Of a stretch of DNA of 64,000 nucleotides, positions 1 to 64,000 are shown piece by piece. Position numbers and translations under genes: made by a program. The DNA is from a candidate division FCPU426 bacterium. Its GTDB lineage: Bacteria; Oederibacteriota; Muellerivitia; Muellerivitales; Muellerivitaceae. A model generated the notes under the pieces. That model was not told the origin of the DNA, made no database searches, and saw only the letters and a list, made by a program, of their open reading frames with translations. Location of the stretch: positions 96,001 through 160,000 of the forward strand of contig CAWKAR010000025.1 of NCBI GenBank assembly GCA_963847625.1. The letters run 5' to 3'. Position 1 is the first letter of the stretch. The number at the start of each line of letters is the position of its first letter.

Positions 1-3000
1 TGACCTGGTAGCCCTGCTTTTTCGCCGTGAGCAGGAATTCGGAGACGTAATTGGACAAGTATTCCCCGCCGCCCTCCTCCTGGCCTGGCCAGAGCGCGAA
101 GTCCCCGTCGGACAACTGCATCTTGCCCAGGTCGTCAATGGCGTCCTGCACGTACATTTCCACCGCGTTGGCCCTTCCGCTGAAACGCCCCGTCAAAAGG
201 CCCATATCCTTGAAGAAAAGAAGAGGGAAAGCCTGTGAGGTCCTCTGCTCGGCACAGCCATAGGGGTAATGGATGAGGTAATCCATGCTCCCCAGGAACG
301 TCAACAAGGGGCTGGAAGAAACCGTCATGCGGACCTTTTGTCCTTGCCGGATGAAGCCGCCGGGAACCGACAGGACCTGGGTCCCGCCCGCCCCCAACTG
401 GCCGAAGCTGATTTGCGTCGTCAAGGGATTGCCGGGCCTCACCGCCAGCTCGGTTTCCACGTCGAAATCGTTTCCATCCTCATCCGTGGCGGTCACCTTG
501 AAATGCGCCACGCCAGCGTCCATTTGGGCCTTGGCGTGGAACAGGATCTGTTTTTGCCCCTCCTCGCCCAGGCTGATATCCTGTTTTTTCTCGCCGTCGA
601 CCGCGACGGGACCGCTGGCGGAGAGGCTGACCTTGATGCTCTGGGGTTTCTTCGTGTTGTTATAGACCAGGACCGGCATGTCAATGTGGTCCCCGGGCGC
701 GAGAAACCGGGGAAAGGACGGCTCCACCACCACCGGATCCGCCACCTTCACGTGGAAGGCGGAAGCCCCGAATTTATTCGCCTGCACTCCCAGGGCCATG
801 ACCCTTACTTCCCCGTGGAACTTGTCCGTCGGGAAGTGGTAGCTGACCTTCCCCTCCTTGTCCGCCGTCAGGATGCCGGAGAAGAGGGCGAAGGATTTCA
901 CCCGTTTGGCTTCGATGGGGTTCAAATGGCGGAATTGGAAGGATTCACCCTCGTCCCCGCCCACCGCGTCCTTGCGGTCCAGGTCGGGAAGGATGTCCTC
1001 GAACAAGCTCAAGGTGGAGGTCGTGAGGCCCCGCTTGCGGTAGAAATACTTGAAGGGGTCGGGCGTGGTGAAAGCGATGATCTGGAGGATTCCCTCGTCC
1101 ACCGCGGCCAGGACCACGCTGGCCCCCGGCGTGCCGGTGGACAGGTTCACGTCGATGCCGTCCTTGGACTTTACGGACTCGGGCGCTTCCCACTTGAAGT
1201 CGATCTCATGGCTGGTGGTGTCCATCGCCAGGGTCGCGATCCCGAAGGAAGCCATCGGCATGGTCCTTAATTCCTCATTGGGCTTGCGCACCAGGAGCCC
1301 CACCACGTAGGCGTTGGGCATGTAGGCGGTCTCGACCGGGGGAAGGCTCAGCACGTTGAGCCCCGCCGCAACCGGCACCGTCGAGGTGTAAAAAACCCTC
1401 TCCCGTTCGATGGAAAGGATCAGCCTTCCGGCGAAGGGCGCGCGCACTTCCAGCTTGGGGATCTCGCCGGACTGGTATTGGGTCTTGTCGAGGTTGAGGG
1501 ACAGCTTGTCCGGCTCGCCCAGGTCGGCGGATTCCTGCTGGTTCTCCTCTTTTTCCTCGGGTCCGGACACCGCCACCATGACGGAACTGCGCATGGACTC
1601 CTCGTTGCCCAGGTAGATGGTGTATTCCCCCGGCTTATCCGGCGTGAAGGTGTAGGAACCCTTTCCGTCCACGTTGACTTCTTTGCCGTCCACCACCTGC
1701 TCGTAATAGGCCGACTCGTAGCCGCGTCCGGACCATCCGCTCCGCCTGAAAATGGAATACCAGACTTTGCGCTTGACGAGAAGGATGGCTTTTTCCACCT
1801 TGGTCGGGTCGCCGTCCGGGGTGATGGCCACGTACTTGATGTGGACTTCCTTATTGGGGGCCGATTCCTTACCTTCCTCGCACTTGAGGCCCAGGTAATA
1901 GGGATAGCGGTGGACCCGGATGGCGGCGTTGGCGCCGACGGGCCTCCCCCCGGTGTCCAACACCTCGGCATAGACCTCAGCCTGGAGCATGGAAGGAGGA
2001 AGCATGGAGATGGGCACGGGTAATTGCACGTCAAAATTGCCCGCCGCGTCCGTCGACCCGTCCGGGACCTTCAAACTTTCGCCCGTGAACTGCCGGGTGG
2101 GGTCGGAAAAATGGTAGCTTTTCCATTTCTTGTCCGTGAATTCAATCGGGCTCAATTGGACGGCGGTTCGCACCTTCAGGCTCACGCCCGGCGCCCCGAA
2201 GAGCTGGCGCACCGCGACCCGGAAGGAGAGTTGCTCCCCGGGATTGGCGGTTTTCTTGGCGGGACGCACCTCGACCTTGATCTTGTTGGGGATGAATTCC
2301 TCCACCTTAATGGAGGTGGACGCCAGGTGGACCCCGTTCTCCAGTCCCAGCTCGACGTTCAGCATGCCGGTGGTGATGTCCTCCTTAATGGGAAAATTGA
2401 AGGTCGCCATGCCGTAGTCATGGAGTTTGGCGGTGAGTTTGGCCACCTGGTTCCCGTTTTCATCCTTGATGACGAGGTTCACGGGAAGGTCCTCGGGGAT
2501 ATCCAGGTCCGCCCGCCTCACGACCGCCGTGAAATTGGCCTTGTCCCCGGGGCGGTAAAGGCCCCGGTCCGAGGTCAGGAACGCGTCCCATCCGGTGGAT
2601 TGGAAAGGATCCCCGCTCACGTCGAAGCGCGATTGGTTCAAGGCCGGCTGGTCCAGGCGGAGGTAGGACCAATCGTCCCCCAATTGGGCCACGACGACAT
2701 AGGCGTTGAAATGGTAGGGGTTGTTCTTCCAGTCCTTGAACCAGACCCGTCCCTCGGGATCCGTTTCCTTTTCCTGGATGACCTGGTTAGTGTCGGAAAT
2801 CAGCTGTAATTTCACCCCAACCGCCGGGGTCAGCCTGGAGATGGAAAGCACCTGCACCAAAAGGTCGTCGCCCGAGTACTTCAGCATCATGCCCAGGTCG
2901 GTGCAAAGGAAGGAACGGGAGTCCCGTCCGCCGCCGTTGGCTCCGTTCAGGGAAACCACGAATAGCCCCTTATAAGGCTGGCTGTGCCATTGGCTGAAAT

Positions 3001-5836
3001 CCAGGTCCGTTTCCGTTTCCTGGTTGATCTGCCCTTCGTTCACCTTCACGTTTCCGCCCCAGACATGGGCGCCCAACCCCGCGGTCGAGCCAGAATCGGA
3101 CTGGTAGTTATTCTCGCTGGGTTCGTCCCCTTCACCCTCATCCTCGTCCTCTTCCTGTTGCCGCTGGAAATAAGCGCGGCGCTGGGGCCGGCGGTAAGAG
3201 TGCCGGTAGTAGTAGTTGGGGTAACTGCGCCAGTTCTTCAGGAAATCGACGATGTTGTTGCGGAACACTTTTTCGACGCCGACGGAATAATTGTCCAGGT
3301 TCATGGTTTTAACCGAGACAATCTTTTTTCCCTCCAGAGGGATCAACCGCCCGTTATCGCCGAAACGCACGTAGGGCTCGATATCTTCCAGACGGATATC
3401 CTGGTCGCTGGCATGCTCCAGGATTTCCCCGGAAATGGCGCGCAGGCCCTCCTTCACGTGGATTTTGTAGTTGATGTTGGGTTGGAAATCCGCTTTCAAG
3501 ACGGCGTAGCAATATTCCGTATCCACCTTGAAGGGAATCGCCGGTTCGATGGACACGTTGTTGCGCACTTGGGAGGAAGAAGCCGGAAGCGTGAACAGGA
3601 TGGAGATCAGCGTGTTTCCCGGAACATGGTGGAGCTTGATCCCCTCCACCAGCATCTTGGGCTTGGCGGGAAGGGTGATGGTGCTTTGGTACTTGTCGGC
3701 CAGGGGCTTCCCGCAATCCACGCAGGACAAGCCCGCCGCCACGGTTACCGTCAGGGTCTGGGGTTCGGTTTCACGCACCAGCCCCCCCGCCTTGAAGAAA
3801 AACCGCGTGGGAAGGGTTCCCTGTTCCAGCTCGTAGTTCAGGGAGCTTCCCGCCCGGGATACGGAAAGGCTCTGTTTGAGCAGGTTCATGTCCACCGGAT
3901 AGTTGAACTCGATCTCGCCCACCAGCTCTTTTTCCGTTCCCTTGATGAGGTCGTAGGTATAGAAAAGCCGGCTGGAAACCACCTTCATGGCTTCGGTCGA
4001 AAAAGTGGTATTGGAGCTTTTTTCCAGGAAAAATTGTTTCGAGGAAAGCTTACCCGAGACGTTCAAGTGCACCTGGTAAGTGGTGGCGGGTTTCAGGGGA
4101 GCCGCGGGGGTGAAAACCAGGGTCGTGGAATCCTCCAGGCGGCTGGTTCCGGGCAGGGGGGGTGTAATCTCGAACGCGGAGTCCAAGGCGCTGATGACTT
4201 GGACGTCCCCGGAGAATTTGGCCCGGATGACCGTATTGGCCGAGGTCACCATTCCCCGGGGGGTAAAACTGATGATATGGGTGGTGAAAGTATTATAGAT
4301 CAAAAGATAAATCAGCCAGGCCGCGGCCAGGCACGCCAATATTAGGGCGGCCTTCCGGGCCAGGGGTTTCTTGGATAACTTCAATACGCTTTCCCCGCCT
4401 TTGGCTCCTTTTTGCTTGAGGAATCGGGCCGCCTTCTGGAAAAAAGGGCTTTGCCGCAGAATTTTCCATTTGGAACGCCAATCCAGGTCCGGCAATCCGT
4501 CCTTCTTGGCGATTTTTTCCGAAATTCCATAAGACTCGTAAAGACGGGTCAGATAGATAATCAATACTTGCAGGGACCAAGCCGGGTTTCTTTTGAGGAG
4601 GGCGAAAGGGATGGGGAGAAGGGCGTAGAGCCAGATCCAAGCCCGGAGGTTGCGGTGCTTCGTTTCCCGCATCCTTTCCCAAAACACCAGGAACAGCCCG
4701 GAAAGGATGAGGTGCAGCGCCAGCATCCAATTGTTTCTCTCGAAAAAATAGGGGGAATAAAAAGGGTTCATGAGGAACGTCAACCCGCCTACGGTGTAAA
4801 AAGCGAGAGCGCGGATGAAGGTTTGGGGTAATTTCAGGATTTGGGATCGGACCTGGGCGGTTAAAACCGTCAGGACGAGGATAACCATCGGGATGATCAG
4901 GGAACCGGTCTGGTTTTGAATGTAAATAAATCCCAAGAGCGAACCCAGGCTCAGGAAAACTTCCTTCGCGTGGGGTTTCAGCCAGGGATTCCAGCCCCAG
5001 AGCAAACCCAAAACCAGGATTTGGAAGGGCCAGCCGAAATTACCATGGAAGAAGTAATAATATGGAAGCATCGGGACAACGGCGAAAAGCGATAGATAAA
5101 GCCGCCCCCGGGTGGCATTCGCTTCCTTCAACTTTTCCCACAAAAGAAAAACCAGGGCCGAGAGCAGGAAATGGTGGATCAGGACGACCGGACCCCACCC
5201 TTTAATGACCTGTTGAACCCCGCGGACCGTTTCAAAGATGGGAAGTTCCGGCCAGTAGCGGTAGATCCAGTCCGTGAAATAAAACAGGACAAAGGCTTTT
5301 AGGATTTCGGGGTCCCGGCGGAATAAGAACCGGCGCAGCAGGGGGGAGACGCCCCAGAAAATGATGGAAATCCAGTAAACGGGGGGAAGCCCCATGAGGC
5401 AAACCGCGAAGGCGGCCGCCGTGAATACCGGCGGAAGAATATTGGAGTGGAATTTTTCGAGCGCCCGGATTTTTTTCAAATCATCCCGGACCATCTCCCA
5501 TCCCAAAAGAATCGTGGAATACACCACCAGGGCCAGCGCCGTGATCCAGACAATCTTCAGGTGGGAGCTGCTCGTCGGGACCTTATCGAAAAATTTCGGG
5601 GTCAGAAAGGAAAAGATCATCATGAGGGAAAAACCCTCAACCGCCCGGAAAGGATACTTCAGGTAAATCTTGCGCAGGAGGCCGACCGCCATGAACAACG
5701 GCAGGAACAGCCACAAATTTTTATTTTGGATCAGGAGGACGGCATTGGGGTGGTTCATCCAATTGGGAATGATTGCGACAAGGGCGATTAGAACGGTGAT
5801 TCCAAACCAGGCGTTTAATATTTTCCTGGGAATCAT
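1..5836 (-). CDS. Alpha-2-macroglobulin family protein (thioester type) with in-frame N-terminal polytopic membrane domain; 3' end runs off the window
   Basis: Not in the ORF track (no stop in window). ATG at 5836 with GAGGTG RBS; about 15 hydrophobic segments to ~4290; then Ig-like/MG domains (LVFTPAAPLKPATTYQV; PRFLAPGD); thioester motif YPYGCAEQ (CAEQ at 245-256). Start, internal TTG at 4384 and CAEQ are all in one frame. The middle portion was spot-translated, not read codon by codon. Confidence 0.9.
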   Translation of the reverse strand, partial: MIPRKILNAWFGITVLIALVAIIPNWMNHPNAVLLIQNKNLWLFLPLFMAVGLLRKIYLKYPFRAVEGFSLMMIFSFLTPKFFDKVPTSSSHLKIVWITALALVVYSTILLGWEMVRDDLKKIRALEKFHSNILPPVFTAAAFAVCLMGLPPVYWISIIFWGVSPLLRRFLFRRDPEILKAFVLFYFTDWIYRYWPELPIFETVRGVQQVIKGWGPVVLIHHFLLSALVFLLWEKLKEANATRGRLYLSLFAVVPMLPYYYFFHGNFGWPFQILVLGLLWGWNPWLKPHAKEVFLSLGSLLGFIYIQNQTGSLIIPMVILVLTVLTAQVRSQILKLPQTFIRALAFYTVGGLTFLMNPFYSPYFFERNNWMLALHLILSGLFLVFWERMRETKHRNLRAWIWLYALLPIPFALLKRNPAWSLQVLIIYLTRLYESYGISEKIAKKDGLPDLDWRSKWKILRQSPFFQKAARFLKQKGAKGGESVLKLSKKPLARKAALILACLAAAWLIYLLIYNTFTTHIISFTPRGMVTSANTVIRAKFSGDVQVISALDSAFEITPPLPGTSRLEDSTTLVFTPAAPLKPATTYQVHLNVSGKLSSKQFFLEKSSNTTFSTEAMKVVSSRLFYTYDLIKGTEKELVGEIEFNYPVDMNLLKQSLSVSRAGSSLNYELEQGTLPTRFFFKAGGLVRETEPQTLTVTVAAGLSCVDCGKPLADKYQSTITLPAKPKMLVEGIKLHHVPGNTLISILFTLPASSSQVRNNVSIEPAIPFKVDTEYCYAVLKADFQPNINYKIHVKEGLRAISGEILEHASDQDIRLEDIEPYVRFGDNGRLIPLEGKKIVSVKTMNLDNYSVGVEKVFRNNIVDFLKNWRSYPNYYYRHSYRRPQRRAYFQRQQEEDEDEGEGDEPSENNYQSDSGSTAGLGAHVWGGNVKVNEGQINQETETDLDFSQWHSQPYKGLFVVSLNGANGGGRDSRSFLCTDLGMMLKYSGDDLLVQVLSISRLTPAVGVKLQLISDTNQVIQEKETDPEGRVWFKDWKNNPYHFNAYVVVAQLGDDWSYLRLDQPALNQSRFDVSGDPFQSTGWDAFLTSDRGLYRPGDKANFTAVVRRADLDIPEDLPVNLVIKDENGNQVAKLTAKLHDYGMATFNFPIKEDITTGMLNVELGLENGVHLASTSIKVEEFIPNKIKVEVRPAKKTANPGEQLSFRVAVRQLFGAPGVSLKVRTAVQLSPIEFTDKKWKSYHFSDPTRQFTGESLKVPDGSTDAAGNFDVQLPVPISMLPPSMLQAEVYAEVLDTGGRPVGANAAIRVHRYPYYLGLKCEEGKESAPNKEVHIKYVAITPDGDPTKVEKAILLVKRKVWYSIFRRSGWSGRGYESAYYEQVVDGKEVNVDGKGSYTFTPDKPGEYTIYLGNEESMRSSVMVAVSGPEEKEENQQESADLGEPDKLSLNLDKTQYQSGEIPKLEVRAPFAGRLILSIERERVFYTSTVPVAAGLNVLSLPPVETAYMPNAYVVGLLVRKPNEELRTMPMASFGIATLAMDTTSHEIDFKWEAPESVKSKDGIDVNLSTGTPGASVVLAAVDEGILQIIAFTTPDPFKYFYRKRGLTTSTLSLFEDILPDLDRKDAVGGDEGESFQFRHLNPIEAKRVKSFALFSGILTADKEGKVSYHFPTDKFHGEVRVMALGVQANKFGASAFHVKVADPVVVEPSFPRFLAPGDHIDMPVLVYNNTKKPQSIKVSLSASGPVAVDGEKKQDISLGEEGQKQILFHAKAQMDAGVAHFKVTATDEDGNDFDVETELAVRPGNPLTTQISFGQLGAGGTQVLSVPGGFIRQGQKVRMTVSSSPLLTFLGSMDYLIHYPYGCAEQRTSQAFPLLFFKDMGLLTGRFSGRANAVEMYVQDAIDDLGKMQLSDGDFALWPGQEEGGGEYLSNYVSEFLLTAKKQGYQV

Positions 5837-5880
5837 AAAGCACCTCGCGGAACGGACAAACCGGCTTATATAATAAAGAG

Positions 5881-7017
5881 ATGAAACAAAAATTGATTTT
5901 CTGCAACCTTGTCATTCTTCTTGTCCTGGCCTCTCGGGTAGGTCACGGCCAGGAAAAAAACGCGTTCCTTTCGGTTCGTATCCTTGAAAGACTAAAACTG
6001 CAGGAATTGGAGGTTCAGTCCCCCGCGAATCATGGCGTTTGGAACCGAATCAAATTAGCACCGGGCCAAATGTCCGTCAACGACAAAGCACAAAAAGAGG
6101 CCTCCTGGGGCTCTCCGGATTCAACCGTTAAAATAAGGGCTTTAAATTTAAGGCGAATTTATCCTGGGATGATCGTCATCACAACGCAGGCCGGGGAAAA
6201 GGGTCCGGAACTGCTCATTTTAAACCAGGTCTTCCTGGGGGATTACACGGCTTGTGTCACGGCCTTTGAATCCGGTTATGACCCTTCCCAGCCGGAATAC
6301 TTGAAGGCGCTGGCGGCCATCATCCGCGCTTACGCCTCCTCACACCGCAAACGTCACGACTCCTATGATCTCTGCGACCTCTCCCATTGCCAAGTTTACC
6401 AAGGGCTCCCAAGCCATTTCAGTTTTTGGAAGCAAATGGCGGACGCAGGCACGTCATTCAGGTTTCCTTCATCAATAGATCCGAAATCCATTTATTTCCA
6501 CCGCTGTTGCGGAGGTGTTTTGGAGTCAGCGGACCAACTCTGGGGGGGAGCGCCTTCCGCCAGCCGGACGGGTCCAGATGAGTGGGATGGCAAAACCCTC
6601 TGCCAGGACGATCCTCTATTCCAGTGGACTTCCTCGACGGAGGTAAAAAACGTCGAGTCCGTCCTGAGAACCATGGCCCGTCTCCCTTCAGCGGCTGTCT
6701 TGAGAACATTCAGGGTCGATAAAAAAACAACTCATGGGCGGAACAAGGTATTGTCGGCGCGATTCCAAATGCCGGAAGGGGGAACCAGGGAAATCCGCGA
6801 AAATGCCATCCATTTCGAATCCGAATTCGGGAAACACTATGGCTGGCGCGTCTTTCCTAGTGATTTGTTCGGGATCAAACGGGAAGATGATATTTTCAAA
6901 TTTACCGGTCGGGGTCTTGGCCACGGTGTAGGGCTTTGCCAGTCCGGCGCCTTGAAACTGGCCCAATTGGGGTGGACCTGGGAAAAAATTCTTAACTTCT
7001 ATTTTCCTTCAAGGTGA
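5881..7017 (+). CDS. SpoIID/LytB-domain protein (lytic transglycosylase-like), signal peptide
   Basis: Motifs EYLKALA..IRAY, YDLCDLSHCQVYQG, FHRCCGG, GRGLGHGVGLCQSGA, ILNFYFP. Confidence 0.9.
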   Translation: MKQKLIFCNLVILLVLASRVGHGQEKNAFLSVRILERLKLQELEVQSPANHGVWNRIKLAPGQMSVNDKAQKEASWGSPDSTVKIRALNLRRIYPGMIVITTQAGEKGPELLILNQVFLGDYTACVTAFESGYDPSQPEYLKALAAIIRAYASSHRKRHDSYDLCDLSHCQVYQGLPSHFSFWKQMADAGTSFRFPSSIDPKSIYFHRCCGGVLESADQLWGGAPSASRTGPDEWDGKTLCQDDPLFQWTSSTEVKNVESVLRTMARLPSAAVLRTFRVDKKTTHGRNKVLSARFQMPEGGTREIRENAIHFESEFGKHYGWRVFPSDLFGIKREDDIFKFTGRGLGHGVGLCQSGALKLAQLGWTWEKILNFYFPSR

Positions 7018-7080
7018 CAACCATTCATGGCCGTCTTGAGGATCATAAATTTCCAGTTATGCACTTGGCCAAGCATATAT

Positions 7081-7661
7081 TCAGTCATTATTAGCCATTC
7101 TAATTTTTTTCTTCTCTTCCGCACGCCAGCGTTTGGAAACTTCCGCCTCGATGCCGACATGGTCGTAAACCCGGGCGATGACCGTATCCACAAGATCCTC
7201 AATGGTCTTGGGATTGCCGTAAAAGCTGGGAGTCGCCGGGATGACATGGGCGCCAGCCAGGGTGAGAAGTTCCATATTCTTGATTTGAATCAGGGATAGG
7301 GGTGTCTCCCGGGGAACCAATATCAGCTTACGGCGTTCTTTCAAGAACACCTCCCCAGAGCGGGTGATCAGGTTATCGGTAATGCCATGGGCCAGCTTCC
7401 CCAGGGTGGCGGTGGAGCAAGGAATGACCACCATGGCCTCAAATTTGTTGGAACCGCTGGCCGAGGGGGCTGTCAGGTCGTTTTCGCCCCATTCCCTCAC
7501 GTGGGGGGGAGGTTCAGCCCACCCTCATGGGACGCCACGATGCGGGCGGCGGAGGATACCACCGCGTGCACTTCCCAATCGTCATAGGGAAGGTGTTGGA
7601 AAAACCTTCTGGCATAGAGGGTCCCTGATGCGCCCGTCACCGCTACTAGGATCTTCTTCAT
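7081..7661 (-). CDS. ubiX: Flavin prenyltransferase UbiX, frameshifted as given (one base short in G7 tract 7503-7509)
   Basis: N-terminus MKKILVAVTGASGTLYA from ATG 7661; C-terminal part with ASGS, PCS, LKERRKLILVPRETP, PSFY in another frame. Confidence 0.9.
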
Positions 7662-7909
7662 GAACAAACCAGTCCCAATTTAGTTTTGTTTGGCCGTCAT
7701 TGTGCCAATCATCCAAAAAAATTATGGTAAGTATCCCTTTACAACAAGTAATAGCAAAAAGACATGGAACCGCCGATCAAACCCGATGGACGCCGATAAG
7801 TTTGAGAAAGCCTTAAACTATAGCCGTTATCGGCACGTGCGGAGCACGTCGGTCGTTATCTGCGGTAAATAAATTTCTTTACGTGTCGTGAAGGTATAGT
7901 CACCTTTTT

Positions 7910-8599
7910 TTATTTTCGGATTCCCATAATACTGACCGCGACTCCCATGGTCTTGCTATCGCTCACGACATCCTTGAACCCGCATTTTTCAACGAGTTTC
8001 CGGAATTCATCCGCCGTAGTGAAATTCTTGGCGGATTTCTGTAGATAATCGTAGGCAGTCTTGTCCTTGGAAACAACCCCTCCGCGAATGGGCAGAATCT
8101 TTCCGACATAAAATGCATAGGCCAATTTGGTCCAAAATCCGGTGGGCTTGAAAAACTCCAGAATCACGGCCCTTCCCCCGGTTTTCAACACCCTGGCGAT
8201 TTCCTTCAATCCCGCCTCCGCGGAATCCAGGTTACGCACCCCGAAACCGCAAACCACGGCGTCAAATGCCATGTCCTGGAATGGCAGTTTTAACGCGTCC
8301 GCCTCCAAAAGGTTGAAACCTTCTTTTGAGCCAATCTTCCCCTTGGCTAATTGAAGCATGGGTTTGGCAAAGTCCGCCAAGATGACTTGGGCCTTCGGAA
8401 CTTGTTCCTTAACCGCGAGGGCGAAATCCCCCGTTCCCGCGCAAAGGTCCAAAACCTTGTTCGGAACGAATCCCCCTTTTAAAAGCTGTTTCACCGATTC
8501 CTTCCGCCACTGGATGTCCTTGTTGAAAGACAATTGGTGGTTTGCCTGGTCATAAGTGCCCGCGATGCGGGAAAACATATCCTGGATAGTCGCGCTCAT
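7910..8599 (-). CDS. menG: UbiE/MenG family quinone methyltransferase
   Basis: MFSRIAGTYD..N..LSF, VLDLCAGTGD, DALKLPF, FGVRN, RVLKTGG; start taken at MSATIQ. Confidence 0.85.
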   Translation of the reverse strand: MSATIQDMFSRIAGTYDQANHQLSFNKDIQWRKESVKQLLKGGFVPNKVLDLCAGTGDFALAVKEQVPKAQVILADFAKPMLQLAKGKIGSKEGFNLLEADALKLPFQDMAFDAVVCGFGVRNLDSAEAGLKEIARVLKTGGRAVILEFFKPTGFWTKLAYAFYVGKILPIRGGVVSKDKTAYDYLQKSAKNFTTADEFRKLVEKCGFKDVVSDSKTMGVAVSIMGIRK

Positions 8600-8673
8600 T
8601 TTAAAACCTTTCAAATCTGGAATTTCAATTTGTAAACCCATCCCCCCTGGGATGGTTCCCTCACTAAAACCCG

Positions 8674-10125
8674 CTATTTAATAAGACCCATCTTTTTAAG
8701 TATCGGCCTGACACGTTCTTCCACTTGAGGATCCATCTTTAACTCATCAGGCCATTCCCGGTGGAACCCCTCCTCTTTCCACTTCCGCGTGGCGTCAATC
8801 CCGATCTTTCCTCCCCAACCCCATTGGGGAGAGGTATGGTCCAGTACGTCCAAAGGCCCTTCCGTGATCAGCACATCCCTCTTGGCGTCCATGCAATTCC
8901 CCACCCTCCATAAAACCTGGCTGTAATTGTGGACATCCGTATCCTCATCCACTACCACCACCGCTTTATTGAGCATCATCTGCCCCAAACCCCAGAGGGC
9001 GAACATGACTTTCCGGGCATGCTGGGGATATTGCTTCTTGATGGAGACAATCGCCAGATTGTGGAATAGACCTTCAAAAGGCAGGTCCATATCCACCACT
9101 TCCGGCAATAACTTTTGGAGGATGGGCAAAAATAGCCTTTCGGTGGCCTTTCCAAAAAAAGCGTCTTCCATTGGAGGTTTTCCAACAATGGTAGCGGGAT
9201 AAATGGGATTTTTTCGGCGGGTGATGCAAGTGACGTGAAAGACGGGATAGTCATCGGCCAAGCTGTAATAGCCCGTATGATCCCCGAAAGGCCCTTCCGC
9301 CTGTCTTTCCCCCGGTTCAACATAACCTTCCAAAACAAAATCAGCGTCCGCGTTCACCATCAAATCGACGGTTTTGCACTGAACCAATTCGATTGGTTTT
9401 TTCCGGAGAAACCCGGCAAACAAAAGCTCGTCCACCCCATCCGGCAAGGGCGCGGTGGCGGCGTAGGTCAAAGCGGGGTCCCCTCCCAAGGCAACAACGG
9501 CTTCCAAACGTTTGCCCAATTTTTCCGCAGTTCGGTAATGGGCGGCTCCATGATGGTGAACCTGCCAATGCATTCCGGTTGTTTTCCCGTCATAAACCTG
9601 CATTCGATACATGCCGATATTGCGGATACCCGATTCCGGGTCCTGGGTAAAAACCAATGGCAGGGTGATAAACCGGCCGCCGTCCTGGGGCCAGCACTTC
9701 AAAACCGGCAGGGTGTTAAGATCCGGATTTTTCTCCACCACCTCCTGGCAGGCACCACCGGAGACTTCTTTTGGCGGATAGTTGCCAATTTCCACCAATT
9801 TGGGAAGAAGTTTGACCTTATCGGCGAAACCCTTCGGAGGCTTCATTTCCATCAAGTCCTTGATGGCCCGGGCGTGCTCCTCTAGGTCCTCCACCCCCAG
9901 GCTCAGGCTCATGCGGCGGTAGGACCCAAAGGCGTTGATCAATACCGGGAAAGGGCTTCCCTTGGCTTTTTCAAATAATAGGGCCTTTCCCCCTTGGGGG
10001 GACTTGGACATTTTGTCGGCGATGGTGGTGATTTCCAGGATTGGGTCCACTTCTTCCTTCACCCGGACCAACTCACCCTTTTTCTCAAGGATCGCGATGA
10101 AGTCACTTAAGGAGGAATAAGGCAT
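8674..10125 (-). CDS. ubiD: UbiD family decarboxylase (menaquinone biosynthesis type)
   Basis: NIGMYRMQ, EGPFGDHTGYYS, GKPPMED, KIGIDAT motifs; clustered with ubiX and menG. Confidence 0.92.
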   Translation of the reverse strand: MPYSSLSDFIAILEKKGELVRVKEEVDPILEITTIADKMSKSPQGGKALLFEKAKGSPFPVLINAFGSYRRMSLSLGVEDLEEHARAIKDLMEMKPPKGFADKVKLLPKLVEIGNYPPKEVSGGACQEVVEKNPDLNTLPVLKCWPQDGGRFITLPLVFTQDPESGIRNIGMYRMQVYDGKTTGMHWQVHHHGAAHYRTAEKLGKRLEAVVALGGDPALTYAATAPLPDGVDELLFAGFLRKKPIELVQCKTVDLMVNADADFVLEGYVEPGERQAEGPFGDHTGYYSLADDYPVFHVTCITRRKNPIYPATIVGKPPMEDAFFGKATERLFLPILQKLLPEVVDMDLPFEGLFHNLAIVSIKKQYPQHARKVMFALWGLGQMMLNKAVVVVDEDTDVHNYSQVLWRVGNCMDAKRDVLITEGPLDVLDHTSPQWGWGGKIGIDATRKWKEEGFHREWPDELKMDPQVEERVRPILKKMGLIK

Positions 10126-10483
10126 GTTGAACCCTTCATGATAGTAAGAGTTTTATTTGCGTAAGTCTTTTCGGTTCGATGTTTGAGCCTGTGCTTAATC
10201 CAATTTTTGGTTTTTACCGTTTTAAAAGCCCAATAGAGCTGGGGGAATCAGCAGGTTAAAAACGAATGACTCAACAATCTCGTTTGAATTTGAACTCAAG
10301 GGGTGGCATTTTACGCCAGTTCGGGCAGGGCCTCAATATCCACTTTTCCATACTTATACCCAAGTACCTGCCCAGTATGGATTTCGTCAATATCCAGGTG
10401 GTTAAAGAACGGTGAAATGAGAAATCCAGGTAATGGCGGGCTTGGCTTGGCGCACCAAGAAAACATTTTTTTATACTGGAATC

Positions 10484-11728
10484 TTATCGCACGAGCAGGA
10501 CTCTTTTTATTTTAGTGCCGAAGGGTTCCACGAGGTCAATGAGGTAAACCCCGCTGGCACAGGGGTCGCCATACTTGTTGGTCCCATCCCATTGGTACGA
10601 CTGGCTGATGGGAGCTTCGAGTTCTTCGGAAGCGAGCGTTTTAATGTGTTCGCCGGCCGAATTATAAATCCGCAAGTCGTAACTCCCTGGATACTGGGTA
10701 TATTCCACGAAAATGGAAACCGGATCCGAGGGATTGAAGGTGTTTTTGGACACGTAAAAGACGTCGGCGACGACAGGCGTAAGGGTGATGGTGGGAGTGG
10801 CGGTGGGCGTGGGAGTAATCGTAGGGGTGTTCGTGATCGTAAAGGTATTGGTGATCGTGGGGGTATTGGTAAGGGTGGGGGTGGGCGTGGGGGTGGGCGT
10901 CGGGGAGACCGTCGGAGTCATGGTCGGGGTTAAGGTAAAGGTCAACGTATTGGTGGGCGTGGGGGTGACCGTCGGGGTGTCCGTCGGAGGAAAGGTCGGG
11001 GTGACGGTCGGCGTATTGGTGGGGGTCCCTAACGCGGAACAAGAGTTTACGGTATAATTTTTGTATTCATTTTGGTTTGGCGAATTTAAATAGCCGCTCC
11101 TGATTCCAACGGCCCCGGTCGTAAAGGTGGAGTCCGTAACGTTAAATATCAGCTGGTTGCCGTTGCCGTTATTGAAGTTCAAGTAGCACATAAAATTAGT
11201 CCCGCAGCAAACGACTGTCATATGGACCCAGGTTCCGACGGTATAGGTTGGTGTTGACGCGGTGCTTATATAAGACCAACCGCTTGACGAGTGTTTCTCA
11301 AACTGCCACTGCCCATAGTTGATTTGAAACGAATAGAAATCCGCCCCGGTTTGGCCCTTGAAAATGATGCCGAAAATCCCGCCAACTTGCGCGGACATGA
11401 CATCGCACTGGATGGTGTAGTCGGTCAACGCGGGGTTGAAATTCGCGGGGGTCACCAAGAATTGTTCGGCACAGTAGGTGGGATTGGCCGTATTGAGCAA
11501 AATCCCGCCCGAGGCGCTGAAGTAATTCGTGTAATTCGGGTCCGGAGTCCCCGGGTCGCCGTAATAAAAATTGTAATTGGAGAGGCTGGCATTCGAGGAA
11601 TAGTTATCCTGGAAAAGAACCCCCCCGAGGCTTGGGCAACAACCCTGGCCATAAGCCAAACCGGAGGATCCCGCGAAAATAAGGGCGAATAAAACAGGAA
11701 AAGAGAGATGTTTACAGATAGTTTTCAT
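10484..11728 (-). CDS. Secreted protein: lectin-like beta-sandwich domain, Thr/Pro linker, FlgD-Ig/T9SS-CTD-like C-terminal domain
   Basis: Signal peptide (..SSGLAYG/Q); TPT-rich linker; C-terminal LRIYNSAGEHIKTL..WDGTNKYG..ASGVYL..IKRVLLVR. Confidence 0.8.
   Translation of the reverse strand: MKTICKHLSFPVLFALIFAGSSGLAYGQGCCPSLGGVLFQDNYSSNASLSNYNFYYGDPGTPDPNYTNYFSASGGILLNTANPTYCAEQFLVTPANFNPALTDYTIQCDVMSAQVGGIFGIIFKGQTGADFYSFQINYGQWQFEKHSSSGWSYISTASTPTYTVGTWVHMTVVCCGTNFMCYLNFNNGNGNQLIFNVTDSTFTTGAVGIRSGYLNSPNQNEYKNYTVNSCSALGTPTNTPTVTPTFPPTDTPTVTPTPTNTLTFTLTPTMTPTVSPTPTPTPTPTLTNTPTITNTFTITNTPTITPTPTATPTITLTPVVADVFYVSKNTFNPSDPVSIFVEYTQYPGSYDLRIYNSAGEHIKTLASEELEAPISQSYQWDGTNKYGDPCASGVYLIDLVEPFGTKIKRVLLVR
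10785..11030 (-). repeat. Thr/Pro-rich low-complexity linker (TPT repeats)
   Basis: TPTNTPTVTPTFPPTDTPTVTPTPT... in translation. Confidence 0.85.
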
Positions 11729-12046
11729 TGTTTTTCTTTATCAACCTCATCCATATATATTAATTTAGCCAGATTACCGCCAGACCATTATCAATAATTA
11801 TATCGCCCTTTCACTGGACACTGGGCTGGATTTTGCGAAACCAGCGTGAGCCATCAGTCAACCACTAATTGTTATCAGCTGATTTATTTTTGCGGGAATG
11901 GCTTGAGAAAGGGGATTCCGGCCGGCGAGGAGGATATGGATGGGGTATAGGCTACCCAGCCTGGTCCGGACACCAGTTTTTAATTCCCTTCCCCGGAAAC
12001 CATCACAACCAAATTCCCCTCGTATCTTGAAATCTGCTTTCAGTCA

Positions 12047-15000
12047 TCATTTTAAAACCAATAGCTTGAAGATTTTTCGCTCAAAGTTAATGTCAACCAC
12101 GACGTAATAAAGTCCGTTGGCCAGCGGCATCCCCCAGAAGTCCTTCAGTTCGACAGGCAATTGATAAATCCCGGGTGGCAACTGGGAAAATGAATTTTCA
12201 TTCACTTTGCGGAAAACCGTGGTAAAAATTTTCAGGCTCACTTGGTTGACCAGATCATTTAACGCGAATTGCAGGGTCACAGGTTCCGGACCCCTGGCGG
12301 GGTCGGGATAGAGAATGGTTTTCACTATTGGGGTGGCCGTGACCGTGGGTGAGTAGGTGGAGGTCGATGTCGGCGTAAAACTCGCGGTGAATGTCGCGGA
12401 AGGCGTCATCGAATTTGTCGGCGAAGAAGTAATGGTATAGGTGCTTGTCGGAGTGCTGGAATAAGTGGCCGTTGGGGTTTCGGTGACAGTGGGGGTCGGG
12501 GTCGGGGTATCCGTGGGTAAGGGTGTTGTGGTTGAGATCGGGGCGTCTATTATTTGGGTTTTAGTGGAAGTGGGTGTTCCGGTCGAAGTGAAAGTGGGAG
12601 TGGAGGTCGCGGTTGGCATGCCGATAGTGGTGTTGGTGGGTGTGGGGGTAACGGTGGGGCTGAGGGTGGATGTGGGTGTCGGTGTGGGAGTGTTAGTGAT
12701 GACATCGATGCATGTGTATACGTGATAGTTTCGGATATGCGCCATGTTGGGGTCCAATAAAAACTCGGTCCGGAACCCCACACCGCCTGAAGTGTACGGC
12801 GGCGAAGCCGTCGTGTCGGTCAAGCTGTAAACCAATTGATCGCCGTTTCCATCGTACAGGTTCACATAGCAATAAAAGGTCGAGCCGGCAACCACCACCT
12901 TCAGGTGGACCCAATTGCCCGGCGTGTAAACCGGCGCGGCAAGCCCCGTGCCGAAGCCGGCGGGCGGCAGGTAGGTAAAGGCGCTTCCCCCCGCCCCGGT
13001 ATCCTTCTGGATCTGCCAATGCGGGTTTGCCCCGTTCTCCGAGTTTCCATTCCATTGAAAGATATAGCCTGTCACGTTGGCCTGTTCCAGGAATTCCAAG
13101 CCAAAAAGGCCGTAATTGTCCGTCCGATGGTCCAGTTTGAAATCCGCTTCCACCGTGTAATTGCTGTAAGCCCAGCTAAACTGCGCGGCATTCAATTGGA
13201 CGTAGGAATGAAGCGTAGCGCCGGCGGAAGAGGATTGCTGCAATTCGCCGCCATTGACCGCGTAATTCAGGGAGGCCGCGGTCATGGAGACGGCGCTGCC
13301 CAAAGTGTAAAAAGTGTAATTCGAAAGGCTGGCGCTGCTGGGGAAAGTGTCAAGGAACTCCACTAGTTGCTGGTTTGAGCCGCAAACAATCGCGGGTGTA
13401 TTCGTGGGGGTCAGGTAAATTCCAGTCGGCGTTATGGTTGGGGTGCAGGTGCTGGTGGGGGTGGAAGTCGGCGTGGGGGGAACGCAGGAAATACTCAATG
13501 AGACATTGTCGAAAGTGGCGCTGGCCAGGGAATGAACGCCGGCGCTGGACACGGCGAATCCCACCGGGGGGTTGGCGCCGATGGTGGTGAGGGTGACCGC
13601 TCCCACCTGGGTCCAGGTCGACCCGTTGACGGATTCATAACCCGTATAGATGTTTCCCGAGCGCTGGAGTTGGAACCAAACCGGGGCCGGCGGATTGGGC
13701 CCGCCGAACGACGTCGTGTTGCCGCCCTGGGTGGAGCGGTAGGCGAAAACCGCCTGGGCCCCGTTATAAGCCATGCCCAGGTAAACGTAAGGGGAGTCAT
13801 CCGCGGAATTGTCCCGGAACATGAGTCCGGCCTGGTTGTTCGAACTACCGTTTTGGATACCGGTCAAACGCGCCGTCAAGGTGCTGTACCCGCAGGAAGG
13901 CTGGCTCACGAACTGGAAGGAATCCTGCTCGATACCGCTTAAATTCATGCCGATGCCGAACCCCGCCCCGTTTACCGTGAAGGTTCCGCCGGAATAACTG
14001 CTGCTTCCCAAAAGACGCATGTACTTCAATTCCAAGGGTGTGGCCGTAGTTTGCATGAGCCAGCCGATGTCCTGGTCCACCCATGGGGAAGGCAGGGTGG
14101 AATTTACGTAGATGCTGATGGGGCAGGAAAACTGGGCCGTTCCCAGCTTGTTGATGGCGTGGGCGGTAATGAAATGGCTGCCCGACGGGACTAGGGGCCA
14201 GTTGATGTCATAGGGGGAGGAGGTGGAGGTTCCAAGGAATTGGCTGTCCACGAAAAAATCCACTTGGGCTATGCCGGCCGTGGAAGCCGCCGAGGCAGTC
14301 AACGCGAGGGTGAGGGGGCCGGTCATGACCGATCCATCCGGGGGGCTGGTCAGGCTCACCGTGGGCACGTCCAGTCCCGAAGCCGGCGGAACGGAAGCGG
14401 CCATAGGAGGCGCGGTTTGGTTGATGGTGCGGGCGTTGTCCTCGGTGTTGGCCACTCCCGTGGCCACGCCCAGGTAAGTCTCAAGGGGGGTGGAGAAATA
14501 GGGGGTATAAACCCCGGGCGCATAGGCCATGATGGTTCGGTATTGGACGCCTTGGGAGGTATAGCGGTTGCCCGCAGAGTAGGAATAAACACCCGGTCCG
14601 CCGTTTGCGAAATCGTGGCCGCACCCAAGGTTGTGTCCCATTTCGTGGATCATCGCCTCGGCGAAAATCACGTGTTCCATGCTGTAATGGCCCGGCAAAA
14701 AACCAAGGCCCATGACCGGGTCCGATCCCGCCACCAGCATGTTCACCATGACCGCCCCATAAGAACTTTGTATGGCCTGGATAGCGGAAATGGTTCCGTT
14801 CCCCATGTTGGGCAGGTCGGTGAACATGCTTCCCTGTTCGGTGTAATTGACCTGGCCGGAGTAAACCAACTGCATCTGCGCGTTGATGCCGCTGTTGAAG
14901 TAGACCATGTTGTTGTAGAAAACGACCGTATCGATGAGGGATTCCATGGCTTGAGCGCTGCCCATGACACCCAACGCCGCGGGGGTGTAAACCACGGCCA

Positions 15001-15616
15001 GGTTCAACACGGTCGGGTTCAGGGCGTAATGACAGCCGGCTGGATAGTTGAGGGGTATAAGCCAGGGCATGCCTTCCTGGGGGAAGCCGGCCGCTAACCG
15101 GGAGTCTGAAAGCCCCGGATGGGAACCGTCCAGGCCGCACTGGAGGCCTTTTTCCTCGTCCACCTCCATGATCCGGTGAAGTCCGTTTCCCGCGGGGAGG
15201 ATTTTAAAAGTCCCCTTCCCCGGGATGAAAAAGATGCCGGTCATGATTCCATCGGCGTGGGTGACCACGCCCATGCTACCCGTCACCTCCTTGAATTGGC
15301 CGGTATAAACCGTCCTGCCATGGGGCCTTTTCTCGGCGTGCCCCAAGACAAGGGTGTAATCGGCATCGTCAAAAAGATTCATGTGAAGTTGTGGCTGGGC
15401 GCCCGGATGGAAACGCTCCGGATGGATTGATTCCAGGAATTCCTTGTGGAATTTCACGAACCGGTCGCGTTTAACGAAGGATTCCGCCCGGTAGGTGGCG
15501 GGCCGGGGGGCTTCTTCAAAGACTTTCGGGCCATCGGCGGCTTGTGCGAGGAACCTGGATAGGAAAAAACTTCCGGCCAACACCGCGACGGATAGGATTC
15601 GTTGGATATATTTCAT
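12047..15616 (-). CDS. Secreted multidomain metzincin (M12B/reprolysin-like) metallopeptidase with Ig-like domain, two lectin-like domains, Thr/Pro linker and FlgD-Ig/T9SS-CTD-like C-terminal domain
   Basis: HEMGHNLGCGHD zinc motif, Met-turn RTIMAY, propeptide Cys (LQCG); PTVSLTSPPDG Ig domain; C-terminal YPDP..KIFTTVFRKV..LANGLYY..KLLVLK; start taken at MKYIQRIL (signal peptide). Confidence 0.88.
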   Translation of the reverse strand: MKYIQRILSVAVLAGSFFLSRFLAQAADGPKVFEEAPRPATYRAESFVKRDRFVKFHKEFLESIHPERFHPGAQPQLHMNLFDDADYTLVLGHAEKRPHGRTVYTGQFKEVTGSMGVVTHADGIMTGIFFIPGKGTFKILPAGNGLHRIMEVDEEKGLQCGLDGSHPGLSDSRLAAGFPQEGMPWLIPLNYPAGCHYALNPTVLNLAVVYTPAALGVMGSAQAMESLIDTVVFYNNMVYFNSGINAQMQLVYSGQVNYTEQGSMFTDLPNMGNGTISAIQAIQSSYGAVMVNMLVAGSDPVMGLGFLPGHYSMEHVIFAEAMIHEMGHNLGCGHDFANGGPGVYSYSAGNRYTSQGVQYRTIMAYAPGVYTPYFSTPLETYLGVATGVANTEDNARTINQTAPPMAASVPPASGLDVPTVSLTSPPDGSVMTGPLTLALTASAASTAGIAQVDFFVDSQFLGTSTSSPYDINWPLVPSGSHFITAHAINKLGTAQFSCPISIYVNSTLPSPWVDQDIGWLMQTTATPLELKYMRLLGSSSYSGGTFTVNGAGFGIGMNLSGIEQDSFQFVSQPSCGYSTLTARLTGIQNGSSNNQAGLMFRDNSADDSPYVYLGMAYNGAQAVFAYRSTQGGNTTSFGGPNPPAPVWFQLQRSGNIYTGYESVNGSTWTQVGAVTLTTIGANPPVGFAVSSAGVHSLASATFDNVSLSISCVPPTPTSTPTSTCTPTITPTGIYLTPTNTPAIVCGSNQQLVEFLDTFPSSASLSNYTFYTLGSAVSMTAASLNYAVNGGELQQSSSAGATLHSYVQLNAAQFSWAYSNYTVEADFKLDHRTDNYGLFGLEFLEQANVTGYIFQWNGNSENGANPHWQIQKDTGAGGSAFTYLPPAGFGTGLAAPVYTPGNWVHLKVVVAGSTFYCYVNLYDGNGDQLVYSLTDTTASPPYTSGGVGFRTEFLLDPNMAHIRNYHVYTCIDVITNTPTPTPTSTLSPTVTPTPTNTTIGMPTATSTPTFTSTGTPTSTKTQIIDAPISTTTPLPTDTPTPTPTVTETPTATYSSTPTSTYTITSSPTNSMTPSATFTASFTPTSTSTYSPTVTATPIVKTILYPDPARGPEPVTLQFALNDLVNQVSLKIFTTVFRKVNENSFSQLPPGIYQLPVELKDFWGMPLANGLYYVVVDINFERKIFKLLVLK
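12330..12700 (-). repeat. Thr/Pro/Ser-rich low-complexity linker
   Basis: About 120 aa of TPT/STPT repeats in translation. Confidence 0.85.
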
Positions 15617-15941
15617 CGACTCACCAATCGATCGGATGAAAAATTGAAACCTCTGAAAAACTAAAATAAAGCGGCAAACAGAGGTTTCGACCCCAAAGAT
15701 TTCCGCAGGAAATTGTGGGGTTACCTTCAATGGTTGCTGAAAAAGTTGGCGATAAGCCGACTTTTTCAGAGGTTACAAATTAATAATTTCCGAGCCGCTT
15801 TTCAAAATGACTCATAATATAGTGTCTAGCTGATAAACGTCAGATCATCGCTAACCGTTAAAAACGTCACATCATTGATGACTGCCTCTTTAGAAGGAGT
15901 AAAAATTATACTCATGAACATCTCTTGAAAGGGAGGTATTC

Positions 15942-17112
15942 ATGAAGGAGGAAGCGCAAAAAGAACGCATTTTAGCTGTGGAAAAGTACCAAAAGGGTGA
16001 AAGTCCCACCGCCATCTGTAGAGCCTTGGGGCATTCCAAATTTTGGCTCTACAAATGGCTGAAGCGTTATAAGACCAAAAAAAAAGGCTTGGTACGTCGA
16101 GGGATCGAAAGCCCGGCAACGCTATCCGGATCGCACGAAGGAGGAAATTGAAAAGGCCGTTCAGATGGTTCGTCTCCAACTCTACAACCAGGGGGTGTTT
16201 TGCGGAACGCAAGCCATACTGGGTGAGTTGGCGGACCTGGGGATTCAATCGCTTCCATCGCCCAGTACTGTGGACCGAATCCTGAGGCGCAATCAACTGA
16301 CCCATCGAAGGACGGGGCGGTATTTTGCCAAAGGAACGCCCTATCCAAAGCTTTCAGGACATGCTGTGAATGAGGTGCAGCAAGCGGACTGGGTGGGAGC
16401 GAATTACCTTTTGGGAGGACCTCGGTTTTACAGTTTGAACGCAGTGGACCTGGCCACGGGACGTTGTGGAATCCAACCGTCGTTGGGAAGGGATGGGCAG
16501 AGCGTTTTTAACGCATTCTGGGCCATTTGGAGGCGTTTGGGAATCCCCCAGAACCTCCAGGTGGATAACGCCGAGGAGTTTTATGGAAGTCCGAAGTATC
16601 CGAGGGGAATGGGGCCTTTAATCCGGCTTTGCCTGCATCAGGGCATTGAATTGTGGTTCATTCCACCGGCAGAGCCCTGGCGCAACGGAGTGGTGGAAAA
16701 GTTCAACGACCACTACGAACAAAAATTCCTGGGGAAAGTGAACCTGAGACCGGGAAAGGCTCTGTGGACGAAATCTCTCGGGTTCGAGAACAAACACAAC
16801 AGCCGGTACCGCTACAGCAAGCTCAAGGGCAGGACGCCTTTACAGGCCCTGGAAGGATTGGGGGAGAAGCCGAGATTTCCTTACGAAACCCAACCACCCC
16901 AACATCCGTTGTCCAAACCGACGAGTGGGAAATACCACTTGGTTCGGCTGATACGGAGCAACCACCGGTTGAACATGTTCGGAGAGATGTTCGAAGTGCC
17001 TAAAAGTCTAACCCATGAGTATGTAGTGGGGACAGTAGATGTTCGAAGGCAGAAACTAGAACTGTTCCATGATGGCTTGAAGGCGGAGGAGTACGATTAC
17101 AAACTGCGGTAG
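15942..17112 (+). CDS. IS481-like transposase, split by a frameshift at A9 tract 16077-16085
   Basis: N-terminal HTH (PTAICRALGHSKFWLYKWLKRY) then, in +1 frame, AWYVEGSKAR..QADW..LQVDN..PWRNGVVEKFN. Confidence 0.88.
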
Positions 17113-17123
17113 AAAGAGGTTGT

Positions 17124-17150
17124 CCCAGGAGGGCTAAGAGCCCTCCTGGG
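17124..17150. terminator. Perfect 12-bp hairpin just after the transposase stop
   Basis: CCCAGGAGGGCT-AAG-AGCCCTCCTGGG; no U-tract, so terminator function is uncertain. Confidence 0.4.
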
Positions 17151-17563
17151 GAGTTATCGATGATGTGACGTATCATTAAGTCATCGATGATCTGACGTTT
17201 ATCATCTAGCCATTAGGCTATATTCCACCAGCAGGTCGCTAAATATTAGCTTTTAACCGGATTTTCCCAAATGACCTTGCCCCACTAGTCGCCAGCTAAT
17301 TTGTCGCCTCATTATAATGCCGCTCCCCTTCTTTTTCACTCCAGGTTATGCCAAACGATTCCTTATTCTCGAAGGAAATTTCCATCTGGATAATCCGGAT
17401 TAAGGAAACCAGCAAATCCCATGAAACTAAAAAAGAGGATGAGGGCGCCGGCCCAGCCGGCCAGATTTTTGCCGCAAGTTTCCGGCTAAAGGCTCCTCCC
17501 ATAGGACTTCCAAGGTCATCAGTACACCGAAAGCCCCTAAATAATAAAGGGCCAAATCTGTTC

Positions 17564-18352
17564 TCACTCTTCTTTCTTCCTTCCCCATTTTTTTACTTTC
17601 GGAAAAACCTTCGGATAAAAAACTTTCACCAGGAATAATCCATTGGATGGCAAAGTAGGTCCCGCCTTTTTCCGGTCCTTGGAATGGAGGATAGGTTTCA
17701 TGTCCCCGGGCTTGAATTTGCCAAGGCCCACGTAAAGGAGGGTGCCGCTGAGGATTCTAACCATCTGGTGAAGGAAGGATTCGCCGAGGTATTCAATAAA
17801 AATATTGTTTCCTCTTTTTTTAACCGTGACCCTGATCAGGTTTCTTTTGGGGTTGGCCCTCTTCCCCAAGGTACCCCTAAAAGCCGTAAAATCATGCCTC
17901 CCCTGCAATTCCTTGCCCGCTTTCGCCATGGCCGGCACATCCAAACCATGACGAACATGATGGTAGGTGTGCCGGTCAAAAACGGTGTAATCCCTCGTAT
18001 TTCGGATGACATAACGGTAAAGTCTGGCCTTCGCGTGATAGGTGGCGTGAAAGGTTGCCGGTACTTCCTTGGCGGATACGATCCGGATGTCGTGTGGTAA
18101 TAGTTGATTTAATACCTTGTGAATCCGATGGGTCGGCAAGGAAGAAAAGGTGTGAAAATTGGCGGTTTGGCCTAGGGAGTGGACTCCCGAGTCGGTTCTT
18201 CCCGCCACAAGAAGGTCCACTGGATGCCCGCAAATCTTCCGCAAGCGGTCCTCTAGTGTGCACTGGATGGTGGGGGCTTGGGCTTGCTTCTGCCATCCGG
18301 AATAGGCGGTCCCGTCATACTCCACCGTCAATCGGATGTTCCTCATCCTCAC
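17564..18352 (-). CDS. truA: tRNA pseudouridine(38-40) synthase
   Basis: YDGTAYSGWQKQ, AGRTDSGVH, FLHQMVR, AGPT motifs. Confidence 0.97.
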   Translation of the reverse strand: MRMRNIRLTVEYDGTAYSGWQKQAQAPTIQCTLEDRLRKICGHPVDLLVAGRTDSGVHSLGQTANFHTFSSLPTHRIHKVLNQLLPHDIRIVSAKEVPATFHATYHAKARLYRYVIRNTRDYTVFDRHTYHHVRHGLDVPAMAKAGKELQGRHDFTAFRGTLGKRANPKRNLIRVTVKKRGNNIFIEYLGESFLHQMVRILSGTLLYVGLGKFKPGDMKPILHSKDRKKAGPTLPSNGLFLVKVFYPKVFPKVKKWGRKKEE

Positions 18353-20592
18353 GGTTTTCGGCCAGGCTCCCCAAAGGTTGCGGTTTGGCTTAGCAACTGC
18401 AGGCCATCCTGGGCTTCCTTTTGCTGGGGGTTCATGGCCAAGGATGCGCGGTAGGCTTGTTCAGAGTCGTTATAATCCCCAATCATGCGGTAACAATCGC
18501 CCATGCGCGCGAAAGCATAGGGGTTTCTGGGGTCTTTTTTAATGGAGTCCTGGTAGCTATTGATCGCAGCCTGCCAATTATTTATGTTGTAATAAGTTTC
18601 ACCCAGCATCAAGTATATTCGCGACAAGGTCTGGGGCTGTCGGTAATTTAACGCGTTGTTGAAACACCAAAGGGCTAAGTCAGGCATTTTGTTCATCAAG
18701 GAGAAATAACCCGTAAAGTCGTAACCGATGCCATAGGAATCCTTCATGACATCGGTGTATTCGTCCCAGTAACCCCTATCCGGGGCGGTCATGTTTCTCA
18801 AACGGTAGGTGGACCACGTCTTGTTCAATCGATCCGTGGAAAAAGCGTAATTCAAATCCTTTGTTTTCACAATCCGCCATAGAAAACCCTCCGGCACGGA
18901 GGGATTCTTTTCCCGCATCCAGGGCGCGGTGTAGATATTCGTGAAATAAAAGGATCTATCTTCGGCATGTTGATCGATGATGTCCTGGACCACCGTTTCG
19001 GGACGAATGTCATCATGTTGGTAAATATCTCGCCTCAAGGCCACCTTTAGGAAAGGCCACCGTTGGAACAGAGGATCCCTGTACCAATCATAGGGAATCA
19101 ACTGCATGGTAAAAGAAGCCACTTCCGTGCGTTTATGCTCTACGAATTGCAGATACCAGAGGGGAAGAATGTCAATGTCGCCATTACAAAGGATAACACC
19201 GGACCGATTGACGGATTTGAGCATATTCACACCCTCGTCATAGGAGCTGATGTAACGGCTTTGGTCGTTGAGGGGATAATTAAGCTCCAAAGGCACCAAG
19301 GCAAAACCAAGGCATAAGGCGGATAAAAAAAGAGGCGTGAGCCGGTAGGGCCATTCCCGGGTGACCCACTCAAAGATCGCCGCAAATCCCGCCGAAGCTA
19401 GGATGGACTCCATTAGGAAAACCGTGGTGAAAAAGTTATCCAGCGTCCATTGATAACCTTCCAACGGCTTACAGTACTTCCAAACAGCCAACAAAATGCA
19501 AAGACCCATAGCCAGGAAGCTAGCCATGCTTGTCCGTTGGCGTTTAAACAGCCATATGACTCCCATAATTAACAATATTGCGACCAGGTAGGTGAAAATG
19601 GCTCCAAACTGGTCCTGGGCATGAAAAAAAAACCGCTTGACGTTACGGATAAATGAATCCAAAGGGTGGGTCACGTCCCCGATGTTTTCATAACCTTTTC
19701 GAAGAAACGTTCCCCAAAGCCGGTCAAAATTATTTGGGTTCCACCAATTAACTATCGGATTTTGGATGGCGCGGAGTGGGAGATATATATAAACAGACAC
19801 AGGCAAAAAGGTGAAGCAAACGGCGCGAATTAAGTTAACGGTGCCCAGGGCAGATAAAATACTGACGGCATTTTCCGTAAAGTCGAACAACCGTAGCCGC
19901 AGGATGGAAGTAATGATTTTTGAAATGGGCACTCGGCGCTGTGCGGCAAGAAAAAGGATAAGATAACCTGGAAAAAGCACAAGCTGGTCATGATAATGGT
20001 TTGCCAAGCTCAGTCCGAAGACAAAGGACATGATAAGAAAGGATTTAATGAACCAACCGTTTTGCCTCATTTTGAACAATAAGAAAATCACGCTAACTGA
20101 GAGAAAGGTACTGAGAGTATAAATACCCCCTTTCGCTCCGCAGGCCTGAAACCATTGTTGATAAGAGAAAGCGAAGATAAAAGCGCCAAACAAAGAGGGG
20201 ATTTCCCAAATCCAGGGGCCCGGTTTATTCCCGTTTATAACCCCATCACCTTGTTCCACGGGACAGAAAATTTCCTTAAACATCATTTTCAGTATCCCGT
20301 AGGTCACAACTACTGATAACGTTCCCGTAATCACGGAAGCGAATGTCACCCGAAGCATCGGCTTTCCCAAGGGGAGAAGACAGTTGACCCTTCCCCAGAG
20401 AGCGTGTAAGGGATACCCGGGAGAATGGCTGATGGTCAACAGGTCGCAAACCATGATGGTTTCACCCGAATCGTTGATATTGAATGTTCCGCAATGGGTG
20501 CGTAAGTAAAAAAAGAAAATTGTAAAAAATAAACCCAAAGGAATGTACATCGTCACGCCCTTCCAAGAATCCTTTAAAACTGCATATCGCAA
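18349..20592 (-). CDS. DUF2723 (TMEM260-like) GT-C membrane glycosyltransferase with C-terminal TPRs
   Basis: DSGE..HSPGYPL, GDIDILPLWYLQ motifs, many TM segments, TPR tail; start uncertain. Confidence 0.82.
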   Translation of the reverse strand: MRYAVLKDSWKGVTMYIPLGLFFTIFFFYLRTHCGTFNINDSGETIMVCDLLTISHSPGYPLHALWGRVNCLLPLGKPMLRVTFASVITGTLSVVVTYGILKMMFKEIFCPVEQGDGVINGNKPGPWIWEIPSLFGAFIFAFSYQQWFQACGAKGGIYTLSTFLSVSVIFLLFKMRQNGWFIKSFLIMSFVFGLSLANHYHDQLVLFPGYLILFLAAQRRVPISKIITSILRLRLFDFTENAVSILSALGTVNLIRAVCFTFLPVSVYIYLPLRAIQNPIVNWWNPNNFDRLWGTFLRKGYENIGDVTHPLDSFIRNVKRFFFHAQDQFGAIFTYLVAILLIMGVIWLFKRQRTSMASFLAMGLCILLAVWKYCKPLEGYQWTLDNFFTTVFLMESILASAGFAAIFEWVTREWPYRLTPLFLSALCLGFALVPLELNYPLNDQSRYISSYDEGVNMLKSVNRSGVILCNGDIDILPLWYLQFVEHKRTEVASFTMQLIPYDWYRDPLFQRWPFLKVALRRDIYQHDDIRPETVVQDIIDQHAEDRSFYFTNIYTAPWMREKNPSVPEGFLWRIVKTKDLNYAFSTDRLNKTWSTYRLRNMTAPDRGYWDEYTDVMKDSYGIGYDFTGYFSLMNKMPDLALWCFNNALNYRQPQTLSRIYLMLGETYYNINNWQAAINSYQDSIKKDPRNPYAFARMGDCYRMIGDYNDSEQAYRASLAMNPQQKEAQDGLQLLSQTATFGEPGRKP

Positions 20593-20686
20593 GCGTTTTT
20601 TTATCTAAATATTTTTCTTTGGTTCAAACATCTTTAATGTTATCAACTTTTATTAAATTCATAATATTATTCGGGGGAAGATTTTA

Positions 20687-21766
20687 TTAAATAAATCCTT
20701 TTTGGGTTAAATACTCCGCCACCAATAGGCCACCTTTGGCCGCGCCCATTTTAGTGTTATGTGAAACCAGCACGTATTTAAACCCATTCGACAAGGCGTT
20801 GTCGGCCCGAACTCTCCCGACTGTTGTCAACATTCCACCTTCCCGGTCCCGGTCAAGCCTCGGCTGGGGCCGGAATGGGTCCTCGGTCACGTCAATCAGG
20901 CGTTGAGGGCATGAAGGGAACTTAAGCGCAATAAAAGCTTTGCCAAAATCACGCATAACCGATTTCACCTCATCTAAAGCAGCCTTTTTTTTAAGAGAAA
21001 CATAAACAGCTTCGGTATGGGCTTCCAACACGGGAACCCGAGTGCAGGTCGCAGAAACCGGGAAAGACGCAGGAGAAATTTTACCACCCTTAAACGTTCC
21101 TAGGATTTTCTGGGTTTCTTTTTCAACTTTTTCTTCCTCTTTGGGAATATAAGGAACGACATTATCAAGGATATCCAAACTAATGACCCCTGGTGACCTT
21201 CCCGCCCCAGAGCAGGCTTGCATGGATGTCATGAGCACCTGAAGGACTTCAAACGCGTCATGAAGAGGCTTTAACGTCATAGCCAATCCTGTTGTGGTAC
21301 AGTTGGGCACGGGCGTGATAAAGCCCTTCCAGTTGCGGTTCTTTTTTTGTATGGGGATAAGCTTGTCATGGTCTAAATTAACGCCCGGGATAAAGATCGG
21401 AACATCGTTCTCATAGCGGAAAGCCGAAGCCGTTGAAACGACCGGTGTGGTTTTTGCGTAACGGGGTTCAAGTTCCTTGGCCGCATCCGATTCCACAGCA
21501 GCGAAAATTAAATCCACTTTGGAAGCGTCGATTTTCGAGGCATCTTCAACTTTAATTCCTGCAAATTCCGGATCGAGGGGTTCCTGGCAGTACCAACGAA
21601 AAGCTCCTGACACGTCGGTAATCGCTTCCTTAAATAGCTTTCCGGCTGAACGTTCTGAAGCGGCCAAAGCCGCCACTTGGAAGAAGGGGTGCCCGGAAAG
21701 AGAAGCTAAAAATTGTTGGCCCGCCACGCCGGTTGCGCCGACGACGGCGACTTTTTTCTTTTTCAT
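20687..21766 (-). CDS. asd: Aspartate-semialdehyde dehydrogenase (archaeal/fungal-like subtype)
   Basis: VGATGVAGQ, PNCTT, SGAG, DNVVPYI..EEEK, CTRVPV, SHNTKMGAAKG. Confidence 0.92.
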   Translation of the reverse strand: MKKKKVAVVGATGVAGQQFLASLSGHPFFQVAALAASERSAGKLFKEAITDVSGAFRWYCQEPLDPEFAGIKVEDASKIDASKVDLIFAAVESDAAKELEPRYAKTTPVVSTASAFRYENDVPIFIPGVNLDHDKLIPIQKKNRNWKGFITPVPNCTTTGLAMTLKPLHDAFEVLQVLMTSMQACSGAGRSPGVISLDILDNVVPYIPKEEEKVEKETQKILGTFKGGKISPASFPVSATCTRVPVLEAHTEAVYVSLKKKAALDEVKSVMRDFGKAFIALKFPSCPQRLIDVTEDPFRPQPRLDRDREGGMLTTVGRVRADNALSNGFKYVLVSHNTKMGAAKGGLLVAEYLTQKGFI

Positions 21767-21812
21767 CTAAAAACCTCGTTGAAATATGTGATATCCGGAA
21801 CTGGGGAAGGAA

Positions 21813-21840
21813 AGAATATCATATTTGCATGTAGTTTCAA
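21813..21840 (-). promoter_or_regulatory. Candidate sigma70 promoter for asd
   Basis: TTGAAA-16 bp-TATTCT with TG extended -10. Confidence 0.4.
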
Positions 21841-22075
21841 TGCCCGAAGGCCTGTTTGTCAGAGAACGTCCTTCTCCCCTTTTCGCAAATGATTTAATAA
21901 TTCAAAAAGGGGCAAAACCGGACAACTGATCAAGGAATAACTTGGTTTTCAGACCATGTCTTTTTGACGGATTTCCCCGAAACGATGGGTCGCTTCTAAA
22001 AAGAATTACACTAGACCGGTCATAGGGTTACTTTCAAAAATTGCGCAAAAACCTGATTTTCTCCACATACGACTA

Positions 22076-22735
22076 TTATGGTATTTTGGTCTTACTGCTT
22101 GCTTCATATCGCTTTTTGCCGACATTCAAATCAATAAAGCAAAGGTAAACGCCTGGAGGCAAAAACCGCCCCTCCTCATCCTTCCCATCCCATGAAAATT
22201 CATGGGGACCGGCGGTCAAGTATTCCAGTTTTTCTTTCTTATTAAACTCATAAATCCGAATGATCCTAAAACCAGAGGTGTAAATTTTCAGGAATACCTT
22301 CTCCACGGGGGTGTTTGCCGCCCAGGAAAATTTCACCAATCCATCACTATCAGGTTTGGGTGAAATTAAGAATTTAAATATACCGGGTGTGGATGTTGCC
22401 GTTGGAGTCGCCGTGGAAGTTCTTGTGGCTGTAACGGTGACAGTGTGCGTAACGGTTGGAGTTGGGGTTGGCGTTACGGATGGGGAGAGGGTACCCGTGG
22501 GAGTATAAGTGAAAGTGATGGTAGGCGTAGGGGTCGATGAAGGAGTCGGCGTTATGGACGGGGAGAGTGTGCCTGTGGGAGTCGGCGAAATAGTGACCGT
22601 AGGCGTGAAAGAAGGTGAAGGGGTTGGCGTGAATGTGGGGGATAAAATCTCAATGGGCGTGGGGGTTAAAACCTGGCCATGGGAAATACCCAAAGTGGCT
22701 ATAAGAAGACTGAGTGTTAAAATTCCATGTTTCAA
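22076..22735 (-). CDS. Small secreted protein: signal peptide, Thr/Pro linker and FlgD-Ig/T9SS-CTD-like domain only
   Basis: TTG start giving MKHGILTLSLLIATLGISHG/Q (start uncertain); C-terminal KIYTSGFRII..WDGKDEEG..LPPGVYL. Confidence 0.75.
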   Translation of the reverse strand: MKHGILTLSLLIATLGISHGQVLTPTPIEILSPTFTPTPSPSFTPTVTISPTPTGTLSPSITPTPSSTPTPTITFTYTPTGTLSPSVTPTPTPTVTHTVTVTATRTSTATPTATSTPGIFKFLISPKPDSDGLVKFSWAANTPVEKVFLKIYTSGFRIIRIYEFNKKEKLEYLTAGPHEFSWDGKDEEGRFLPPGVYLCFIDLNVGKKRYEASSKTKIP

Positions 22736-22835
22736 ATTGGCATTGATAGCTTCCGGAAAACCGCACATTTTATTGATTTTTTTAAATAATCCTCGGAAGA
22801 TCGGGAAATAGGTCAACCAACACCTCATCAACCCA

Positions 22836-23912
22836 TTATTTTATTTCTTTTATGATCAAGTTGCCCATTTCAGCGCAAGAGGATATTTTTTCTCCTTTTT
22901 TCGCCAAATCGGCCGTGCGAAATCCCTGATTCAGGACTTTTTCGACCGCATTTTCAACTGCGGTTGATTCTTTCAAAAGATGAAAACTATATTTTAGCAT
23001 CATCGCGATAGACAAAATCATGGCCAACGGGTTGGCCTTCCCCGTTCCGGCGATATTAGGAGCCGATCCATGGGAAGGTTCGTAGAGCCCCACTTTCCCG
23101 CCCAGGGAAGCTGAGGGAAGCATGCCTAGTGAACCGGTGAGCATGGAGGCTTCGTCTGATAGGATATCCCCGAACAAATTGGTGGTGACTAAAACATCAA
23201 ACTGCTTGGGATTGAGTATCAACTGCATGGCCGCGTTATCCACCAATTGGTGCTCAAAAAAGATGTCAGGGTATTTTTTCGAGGTCTCTTCGGCCGCATC
23301 GTGCCAAAGTCGTGAAGACTCTAAAACATTAAACTTGTCCACACTAGTGACTTTCCTGCGCCGTAATTTTGCTAATTCAAAGGCCAGACTGGCGATTCTT
23401 TCCACTTCGCGGGTATGATATATTTCAGTATTGACCCCGTACCTTTCCTGACCTTCCCCAAAGATGCCCCGGGGTTCCCCAAAGTAAATGCCGGAGATAA
23501 GTTCCCGGACAATCAACATATCTACTCCGTCGATGATTTCCGGCTTCAGTGTGGAGGCTTCCTTTAATGCGGCAAAGAGTTTCACTGGACGCAGGTTGGC
23601 GTAAAGATCAAGACCCTTGCGAAGGCCCAGTATCCCTGCCTCGGGCCGTTTCTTATTTTCCAACTTATCCCACTTGGGTCCGCCCATGGGGGCCTTGATC
23701 ACCGCTTGGCCCGCTTGACAAGCCTTGAGGGTATGATCCGGAAGAGGCGTATCAAATTTGTCGATGGCCGCCCCGCCGGCGTCCTGGTTTTCAAATTCGA
23801 ATTTATGCCCAAAAACTTCACCCACCCGACCCAGCACTTTCATGGATTCCAGGCAGATTTCAGGACCGATCCCGTCTCCGGCTAGAACGACTATATGAAA
23901 GTTCAATGCCAA
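22836..23912 (-). CDS. leuB: 3-isopropylmalate dehydrogenase
   Basis: GDGIGPEI, ANLRP, NLFGDILSD, YEPSHGSAPNIAG. Confidence 0.97.
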   Translation of the reverse strand: MALNFHIVVLAGDGIGPEICLESMKVLGRVGEVFGHKFEFENQDAGGAAIDKFDTPLPDHTLKACQAGQAVIKAPMGGPKWDKLENKKRPEAGILGLRKGLDLYANLRPVKLFAALKEASTLKPEIIDGVDMLIVRELISGIYFGEPRGIFGEGQERYGVNTEIYHTREVERIASLAFELAKLRRRKVTSVDKFNVLESSRLWHDAAEETSKKYPDIFFEHQLVDNAAMQLILNPKQFDVLVTTNLFGDILSDEASMLTGSLGMLPSASLGGKVGLYEPSHGSAPNIAGTGKANPLAMILSIAMMLKYSFHLLKESTAVENAVEKVLNQGFRTADLAKKGEKISSCAEMGNLIIKEIK

Positions 23913-23944
23913 ATCCTTTTTTTCGGGCGAAGGCCGTCTGAGGG

Positions 23945-25522
23945 TTAAATGCCTTTCATGGCCGCAAATGCGGCTTTTGCGCTTTTCTTTTTATGTTTTA
24001 AGAAAAGTTTGTTGACGCCGCTTAGGTAAGCCTTGGCCGAAGCTTCTATGACGTCGGTGGAAACACCCCGGCCGTGGACTTCATCGCCGTCAACAGAAAT
24101 ACTTACCGTTACTTCCCCCTGGGCATCCCTCCCCTGGGTCAGGGCTTTCAAGGCATAATTCTGGAGCTTTCCCTTAAAACCAGTGGCCCGATCAATGGCG
24201 TTGAAAACCGCGTCCACCGGGCCGTCACCTGTGGCCGCCTCCTGCACTTCCTTGTCACCCTTTTTGATCTTCAAGGTGGCCGTGGGCAGGGTAGAAGTTC
24301 CAGCGGACGTGTGCAAATAGGTCAACTGATAAAGCTCGGCGGAGGAGTAAATCTTCTCCTCGATCAAAGCCTCGATGTCTTCGTCATAGATATCTTTTTT
24401 CTTATCGGCTAATTCCTTGAACTTGGAAAAAAGAGTCTCCACGATTTCTTCCGCGAGGTTGTAGCCCAAGCCTTCCAACCGGCTTTTAAAAGCATGACGG
24501 CCCGAATGTTTACCCAAAACCAGACGACTGGAAGGTATACCAATGGATTGGGGCGTCATGATCTCATAGGTTTGGCCATATTTGAGAATGCCGTCCTGAT
24601 GGATGCCGCTTTCATGGGCGAATGCGTTGCTTCCTACGACGGCCTTGTTGGGCTGGATTAAAAATCCAGTTAAGGTCGAAACCAGCCGGCTGGTCTTGTA
24701 AATTTCCTGGGTATTAATATTCGTATAGAAGGGGTACTTGTCCGAACGGGTTTTGAGGATCATGACGATCTCTTCCAGGCTCGCGTTACCCGCCCGCTCG
24801 CCGATGCCGTTGATCGTGCACTCAACCTGCCTCACTCCGTTTTGGATGCCCGCGATGGAATTGGCGACCGCAAGCCCCAGGTCGTTATGGCAGTGGACCG
24901 AAATGATGGCTTTTTCAATGTTGGGAACCTTGTTGCGTAAATAGGCTATGGTTTTGCCGAACTCTTCAGGAATGGAGTAACCCACTGTATCCGGGATATT
25001 GACCGTCCGGGCACCATGCTTAATGGCCATTTCGATCATCTTGCACAGATAATCCAAATCCGAACGGGAAGCGTCCATAGCGGAAAATTCCACATCTTCC
25101 ACGTATCGGCGGGCCAATTTGACCGAGTCAATGGCCGTTTGAAGGATCTCCTCCCGGGACTTGCGGAAGAGATACTTGAGGTGGATGTCGGAAGAGGAAA
25201 TGAAAGTGTGGATGCGGGGCCGTTTGGCGGATTTGACTGCCTTGGCGCTGGCTTCAATGTCTTTCTTGATGGCGCGCGCCAAGCCGGCTACGACCGTTTT
25301 CTTGAGAGTCTTGGCGATTTTTTCAACCGCCTCGAAATCTCCGGGGGAAGCAGCGGGAAAACCCGCCTCAATGATGTCGATACCCAGCTTTTCCAGCTGG
25401 ATCGCGATCTTGATTTTTTCCTCGGTGTTGAGGCTGGCCCCGGGGGCCTGTTCCCCATCCCTAAGGGTGGTGTCAAAAATAAAAATTCTTTCTTGTTTTG
25501 GCGAACCGCGTTTAGGTTTCAT
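23945..25522 (-). CDS. leuA: 2-isopropylmalate synthase
   Basis: [38 protein letters not shown]. Confidence 0.97.
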
Positions 25523-25536
25523 TTATTTCTCCTAAT

Positions 25537-26436
25537 TTATATCCGGTCGATGTTGGACAAATTTTGAGTGTGAATAGATTTTGTTTTCTTTATTTTTTCA
25601 ACGCTCTTTTTTGTAAGTGCTTGGACAATCCCCCACAAGAGATAAATCGTCAAAAATACGAATGCGGTCGGTTCAAATGCGTAAAAAAGCAAGAAAATGA
25701 GCATCACCATCATCATCAGGGTCAACGGTTTTATGGTTTCCCTCCTCAGTTTTTTCAAGCCGGGATATCGGATTGTTGAAACCATAACAAGCGCCACTAC
25801 GACTGTCAGTATTGGGATAAAACGGAGTTCAATACTGCTTAGATTTTCCTCGTACAAGTTCATGACCTTATTCAAGAAAATACCTTTCCCATACCAGCCG
25901 CCCCAACGGGACAGGAGGACATAACTAGTAAGCAATCCCGCAGCCGCGGGACTCGGCAAGCCCATGAAATGAGTCTTTTCCTCAACTTGCGACTGGACGT
26001 TGAAACGGGCCAACCTGATGGCGGCGCAAACCACGTACAAGACCATAATAAAAATTCCCCAGGGTATGTACCTAAGGACGGATAAATATATCAAAAGAGC
26101 CGGGGCCACTCCAAAACTGATCAAGTCGGATAAGCTGTCGAATTCCACCCCGAATTTCGAGGTGGTTCCCGTGACGCGAGCTACGAAACCATCCATAAAG
26201 TCGACAAAGGCGGCGGCGATGATGAGTCGGGCGGGCCAGACAAAGGGTATGATCTTTGTTTCTGCCGCCAAGGACAAGTTTAAGGAATCATCGATGGCAA
26301 AGCGGATGGCCAGGATCCCTAATACCATATTGATGGCCGTAAAAAAATTCGGAAGCAAGTAAATGGACTTCCGCAGCCGCGAGTTGGCCGCCCGGCCCGA
26401 CTCATATTCGCTTGATTTTATTCTCAGTGCGCTCAT
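25537..26436 (-). CDS. pssA: CDP-diacylglycerol--serine O-phosphatidyltransferase
   Basis: LPNFFT, DG..AR..S.FG..FDSLSD.ISFGVAP, RLARFN, FMGLPSP. Confidence 0.95.
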   Translation of the reverse strand: MSALRIKSSEYESGRAANSRLRKSIYLLPNFFTAINMVLGILAIRFAIDDSLNLSLAAETKIIPFVWPARLIIAAAFVDFMDGFVARVTGTTSKFGVEFDSLSDLISFGVAPALLIYLSVLRYIPWGIFIMVLYVVCAAIRLARFNVQSQVEEKTHFMGLPSPAAAGLLTSYVLLSRWGGWYGKGIFLNKVMNLYEENLSSIELRFIPILTVVVALVMVSTIRYPGLKKLRRETIKPLTLMMMVMLIFLLFYAFEPTAFVFLTIYLLWGIVQALTKKSVEKIKKTKSIHTQNLSNIDRI

Positions 26437-27101
26437 TTCAATTCCCCTAACACCGTTAAACCGGCTTGTACCTTGTCTCCCAATTTAACAACGGGCTTAA
26501 AATCCATGGGAAGAAACAGATCCACCCGGGAACCAAGCAGGATTCTCCCGAAACGTTCCCCCCGTTTTAACCGCTTGCCATTCTCGGCATCGGTCTTTAC
26601 TCTCCGGCAAAGGAAACCTGCGATCTGTTTGAGGACAGCTCTCCTTTTTTTTCTTCCCGGGAGTTCCAATACCAAGTGAGCCTGTTCATTTTTTAAATCG
26701 GCCTTATCTTCATAAGCCGCCAGAAATTGACCCGGGTGGTAAACTTTTTTCACCACCCGGCTATCGAAAGGAGCCCGTTGGACGTGGTTGTTCAATGGGT
26801 TCATGAAAATGGCGATGTGGAATGCCCGCTTTTTGAGGTAAAGCCTTTCAAATTCTTCCCCAAAAACCACAATTTTTCCATCTGCCGGGCTTACAACCTC
26901 GTTCGGATCCAACAAGCTGTCAGGTATCCGTTCAAAATCCCTGAAAAAATTCAACATCAGGGCTATCGCCAACAAAATCACAACGCCTGTTAAGATTAGC
27001 CAAAACATCTGGTAATGCTTACCCACACCCACCAAGGCCATGCCAGCCAAAAAGGTCGGCACAACCATGCTCCAAGTTTCTTTAACAAATGGCAGCTTCA
27101 T
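26433..27101 (-). CDS. psd: Phosphatidylserine decarboxylase proenzyme
   Basis: FFRD, SPADG, NHVQRAP, QIAG, LGSRVD. Confidence 0.93.
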   Translation of the reverse strand: MKLPFVKETWSMVVPTFLAGMALVGVGKHYQMFWLILTGVVILLAIALMLNFFRDFERIPDSLLDPNEVVSPADGKIVVFGEEFERLYLKKRAFHIAIFMNPLNNHVQRAPFDSRVVKKVYHPGQFLAAYEDKADLKNEQAHLVLELPGRKKRRAVLKQIAGFLCRRVKTDAENGKRLKRGERFGRILLGSRVDLFLPMDFKPVVKLGDKVQAGLTVLGELK

Positions 27102-28099
27102 TATTTCTCGGCTGGTTTGCTCCAGTTGAACATGCTCCTTACCTGGGCCCCAACTTTCTCTATCAAATGCTGGGAATCGTTCTTTAACAGAGCGTTATAA
27201 ACAGGCCGATTGGCCAGGTTTTCCAGTATGAACTCCCGTGCGAATGAACCGGACTGGATTTCCGCCAGGATTCGCTGCATTTCATGACGTGTACTATCGT
27301 TAATGATACGACGTCCCCGGGTAACATCACCGTATTTCGCCGTGGTTGAAATGGCATCCCTCATGCCACTAATGCCTTTTTCGTATATCAGGTCCACTAT
27401 AAGTTTCACCTCATGGAGACATTCAAAGTAGGCTGATTCGGGCTGATAACCAGCCGCCACGAGAGTCTCAAAACCGGATCGAATCAATTCTGTTAAACCC
27501 CCGCACAAAACCACTTGTTCCCCGAACAAATCGGTTTCAGTTTCTTCCTTGAAAGTTGTCTCCAAAATCCCTGCTCGGGTGGCGCCGATAGCCTTTCCAT
27601 AGGCCAAAGCCAACTTCAGGGCGTTCCCTGTGGCATTTTGAAATACAGCCACCAAGGCCGGAACTCCCTTACCATCTAAATAGGTCCGGCGAACCAAATG
27701 GCCGGGACTTTTTGGCGCAATCATGAATACGTCCACGTCAGAAGGCGGTACGATCTGGCCGAAATGGATGTTGAATCCATGAGAAAACATGAGGGCTTTT
27801 CCCGCTTTCATCGAAGGAAGAATATCGTTTCGGTAAAGGGCTCCCTGGAGGTCGTCTTGAATAAGAATTTGGATGATATCGGCTTTGGCCGCCGCTTCCT
27901 TGGCATTATAGACTGCTATTCCATCAGCTTTGGCCTGTTGTATAGTCTTTTCGAACTTTTCGGCGACAATAACCGAAATGCCGGAATCCTTCAGATTCAA
28001 AGCTTGATTTCGCCCTTGGTTACCGTAACCAATAATCGCGATTGTTTTACCCTTAAGAACGTTTAAATCGGCATCCTGTTCGTAATAAATTTTTGCCAT
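27101..28099 (-). CDS. ilvC: Ketol-acid reductoisomerase
   Basis: [34 protein letters not shown]; start MAKIYY. Confidence 0.97.
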
Positions 28100-28198
28100 T
28101 TTCACTTCCTCCCTTTTTTGCTGACTAACCACCAATCGCACACCGTAACAAAATTTCAAAGATTTATTTTTCAGGCTACTTAAGATTGAAAACCAATT

Positions 28199-28741
28199 TT
28201 AAAGATTGGACTGTCCGGCTTTTCCGGCCTGCACTTTTACTGTTTTTTCTTCTTCCTCGTGAACTTTCTTTCCCCGGGAAATGGCAACCTCACCGGTACG
28301 AACCATTTCAATAATTCCATAATTTTTCAAAAGTTCGATCATCCCATTGATCTTACTTTCCTTGCCCGTGACCTCGATGATGAAGCTCTTGAGGGCCACG
28401 TCCACGATTTTAGCGTCGAAGCATTGGACGATTTCCATGACCTGGCTTCGCGAGTGGGGCTCTGCCTTGACCTTGATGAGGGTCAAGTCCCGTGCGATGA
28501 AATCGTCGCCAGTCAAGTCCACCACTTTAATAACGTCGACAAGCTTGTTCAACTGCTTTTCCACCTGATCAATGATCTGGTCGTCGCCCTTCGCGACGAT
28601 GGTCATTCGGGAGATGGCAGGGTTGTCGGTGATGCCCACCACCAGGCTGTCGATGTTGTAACCCCGAGCCGAGAAAAGATTTGAAACCCGGGAAAGCACC
28701 CCCGCATGATTATTCACTAAAACCGAAATAGTATGCCTCAT
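28199..28741 (-). CDS. ilvN: Acetolactate synthase small subunit
   Basis: ACT domain GVLSRVSNLFSARGYNIDSL, KQLNKLVDV. Confidence 0.96.
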   Translation of the reverse strand: MRHTISVLVNNHAGVLSRVSNLFSARGYNIDSLVVGITDNPAISRMTIVAKGDDQIIDQVEKQLNKLVDVIKVVDLTGDDFIARDLTLIKVKAEPHSRSQVMEIVQCFDAKIVDVALKSFIIEVTGKESKINGMIELLKNYGIIEMVRTGEVAISRGKKVHEEEEKTVKVQAGKAGQSNL

Positions 28742-30516
28742 TTGCGGCCTCCTTTGCCTTTGGCTTTATCGGCGCCTTTGACGCGCGTCTTGGTTTCGGC
28801 CGTCAAGCGCTGTTGTTCGTCCTGTTTCGAAAACATCATATCCTTGACCGCCCCGCCGGCCGGAACCATGGGATAAACGTGCTCTTCCGCGTCCACGTGC
28901 ACATCCACGATGCAGGGCCCCTTGGTCTTGAACGCTTCCTCTAGCATCGAAGTCGTATCCTGGGGAGTCTCCGCGCGGTAGCCCTTGATGCCGTAGGATT
29001 CGGCCAGCTTGACGAAATCCGGCTGGGCCGGTATGGGCGTGCTCGCGTAGCGTTTGCCAAAAAAGAGGTCCTGCCACTGCTTCACGAAGCCCAGAAACTT
29101 GTTGTTGAAAATAACCACTTTGACGTTGAGATTGTACTGTTTGACGATCGCGAGTTCCTGCAGGTTCATCTGGAAGCTGCCATCGCCCGCCAAGTCCACG
29201 ACGGTTGCGTCCGGGAAGGCAAAAGAAGCCCCGATGGCCGCGGGAAAACCAAAACCCATGGTGCCCAGCCCCCCCGAGGTGATCAAACGCCGCGGCTTGG
29301 TGAATTTGTAATGTTGGGCTGACCACATCTGGTGCTGGCCCACTTCGGTGGCAACAATGGCATCGCCCTTGGTGAGGCGGTAAATCTCATCCACGACGAA
29401 CTGGGGTAGGATCGGGCCGTTCGGGTCCTGTTTGAACAACGCCAGCGGATGTTTCTTGTGCCAGGCATCCAATTCGTCGTACCACTCGTCGTAATCCTTG
29501 GTGCCAGCCATTTTGGTCAGGGCTGCGAGGATAGCGTTCATGTCGCCCAGGATATGGATGTCCACTTTCACGTTCTTGCCGATGGAGGTGGGGTCCACGT
29601 CGATGTGGATCTTCTTGGAGTGCGGAGAGAATTCTGAAATTTTTCCCGTCACCCGGTCATCAAATCGGCTACCGATGGCGATCAAGAGGTCGCAATGGGT
29701 CAAGGCCATATTGGCGCGGTAGGACCCGTGCATGCCCAACATATCGATAAACTGGCGGTTGTTGGCCGGGAAGGCCCCCAAGCCCATCAAGGTCAAGGTC
29801 ACGGGAATGTTGGTCTTCCGGGCGAACTGGTAGAGCGCGTCTGAGGCGTTCGCGTTGATGACGCCGCCACCCGCGTAGATGAGGGGTTTTTTGGCCTGCT
29901 GGATGAGCTCGGCCATCTTCCCGATCTGGCTAAAGTCGGGCTTGGGCACCAGTTTGGAAAGCGGAATAGACGTGTTCTTGGGGTACGGCACCTCGGCCGA
30001 AGCTGCCGAGATGTCCTTGGGAATATCCACTAGGACCGGCCCGGGGCGGCCCGTTCGCGCGATAAAAAAGGCGTCCCGTAGGATTTGGGGTAGTTCCATG
30101 ATGTTTTTCACTAGAAAGTTATGCTTGGTGCAGGAACGCGTGATTCCCACGATGTCGGCTTCCTGGAAGGCATCGGTTCCAATCAGAGTGGTCGGCACCT
30201 GGCCGGTAATAGCCACCAAAGGCACAGAATCCATGCAAGCATCTGCTAAACCTGTCACCAGGTTGGTGGCTCCGGGACCGGACGTGGCAATACAAACCCC
30301 CACCTTGCCCGTGGCCTTGGCATAACCTTCCGCCATGTGGATGGCCCCTTGTTCATGTCGGGTACCCACCAATTTGATTCGATCCGCGCAGTGATAAAGC
30401 GCGTCAAAAATCGGAAGAACCGCGCCCCCGGTTATTCCAAACATGATTTCCACGCCCTCGTCCATAAGCATGTCAGCAACCATTTGGGCTCCGGTTTTGA
30501 GTTTGATGTTAGACAT
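28738..30516 (-). CDS. ilvB: Acetolactate synthase large subunit (biosynthetic)
   Basis: RHEQGA, TSGPGATN, MLGMHG, RFDDRVTG, GDGSFQMN. Confidence 0.97.
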   Translation of the reverse strand: MSNIKLKTGAQMVADMLMDEGVEIMFGITGGAVLPIFDALYHCADRIKLVGTRHEQGAIHMAEGYAKATGKVGVCIATSGPGATNLVTGLADACMDSVPLVAITGQVPTTLIGTDAFQEADIVGITRSCTKHNFLVKNIMELPQILRDAFFIARTGRPGPVLVDIPKDISAASAEVPYPKNTSIPLSKLVPKPDFSQIGKMAELIQQAKKPLIYAGGGVINANASDALYQFARKTNIPVTLTLMGLGAFPANNRQFIDMLGMHGSYRANMALTHCDLLIAIGSRFDDRVTGKISEFSPHSKKIHIDVDPTSIGKNVKVDIHILGDMNAILAALTKMAGTKDYDEWYDELDAWHKKHPLALFKQDPNGPILPQFVVDEIYRLTKGDAIVATEVGQHQMWSAQHYKFTKPRRLITSGGLGTMGFGFPAAIGASFAFPDATVVDLAGDGSFQMNLQELAIVKQYNLNVKVVIFNNKFLGFVKQWQDLFFGKRYASTPIPAQPDFVKLAESYGIKGYRAETPQDTTSMLEEAFKTKGPCIVDVHVDAEEHVYPMVPAGGAVKDMMFSKQDEQQRLTAETKTRVKGADKAKGKGGRK

Positions 30517-30698
30517 GGTTTTCTCCCTAGAAGATCCCGCCCTTTGGGGTGAAAGACCCAGATTTTACAATAATTCCAAGCGTTTGTTCAGAAATACCGG
30601 CCATATTCGCAGTTAATTCCGCGGTTTAAGCCGCTTCTTGAATAAACCCTTTAATTTTCAGGTCGGGTATTCTGCTTTGGCGGGGTGACTTTGGCCTT

Positions 30699-30743
30699 AA
30701 AACAAAAAAGCCGCGGTGGCCCCATTTGGCGGGACCCCGCGGC
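30699..30743 (-). terminator. Attenuator terminator of the ilv-leu leader
   Basis: GCCGCGG...CCGCGGC stem followed by TTTTTTGTTTT, about 14 nt after the leader peptide stop. Confidence 0.85.
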
Positions 30744-30756
30744 CTAGTAGCCGTCT

Positions 30757-30834
30757 TTAGGAGCGCACCGCCTCCGGACGCAATACAAGTACCAGTACCA
30801 AAAGAACTAAGTTAATTGCGTTTTCGAAGGCCAT
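30757..30834 (-). CDS. ilv-leu operon leader peptide (25 aa)
   Basis: AAGGAG RBS then MAFENAINLVLLVLVLVLRPEAVRS*; 10 consecutive Leu/Val codons. Confidence 0.88.
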   Translation of the reverse strand: MAFENAINLVLLVLVLVLRPEAVRS

Positions 30835-30869
30835 TTTTTCTCCTTAAAACAATCAGCTAAACTTATGGA

Positions 30870-30898
30870 AATATATCTTACCTATTTTTTCAAGTCAA
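30870..30898 (-). promoter_or_regulatory. sigma70 promoter of the ilv-leu leader
   Basis: TTGACT-17 bp-TATATT. Confidence 0.7.
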
Positions 30899-30920
30899 GG
30901 GGATTGAGGAAAAAATAATT

Positions 30921-31622
30921 TCATGGACTAAAACACTTCCATAAAAGCCATAGAAAAACAAAAAAGATACCCCAAACAATAAATGAATTTTTGAAATCAT
31001 CCCACCAAATGAGCCCCTTGTTTTCAGCAAAATACTTTCTAAAACGCCCAAAATAATAGATTGCGGGGGGCCCAAAAACCACGAATATTATTGAAGCTAT
31101 GATTATGGTTTTTTGCGTTTCCGGACTTTTTATAATCCGTAAAACAAGGAAAAACGAGATCAAAGCCATAGCCGATTGAATTATCCAAAAAACCACGTAT
31201 TTAAAAAGATGGGGTGGAATTTGGAAAATATAAATTTGCCATGATTTACTCATCGCGTTCATGGCATGGTGCTCTTTTGGTAGACGGGTACCACACCGGT
31301 AACAAAACTTGATCAATTTGCCTTTATGAAACCAGCTGTGATGATGAAGCGCTGTTGTATGTGGACAGGTTTTCACGATCCAAGACATGGAAATGGCAAA
31401 CCAAACACAAAGAGAGATCTGGATCACAAGACCAGCATTCAAGAACTGATAATCATAGTTGGAGGTAATCAGGCTTAATGCGAGGTTCAGGAACAAAAAC
31501 CAATACCAAGGCTCCAATATTCCGATTAATCGTAAATCCTCCGTGGATTCCAGAAAATATCTTCAACCTTTTCCCAACGCCGTAAGTAATACCGGAACAA
31601 TCAAAAAGGAGGCCAAAACCAT
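30921..31622 (-). CDS. Hypothetical membrane protein with Cys/His zinc-ribbon-like insert; 5' part interrupted by an in-frame TGA at 31563-31565
   Basis: 198-aa ORF 30921-31517 with CPH..CYRCG and several TM segments; same frame extends to ATG 31622 (MVLASFLIVPVLLTALGKG*RYF). Confidence 0.55.
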
Positions 31623-31702
31623 GAATTAAATTCCTTCCCAAAATTTAAAATATTATCCGGATCAATCCCCGGCTGAAAAGATAACGGCGGTTTTATTCTA
31701 TT

Positions 31703-32416
31703 TCAAACCATTAGTTTTTGGCGTATCCATAACGCAGCAAGAATCGAAAACCAAAGTATAAATACCACTCTTCCAATCGCTGAAAACCGTCCCATTTCTT
31801 TTCCCTCGGTTTTTTTTAAATAAAAACAAATGAGATAGTTGAAAAAACAAAGCGCCATCGCGCCGAAGGCTAATAAAAGCTTGTAATAAAAATAATATAA
31901 GGAACCAATCGCTAAAAGGGTTGAAAGGCCAAAATAAAAACCCATCCAACCCCAAAGCCAGGAAATTACAAGTTTATTTATCAATGCTGAATATTTATCA
32001 GAAAAAGATTCGCCAGGTAAATATGAACCCATAATAAAAAAAAATAAATATAAAAAAATGAAACCCAAAAACATCGGCAAATAAATTATTGAGAAATGGT
32101 TATGATCTGTTAAGAAAAAAGTTGCTTCTAACCATAAAAAAAGGAAAGTCATTGCCCAAAGATTCGAAATAATCCCTGAATGCAATTTGGGTAGCCAAGT
32201 CATCATAATTGATCCTAATAAAGCGCAAATAATGATTGTAAAGAAAATAAAACCCTGAATCAATTTACCTTGATAAATATTTACCAACCCTTTAAGCAAT
32301 TGAAACCCATGACTATCCTGACAAATAGGCGCAGTTAGCAAATAAAGTAAATATAGAAACAACGTCATGATAATGAAAAGAATAATTTGGAAACTAAATT
32401 TGATTTTTTCAATCAC
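31703..32416 (-). CDS. Hypothetical polytopic membrane protein
   Basis: 237-aa ORF, about 7 hydrophobic segments; GTG start after TAAGGTAGG. Confidence 0.6.
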   Translation of the reverse strand: MIEKIKFSFQIILFIIMTLFLYLLYLLTAPICQDSHGFQLLKGLVNIYQGKLIQGFIFFTIIICALLGSIMMTWLPKLHSGIISNLWAMTFLFLWLEATFFLTDHNHFSIIYLPMFLGFIFLYLFFFIMGSYLPGESFSDKYSALINKLVISWLWGWMGFYFGLSTLLAIGSLYYFYYKLLLAFGAMALCFFNYLICFYLKKTEGKEMGRFSAIGRVVFILWFSILAALWIRQKLMV

Positions 32417-33655
32417 AAATGCCTACCTTAAGACAGAAATAATCTAAAATGGTTTTCCGTCTTCTCCCCGGAGAATATAAAAAGGAAGAAATTCTTAAAT
32501 GCATTGTGGCATAAGAGTTCTAGCTTGTGAAGGGTGTTCCACAGCAACTATGCGCCTTCTTCTATACCACAACCATATCCCCACATTAGAACGTCATTTG
32601 ATCGAGTAAATAAAATTGGTTGATAAATTCCCAAAAGAAAAATGAATCAGATAAATATTGGCTCTTCTCCCACTTATATATAATTTATATTTGGGGAAGA
32701 GGAAGACTTTATAAAAATCATAGTCCGTCAACTTCTCGTAATTAGTTTTTAGAAATCCTAAATCTTTCCTTTTCTTCATTCCAAATAAGTTATTCATATT
32801 TTTTATAACTCATAAAAGATTTCGATATCCACCTAAGTAAAAATTTTTCCTAATAACCTCAAACCGTTCTCATCAAATTCATTAAACATTTCAGCCCGGG
32901 GAACATGACCAACCAAATTATCGAATAAATCATTTCTGGGCTTAATTTTTACAACTACATTTTCAATCGATTTGAGAAGTTCCATTAGCGCATTAGCTTT
33001 AAACTAAGTTAAGTTAGGTTGCAAGAAGCTTTGAAGCTGAAGTTTTGTTACGGTGGGTTAATCTAAATATAAAGTTTTGGCCACAGCTTTATTTCTTCGC
33101 CTTGATAAGTAGAACTTATTCTCACAATTTCCTCAGGAACGATACCTCCATAAGAATCTCTAATAATGTACCGCAAAGATACACAAAAGCCTTTAAGGTA
33201 TTCACTATATCTCAGCTTCTCCCTTGCATAATGTTGCCTAATCTTCTTTCCGCATAAAAAATATTTAGATCCCTAAATCAAAAAAATTATAAAAAGAGGG
33301 AGAGTTTTACCAGGAAAAGATATAAGTTATGCGAGGGACGGTTTAAAAATTATGGCGAAAAAGATTGCAAAAAACTTGCTCGGCCAGGAGTAAAACTTTG
33401 AATAAGGTTTACAGTTTAAAGGATGAAAATAAACCTCGGCAAATACACAGGGCCTGCTAAACTTTATGAATTTCTTACAGCAATAGCATGCAATTGGATA
33501 TAAAATCATAGCAAAATAAAATAAAAAAATTCTAAATCTAATATACATCATAGTATCATAATATAACGTAATATATCATAACGTTGTTTAGGTTATAATT
33601 GTATTGTTCATAACAACTTTGTTTTTTTCTTTATAAACAATCAAGGAGAAATGAA

Positions 33656-34138
33656 ATGAAACAGAAATGGTCCAAAGAAAAAATTGTTGAAACTATAAAG
33701 GAATTGCAAAAACAAAACATTGATATATCAGCAAGCAATATTTCCAAGAACTATATCCCACTCTTTACCGCTGCTTGCTCCAGACGGTATTTCGCTAGTT
33801 GGGCCAATGCAATCAAAGCTGCAGGCATTGATTACAATTTAATATTGGAAGCAGGAAAAACGCGCCGTAGAAATAAATTAACGAAATGGTCAAAAGATCA
33901 AGTTCTTGAACTTGTTAAATCGGCTGATTCTAAAAATTTATTAACAACTTACCGGGATCGTCTTGCTCTTTATTCTGCAGCTCGTCGGGAATTTGGCAGT
34001 TGGAAACAAGCGTTAGAAGCTGCAGGTTATCGTCTGACCAAGGGATCACATAAGAATTCTAATCAAATCTTTAAAAAAGAAGAACAACCCGGTTCAATGA
34101 CAAATCCCAATTTTTCGAAGGCTTCTCAAACGATTTAA
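33656..34138 (+). CDS. Protein of two homing-endonuclease-associated (HNH_repeat-like) helical repeats; putative DNA-binding
   Basis: AAGGAG RBS; KWSKE..RYFASWANAIKAAGI and KWSKD..REFGSWKQALEAAGY. Confidence 0.8.
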   Translation: MKQKWSKEKIVETIKELQKQNIDISASNISKNYIPLFTAACSRRYFASWANAIKAAGIDYNLILEAGKTRRRNKLTKWSKDQVLELVKSADSKNLLTTYRDRLALYSAARREFGSWKQALEAAGYRLTKGSHKNSNQIFKKEEQPGSMTNPNFSKASQTI

Positions 34139-34687
34139 TAAAGGTTTTTTAAAATATTTTTTAAGACAACCTGGTCTTAATATCCTTTTGTGACCTTTTT
34201 CATATTTTTAGTGTTATTAATTTTTTTACCTTTTGATGGCCAGCTTTTTTGTTCCCATTATTTTATTATCCTCAATACTAGTAAAGACCGCTGGCAAGTT
34301 TTCTTCCAAAACTACTTATACCAGACCATTTTTTTAACTTATTAATTCCTTCGTTTGGTCTTCGTTTAAATTCGTTTTCCATACCATGGTCCCCGCTCAC
34401 ATCAAATATTCTTATGAAAATCGAAGTCGTTTCAAGGCAAAAAGTAACATTTACATCCCCGTCCATGGATGGGTTTGGATAACAGTAAGTTGTCCTTCCT
34501 TTAAAACAGCTTCACATGGATTATCCGCCACGATCAGATCGGCCCTTCTATCGCCATTTAGGTCACCAAACTTTATATCAGCTGGGAAGAATCCATCCGG
34601 CAAGTCGATTGATTATGATAGGTCAAATAATGGGATATCAAGGATCACTTTTTTTGAAGTCATTGTTAATATTTGAATTTCATTTGA

Positions 34688-34828
34688 GGGTACCTCTATA
34701 AATTGCTGTTCCCCTTCTCCCTAGAGGGGAGAAGGATGGGATGAGGGTAGAAATAGCGAGGTTTTTTACCCCTCACCCTACCCTCGCCCTCAAGGGGCGA
34801 GGGCTTAAATGGATTTTTAGAGGTTCCC
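34688..34828. mobile_element. MITE (141 bp) with IS5-type ends and internal REP/BoxC-like hairpins
   Basis: Ends GGGTACCTCTATAAAT and ATTTTTAGAGGTTCCC match the ends of the IS at 36325-37615; flanked by TTGA direct repeat. Confidence 0.85.
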
Positions 34829-35108
34829 TTGAGTCAAGATATGAAGTCACAATCTCATTATAGCCATCCCATTTAAATCCCCTGAAGCTATTCGGGTTGG
34901 TCCTGCATGAACAGTAAAATCGGTTCTTTTCCCAAGTCTCTCCCCCTTAACATTAAATATGGAAATACAATTCGAATCATAATTAGACACTATAACAATT
35001 GGTTTTCCATTTGTTTTAGTTAAGCTTGCGCAAATACCTACCGGCATGTTCAATGTTTGTTTTTCATCGATTTTTCTGAATTTTCCGTTTTCATTGCAGA
35101 ATACGTAT

Positions 35109-36163
35109 GCCGAATTCACGGAGTAAGTGCAACACTTCGCCGGAAGACTTCCGCCGGAGTTTTAAAGCCCAAACATTTCCTGGGCCTGTTATTGAGCCAT
35201 CTTTCTATGGTCCTGAATTCTTTGAAGGACACTTTAGCAAGATCAGTCTTTTTAGGCAAATGGCGGCGGACAAGACCGATAGTATTTTCCACCGTACCTT
35301 TTTCCCAACTGTGGAAAGGGGCGCAGAAAAAGGATTTTGTACCAAGCACGTGGTTGGTTTCCAAGTGGTTGGTGTTTTCGGTTCCGTTGTCATAGGTCAG
35401 ACTCAGGCGGGCGTCTTGAGGGAAGCGGCATAAAGCGCGGTTGAGGCTATGACTCATTTGGCGAGCGGTCTTTCGTTTGAGCTTTCCCAACTTGGAAAAA
35501 CGGCTTTGACGCTCGACGAGAGCCCGCATAGCCACTTTACTCTGACGAGAGACCATGGTGTCGGTTTCCCAATGGCCGAATTGCTTGCGTTGATTGGCGA
35601 TCTCGGAGCGCTTATCGATGGAAACACGGCCTGGGATATGGTTTTTGGCGTGCTTACGGCTATGGCCAAATGAGAATCGTCGCCGGTGGTGTCGAACTAG
35701 GCAAGGAATCAGCTCAGTGGCTTCAGCATAAACCCACTGATAGATAGCTTCAGGACCAATGGTTTGCTTAGGCCGTAGGTGACCTAATCGACCTGAAATG
35801 AGTTCTGGAGACCAGCCTCGTTTCAATTGACGACGGACGTAGGCACGAATTCGTTTTGTTTTCAGGCGTAAACGGCGTGCTCGTTGTTGGTTGCGGTCAA
35901 CATACCGTTGATGGGCTCGATGAGAAAGATAATAACCAGAACGGATAGGGGGAGCATTGCGCTTGAGTTCCCTGGAGAGGGTGGAAGGAGACCTCTTCAA
36001 GGCGCGTGAAATTGCTCGAAGGCTAAGACCCTTTCCTTTCAAGACGGATAAATGATCTCTTTCTTCAACGCTTAAATGCTTGTATTTCTTTTTCATAGCC
36101 GCATATCCTATTCATGCGGCCTTCTTCAGACACTAAGTGTTGCACTTACTTATGGAACTCGGG
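35109..36163 (-). mobile_element. IS30 family insertion sequence
   Basis: Imperfect 28-bp IRs with core AGTAAGTGCAACACTT (35110-35137; 36135-36162); TAT direct repeat on both sides. Confidence 0.9.
35116..36096 (-). CDS. IS30 family transposase, intact
   Basis: HLSVEER..RSPSTLSRELKRN, WSPELISG, GHWETDT, TYDNGTE, WEKGTVEN, LNNRPRKCLGFKTP. Confidence 0.95.
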   Translation of the reverse strand: MKKKYKHLSVEERDHLSVLKGKGLSLRAISRALKRSPSTLSRELKRNAPPIRSGYYLSHRAHQRYVDRNQQRARRLRLKTKRIRAYVRRQLKRGWSPELISGRLGHLRPKQTIGPEAIYQWVYAEATELIPCLVRHHRRRFSFGHSRKHAKNHIPGRVSIDKRSEIANQRKQFGHWETDTMVSRQSKVAMRALVERQSRFSKLGKLKRKTARQMSHSLNRALCRFPQDARLSLTYDNGTENTNHLETNHVLGTKSFFCAPFHSWEKGTVENTIGLVRRHLPKKTDLAKVSFKEFRTIERWLNNRPRKCLGFKTPAEVFRRSVALTP

Positions 36164-36324
36164 TATATTAAATTCAAGTAATAACATGTAACAAGGATAT
36201 TTTGACGTCCATCATTAGAAAGATCTAAGGCACCAACGCCTCGATGGCTCAAACTCGTTTTAATATTAGAAAGCCATTGCAATCCATTGGAACCCGGAGA
36301 ATAAATTCGTACTATTGAATTAAA

Positions 36325-37615
36325 GGAACCTCTAAAAATTCATTGTAAAGAGACAGCTAAATCGGTACAAGGAAGAATCAGCGCATGAAGTGCTGAAAAA
36401 TTCCAGTAATGAGGCGCTACTGATGGGGCAAACCGGATTTTTTGATCTGGAGAATCGTCTGAAATCGCTGGATGAGATAGGCGATCCACTGATGACATTG
36501 AATCGGGTGATTCCTTGGGAGTAATTTCGGGGACTTCTGCGAAAAGCTTTACGCGACAAAGAACGAAAAAGTGAGGCCGGACGACGGCCGTATGATGAAG
36601 TTTTGATGTTCAAGGTGCTGGTTCTGCAGGCGTTGTACAACCTGGCGGATGAAAAGACCCAGTTTTACATTCAAGACCACTTGAGCTTCATGCGTTTTCT
36701 GGGACTAGGAATGGATGGGAAAGTGCCGGATGAGAAAACCATCTGGTGGTATCGGGATACATTAGCCCAAGGTTGGTGGATTGACCGATTGTTCAAGAAG
36801 TTCAACGGTTGCTTGGATGAGGCCGGTTTAAAAGCCCAAGAAGGCTAAATCATTGACGCGTCCATCGTAGAGGTGCCCCGGCAGCGGAACAGCAAGGGTG
36901 AAAACGACCAGATTAAGAAGGATGAAACGCCGGAGGGATGGAAAAAAGAGCCCAACAAATTGCGGCAAAAAGACGTGGACGCGAAATGGGTCAAAAAGAA
37001 CGATGTGAACCATTATGGATACAAGAACCATATCAATGTGGATAAGAAATATAAGCTGATAAGGAAGTTTGAGGTCACGGCAGCCTCGGTGCATGACAGC
37101 GAAGTGTTTGAGGAGATTTTGGACGGAAATAATCGAAAGAAGATATGGGCGGACAGCGCATACCGGTCGGGTAAGAAGAGCAAGTCTCTAAAGCGTAAAG
37201 GATACGATATTCAGACCCATTACAAATCCAACAGAAACCATCCTTTAACGAAGTCCCAAGAGAAGATGAACAAAATCAGGTCAAAGACGAGAGTACGGGT
37301 GGAACATGTATTTGGGCACATGGAAGTGGCGATGGGAGGAAACTGGCTGAGAGTGGTAGGTAAGGTCAGGTCGAGGATGAAGATCGGCATGAGAAACTTA
37401 GCCTACAATATGCATCGATTTACGTACTTGATGGGACGAATGCATCCCGGGATAGAGAAGGCATAAATTTCAAGGACATTGGAAGCTGGAAAGAAGTACT
37501 GAAGGGAAAAAAAGTCCCAGAGAGAAAAAAATCTCTCTCGAAACCGAGAATTAAAGGCTATTCAACCGCCTTGGACGGCCTAGAAAATCCCGAACTGCAA
37601 TTTTTAGAGGTTCCC
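36325..37615 (+). mobile_element. IS5 family insertion sequence
   Basis: IRs GGAACCTCTAAAAATT / AATTTTTAGAGGTTCC(C); TAAA on both flanks. Confidence 0.9.
36423..37466 (+). pseudogene. IS5 family transposase with two in-frame TAA stops (36522-36524, 36846-36848)
   Basis: MGQTGFFD..GRRPYD..MFKVLVLQ..LSFMRFLG..G*IIDAS..YGYKNH..ADSAY..RVRVEHVFG. Confidence 0.9.
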
Positions 37616-37639
37616 TAAATTTTAAGTTTCGGTTTACTA

Positions 37640-38161
37640 TTAAAACCGTAAAGCTAATGCGAATGTTGGTCGAGATTGATCAAAATAAGCTATGGGTTTT
37701 AAATTATGTTCATCATCATAATCCTTGGCTGCAGTAGGAGCATGAGCCATATCTACTATCCATAAAGCCGTAAAAGCGATAACCCCACCCCAAATTAAAT
37801 TGGTTCCAACCTCTTTTGCGTTACTGGGATCGCCTAGATAACCACCTGAAAATGTCTTAGTATCAGATTTTATTAAAGCTCCTAATCCAACCGATAGGAC
37901 TGAAATGACTTCACCAGTCAATAAAACATCGCCCGTCAAATGATCTTCGGCATAAAAATGGCCATAACCATGAATAAGAAGCCCTGGAAAAAAGGCTAAC
38001 AAAAAAGCTTTATTGGGATCTTTATAAAAATAATTCTGGTGATTGGTTTCAAGGCTTCCTGATAAACCAGTATCTGAACTTTGGGCAAATGTTTTTGACG
38101 TCGAAAATAGAATAAGAACTGCGAAAAATAAGCTTAGATGACTTTTCTTATTTATTTTCAT
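37640..38161 (-). CDS. Hypothetical exported/membrane protein (DUF5683/TM2-like KDP..A.LL..PG.GHFY motif)
   Basis: Signal peptide, KDPNKAFLLAFFPGLLIHGYGHFY, two hydrophobic helices, terminal ..FALALRF. Confidence 0.7.
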   Translation of the reverse strand: MKINKKSHLSLFFAVLILFSTSKTFAQSSDTGLSGSLETNHQNYFYKDPNKAFLLAFFPGLLIHGYGHFYAEDHLTGDVLLTGEVISVLSVGLGALIKSDTKTFSGGYLGDPSNAKEVGTNLIWGGVIAFTALWIVDMAHAPTAAKDYDDEHNLKPIAYFDQSRPTFALALRF

Positions 38162-38255
38162 AATATTAAGTCCATTTTACGAAATTGAAGGAAACAGGTC
38201 AAAAGAAAATTAAGGGTTATACGATTTTCTTTAACCAAGAAATCTTTTCCTTGTA

Positions 38256-38741
38256 CTAGACAGAAATAGCTGTTACTTCTTTCTGCTTTTTCTTTTCGTT
38301 TCCTTTAGAGGAAACTTCTGTTGAAGAGACTGTTTCTTTTTTACCTTTTTTGTCCGCCTTAGTTTCTTTTGTTATTTCAACAATAGGTCGATCAACCAAT
38401 TCCAAAAAAACCATATCCGCACCATCCCCAGCCCTAAAACCCAACTTAAGGATCCTAGTATAGCCCCCTTTTCTTTCCGCATAACGGTAAACCAGGGTTT
38501 TATACAATTTATTAACAACATCTCTTTCACGTACAAACCCTAATACTCTTCGCTTTGAAGCCAAAGTTTCCTTCTTGGCAAAAGTTATCATTTTTTCAGC
38601 ATAGCGTCGAACTTCTTTTGCCCTTATTTTGGTTGTTTTAATTCGTTCATGTTTAAGAAGCGAAGTAACCATGTTCCTAATTAAGGCCCTACGGTGAGCT
38701 GGTTGTACACCTAAATGTCCATGATGAGCACTATGTCTCAT
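38256..38741 (-). CDS. rplQ: 50S ribosomal protein L17
   Basis: MRH..HRRALIRN..IKTT..AKE..GGYTRI. Confidence 0.97.
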   Translation of the reverse strand: MRHSAHHGHLGVQPAHRRALIRNMVTSLLKHERIKTTKIRAKEVRRYAEKMITFAKKETLASKRRVLGFVRERDVVNKLYKTLVYRYAERKGGYTRILKLGFRAGDGADMVFLELVDRPIVEITKETKADKKGKKETVSSTEVSSKGNEKKKQKEVTAISV

Positions 38742-38765
38742 TTTTTCTCCTAGATTCGCTTCAGT

Positions 38766-39779
38766 TTAAACGTTTGATTCAACTCGGGGTAAAGAGACCG
38801 GCTTTCCTTTGGCTAAAATCGAATCGACATCCATTCCAAAAGAAAGGCCCATTCCGCTTAATATTTCTTTAATTTCGTTAAGAGATTTTCTGCCAAAGTT
38901 TTTGTATTTCAGCATATCTGATTCGGTCTTACGCACCAAATCGCCGATTGTTTTAATACTCGCTGTCTTTAAACAATTGGCAGAACGGACTGACAATTCT
39001 AATTCCTCTACGCTTTCATTTAATAATTCACGTAAACGTTCTTCTTCTTCGCTTACAGAATCATCTTGTTGAATAGGTTCTTCTTCAAAATTAATGAATA
39101 TCTGAAGGGAATCACGCAAGATTTTCGAAGCATGTGCAAGAGCATCTTCCGGATGAATCCTTCCATCTGTCCAAATTTCAATAATAAGTTTATCATAATC
39201 GGTAATCTGTCCAATGCGAGCCGATTCGACCGAATATTTAACTTGAACTACTGGTGTAAAAATAGAATCTATAGGAATAACTCCTATCGATTGTCCCTCC
39301 CTTTTATTTCGTTCGGCTGGTGCGTAGCCGCGTCCTTCGGATACTTCGATCTCAATATCCAAAGCGGCATCTTCTTCTGTTAAAGTCGCCAAATGTAATT
39401 GTGGATTTAATATCTCAATATCACCATCAGTCTGTATATCTGCCGCCACTACATTTCTTTCTCCCTTAACAAATAATCGTAAAACTTTTGAACCTGAATT
39501 AAAAAGTTTTATTTTTAATTCTTTTAAATTTAAAATAATTTCCGTTGTATCTTCAACCACTCCGGGGATAGAAGAAAACTCATGTGAAACACCCTGAAAC
39601 TTTACAGATGTAACTGCGGCACCAGTAATCGAGGATAATAAAATTCTCCGAAGAGAATTTCCCACCGATTGCCCATATCCTCTTTCAAAAGGTTCCGCTA
39701 TGAATTTGCCATAAGTCGGAGTAAGACTTTCTTTTTCATAATCTAAAAATTTCGGAATTTGAACGTTTCCGATTTGCAT
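38766..39779 (-). CDS. rpoA: RNA polymerase alpha subunit
   Basis: EPFERGYG..GNSLRRILLSS, LELSVRSANCL, NFGRKSLNEI. Confidence 0.98.
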   Translation of the reverse strand: MQIGNVQIPKFLDYEKESLTPTYGKFIAEPFERGYGQSVGNSLRRILLSSITGAAVTSVKFQGVSHEFSSIPGVVEDTTEIILNLKELKIKLFNSGSKVLRLFVKGERNVVAADIQTDGDIEILNPQLHLATLTEEDAALDIEIEVSEGRGYAPAERNKREGQSIGVIPIDSIFTPVVQVKYSVESARIGQITDYDKLIIEIWTDGRIHPEDALAHASKILRDSLQIFINFEEEPIQQDDSVSEEEERLRELLNESVEELELSVRSANCLKTASIKTIGDLVRKTESDMLKYKNFGRKSLNEIKEILSGMGLSFGMDVDSILAKGKPVSLPRVESNV

Positions 39780-39826
39780 AATGCCTCCCGCAAGAATAGT
39801 CCCATGGGACTTTTTTTAGTTACCAA

Positions 39827-40447
39827 TTACTTTGAGTATAATTCAACAATGAGTTGTTCTTGAATTGGTAGCGCGATCTCCTCTTTAGTCGGAATTTTTT
39901 TAAAAATTCCAGAAAACGATCCAGCATCCACTTCTAGCCATTCAGGAACGTTCTTTTTTTGAAGTGTTTCCAATGAACGCTTAATAACTACATTCTCTTT
40001 ATACTTATCTAAAATGGAAATCTTATCCCCAGCCTTTAAAAGGTAAGAAGGTATATCAACTTTTTTCCCATTCACCAAAACCATTCCATGACGAACTACC
40101 TGACGGGCTTGGTACCGAGATTCAGCAAACCCCAATCGATAGATGGTGTTATCCAAACGTTGTTCTAATAATTGCAACAATGTTTCACCAGTAACTCCTT
40201 TCTTTCTAGAGGCCATTGAAAAATATCTTCTAAATTGCTTTTCATATAAACCATATATTCTTTTAACCTTTTGTTTTTCACGTAATTGTAGCCCATATTC
40301 AGTATCTTTGCGCCGTTTTTGTCCGTGCTGGCCAGGGGCATATCCTCTTCTTTCGAAAGCACATTTTTCGGTATCACAACGATTTCCCTTCAAATAAAGC
40401 TTCATTCCTTCACGCCGACAAATTCGACATACGGATTGATCACTCAT
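39827..40447 (-). CDS. rpsD: 30S ribosomal protein S4
   Basis: [34 protein letters not shown]. Confidence 0.98.
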
Positions 40448-40458
40448 TCAATTCTCCT

Positions 40459-40902
40459 TTAAACCCGTCTACGTTTAGGCGGTCTGCATCCATTATGGGG
40501 TACCGGAGTAACATCCTTGATTAAGGAAATCTGTAATCCGCTTGTCTGAATTGCACGAATGGCCGCTTCTCGACCCGAACCAGGACCTTTGACATATACT
40601 TCTACAGATTTCATTCCAGCATCAACAGCCTTTTTCCCAGCGGCTTCAGCAGCAACTTGAGCAGAAAATGGAGTTGATTTCCGGCTTCCCTTGAAATTCA
40701 TTAATCCAGCAGAAGACCAAACAATAACATTTCCTTTTGCGTCAGTTACTGTCACCAGTGTATTATTAAAAGTGCATTGGATATGAACCACGCCGTTTCT
40801 TGGTGCTTTTTTACCTTTTTTTACCGTTGATGCAACAGATGTTTTTTCATTTCCTTCTATTTTTATTTCTTTCTCTTCAACATTTTCAGGTTTTTCAGCC
40901 AC
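40459..40902 (-). CDS. rpsK: 30S ribosomal protein S11
   Basis: [28 protein letters not shown]. Confidence 0.98.
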
Positions 40903-40941
40903 TTATTTCTCCTCAATTAAAATTTAATGTAAAAAGTTAAT

Positions 40942-41322
40942 TTATTCTTCTTTTTTTCGCCCACTTCCAACTGTCTTTCTAGGTCCTTTACGTGTTCTAG
41001 AATTAGTTTTGGTTCGCTGACCCCGGACAGGAAGACCCTTTCTATGACGCAAACCACGGTATGTTCCGATATCAATTAATCTTTTGATATTCATGGATAT
41101 TTCTCTTCTTAAATCGCCTTCCACTTTAATGTTATTCACATTAATAACATTCTGAATTCGGGCAACCTCATCATCTTTAAGATTTTTCACTCTAATATCA
41201 GGATTAACATTGGCCTTAATCAAAATTTCCTTTGAAAGTGCCAAACCTATGCCATAAACATACGTTAAAGCAACCTCCATGCGCTTTTCTTTTGGTAAAT
41301 CCACACCCGAAATTCGTGCCAT
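40942..41322 (-). CDS. rpsM: 30S ribosomal protein S13
   Basis: [28 protein letters not shown]. Confidence 0.98.
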
Positions 41323-41338
41323 ATGTATTTACTCCTTT

Positions 41339-41452
41339 TTAACCTTGCCGTTGTTTATGTTTCGGATTAGTGCATATGACCCTAATAACACGTTTACGTC
41401 GAATAACTTTGCACTTGTCGCAAATGGGCTTAACAGATGATCGAACTTTCAT
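41339..41452 (-). CDS. rpmJ: 50S ribosomal protein L36
   Basis: Manual translation [37 protein letters not shown]. Confidence 0.97.
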
Positions 41453-41482
41453 TCTCTAGCCTTCCTTTTTTCTCTACAAAAT

Positions 41483-41701
41483 TCATTTAAATCGATAAGT
41501 TATACGCCCTCGACTCAAATCATATGGTGATAACTCAACTGTAACTCGATCACCCGGTAGTATTCGGATAAAATTCATTCGCATCTTCCCAGACACATGG
41601 GCTAAAACTACATGTTTATTTTCCAGTTCAACCCTAAAACTAGCATTAGGAAGAGCTTCAATAACTGTACCCTCTATTGAAATAGCTTCTTCTTTAGCCA
41701 T
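41483..41701 (-). CDS. infA: Translation initiation factor IF-1
   Basis: [31 protein letters not shown]. Confidence 0.98.
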
Positions 41702-41725
41702 ACTTCTCCGTCCCCTTTAATGGGG

Positions 41726-42472
41726 TTATATCCGCGTCAAGTTCTCTGTACCATTCACTCCCACCGAAATGGTATCTTCAAAATGGGCGGAAAATTTACC
41801 ATCTTTAGTAACAACTGTCCAGCCGTCATCTAAAATCTGAACTTCTTCAGAACCCATATTTACCATGGGTTCTAGGGCAAGACACATACCAACCACGATA
41901 GGTGGCCCTTGGTGGGGCACACCATAATTAGGAACTTGGGGTTCTTCATGCATAGCCTGTCCAATGCCATGCCCCACATAATCTTTCACTATTGAAAAAC
42001 CATTTTTTTCAACGAAATTCTGTATTGTAAAACCTATATCAGAAATTCTATTTCCTTCTCGGCATTTTTCGATACCTTTATCTAAAGCAGAAAAAGTTAT
42101 TCCGAGAAGCAATTTTACTTCTGGCGTAACTCTCCCGACTGCAAAAGTACGAGCAGAATCTCCACAGTAACCTTTATAAAACGCGCCTATGTCAATTCCG
42201 ACAATATCCCCTTCCACTAAAACTCGAGACCCTGGGACGCCATGAACAACTTGTTCATTGATCGATGTACAAATAGTCGCAGGATAACCGTGATATCCCA
42301 AAAAAGCCGGAGTACAACTATTTTTTATGATGAAATCATAAGCATACTTATTTAACTCAAAAGTTGTAATACCTGGTTTAATTAGTTCTTGAAGTTTTTG
42401 AAGTGCCTCCCCAACAACACGACCACTGATTCTCATAAACTTCAATTCAGACTCTGACTTGATTGTAATCAC
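41726..42472 (-). CDS. map: Methionine aminopeptidase type I
   Basis: SINEQVVHG, GDSART, GHGIG..MHEEP, SAHFED. Confidence 0.97.
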   Translation of the reverse strand: MITIKSESELKFMRISGRVVGEALQKLQELIKPGITTFELNKYAYDFIIKNSCTPAFLGYHGYPATICTSINEQVVHGVPGSRVLVEGDIVGIDIGAFYKGYCGDSARTFAVGRVTPEVKLLLGITFSALDKGIEKCREGNRISDIGFTIQNFVEKNGFSIVKDYVGHGIGQAMHEEPQVPNYGVPHQGPPIVVGMCLALEPMVNMGSEEVQILDDGWTVVTKDGKFSAHFEDTISVGVNGTENLTRI

Positions 42473-43128
42473 TACTCCTTTATCTCTTTCTTCAACACAG
42501 CAAATATTTGAGTTAAAGAATTATTAAGATCTCCGTCACAAAGAACCTTTTTTAATAACTTTTTTTTTTCATAATAATTTATCAATGGATCTGTATCCTT
42601 TTTATAAACAGTTAAGCGATTTTTAATTGTTTCCGGTCGATCATCTGGTCGTTGAATTAATTCTTTCCCGCATTTATCACAAATCCCGTCCATTTTTGGT
42701 TTCATAGTTTCAATGTTAAAAGTTGAATTACAATTAGGGCAAACACGCCTACCAGTTAACCGTCTTATAAGAATATTTTGATTTACTTCGATCTTTAAAA
42801 CAACGTCTAATCGGATATTTTCCATAATTAAAATATCATCAAGAATTTTTGCTTGAGACACGTTTCTTGGAAAACCATCTAAGATGAAACCTTTGATAGC
42901 ATCGGGTTGTTTAATCCGTTCTTTAATGATTCCGATTACAATCGAATCTGGTACTAATTCTCCTTTTTTCATAAATTCTTGGGCTTGAAAACCCCATGCC
43001 GTTTCACTCTTGACTGAGGTTCGCAATATATCACCGGTTGAAATTTGGGGAATCCTGTATTTTTTCATGATTTCTGCTGAATAGGTTCCTTTTCCTGCTC
43101 CAGGTTCTCCTAAAATTAAAATCCGCAT
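42472..43128 (-). CDS. adk: Adenylate kinase
   Basis: GEPGAGKGT, STGDILR, LDGFPR, Zn-type lid CPNC/CDKC. Confidence 0.97.
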   Translation of the reverse strand: MRILILGEPGAGKGTYSAEIMKKYRIPQISTGDILRTSVKSETAWGFQAQEFMKKGELVPDSIVIGIIKERIKQPDAIKGFILDGFPRNVSQAKILDDILIMENIRLDVVLKIEVNQNILIRRLTGRRVCPNCNSTFNIETMKPKMDGICDKCGKELIQRPDDRPETIKNRLTVYKKDTDPLINYYEKKKLLKKVLCDGDLNNSLTQIFAVLKKEIKE

Positions 43129-44468
43129 TAAAAAGCGCTCCGCCCTTTTAACCTGCCTTTCTTCATAAAGCCATCGTAATGTCTCATCAATAAATGTGAT
43201 TCAATCTGTTTCATGGTGTCTAAAGCAACTCCAACAATGATTAATAGAGACGTACCGCCAAAGTAAATGGGAATATTAAGATTCCTGGTTAAAACATCCG
43301 GAGCCACTGCAACCACACAAACCGCTAGTGCTCCCCAAATAGTAATTCGAGTTAAGGTTCTATCGATAAATTCAGCCGTTGGTTGTCCGGGCCGGATTCC
43401 CGGAATGAAGCCACCGTACTTTTTCATATTTTCGGAAAGATCTGTTGGATTAAATGCAATAGCAGTATAAAAATAACAGAAGAAGACAATTAAACCAGAA
43501 TACAAAACATAATAAAAAAAAGCCCCAGGAGATAAATTCCGAATAATTAAATCCATAATATTATAGAGCCACCCATTCACTTCAGAAGTAACAGGTGGAA
43601 GGGATTGAATGTATTTAGCTGCTGAAGCAGGAAATACCAAAATAGAAGATGCAAAAATAACGGCAATTACTCCGGAATAATCCACTTTTAATGGTAACTG
43701 AGTTGATTGGCCTTTGAACACCTGTCTTCCTACAACTCGAGTAGCATACTGGACTGGAATTTTACGTGCACCTTGCTGAAGAATCACAATGAAGGCAATT
43801 GTTGCAATCGAAAATAGTGCGAAAAAAAGAAATGAAAAGAGACTTACTTGTCCGATTTTAAAAAGTCTAAAAGTAGCGGCTAATTCTCCAGGAAGACCGG
43901 CTACGATGCCTGCGAATATGATTAAAGAAATCCCATTTCCTATCCCATATTCGGTGATTTGCTCTCCCAACCACATTATAAATATGGTTCCTGTTGTTAA
44001 AGCTAAAACTGTCATAATCTGAAAACCAAAACCCCAATGATATACAAAGCTTTCACCCAAACTCCGTAACAAGTAAGTTGTACCTGTTCCCTGTACAATA
44101 CAAAGGGCCACTGTACCAATTCGAGTATATTGAGTTATTTTACGGCGGCCGGTTTCACCTTCTTTAGAAAGCTTTTCAAGTGTTGGGATTACAGCCGTTA
44201 AAAGTTGAAGAATAATGGACATGCTAATATATGGCATTACACCAAGCGCAAAAATAGAAGATTGTTTTAATGCGCCGCCTGAAAAAAGGTTTAAAAAACC
44301 TAATATACCATTACCCTGACTTTTAAAAAAATTTGATAAAACGCTAACGTTAACACCAGGAATAGGTATATGAATTCCAATTCGGTAAACCAATAAAATA
44401 CCAAAGGTAAACAAAACACGAGATTTTAACTCTGGAACTCTAAAAATATTGGTAAAAGCAGAAAACAC
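43128..44468 (-). CDS. secY: Preprotein translocase SecY
   Basis: SIFALGVMPYI, GIGNGISLIIF, FIPGIRPG, GGTSLLIIVGV. Confidence 0.98.
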   Translation of the reverse strand: MFSAFTNIFRVPELKSRVLFTFGILLVYRIGIHIPIPGVNVSVLSNFFKSQGNGILGFLNLFSGGALKQSSIFALGVMPYISMSIILQLLTAVIPTLEKLSKEGETGRRKITQYTRIGTVALCIVQGTGTTYLLRSLGESFVYHWGFGFQIMTVLALTTGTIFIMWLGEQITEYGIGNGISLIIFAGIVAGLPGELAATFRLFKIGQVSLFSFLFFALFSIATIAFIVILQQGARKIPVQYATRVVGRQVFKGQSTQLPLKVDYSGVIAVIFASSILVFPASAAKYIQSLPPVTSEVNGWLYNIMDLIIRNLSPGAFFYYVLYSGLIVFFCYFYTAIAFNPTDLSENMKKYGGFIPGIRPGQPTAEFIDRTLTRITIWGALAVCVVAVAPDVLTRNLNIPIYFGGTSLLIIVGVALDTMKQIESHLLMRHYDGFMKKGRLKGRSAF

Positions 44469-44906
44469 TTACAATACCTCCACAGTTCCGCCAGCTGTCT
44501 TTATTTTTTCTATAGCCGATGCACTAAAAGCATGTGCCTTGACATTTATTTTATTTTTTATTTCCCCGTTGCCCAAAACTTTTACCTTCTTGGGATCATT
44601 AATAAGACCTCTTTGCTCCATTTCTACTGGAGTAACGGTAATGCCGTTTTCAAAAATGGATAACTGTTCCAAATTAACAATACAATATTGAGACATTCTT
44701 CGTGATTTGAATCCTCGAATTGGAAGTCGGCGATAGACCGGAGTTTGCCCACCTTCAAATCCTGCACGAACTCCGCCACCCGTTCTTGAATTTTGTCCTT
44801 TATTACCCCTAGTAGCAGTCTTTCCATGTCCGGAACCAGGGCCTTTTCCTACAATCTTGCATCTTTTTGTAGCCCCGTGGGTTGGTTTTAAATCATCTAT
44901 TTTCAT
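44469..44906 (-). CDS. rplO: 50S ribosomal protein L15
   Basis: GSGHGKTA.RG.KGQ, GFEGGQTP; start MKIDDL. Confidence 0.97.
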   Translation of the reverse strand: MKIDDLKPTHGATKRCKIVGKGPGSGHGKTATRGNKGQNSRTGGGVRAGFEGGQTPVYRRLPIRGFKSRRMSQYCIVNLEQLSIFENGITVTPVEMEQRGLINDPKKVKVLGNGEIKNKINVKAHAFSASAIEKIKTAGGTVEVL

Positions 44907-44919
44907 TTTTTCAACCTTC

Positions 44920-45096
44920 TCACTTTTTAATTTCAATCAAATAACCAATTTTACTTACCATCCCTCGAATTACCGGTGTATCCGGCTTAACAATGATTTG
45001 TCGTATTCTTTGGAGGCCTAATGCTTTTGCAATTCGGACGTGTTTTGGAAAACGGCCATTTAAGCTTTTTATCAATTGAATTTTAATCTCGTTCAT
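44920..45096 (-). CDS. rpmD: 50S ribosomal protein L30
   Basis: Manual translation [31 protein letters not shown]..; position between rpsE and rplO. Confidence 0.93.
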
Positions 45097-45605
45097 GATT
45101 TTTCTATCCCGGTCATTCCTTCAATAGCCTTTCCTCTCAATGCAGCGACTGTATCCGGTGAATGCATATTGCTAAGGCCATTCAATGCCGCCTGAACTAC
45201 ATTAAAAACATTATCTGAACGGATTGATTTTGTTAACACATCATGTATACCTGCTAATTCGCAAACAGCCCTTACACCGCCTCCAGCGATAATACCTGTT
45301 CCAGGGGCTGCAGGTTTCAAAAGAACACGGGAAGCTTTAAAAATCCCGACAATTTCGTGATATAGGGTAAAACCCTTTAAAGGAACTTTAATTAGATTTT
45401 TCTTTGCATCCTCTACTGCTTTACGAATCGCATCTGGAACCTCACTGGCTTTCCCCATTCCAATGCCAACAAACCCATGCCCATCCCCGACTACGACTAA
45501 GACGGAAAAGCTAAACCTTCGTCCACCTTTAACCACTTTAGCAACGCGATTAATGTGAATAACTTTTTCCTTTAGGTCGAGCTTTGATGCGTCTATTCTT
45601 GCCAT
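45093..45605 (-). CDS. rpsE: 30S ribosomal protein S5
   Basis: [25 protein letters not shown]. Confidence 0.98.
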
Positions 45606-45619
45606 AAATTTCCTTAACG

Positions 45620-45985
45620 TTAGAATTGAAGTCCTTTAGCACGGGCTGCATCTGCCAATGCCTTTATGCGTCCATGGAAAAGATAACCGCCTCTGTCGAA
45701 AACTACTTGAGTGACAGATTTCTCCTTCGCCAGAATGGCTATTTGCTCCCCAACCATTTTCGCCGCTTCGACGTTCCCGCCCTTTTTTATTTTCCCGCGA
45801 AGATTTTTATCATAACTAGCTGAAGCGACCAGTGTAATACCCCTAGTATCATCGATAATTTGAGCTGTAATATTTTTAGCGCCTCGATGCACTACCAAAC
45901 GCGGCCGTTCAAGTGATCCAAACACTTTTTTTCGAATTCGTAGATGGCGGTGGATTCGAGAAGCTTTTTGTAGTTCCGATGGCAT
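45620..45985 (-). CDS. rplR: 50S ribosomal protein L18
   Basis: [23 protein letters not shown]. Confidence 0.97.
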
Positions 45986-46002
45986 CTGTGACCCCTATTC
46001 CC

Positions 46003-46575
46003 TTATTTCGCACCCTCTGTTTTTCCAGTGGCTCCTGTTTTTCCTACTTTCTTTCTAACATATTCGCCCAAATAGCGGACACCTGTTCCTTTATAAACTT
46101 CAGGAGGTTTTGCTTGCCGAATTTTCGCCGCTGTCTCACCCACTAAATACTTGTCAATACCTTTAACCGTTAATAATGTTTGTTTTTCAATATCCACGGA
46201 AACACCTTTAGGCAACTCCAATAAGACCGGATGGCTAAATCCTAAAGACATGTTTAATTTCCCTTTTTCCAATGCTGCTCGATAACCCACACCCTGAATT
46301 TCAAGCTTTTTTTCAAAACCGGCCGAAACTCCTAGAACCATGTTTTTAATCAATGCATTAGTCAAACCTTGTCGAGCGTTCAATACCTTTAAATCGGCAT
46401 TATTTTTATCATCAACTGAAACAAGTATATGTTTTTCATTAACATCAACTTTTATTCCCGGCACCAATTCAAGTGTTAAAATGCCTTTAGATCCTTCCAC
46501 GATCACTTTCTTTCCCTCAATTTTGACTTTGACTCCGGAAGGTATTTCAATTGTTTTTTTGGCGATTCGCGCCAT
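46003..46575 (-). CDS. rplF: 50S ribosomal protein L6
   Basis: GVGYRA, LGFSHP, PPEVYKGTGVRY; start MARIAKK. Confidence 0.97.
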   Translation of the reverse strand: MARIAKKTIEIPSGVKVKIEGKKVIVEGSKGILTLELVPGIKVDVNEKHILVSVDDKNNADLKVLNARQGLTNALIKNMVLGVSAGFEKKLEIQGVGYRAALEKGKLNMSLGFSHPVLLELPKGVSVDIEKQTLLTVKGIDKYLVGETAAKIRQAKPPEVYKGTGVRYLGEYVRKKVGKTGATGKTEGAK

Positions 46576-46600
46576 AAAATCTCCCTTTAAAATTGGATCT

Positions 46601-47002
46601 TTAATGAACCAAGCAAAGAACTTCGCCGCCGACACCCTGCTGACGGGCTTGTTGATCTGTTAAAATCCCTTTAGAAGTAGAAAGAATGGCGATTCCCATG
46701 CCGCCAATTACTTTGGGGACCCGCATTCTTTCAGTGTAATACCGCCTTCCTGAACGGCTAACGCGACTTATAGTAGAAATGACCCTTTCTCGATTATCGC
46801 CATATTTCATTATGATTCGAATCAATGAAGGCCTTCCCTTTTCCTCGACGACTTTATAATTTTTTATAAAACCTTCCTCCGAAAGGATGCGGGAAATTTC
46901 AAGTTTTAATTTAGAAAACGGAATATCAACCTTTTCCTTATAGGTATGATTGGCGTTACGTATTCTTGTCAACATATCAGCTATTGGATCAGTCATTGAC
47001 AT
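46601..47002 (-). CDS. rpsH: 30S ribosomal protein S8
   Basis: [23 protein letters not shown]. Confidence 0.98.
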
Positions 47003-47018
47003 AATTAAGTCACTCCTC

Positions 47019-47204
47019 TTACCAACTAGCTTTCACTACCCCTGGTATTTTTCCTTCGCCCGCAAGGTTACGAAAACAAATTCTGCACATCCCAAAACGC
47101 CTTAAATAACCTCGAGGACGCCCGCATAGGTTACACCGATGATAAGCACGCACTTTAAATTTGGGTGTCAGTTTTTGTTTATTAATCAAACATTTTTTTG
47201 CCAT
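47019..47204 (-). CDS. rpsN: 30S ribosomal protein S14 (zinc-binding type Z)
   Basis: [23 protein letters not shown]. Confidence 0.97.
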
Positions 47205-47212
47205 GAAATCTC

Positions 47213-47764
47213 CTAGTTCCTAAAAGGCATACCGAGTAAACTTAATAATTCTTTTGCTTGTGTGTCGTCCCGGGTCGAAGTTGTAAAAGTTATATCCATT
47301 CCATGGATGGATTGAACGTTATCAAAATTAATTTCTTGAAAAATAATTTGCTCCTTCAAACCAAGGGTATAATTCCCTCTCCCATCAAAAGATCTTGTCG
47401 GGACACCACGAAAATCTCGGATTCTAGGTAACGCCACCATAAAAAGCCTTTCCATAAAATGATACATTCGTTCACCCCTCAATGTCACTTTAGCGCCCAA
47501 TGGTTGATTAGCTCGAAGTTTGAAATTTGATATTGCCTTTTTAGAACGAGTAATGGCAGGTTTTTGTCCGCTAATGAGTTTTAACTCATCAACCGCAATA
47601 TCAAGCAATTTGATGTTGTTTTCCGATGCGGCTTTCCCAATACAAATATTGATAACTATTTTTTCTACTTTTGGAACTTTCATAATATTTTTAATGTTGA
47701 ACTTCTTCATTAATGCAGGGATTATTTCTTTATCATATTTTTCTTTAATGATCGTTGTTTTCAT
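47213..47764 (-). CDS. rplE: 50S ribosomal protein L5
   Basis: [21 protein letters not shown]. Confidence 0.98.
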
Positions 47765-47765
47765 C

Positions 47766-48086
47766 TTATTTTTCCCTATCCAATATTTCGCCGCATTTTC
47801 TACAAATTCTTACTGTCGTGGCCTCATTTAATCTCTTGTGTCCAATTCGGGTTGGTTTTCCACACTTTGTGCAAATCACTTGTAAGTTAGAAATATGTAC
47901 AGGCGATTCTTTTTCCATTATTCCGCCCTGAGGCATTTGTTGATTGGGTCGGGTATGTCGCTTAACCATATTAATTTTTTCAATTAGAGCTTTATTTTTT
48001 GTTGGAAATAATCGAATAATCCTGCCCTTTTTTCCTCTGTCTTTTCCGGTTAAAACCAATACTGTGTCATCCCGATGAACATGCAT
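47766..48086 (-). CDS. rplX: 50S ribosomal protein L24
   Basis: [16 protein letters not shown]. Confidence 0.97.
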
Positions 48087-48089
48087 GGT

Positions 48090-48458
48090 CTACAAAACCT
48101 CCGGAGCTAAAGATATTATTTTCATAAAATTTTTTTCTCTCAATTCTCTAGTAACCGGGCCGAATATACGAGTACCACGAGGATTCAATTGATCGTTAAT
48201 AATGACAGCCGCATTTTCATCAAAACGGATATTTGACCCATCTGGGCGGGAATAAACACGTTTTTGCCGAACCACAACAGCTCTTACCACTTCACTTTTT
48301 TTTACCCCCGCCCCTGGAATTGCCTCTTTCACGGCAGCAACAATAATATCTCCAATGGAAGCATACCTTCTCTTAGTTCCACCAAGAACATGAATACACA
48401 TTATTTTTGTAGCCCCACTGTTATCCGCCACAGTCAGCATTGTTTGAGGCATAATCAT
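48090..48458 (-). CDS. rplN: 50S ribosomal protein L14
   Basis: [22 protein letters not shown]; start MIMPQT. Confidence 0.98.
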
Positions 48459-48742
48459 ATTATTGCCTCCTGAACTTCCACTGCCTTTTTTAGTATTTTT
48501 ACTAACCGCCAATGTTTTTCGGCGCTAATGGGCCGTGTTTCAGCTATGAGTATTATGTCACCTTTATTTGTTTCATTTTTCGGGTCATGAATTTTAAATT
48601 TACTTCGCTTTCGAACTAATTTTTTATAAAAAGAATGTTTAATTATACCCTCAATAAAAACTACCGCCGTCTTATCCATATTCCGGCTTAAAACTACTGC
48701 TTTTTTTAACCGAAGATCTTTACGCTCTATTTTCGTTTTCAT
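48455..48742 (-). CDS. rpsQ: 30S ribosomal protein S17
   Basis: MDKT, HD..N, ETRPIS..K.W. Confidence 0.95.
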
Positions 48743-48759
48743 CTAAGGCTTAACTCCTT

Positions 48760-48960
48760 TCAATTCTTCAGTCCTTTTTCTTTAACTCGTAGGATGGTTT
48801 TTAAACGAGCTACTTGCCGCCTTGCTTCTCGAATCTTCATAGGATTTTCTAATTGTTTCGTGGATAGCTGTATCTTCAGGTTGAAAAGTTCCTCTTCCTT
48901 GGAAATCAACTGTTGTTTCAATTGTTCGATATTCAAATCACGTATTTCTTTTATTTTCAT
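48760..48960 (-). CDS. rpmC: 50S ribosomal protein L29
   Basis: ELFNLK..QLENP..IR..RR.VARLKT. Confidence 0.95.
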
Positions 48961-49382
48961 GAGAGTCCCCCAACATCAATCCTTTTAATATATCGTGTTT
49001 TTACTGGAAGTTTATGTGTAGCAAGCTCAAAAGCTTCACGAACAATAGGCTCTGGGCATCCACTTACTTCAAATAATATTCGTCCGGGTTTTACTACCGC
49101 GGACCAATGATCAGGCGCTCCTTTTCCTCCACCCATTCGTACTTCAGCAGGTTTTCGTGTTATGGGTTTATCAGGGAAAATGCGTACCCACAACTTTCCG
49201 ACCCGTTTCATATGCCGGTTGATCGCAACTCGGGCAGCTTCAATTTGACGATCTGTTATATAACTTGCACTTTCTGATTTTAATGCGTACTCTCCGAATG
49301 CGAATGAAAAACCGTTTTTTGTTTTCCCCCTCATCCGCCCCTTCATAGTTTTTCGATATTTAACACGTTTAGGCATCAACAT
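48957..49382 (-). CDS. rplP: 50S ribosomal protein L16
   Basis: [24 protein letters not shown]. Confidence 0.98.
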
Positions 49383-49386
49383 AATA

Positions 49387-50124
49387 TTATTCCTTAATTA
49401 TTAATTTGGCTGGGTCGCGATTAGAAAGTTTCCGATCTTTCCCGACCGGTTTGGACTTGTTCATGGAAGCTTCTTCAGCAAATTTATCTTTGGTTCCAAA
49501 AATCTCACGTTTAAAAACCCAACACTTCACACCAATTGTTCCAAAAGTCGTATTTGCCACAGAAATTCCAAAGTCAATATCAGCTCGTAAGGTATGAAGA
49601 GGCACACGACCTTCCCGGTACCATTCTGTTCTGGCAATCTCCGCCCCTGCCAAGCGACCAGAACACATTATTTTTATACCTTTGGCACCTCCATCCAATG
49701 CACTTTGTATGCATTTTTTCATTGCTCTTCGAAATGCAACCCTTTTTTCAAGCTGCCCTGCCACGTTTTCTGCTATCAATTGGGCATTGGTTTCAGGATG
49801 TTTTTCCTCATTTATATTTATACGAACTTCCTTTTTGGTGAATCCCTGCAACTCTTCTTTCAATTTATCAACTTCTGAGCCTTTCTTTCCAATAACAATA
49901 CCGGGACGGGAAGCAAAAATATCCACTTCAACCATTTCACCCTTTCGCTTTAATAAAACTTTTGCGATTCCAGCGTGTTTCAGCCGCAATTTGACAAATT
50001 GGCGTATTTCGATGTCTTCAAGAAGGGTGGTTGTATAATTTTTCTTCTTAGCGATAAACCACAATGAGTCCCATTCTTTAATAATCCCAATCCTTAAACC
50101 AATCGGATTAATTTTCTGTCCCAA
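49387..50124 (-). CDS. rpsC: 30S ribosomal protein S3
   Basis: [31 protein letters not shown]. Confidence 0.98.
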
Positions 50125-50147
50125 AGGAAGCTCCTTAATTATTTATA

Positions 50148-50498
50148 TCAGTTATTGCTTTCATCTGAGACTATGACTTGGATATGGCTTGTCCTTTTAT
50201 GAATCAAACTAGCCCTACCCATGGCTCGTGGTATAAACCGTCGAACATTTTGCATCATGGGGCCGCCATCGACTTGAATTGATTTAATAAAAAGTTTATC
50301 CACATCAATTCTCGTTTTTTGGCCTGCATTAGAAACGGCGGCTTTAATAATCTTTGCAACTTCACCCGCCGCCTTTTTTTTGGTGAATGCTAAAATGTTC
50401 AATGCCTCAACAACTGTTTTTTTCCGGATTAAATTAACAACTTGTCGAGCTTTCCGAGGAGTTAACCTCGTGAATCTGGAAATCGCTTTTGCTTGCAT
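50148..50498 (-). CDS. rplV: 50S ribosomal protein L22
   Basis: TPRKAR, PRAMGRA, KRTSHI. Confidence 0.97.
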   Translation of the reverse strand: MQAKAISRFTRLTPRKARQVVNLIRKKTVVEALNILAFTKKKAAGEVAKIIKAAVSNAGQKTRIDVDKLFIKSIQVDGGPMMQNVRRFIPRAMGRASLIHKRTSHIQVIVSDESNN

Positions 50499-50523
50499 TA
50501 AAAAACCTCACTTAAAATCATTT

Positions 50524-50811
50524 TCACTTTAATGCTATAGCCTTTTCAGATTTAACTACCCCATGAGCCTTAAAGGTACGGGTTGGAGAAAATTCACCCA
50601 ATTTATGCCCTACCATGTTTTCTGTAATAAAAACAGGAATGAATTTTTTTCCATTATGAATTGCAAAGGTATGTCCAACCATTTCCGGATGAATTGAAGA
50701 CCTTCGATAATATGTTTTTATTACCTTTTTGTCTCCAACCCTATTCATTTTTTGGACAAGTTTTAAAAGCTTTTCTGTTACATAAGGCCCTTTTTTTAAT
50801 GATCTTCCCAT
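50524..50811 (-). CDS. rpsS: 30S ribosomal protein S19
   Basis: [22 protein letters not shown]. Confidence 0.98.
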
Positions 50812-50833
50812 TTTTCCAACCCCTTAATAAATA

Positions 50834-51658
50834 TTACTTTCTATGTTTAAGAATGAATTTTTCAGTATGTTTGTTTTTACGGGTTTTATAACCTTTTGTT
50901 GGTTTACCCCAAGGTGTAGTTGGATGACGTCCTCCAGAAGACTTCCCCTCTCCACCACCCATTGGATGGCCATCACCGGGACGCATCACCACACCACGTG
51001 ATTGGGGCCTTTCGCCCATCCATCTCATTCTTCCTGCTTTTCCAATGCTTACGTTAATATGCTCAAGATTCCCCACCTGCCCAATCGATGCATTACACTC
51101 AATATGAATCTTACGAATTTCTCCCGAGGGTAATTTTATAGTTGCATAACTACCTTCCCGCGCCATTAATTGTGCGACAGCACCAGCAGATCGTACCAAC
51201 TGACCGCCTTTGCCAGGCTTGATTTCAATATTATGAATCATGGTACCTAATGGAATATCTTTCAACTTCATCGAATATCCCGGTTTAATATCTGCTCCAG
51301 ATCCGGAAAATATCTGGTCCCCTTCTTTCAAACCTTCGGGAGCAATAATATATTTTTTCACACCATCGGCGTACTGGACCAAAGCAATTCTGGAGGTTCG
51401 ATTAGGGTCATATTCCAAAGCCAATACTTTCCCTTGCATCCCAGACTTAACACGTTCAAAATCGACCAAACGATATCTACGTTTATGTCCTGCGCCCCGG
51501 TGCCTGCTGGTGATACGGCCATATATATTTCGGCCACCAGTTTTATTTAGTGAAACAGTAAGTGTTTTTTCAGGCCTTTTTTTGGTTAAATTTTCGCCAA
51601 TTACTGCCGTCATTGCCCGACGGCCTGGAGAAGTTGGTTTATAAAGTCGGATGGACAT
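50834..51658 (-). CDS. rplB: 50S ribosomal protein L2
   Basis: EYDPNR, RSAG, GGGEG, TPWGKP. Confidence 0.98.
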
Positions 51659-51660
51659 GA

Positions 51661-51957
51661 TTATGCCCCTTCGAAGAATTCTAATTTTTGACCGGGTTTT
51701 AGTGTAACAATCGCTTTTTTCCAGCGAAAAGGCTTCGATAGATTTTTTCCAAAACGCCGAATTTTACCCGAAAGCTTCGTTGTGTTTACCTTTAGTACAT
51801 TTATTTTTTCTTTTTTAAATATATTTTCCACAGCTTCTTTTATTTCTTTTTTTGTCGAATTAGGATGAACCTCAAAACAATATTTTCCTTTTTCTCGAAG
51901 AGCCGTGGTTCTCTCGGTAATCAGAGGCCGAATAATAACCTCTTCTTTCTTTTTCAT
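51661..51957 (-). CDS. rplW: 50S ribosomal protein L23
   Basis: [20 protein letters not shown]. Confidence 0.96.
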
Positions 51958-52595
51958 ATATCCCTCTCATGAGAATTTAAACGAATCATTTTATTTAATG
52001 ATTCCTTCGTTAATACCACTACATCATGATTAATCACTTCATAAATATTCAGGTTTCCATTTGAAAGAACCGTAGCCGTTGGAAGATTTCTAAAACTATT
52101 AAAAGTAGATTTGTTCGAATGCTCCAAAACAATCAGACACTTTTGACCAAACACCCCTAGATTTTTCAAAATACCTATAGCATGCTTAGTTTTAGGCGAA
52201 TCAAAATATATATTTTCCACCACAATAACTTTGCCCTGGGCCGCCTTGTCAGAAAGTGATTCTGCAAGGCACTGGCGCTTCATTTTCTTAGACAAACCAA
52301 GGGAGTAATCTCTTGGTTTTGGTCCATGGGCTACACCCCCCCCAACAAATTGGACAGCCCGAATCGAACCTTGGCGTGCATTACCAGTTCCTTTTTGTTT
52401 AAAAGGCTTTTTTCCACCACCTGAAACTTCACCTTTCCTCTTGGTCTTAACAGTGCCTAACCTCTGGTTTGACAAATAAGTTGTCACACCCCGCCATAAA
52501 TGGTGAACTCTCGGCTTCAAACCAAACAATTTTTCCGGTAAATCAATTTGATCCATAGATTGTCCATTCAAGTTGTAAACTGTCGCTTTAGGCAT
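51954..52595 (-). CDS. rplD: 50S ribosomal protein L4
   Basis: KP.KQKGTGNARQGS, GGG.AHGPKPR. Confidence 0.98.
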   Translation of the reverse strand: MPKATVYNLNGQSMDQIDLPEKLFGLKPRVHHLWRGVTTYLSNQRLGTVKTKRKGEVSGGGKKPFKQKGTGNARQGSIRAVQFVGGGVAHGPKPRDYSLGLSKKMKRQCLAESLSDKAAQGKVIVVENIYFDSPKTKHAIGILKNLGVFGQKCLIVLEHSNKSTFNSFRNLPTATVLSNGNLNIYEVINHDVVVLTKESLNKMIRLNSHERDI

Positions 52596-52606
52596 AAATT
52601 ATCACC

Positions 52607-53245
52607 TTACTTTTTTATACTAGGACGAACCATTACCGTACCGCCACATGCACCCGGAACCGCGCCTATGACGAATAATAAATGGTTATCCATGTCAACT
52701 TTAACTACTTTCAAATTCAAAACTGTGTTTTTCTGGCTACCCATGTGGCCCGGCATTCTAGTACCAGGATAAACACGGGATGGATCGGAAGAAGCGCCAA
52801 TGCCTCCCGGAGCTCTGTGAAACATGCTTCCGTGGGAATTACGACCACCTTTAAATCCATGACGACGAACAACACCCTGAAATCCTTTCCCTTTTGAAAC
52901 TCCAGTTACATCAACCCAATTGATGTTATTTAAATTTTCGACTGTTAAGGTTTGGCCGACCTGGAAAAGAGATGGGTCTTCAATCCTAACTTCTTTTAAT
53001 ATTTCTTTTGGCGTTGCTCCGGACTTCTTAAAATGTCCAAGAAGAGACTTGGTTGTATGTTTTTCTTTTTTTTCTTTAAATCCTAACTGAACAGCATTGT
53101 AACCTTCCTTTTCCGATGTCTTTTTTTGAATAACAACACAAGGCCCGATTTCCAAAATCGTTACTTGACTTGCCTTTCCGTTTTCTTCAAAAAAAGTCGT
53201 TTGTCCCAATTTTTTCCCAATTAATGTTTGAATTATTCCACTCAT
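52607..53245 (-). CDS. rplC: 50S ribosomal protein L3
   Basis: GYNAVQLG, SKGKGFQG, MPGHMG; start MSGIIQ. Confidence 0.98.
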   Translation of the reverse strand: MSGIIQTLIGKKLGQTTFFEENGKASQVTILEIGPCVVIQKKTSEKEGYNAVQLGFKEKKEKHTTKSLLGHFKKSGATPKEILKEVRIEDPSLFQVGQTLTVENLNNINWVDVTGVSKGKGFQGVVRRHGFKGGRNSHGSMFHRAPGGIGASSDPSRVYPGTRMPGHMGSQKNTVLNLKVVKVDMDNHLLFVIGAVPGACGGTVMVRPSIKK

Positions 53246-53255
53246 GAAAACACCT

Positions 53256-53573
53256 CTACAGTTTGATCTCAACATCAACGCCAGCAGGCAAGTCTAATTT
53301 CATTAAAGCGTCTATGGTTCTCTGGTTTGGATTCACAATGTCCACGAGTCTTTTGTGGGTTCTAATTTCAAATTGTTCCCGGGATTTCTTATCAACATGC
53401 GGACTTCTTAAAACAGTATAACGATTTATATCCGTCGGAAGAGGTACAGGTCCCAAAACGACAGCTCCTGTTCGTCGCACTGTTTCAATAATCTCAACCG
53501 TTGAACGGTCTAATAGCCGATGATCATAAGCCTTTAATTTAATCCTTATTTTTTGACTCGTGGCCGTGGCCAT
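53256..53573 (-). CDS. rpsJ: 30S ribosomal protein S10
   Basis: [24 protein letters not shown]. Confidence 0.98.
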
Positions 53574-53603
53574 TATTCCCTACCTTCTCTTTCGTTTAAT
53601 TCA

Positions 53604-54795
<1,192 letters not shown>

Positions 54796-54838
54796 AACCA
54801 CGCCTCCTTTTCAACCCCTTTTAGGGTATTGAAATGAA

Positions 54839-56918
54839 TTAGCCTTTTACTTTAGCAATAATTTCCTGTTGAATTGAACGAGGAGTTTCCTCGTAATGTG
54901 CGAATTGCATTGTATATGTAGCTCGCCCTTGGGTCATTGAACGTAGGTTTGTAGAATAACCAAACATTTCAGACAACGGTACCTTAGCGCGGATCGTTTG
55001 CATTTGTCCCCGTAATTCCATTCCTTCTATTTTCCCTCTTTTTGATTGAAGGTCACCCATAACCGCGCCCATAAAATCCTCAGGTGTAACAACTTCAGTA
55101 TCCATTACCGGTTCCAAGATGATGGGGTCGGCCTTTCGCATTGCTTCTTTGAACGCAATTGAAGCTGCAATTTTAAAAGCCATTTCAGAGGAGTCCACTT
55201 CATGATAAGAGCCATCCGTTAATGTGATTTTAAAATCAACAACCGGATATCCCGCCAAAACACCCGTTTCTTTGGCTTCTTCAATTCCTTTTTGTATGGC
55301 CGGAATATACTCCTTGGGTACCGTTCCACCCACAATGGCATTTTTGAACTCGATACCTTTTCCGGGTTCTTGTGGTTCCATAGTAATATACACATGTCCA
55401 TATTGACCCCTACCACCTGTTTGTCGAATGTATTTGCCTTCTGCTTCAACACTTTTCCTGATTGTCTCTCGATAAGCAACTTGAGGTTTCCCCACATTTG
55501 CTTGAACATTAAATTCCCGCATCATCCGATCGACGATAATTTCAAGGTGAAGTTCGCCCATGCCTTGTAATTATTGTCTGACTCGTTTCTTCATCTGTTT
55601 TTACCCTAAATGAAGGATCCTCCTCAGCCAGCTTGCTTAGGGCCAAACCTAGTTTTTCCTGATCCGCCTTGGTTTTAGGCTCAATAGCCACAGAAATGAC
55701 AGGATCTGGAAATACCATTCTTTCCAAAACAATAGATTTATTTTCATCACATAGCGTGTCGCCAGTGGTAATGGCTTTTATTCCTACTGTTGCCGCTATA
55801 TCTCCTGCATGAACTTCCTTAATTTCTTCGCGTTTGTTAGCGTGCATTTGTAATAATCTTCCAATTCTTTCTCGACTTCCCTTGGTGGAATTGTAGACAT
55901 ATGAACCCGCTGAAAGAGTCCCTGAATAGACTCTAAAATAAACCAACTTACCAACATGCGGATCGGTCATGATTTTGAAAGCAAGCGCCGAAAAAGGAGC
56001 ATTATCATTTGCTTCCCTAGTTTCTTCTGCATTGGTATCAGGATTATGTCCTTTCACAGGAGGTATATCATTTGGAGATGGAAGGTAATTTATAACCGCA
56101 TCTAAAAGCGGTTGAACACCCTTATTTTTAAAGGCCGCGCCACAAAAAACAGGATTAAATTTATTTTGAATAGTGCCCTTACGAATACAATTGTTAAGTT
56201 CTTCAGGGGAAACAACTCTCCCATCTAAATATTTTTGCATAACAATATCGTCAAATTCTGCCACGGCTTCTAGTAATTGTTGATGGTATTCTTGGGCCAT
56301 TTTTTTCATTTCGTCCGGTATTTCCCCAATTTCAAACTCAGCACCCAATGTTTCATCTAACCACCGATACCTTTTCATCTCGACCAAGTGGATAATCCCA
56401 TCAAATTTATCCTCGGCACCAACTGGCAAAGTTACAGCATGGGCGTTAGCGTTAAGGCGCGTTCGCATTTGTTCTATAGCATTAAAGTAATCAGCCCCTA
56501 CTCTGTCCATCTTGTTTACAAAGGCAATTCTTGGCACACCATAACGGGTTGCTTGTCTCCAAACGGTCTCCGACTGGGGTTCCACTCCTTCAACTGCACC
56601 AAAAACGCCGATCGCACCATCTAAAACACGTAAAGATCGTTCCACTTCGATAGTAAAATCAACGTGGCCTGGGGTATCAATGATATTGATTCGATGATTC
56701 TTCCAAAAACAAGTAGTAGCAGCCGAGGTAATCGTAATGCCCCGCTCTTGTTCTTGAGGCATCCAATCCATGATTGCAGTCCCATCATGAACTTCACCAA
56801 TTTTATGAGTTCGGCCGGTGTAATATAGTATTCGCTCAGTCAACGTTGTTTTACCAGCATCGATATGGGCCATAATGCCAATGTTTCGTGTGTTTGATAA
56901 GGGAATGGGTCTCGCCAA
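54839..56918 (-). CDS. fusA: Elongation factor G, frameshifted as given (one extra base near 55565)
   Basis: [29 protein letters not shown] junction split across frames; PQVAYRE, YHEVDSS. Confidence 0.96.
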
Positions 56919-56930
56919 AGGTTTCCTCGT

Positions 56931-57401
56931 TTACCAGCGATAATGCGCAAATGCTTGATTAGCTTCTGCCATTTTATGAGTATCTTCCTTTTTCTTAATT
57001 GAAACCCCTTGATTTTTAAATGCATCGGTCAACTCCGCCGCTAACTTCTCGGCAATAGTTTTTTCCTTGCGAGTACGAGATGCTGTTAGAATCCATCGAA
57101 TGGCCAAAGAAGTCCGCCGTTCAGGACGAATTTCAACAGGCACTTGGTAAGTAGCGCCGCCCACTCGACGCGATTTGACCTCCAAAACAGGTTTTACATT
57201 TTCTATAGCAGTTTTAAACACATTTAAAGCGCCTTCTCCATGTTTTTGTCCTAATATATCCATCGCGTCATAGAAACTTCGGGAAGCCACCATTTTTTTT
57301 CCATTGTACATCATGCAATTAATGAATTTCGAAACAAGTTTATTATTGTACCGTGAATCAGATGCCATTTCTCTTTGAGCGGTAACTTTTCTGCGAGGCA
57401 T
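56931..57401 (-). CDS. rpsG: 30S ribosomal protein S7
   Basis: RRVGGATYQVP, HKMAEAN.AFAHYRW. Confidence 0.98.
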   Translation of the reverse strand: MPRRKVTAQREMASDSRYNNKLVSKFINCMMYNGKKMVASRSFYDAMDILGQKHGEGALNVFKTAIENVKPVLEVKSRRVGGATYQVPVEIRPERRTSLAIRWILTASRTRKEKTIAEKLAAELTDAFKNQGVSIKKKEDTHKMAEANQAFAHYRW

Positions 57402-57410
57402 AAGAACACC

Positions 57411-57803
57411 TTAACCTTTCGGGAGCATTTCTTTTTTTGGTCGCTTCATTCCATATTTAGAACGCCCTTGTTTCCTATCCACAACCCCTGCGGCATCTAA
57501 TGTTCCACGAATAATATGATAACGAACTCCCGGAAGATCCTTCACTCGCCCACCGCGGATTAAAACAATCGAATGCTCTTGTAAATTATGTCCTACTCCA
57601 GGAATGTAACAAGTAACTTCCATTCCATTAGTAAGACGGACCCTTGCAATTTTTCTTAAGGCTGAATTAGGTTTTTTGGGTGTCATAGTTGCCACTTTTA
57701 CGCAAACACCACGTTTTTGTGGGCATGCCTTAAGGGCTGGTGATTTAGTTTTATGTCTGCTTTTATTCCGACCTAATCGGACCAATTGATTTAAAGTTGG
57801 CAA
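57411..57803 (-). CDS. rpsL: 30S ribosomal protein S12
   Basis: TTG start after [25 protein letters not shown]. Confidence 0.98.
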
Positions 57804-57823
57804 ACAATCCTCCAATCTGAAAC

Positions 57824-57860
57824 AAAAAAAAAGGCAAAGACAATGAGCTCTGTCTTTGCC
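57824..57860 (-). terminator. Intrinsic terminator between rpoC and rpsL
   Basis: Perfect 10-bp stem GGCAAAGACA/TGTCTTTGCC, 8-nt loop, T9 tract on the minus strand. Confidence 0.8.
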
Positions 57861-58041
57861 AAGTGAATTTTCGTCGTCCTACCCCAGGGATTATCCCCAG
57901 GAGGATTCCTTAAGCAAAGCCCTCCTCTGGCTCACCATTTTGAATGAAAAAGAAGCTAAGCATTTTCTTTCAAAAGGAGGATTTTCATCTATTATTCAGC
58001 CTTAATAAATTAAAACGCAGACGGGAAGGCTACCAAAACCC

Positions 58042-61000
58042 CTATGTTTGGTCAAGGCTTTTTTTATTCAAAAAGTTTTCTTCACCTTTAAATTCATTTT
58101 CCTCAATAAATTCACTCGTTTGTGGAGTTGCAGCTATTCCCGCAGGTAACTCTTCTTCCATTTCATCCACTTTTATTTTTAAAGCCCGATAAGAGGGACT
58201 GCCTGTTCCAGCTGGTATTAAATGTCCCATTATTACATTCTCTTTAAGGCCGCGTAATTCGTCAATTTTTCCCGAAACAGCAGCCTCGGTCAAAACCTTT
58301 GTTGTTTCCTGAAAACTTGCAGCAGAAATAAAACTTTCCGTTCCTAAAGATGCCTTTGTAATTCCTAATAAAAGTGGTCTTGCGGTGGATATTTTTCCAA
58401 CTTTTTCCTGTACTTTATCGTTTTCTTTATTAAATCTCCCTTTTTCAACTTGTTGTTTGGGTAAAAATTCAGTGTTACCCGCTTCATGTATAAGCACCTT
58501 TCGCATCATTTGACGGACAATCACTTCTATATGTTTATCATTAATTTTTACACCTTGCAGCCGATAAACCTCTTGGACTTTACTTAAAAGATACTCTTGC
58601 ACTGCAGCTTCGCCTTGCACTTCCAATATGTCATGTGGATCAATTGGACCATCAGTCAAGGCATCCCCAGCGCGAACATAATCACTTTCATGTACATTCA
58701 AATGCTTTCCATATGGAATTGCATACTCCTCATCAATGGTCTTTTTTCCCTCCGAATTAGTAATAACCACTCTTTGGTAACCTTTTGATGCGGTTCCAAA
58801 AGTGACCGTTCCACTAATTTTTGCGATAACAGCATTATTTTTTGGTCTTCGTGCCTCAAAAAGTTCTGCGACGCGTGGAAGCCCTCCAGTAATGTCGCGT
58901 GTTTTCGAAATCTCCCGCGGAATTTTTGCAAGGATATCTCCAGCCATAACCTTGTCTCCATCCGCAACATTGATCAAGGACCCAGTCGGTAATCGATAGC
59001 TCTTAATGGCCTCTCCAGTTTCGGGATTTAATATGAGGCAACGAGGAGATAGATTCTCGTCTTTATATTCCATTATTGCTCGTTCTTTTAAGCCAGTGGT
59101 AGAATCAATTTCTTCGCGAACCGTAACACCCCGAATAACATCCTGTAATTTCAAAGTACCACTAACCTCAGAAAAAATAGGAACTTTATAAAGATCCCAG
59201 TGAGCTAATTGTTGACTTTCTCTAACTGCATCCCCTTCACGAACCTTTAATGTCGATCCAAAAGGAACAACATAATTCTCGACGATACGTCCTTTATCAT
59301 CGTATATGGATATTTCACCATTTCGATTTAATACGATTAAATCTTTATTCCGATTTTCAACAAGTTTTAAATTATGGAAACGGATTTTACCCGTCTTATG
59401 TGATTCAATCTTGGATTGTTCTAAAGCCCTGCTGGCCGCACCACCAACGTGAAATGTTCTGAGAGTCAATTGTGTGCCAGGTTCTCCAATAGATTGTGCG
59501 GCAATAATTCCAACAGCCTCCCCCATTTGAACAAGTTTTCCATTTGCCAAATTAATGCCATAACACTTAGCACATACCCCGCGTTCTAATTCACAAGTCA
59601 ATACCGAACGCACTCGTATCTGCTCAATTCCTGCTTCTTCCAGCTTATCAGCAACACTTTCAGTAATAATGTGGCCAGATCGAATTATTACTTCAGATGT
59701 CAGAAGATTTGCAACATTATCTACTGCAATGCGACCAGTAATGCGATCCTTCAAAGGTTCTATAATTTCAATTCCCTCTTTTATAGCGCCTACTCGAACC
59801 CCGTTTAATGTTCCACAATCCTCCGCATTGATAATAACTTCTTGAGCCACGTCAACCAATCGGCGGGTTAAGTAACCAGCGTCAGCTGTTTTTAAAGCAG
59901 TATCCGCTAATCCTTTACGGGCACCGTGTGTAGAAATGAAATATTCCAAAACGGTTAGCCCTTCACGAAAATTAGCAGTTATGGGAGATTCTATTATTTC
60001 GCCAATTGAGCCGGTTATTTTTTGAAGAGGTTTTGCCATCAAACCCCTCATTCCTGCAAGTTGTCTTATTTGCATTTTAGAACCACGGGCTCCAGAATCC
60101 GCCATCATGTAGATAGGATTAAACCCATGATTGTCTCGTTTCAAGTTTTCAAACATGACTTCAGCAATTTCATCCGTTGTATGAGTCCATATATCAATAA
60201 CCTTGTTATAACGTTCTCCAGCTGTAATAATTCCCTTCTTATACTGGTTTTCAATTTCCGCAACTTCCTTATACGATCTCTTCAAAATCTCAGTTTTTTC
60301 TTTGGGTATTTTCATGTCATCGATTGAAACCGTTATTCCAGCAATTGTGGCATATTTGAATCCCAAATCTTTTATGTCATCAAGAAGTTTAACAGTTTGT
60401 TCTGAACCAAGTTTTTCGTAACACAAGGCGACAAGATCACCCAACTCTTTTTTGTTCATAACTTGATTACTATAAGGTAAACTTGCGGGGATAACCTGAT
60501 TTAAAAGTACACGCCCAACAGTTGTATCAACAATTTTCCCGTTAATCCTAACTTTTATTCTGGCATGCTTGCCAACCTTTTTTTCTTCAAAAGCAATAAG
60601 AACCTCTTGGGGTGAAGAAAAAATCCTTCCCTCTCCAACATCTCCTGGTTTTTCTTTTGTTAAATAGTAGGAGCCCAAGACAATGTCTTGTGTAGGAGTA
60701 ACAATAGGGCGCCCATTAGAAGTGGAGTTAATATTGTTTGTTGAAAGCATTAAGAATCTAGCTTCCATTTGTGCTTCGCTAGAAAGAGGAACATGAACTG
60801 CCATCTGATCGCCATCAAAATCCGCATTAAAGGCAGTACAAACCAAAGGATGTATTTGGATAGCCCGCCCCTCAATCAGAACTGGTTGAAATGCCTGTAT
60901 ACCCTGTCGATGCAATGTGGGTGCGCGATTTAAAAGAACATGATGGTCACGTATAACCTCTGCAAGAATATCCCAAACTTCAGGCTTAACTCGCTCGACC

Positions 61001-62274
61001 ATCTTACGGGCGCTTTTAATCGTATGGACATACCCTCGATCTTCAAGTTTTTTTATTATAAAAGGCTTGAAAAGTTCCAAAGCCATTTTCTTTGGCAAAC
61101 CGCACTGATGCATCTTTAATTCCGGCCCAACAACAATTACAGATCGTCCAGAATAATCAACTCGTTTACCCAAAAGATTTTGGCGAAACCGACCTTGTTT
61201 CCCTTTTAGCATATCAGATAGTGATTTAAGTGGGCGGTTGCCGGGCCCTCGAACGGCATGACCGCGTCGACCATTATCCAGTAAAGCATCCACAGCTTCT
61301 TGCAACATTCGTTTTTCATTTCGAACAATGACTTCAGGAGCATGCAACTCTAAAAGTTTTTTTAAACGATTGTTTCGATTAATAACACGACGGTAAAGGT
61401 CATTTAAATCCGAAGTTGCAAAACGCCCTCCATCTAGCGGGACGAGTGGGCGAAGTTCCGGAGGAATCACAGGTAAAACTTCAAGGAACATCCACTCTGG
61501 TTTATTATCACTTTTTAAGAAATTTTCTATTACCTTTAAACGTTTGATAATAGTCTTTCGCTTCTGTTCGCTGTTGGTTTGTTTCATCTGGACACGAAGT
61601 TTTTTATCCAAATCAACTAAATCCACAGCCCGAATTAAATCTCGTATTGCCTCAGCACCCATTTTGGCTTTTAAAGAAGCTCCATATTCCATTCGTAATT
61701 TTTGGAACTCATCTTCTGAAAGTAATTGGCCCACTTCAATAGGAGCCTTCCCAGGTTCTAAAACTACATAGGATTCGTAATAAATTATTCTTTCTAAGTT
61801 ACGGGTCGACATTTCTAACAGATATCCCATCCTTGAAGGCACACCTTTTAAATACCATATATGTGAAACCAGACAAGCTAATTCAATATGTCCCATACGT
61901 TCGCGTCTTACTTTAGCCTGAGTCACTTCGACTCCACATCTGTCACAAATAACATCTTTATACTTGATTCTCTTATATTTCCCGCAAGTACATTCCCAGT
62001 CTTTTGTGGGGCCAAATATTTTTTCACAAAATAAACCATTTTTTTCCGGTTTAAAAGTCCGATAGTTTATCGTTTCTGGTTTTTTCACCTCCCCATGCGA
62101 CCACGAACGAATAGTTTCGGGAGAAGAGAGACCAATTTTTATGGCGTCAAAATGGGGTGTTTCTTTGAGCAAATTCTCCAAAATTGTTTTCTTATCCTTT
62201 ATCAGCGAAGCTTCTGGCGATGAGATTTTTACTTCTGCATTGCTTTCAGTGTTAGTGGATTTCAACTGGCTCAA
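58042..62274 (-). CDS. rpoC: RNA polymerase beta' subunit
   Basis: [42 protein letters not shown]. Confidence 0.99.
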
Positions 62275-62286
62275 AGTTAAACTCCT

Positions 62287-64000
62287 TCAATTATTAATTA
62301 TTTTATTTGGATTTTTTAAGAGTTTGACATCCAGACAAAGACCTTGCAATTCTTTGACCAACACGTTGAAAGACTCTGGGATTCCCGGTTCAGGTGAATT
62401 TTTCCCTTTTACGATAGCTTCATAAACCTTTGTTCTTCCCTGAACATCATCTGACTTTACCGTTAAAAGTTCTTGAAGGGTATAGGCCGCTCCATAAGCT
62501 TCTAAAGCCCAAACTTCCATTTCCCCAAAACGTTGACCACCAAACTGAGCTTTTCCCCCAAGGGGTTGTTGTGTTATTAGAGAATAAGGACCAATGGATC
62601 GAGCATGAATTTTATCATCGACTAAATGCGCCAATTTGAGAATGTAAATGTAGCCCACTGTAACTTCTTGGTCAAAGGACTCACCAGTCATTCCGTCATA
62701 AAGTTTGATTTTTCCAGATTCTGGCAATTCTTGCTCCACAAGAGCCTTTTTTATTTCTTCTTCTCTTGCACCATCAAATACGGGTGAAGCCACATGATAT
62801 CCACCCTCATGAGCAGCCCAGCCCAGGTGTGTTTCTAATATCTGCCCAACATTCATTCGAGAAGGAACACCAAGCGGATTAAGAATTATATCAACAGGTC
62901 GACCGTCCGGAAGATAAGGCATATCTTCTTCGGGAACAATTTTTGAAACCACCCCTTTATTACCATGGCGGCCAGCCATTTTGTCACCCACGGACAGCTT
63001 TCGTTTTTTTGCAATATAAACCTTTACTAATTTTATGACCCCAGGTGAAAGTTCATCTCCTCTTTTAATTTTCTCAATTTCATTATTTTTATCACGTTCA
63101 ATTTCCTTGAACCGATTTTCCAATACTTCTTTTAAACGCTTTTCTTCTTCGTTCAAGCTTTCATGCAATTCCAGACTTTCCGCTTTGTTTAAATCTTTAA
63201 CCTTTTCAGCCAATTGAGCCTTTAAATTTTCAATTCGAGTTTGGTTTTCCTTTTCCAGTTGTTTATTTCTATGGATGGTTTCTCTTTCAATGGATTTCAC
63301 CATCGCAGCATCACGTCCTTTTACTTTTTCATCTTTTTCTTTCCTCTTGAAAACTTTTATATCTATTACCTTCCCTTCAACACCTGGTGGAACCCTCAAA
63401 GAAGCATCCCTTACATCACCTGCTTTTTCACCAAAAATAGCACGGAGCAATTTTTCCTCCGGTGTTAACTCGGTTTCGCCTTTAGGAGTTACTTTTCCGA
63501 CCAAGATATCGCCAGGAACAACCTCTGCACCGATACGAATAATTCCTTCTTCATCCAGATCTTTTAAGGCTTCATCCCCAACATTTGGAATATCTCTGGT
63601 AATTTCCTCCTTCCCTAATTTAGTGTCGCGGGCTTCCAGTTCAAATTCTTCGATATGCACGGAGGTAAAAAAATCTTCCCGTACCAGTTTTTCGGAAACA
63701 ATAATAGCATCCTCAAAATTGAAACCCCTCCATGGCATAAAAGCCACAAGAAGATTTCTCCCCAACGCTAATTCTCCTTGGTCTGTTGAAGGGCCATCAG
63801 CAATGACATCGCCTTTTTTAATCTTTTCATTTTTCTTCACAATAGGTCTTTGATTAATGCAAGTGTCTTGATTGGATCGTTTATATTTGGTTAGTTTATA
63901 AATATCCACTGAGCCTGTTTCATCGCCTTCTTCAGCAAAAATGATAATCTCATCCGATGAAACTCCCGCAACAATTCCATCGCGTTTGGCTATTACTAAA
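62287..64000 (-). CDS. rpoB: RNA polymerase beta subunit, 5' part outside the window
   Basis: [29 protein letters not shown]; frame open to the window edge. Confidence 0.99.

Follow-up and report, generated by a model that had tools for sequence, protein, structure and literature searches.

Gene content of the locus

The window, that is, the whole stretch of DNA analysed here, comprises 64,000 nucleotides (positions 96,001 to 160,000 of contig CAWKAR010000025.1, assembly GCA_963847625.1) of a candidate division FCPU426 bacterium, designated G000 below. A minus-strand reading frame is open from the ATG at 5836 to the window edge (1945 aa) and terminates in the assembly at 1987 aa, beyond the window. 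The first-pass annotation had proposed that one frame runs from this ATG through hydrophobic segments, a linker and a transmembrane helix into an alpha-2-macroglobulin (A2M) with a thioester; the frame is stop-free over this course, in agreement with relatives, Pfam matches and the GCAEQ motif. Domains of the A2M body were the sole Pfam matches, all from aa 521 onward, and aa 1-512 gave zero Pfam matches at E ≤ 0.1 and no NCBIfam match either. The features of the locus are the following.

2..5836, minus strand: fused membrane-repeat alpha-2-macroglobulin ORF, extending past the window edge; 2328 aa in the relative G001 (ORF and relatives)
5841..5846, minus strand: Shine-Dalgarno-like GAGGTG, 4 nt ahead of ATG 5836 (sequence)
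5477..5836, minus strand: membrane module copy 1, aa 1-120, predicted helices a-d; Arg55 ends helix b and WE ends helix d (profile and AlphaFold model)
5117..5476, minus strand: membrane module copy 2, aa ~121-240 (profile)
4991..5110, minus strand: extra helical hairpin e-f behind copy 2, aa 243-282 (predicted transmembrane)
4661..4978, minus strand: membrane module copy 3, aa 287-392 (profile)
4535..4651, minus strand: extra helical hairpin e-f behind copy 3, aa 396-434 (predicted transmembrane)
4352..4534, minus strand: basic amphipathic linker, aa 435-495, 61 aa with 17 K/R, assigned to the cytoplasm; contains the non-conserved TTG 4384 (sequence and topology assignment)
4295..4351, minus strand: signal-anchor helix, aa 496-514, without lipobox, placing the A2M body outside (hydropathy and topology assignment)
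4055..4276, minus strand: first Ig-like domain (Pfam Big_5), aa 521-594 (Pfam)
1934..2902, minus strand: bMG3, MG2 and bMG5 macroglobulin domains, aa 979-1301 (Pfam)
1079..1504, minus strand: A2M bait-region domain (Pfam A2M_BRD), aa 1445-1586 (Pfam)
623..889, minus strand: Pfam A2M domain, aa 1650-1738 (Pfam)
245..259, minus strand: thioester motif GCAEQ, aa 1860-1864, with YPY directly before it (motif)
5881..7017, plus strand: divergent SpoIID/LytB-family gene (spoIID), 44 nt from the A2M start (ORF and family match)

A purine-rich motif comparable to GAGGTG stands ahead of the A2M start in G001, G022, G025 and the metagenome locus L022. The 44-nt gap between A2M and spoIID (window 5837-5880) contains, about 7 nt ahead of the spoIID ATG, a -10-like AT-rich box, and the gap measures 42-45 nt in G001, G022 and G024; spoIID may be leaderless.

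The membrane domain and the A2M form one conserved protein

The annotation had also warned that a spurious base between 4384 and 4547 might join what are really two translationally coupled genes, the second starting at TTG 4384. We searched 60 relatives with aa 1-512. Matches were found in 7 of the 30 same-family genomes and in 0 of the 30 outside the family; every match was stop-free, and in all seven matching relatives the domain was fused to A2M. Complete fused proteins of 2132-2328 aa are encoded by G001, G022, G024, G025 and G004, the contig fragments G015 and G007 span the linker without a stop, and L022 (2284 aa) provides an eighth stop-free linker. With the A2M body alone as query, the same 7 relatives were recovered in the family (64-91% identity), again with the fusion in 7/7. 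Compared with G001, the linker shows two indels and no others, +2 and +1 bases at a distance of six nucleotides; together they make one codon and leave the frame unchanged. The TTG 4384 start codon is not conserved, its column reading GTG, GTC, AGC, GTC, GTC and GCC in six relatives. Other frameshifts do exist on this contig, which speaks for an assembly artefact, but a linker read through in eight independent assemblies refutes the split and leaves such an artefact a negligible probability. The fusion of the N-terminal domain to A2M is real and conserved. The dN/dS ratio between G000 and G001 was 0.16 for aa 1-517 versus 0.08 for the body, and in a second pair 0.165 for the N-terminal part versus 0.115 for the body, values that point to purifying selection on the N-terminal domain.

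The N-terminal region is a repeated four-helix membrane module

The N-terminal part consists of three four-helix units of about 120 aa (aa 1-120, 121-240 and 287-392), two hairpins, the linker and the anchor helix. A 19-residue hydropathy scan gave 11 strong segments; together with weaker helices of the AlphaFold models, our assignment is 16 helices and one anchor. The earlier description of a polytopic domain thus stands, with its count of about 15 plus one revised to 17. In a profile built from 23 units of other families only, copies 1-3 scored 26.0, 18.6 and 17.3 bits, against 10.6 for the best of 2000 shuffles, and the same profile placed 18 of 27 held-out units above all 2000 shuffles. 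Profiles from one or two own-family copies were weaker (0/34, 18/41 and 8/41; with copies 2 and 3 together, 0/34 held-out units exceeded the best shuffle). These scores show that the internal repeat is real. The second unit of the two-copy G004 protein resembles our copies 2 and 3 to nearly the same degree (scores 100 and 98), and this near-equality fits the duplication of one six-helix block.

AlphaFold predicted an all-helical N-terminal region (pLDDT 75.5, pTM 0.55) and, for copy 1 alone, a four-helix bundle (pLDDT 80.5, pTM 0.70). The 17-pass assignment puts 39 K+R inside versus 7 outside, with the A2M body outside, periplasmic loops of 2-19 aa and repeats that are parallel, not inverted, in topology. 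We found no lipobox in aa 1-560 and no cytoplasmic output domain, the longest inside segment being the 61-aa basic linker. No conserved charged residue lies inside the membrane, and no intramembrane charged column is common to the units. An Arg at the end of helix b and a Glu (counting Asp) at the end of helix d are near-invariant, at 42/43 units each, a conservation partly built in since these residues were used to cut out the units; like the basic linker, both face the cytoplasm in the 17-pass assignment. A His in helix d of copies 2 and 3 is conserved within the family and not kept outside it.

The searches placed the module in no described family, and the fold comparisons mark it neither as a new fold nor as a known one. 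At most 3/43 units share any Pfam or NCBIfam family, all weakly (2/19 for the spirochaete units described below), a PDB sequence search with the unit profile gave a best E of 0.61, and Foldseek returned no match at E ≤ 0.001 for either model. The VIA fold matches were generic helical bundles (Z 8.6 for 6j72, rmsd 3.9 over 108 aligned; Z 7.5 for 4k12, rmsd 4.0 over 81 aligned). One unnamed match at 0.78 came from the ESM Atlas, and a second search there found none. A weak match to BacA (E 0.07, in 1/8) was put down to chance.

The body belongs to Type I bacterial A2Ms

The body carries YPYGCAEQ at aa 1857-1864, that is, the CxEQ thioester with flanking tyrosines, and CxEQ is present in 19/19 and 21/21 full A2M ORFs of two locus sets that have three loci in common. 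bMG3, MG2, bMG5, A2M_BRD and A2M all score above their Pfam cut-offs; bMG10 is in frame in G001 and G004 and lies in a frameshifted piece in the source assembly. RDDR and ExMY, described in the accessible part of PMC4498604 as C-terminal-domain motifs of Type I A2Ms, were read in the ORF at 10854-11885 of locus L001 (source contig) and in the protein P0003. With the thioester, the bait region, RDDR/ExMY and the adjacent pbpC, the protein can be classed by its sequence as a Type I bacterial A2M. The marks of Type II (MagD) differ from what lies here, where CxEQ is present and the neighbours are pbpC and spoIID.

The closest known structures are E. coli ECAM/YfhM (PDB 4rtd, 5a42, 4ziq) and Salmonella SaA2M (4u48), which match G001 aa 955-2312 at E 1e-92 to 6e-90 and share the CxEQ thioester, bait region, MG domains, RDDR and ExMY motifs and a downstream pbpC. 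ECAM has a signal peptide with a lipobox and is a monomer in solution, according to the accessible text of PMC3328433. Our protein, in contrast, lacks a lipobox, its body follows on 16 helices, a linker and an anchor helix, it has extra N-terminal Ig-like domains, and its gene is linked to spoIID. The first-pass annotation had given lipid or signal anchoring as the rule for bacterial A2Ms, which does not extend to MagD of P. aeruginosa: in the portion of PMC5764988 available, MagD, which has neither lipobox nor transmembrane helix, depends for its anchoring on the one-helix protein MagB. Our protein resembles the MagD/MagB pair, as described there, in that the A2M is kept at the inner membrane by a protein helix and not by its own lipid, and it differs in that MagD lacks CxEQ, belongs to a six-gene operon and has a separate one-helix partner, whereas here the anchor is fused and polytopic. 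In what could be consulted of PMC3328433, PMC4498604 and PMC5764988, bacterial A2Ms are held by a lipid or a one-helix partner, and their role together with PBP1c is still a hypothesis. No description of a polytopic A2M was found in the literature searched, which covered few subscription papers. An unnamed four-helix membrane repeat on a Type I A2M would be, as far as sequences tell, a third way of holding the trap, one that overturns nothing known.

Within the MG region, at about 3070-3240 of the window (minus strand, aa ~870-920), lies an insert that is Arg/Tyr-rich and then acidic. G001, G024 and G007 have it too, G025 and G004 have a shorter one, and G022 lacks it; it is possibly an extra protease-sensitive loop.

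Distribution and copy number of the module

The A2M body was matched in 31 of 99 genomes of the host phylum, and 24 of the 99 have module-bearing A2Ms, with three copies in 5, two in 11, one in 6 and an uncounted number in 2 fragments. Beyond the close set, 22 loci divided into 14 with modules, 2 on a contig-end piece, 1 broken (G048) and 5 without; G048, with its module deleted and its gene frameshifted, was left out of the counts, and the N-termini of G008, G021 and the second G074 copy are not included. Comparison of G048 (L069:3720-4864) with the sister genome G070 suggests that its module is deleted together with the beginning of the divergent gene next to it, and its A2M is frameshifted, through decay or misassembly. 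The module-less A2Ms of the phylum (G010, G052, G082, G078 and G042) have the body, thioester and pbpC link seen here and no membrane module: G010, G052 and G082 have a single anchor, and G078 and G042 lipobox-like signals.

The module is seen almost only on A2Ms in the genomes searched. In the 99 genomes, all 44 unit-profile matches at E < 1e-6 fell in A2M genes or their contig-end pieces; 40 of these are training sequences and 4 are new, and 13 weak matches (E 0.001-0.009) in other ORFs were set aside. A profile search of 1.84 billion representatives gave 6 matches, all pieces of the module-A2M family. Besides the protein of the window itself, word-indexed searches gave P0011, P0010, P0004 and P0012. 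The longest contig given for P0011 is 4144 bp, as it is for P0012, whose end is out of frame; the two were taken as one frameshifted copy, with its break between units 1 and 2 rather than in the linker.

A module like this one was also seen in the spirochaete phylum, that of G099, in 14 of 401 genomes sampled. In this sample, 19/401 genomes had an A2M match, at 20 places: one module at 9, two at 5, none at 4, and G129 and G134 as the remaining 2. The layout is that of the host phylum, with a motif of its own. Alignment of the two modules with hhalign gave a probability of 48% and E 2e-4 over 42 columns, held-out spirochaete units scored above shuffles in 0/2 cases and N-termini in a separate test in 2/20, so that homology of the two modules is suggestive only. 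The spirochaete-module profile made 20 strong matches, namely its 19 training sequences and an ORF of G134. This 164-aa module-only ORF (L130:1480-1974, C34) stops 12 nt from the contig end; it could be a stand-alone form, and is the sole such candidate.

Trees of the A2M body were built as quick IQ-TREE and FastTree runs, and an AU test was done on 21 chosen rows, with groups named after an earlier tree had been seen. Module-bearing proteins fall in one well-supported group, with the module-less G082 inside it; in the first body tree, the half-filled, long-branched G205 was also inside. A single origin of the multi-copy forms was rejected (p-AU 1e-66), as was a module clade without G082 (p-AU 8e-24), and the copy-number label requires at least four changes on the tree. 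Copy number thus appears to have changed repeatedly, G082 representing a probable nested loss of the module, and part of the changes could be losses and not gains. The three-copy form with about 17 helices, the repeated change of copy number and the nested loss are new here.

Neighbouring genes

A pbpC gene, for which a look beyond the window had been recommended, is indeed present downstream (L001 7638-10007; TIGR02073, 658.6 bits versus a cut-off of 494.2). spoIID is divergent from A2M in 5/5 complete same-family relatives and in L022. Counted in fetched regions, several of which end at contig edges, the 29 module-bearing loci include 23 with pbpC and 19 with spoIID; for module-less loci the numbers are 4/8 and 1/8. 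In G070 and G079, pbpC lies further along the same contig. Because the module-less G082 keeps both pbpC and spoIID, the operon tracks the clade and not the module, and no neighbouring gene was found to track the module.

A model for the function of the module

By the positive-inside rule, this Type I A2M would be an integral inner-membrane protein, with its N-terminus inside, 17 passes and the trap in the periplasm. As in known Type I A2Ms, an intruding protease would cut the bait region and expose the thioester, which would bind the protease covalently, and PBP1c and the SpoIID-type lytic transglycosylase would then repair the wall. Periplasmic protease trapping is proposed because the body bears the Type I marks given in the accessible parts of PMC4498604, PMC3328433 and PMC5764988, together with its PDB matches. 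The least certain step concerns the module, for which we favour, with a probability of roughly 0.6, a non-catalytic, non-transporting anchor and scaffold. In favour of this reading are the variable number of copies, the nested loss, the short loops and the parallel topology, and also the absence of both an output domain and conserved intramembrane charge. The module would hold the trap in the membrane with no need of a lipid. A single helix suffices in G082, so plain anchoring leaves the retention and duplication of the module unexplained, and for this reason we infer lateral contacts: the helices would offer contact surfaces, to the module itself or to membrane neighbours, and extra copies would add grip or avidity. 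That pbpC and spoIID do not track the module counts against the anchor and scaffold reading. The suggestion of the first-pass annotation that the protein might couple protease capture to envelope repair holds for the operon, with its pbpC and spoIID, and not for the module, as module-less G082 keeps both genes.

A more specific version, which is conceivable although we would not expect it to hold, is that the module self-associates and brings otherwise monomeric A2Ms of the inner membrane together as multivalent clusters of traps. Such clusters would correspond in bacteria to the A2M dimers and tetramers of animals and might lie at wall-repair sites with PBP1c and SpoIID; tandem duplication would then fix within one chain what single-copy proteins do between chains. 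The natural 0-, 1-, 2- and 3-copy forms are a ready series for probing the role of the module, and also bear on whether A2M, PBP1c and the SpoIID-type lytic transglycosylase are one repair unit.

The frequent presence of pbpC and spoIID at module-bearing loci (23/29 and 19/29) would suit a module that is a dedicated dock for PBP1c or SpoIID and brings wall repair and protease capture together in one complex. In the available text of PMC3328433, A2M is proposed to touch PBP1c directly, but through the A2M C-terminus. Module-less loci still keep pbpC in 4/8 cases, several of the others being cut by contig ends, with both genes in G082; the modules of G311, G363 and G070 occur without spoIID in the fetched region; and the pbpC beside the gene stays single while the module number varies. 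We consider such a dock unlikely.

Improbable, too, is a sensor in which the large change of shape that follows cleavage of the bait is relayed across the membrane to a partner in the cytoplasm. The conserved Arg and Glu and the 61-aa basic amphipathic linker do face the cytoplasm, and activation shifts A2M domains by tens of angstroms (PMC4498604, in the part accessible). No output domain is present, however, several Ig and MG domains stand between trap and membrane, G082 has lost the module, and a by-eye reading of neighbour ORFs revealed no shared regulator.

A channel or transporter, or a protein that binds or flips a lipid carrier such as undecaprenyl phosphate, is a still poorer prospect. 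Sixteen helices with internal repeats are found in many transporters, the His of helix d in copies 2 and 3 is conserved within the family, and the neighbours use lipid II. Transporters, however, need a fixed architecture, into which a variable and losable repeat does not fit: copy number ranges from 0 to 3, the topology is parallel and not inverted, the units have no charged intramembrane column in common, the His is not retained outside the family, and no Pfam or NCBIfam family reaches more than 3/43 units, all weakly. The transmembrane signalling or transport that had been suggested is thus not supported, given copies of 0-3, no output domain and no conserved intramembrane charge.

Neutral baggage, an old tolerated fusion constrained only to fold in the membrane, would agree with the loss of the module in G082 and with its rate of evolution, about double that of the body, but it is very improbable for a module kept in two phyla and across A2M bodies only about 35% identical, for which there is one clear loss beside several changes of copy number.

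Frameshifts and other features of the contig

The indels reported elsewhere on this contig were confirmed, with frameshifts in the A2M C-terminus, ubiX and a ykuD-like neighbour; 6/6 other genes tested are intact. In A2M, one base is absent relative to G001 at gene position 5905, 68 nt beyond the window edge, which places the last 343 aa (bMG10) in another frame. If this break is real, the A2M copy of the source genome may be non-working. Between A2M and pbpC, L001:10254-10816 (G000 C25, just beyond the window edge) is AT-rich (36% GC) and contains a frameshifted gene that we take, from a motif, to be a ykuD-like L,D-transpeptidase; it is missing from the corresponding place in G001. ubiX (window 7081-7663, minus strand) is split by its frameshift, and a 77-bp copy of its 3' end, 87% identical, lies across the A2M-pbpC block at C25:90139-90215. 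Downstream of this block, two transposase-like ORFs and a recombinase-like remnant (labels by eye) occupy L001:2203-6144. At about 7716-7905 of the window lies one copy of a dispersed repeat, some 180 bp long, which also occurs on C24, C45 and at other places of C25 (77-98% identical) and may be a small mobile element. Further along the window, two secreted proteins (10484-11728 and 12047-15730, minus strand) have long Pro-Thr linkers and alike C-terminal tails, one of them with an HExxH motif.
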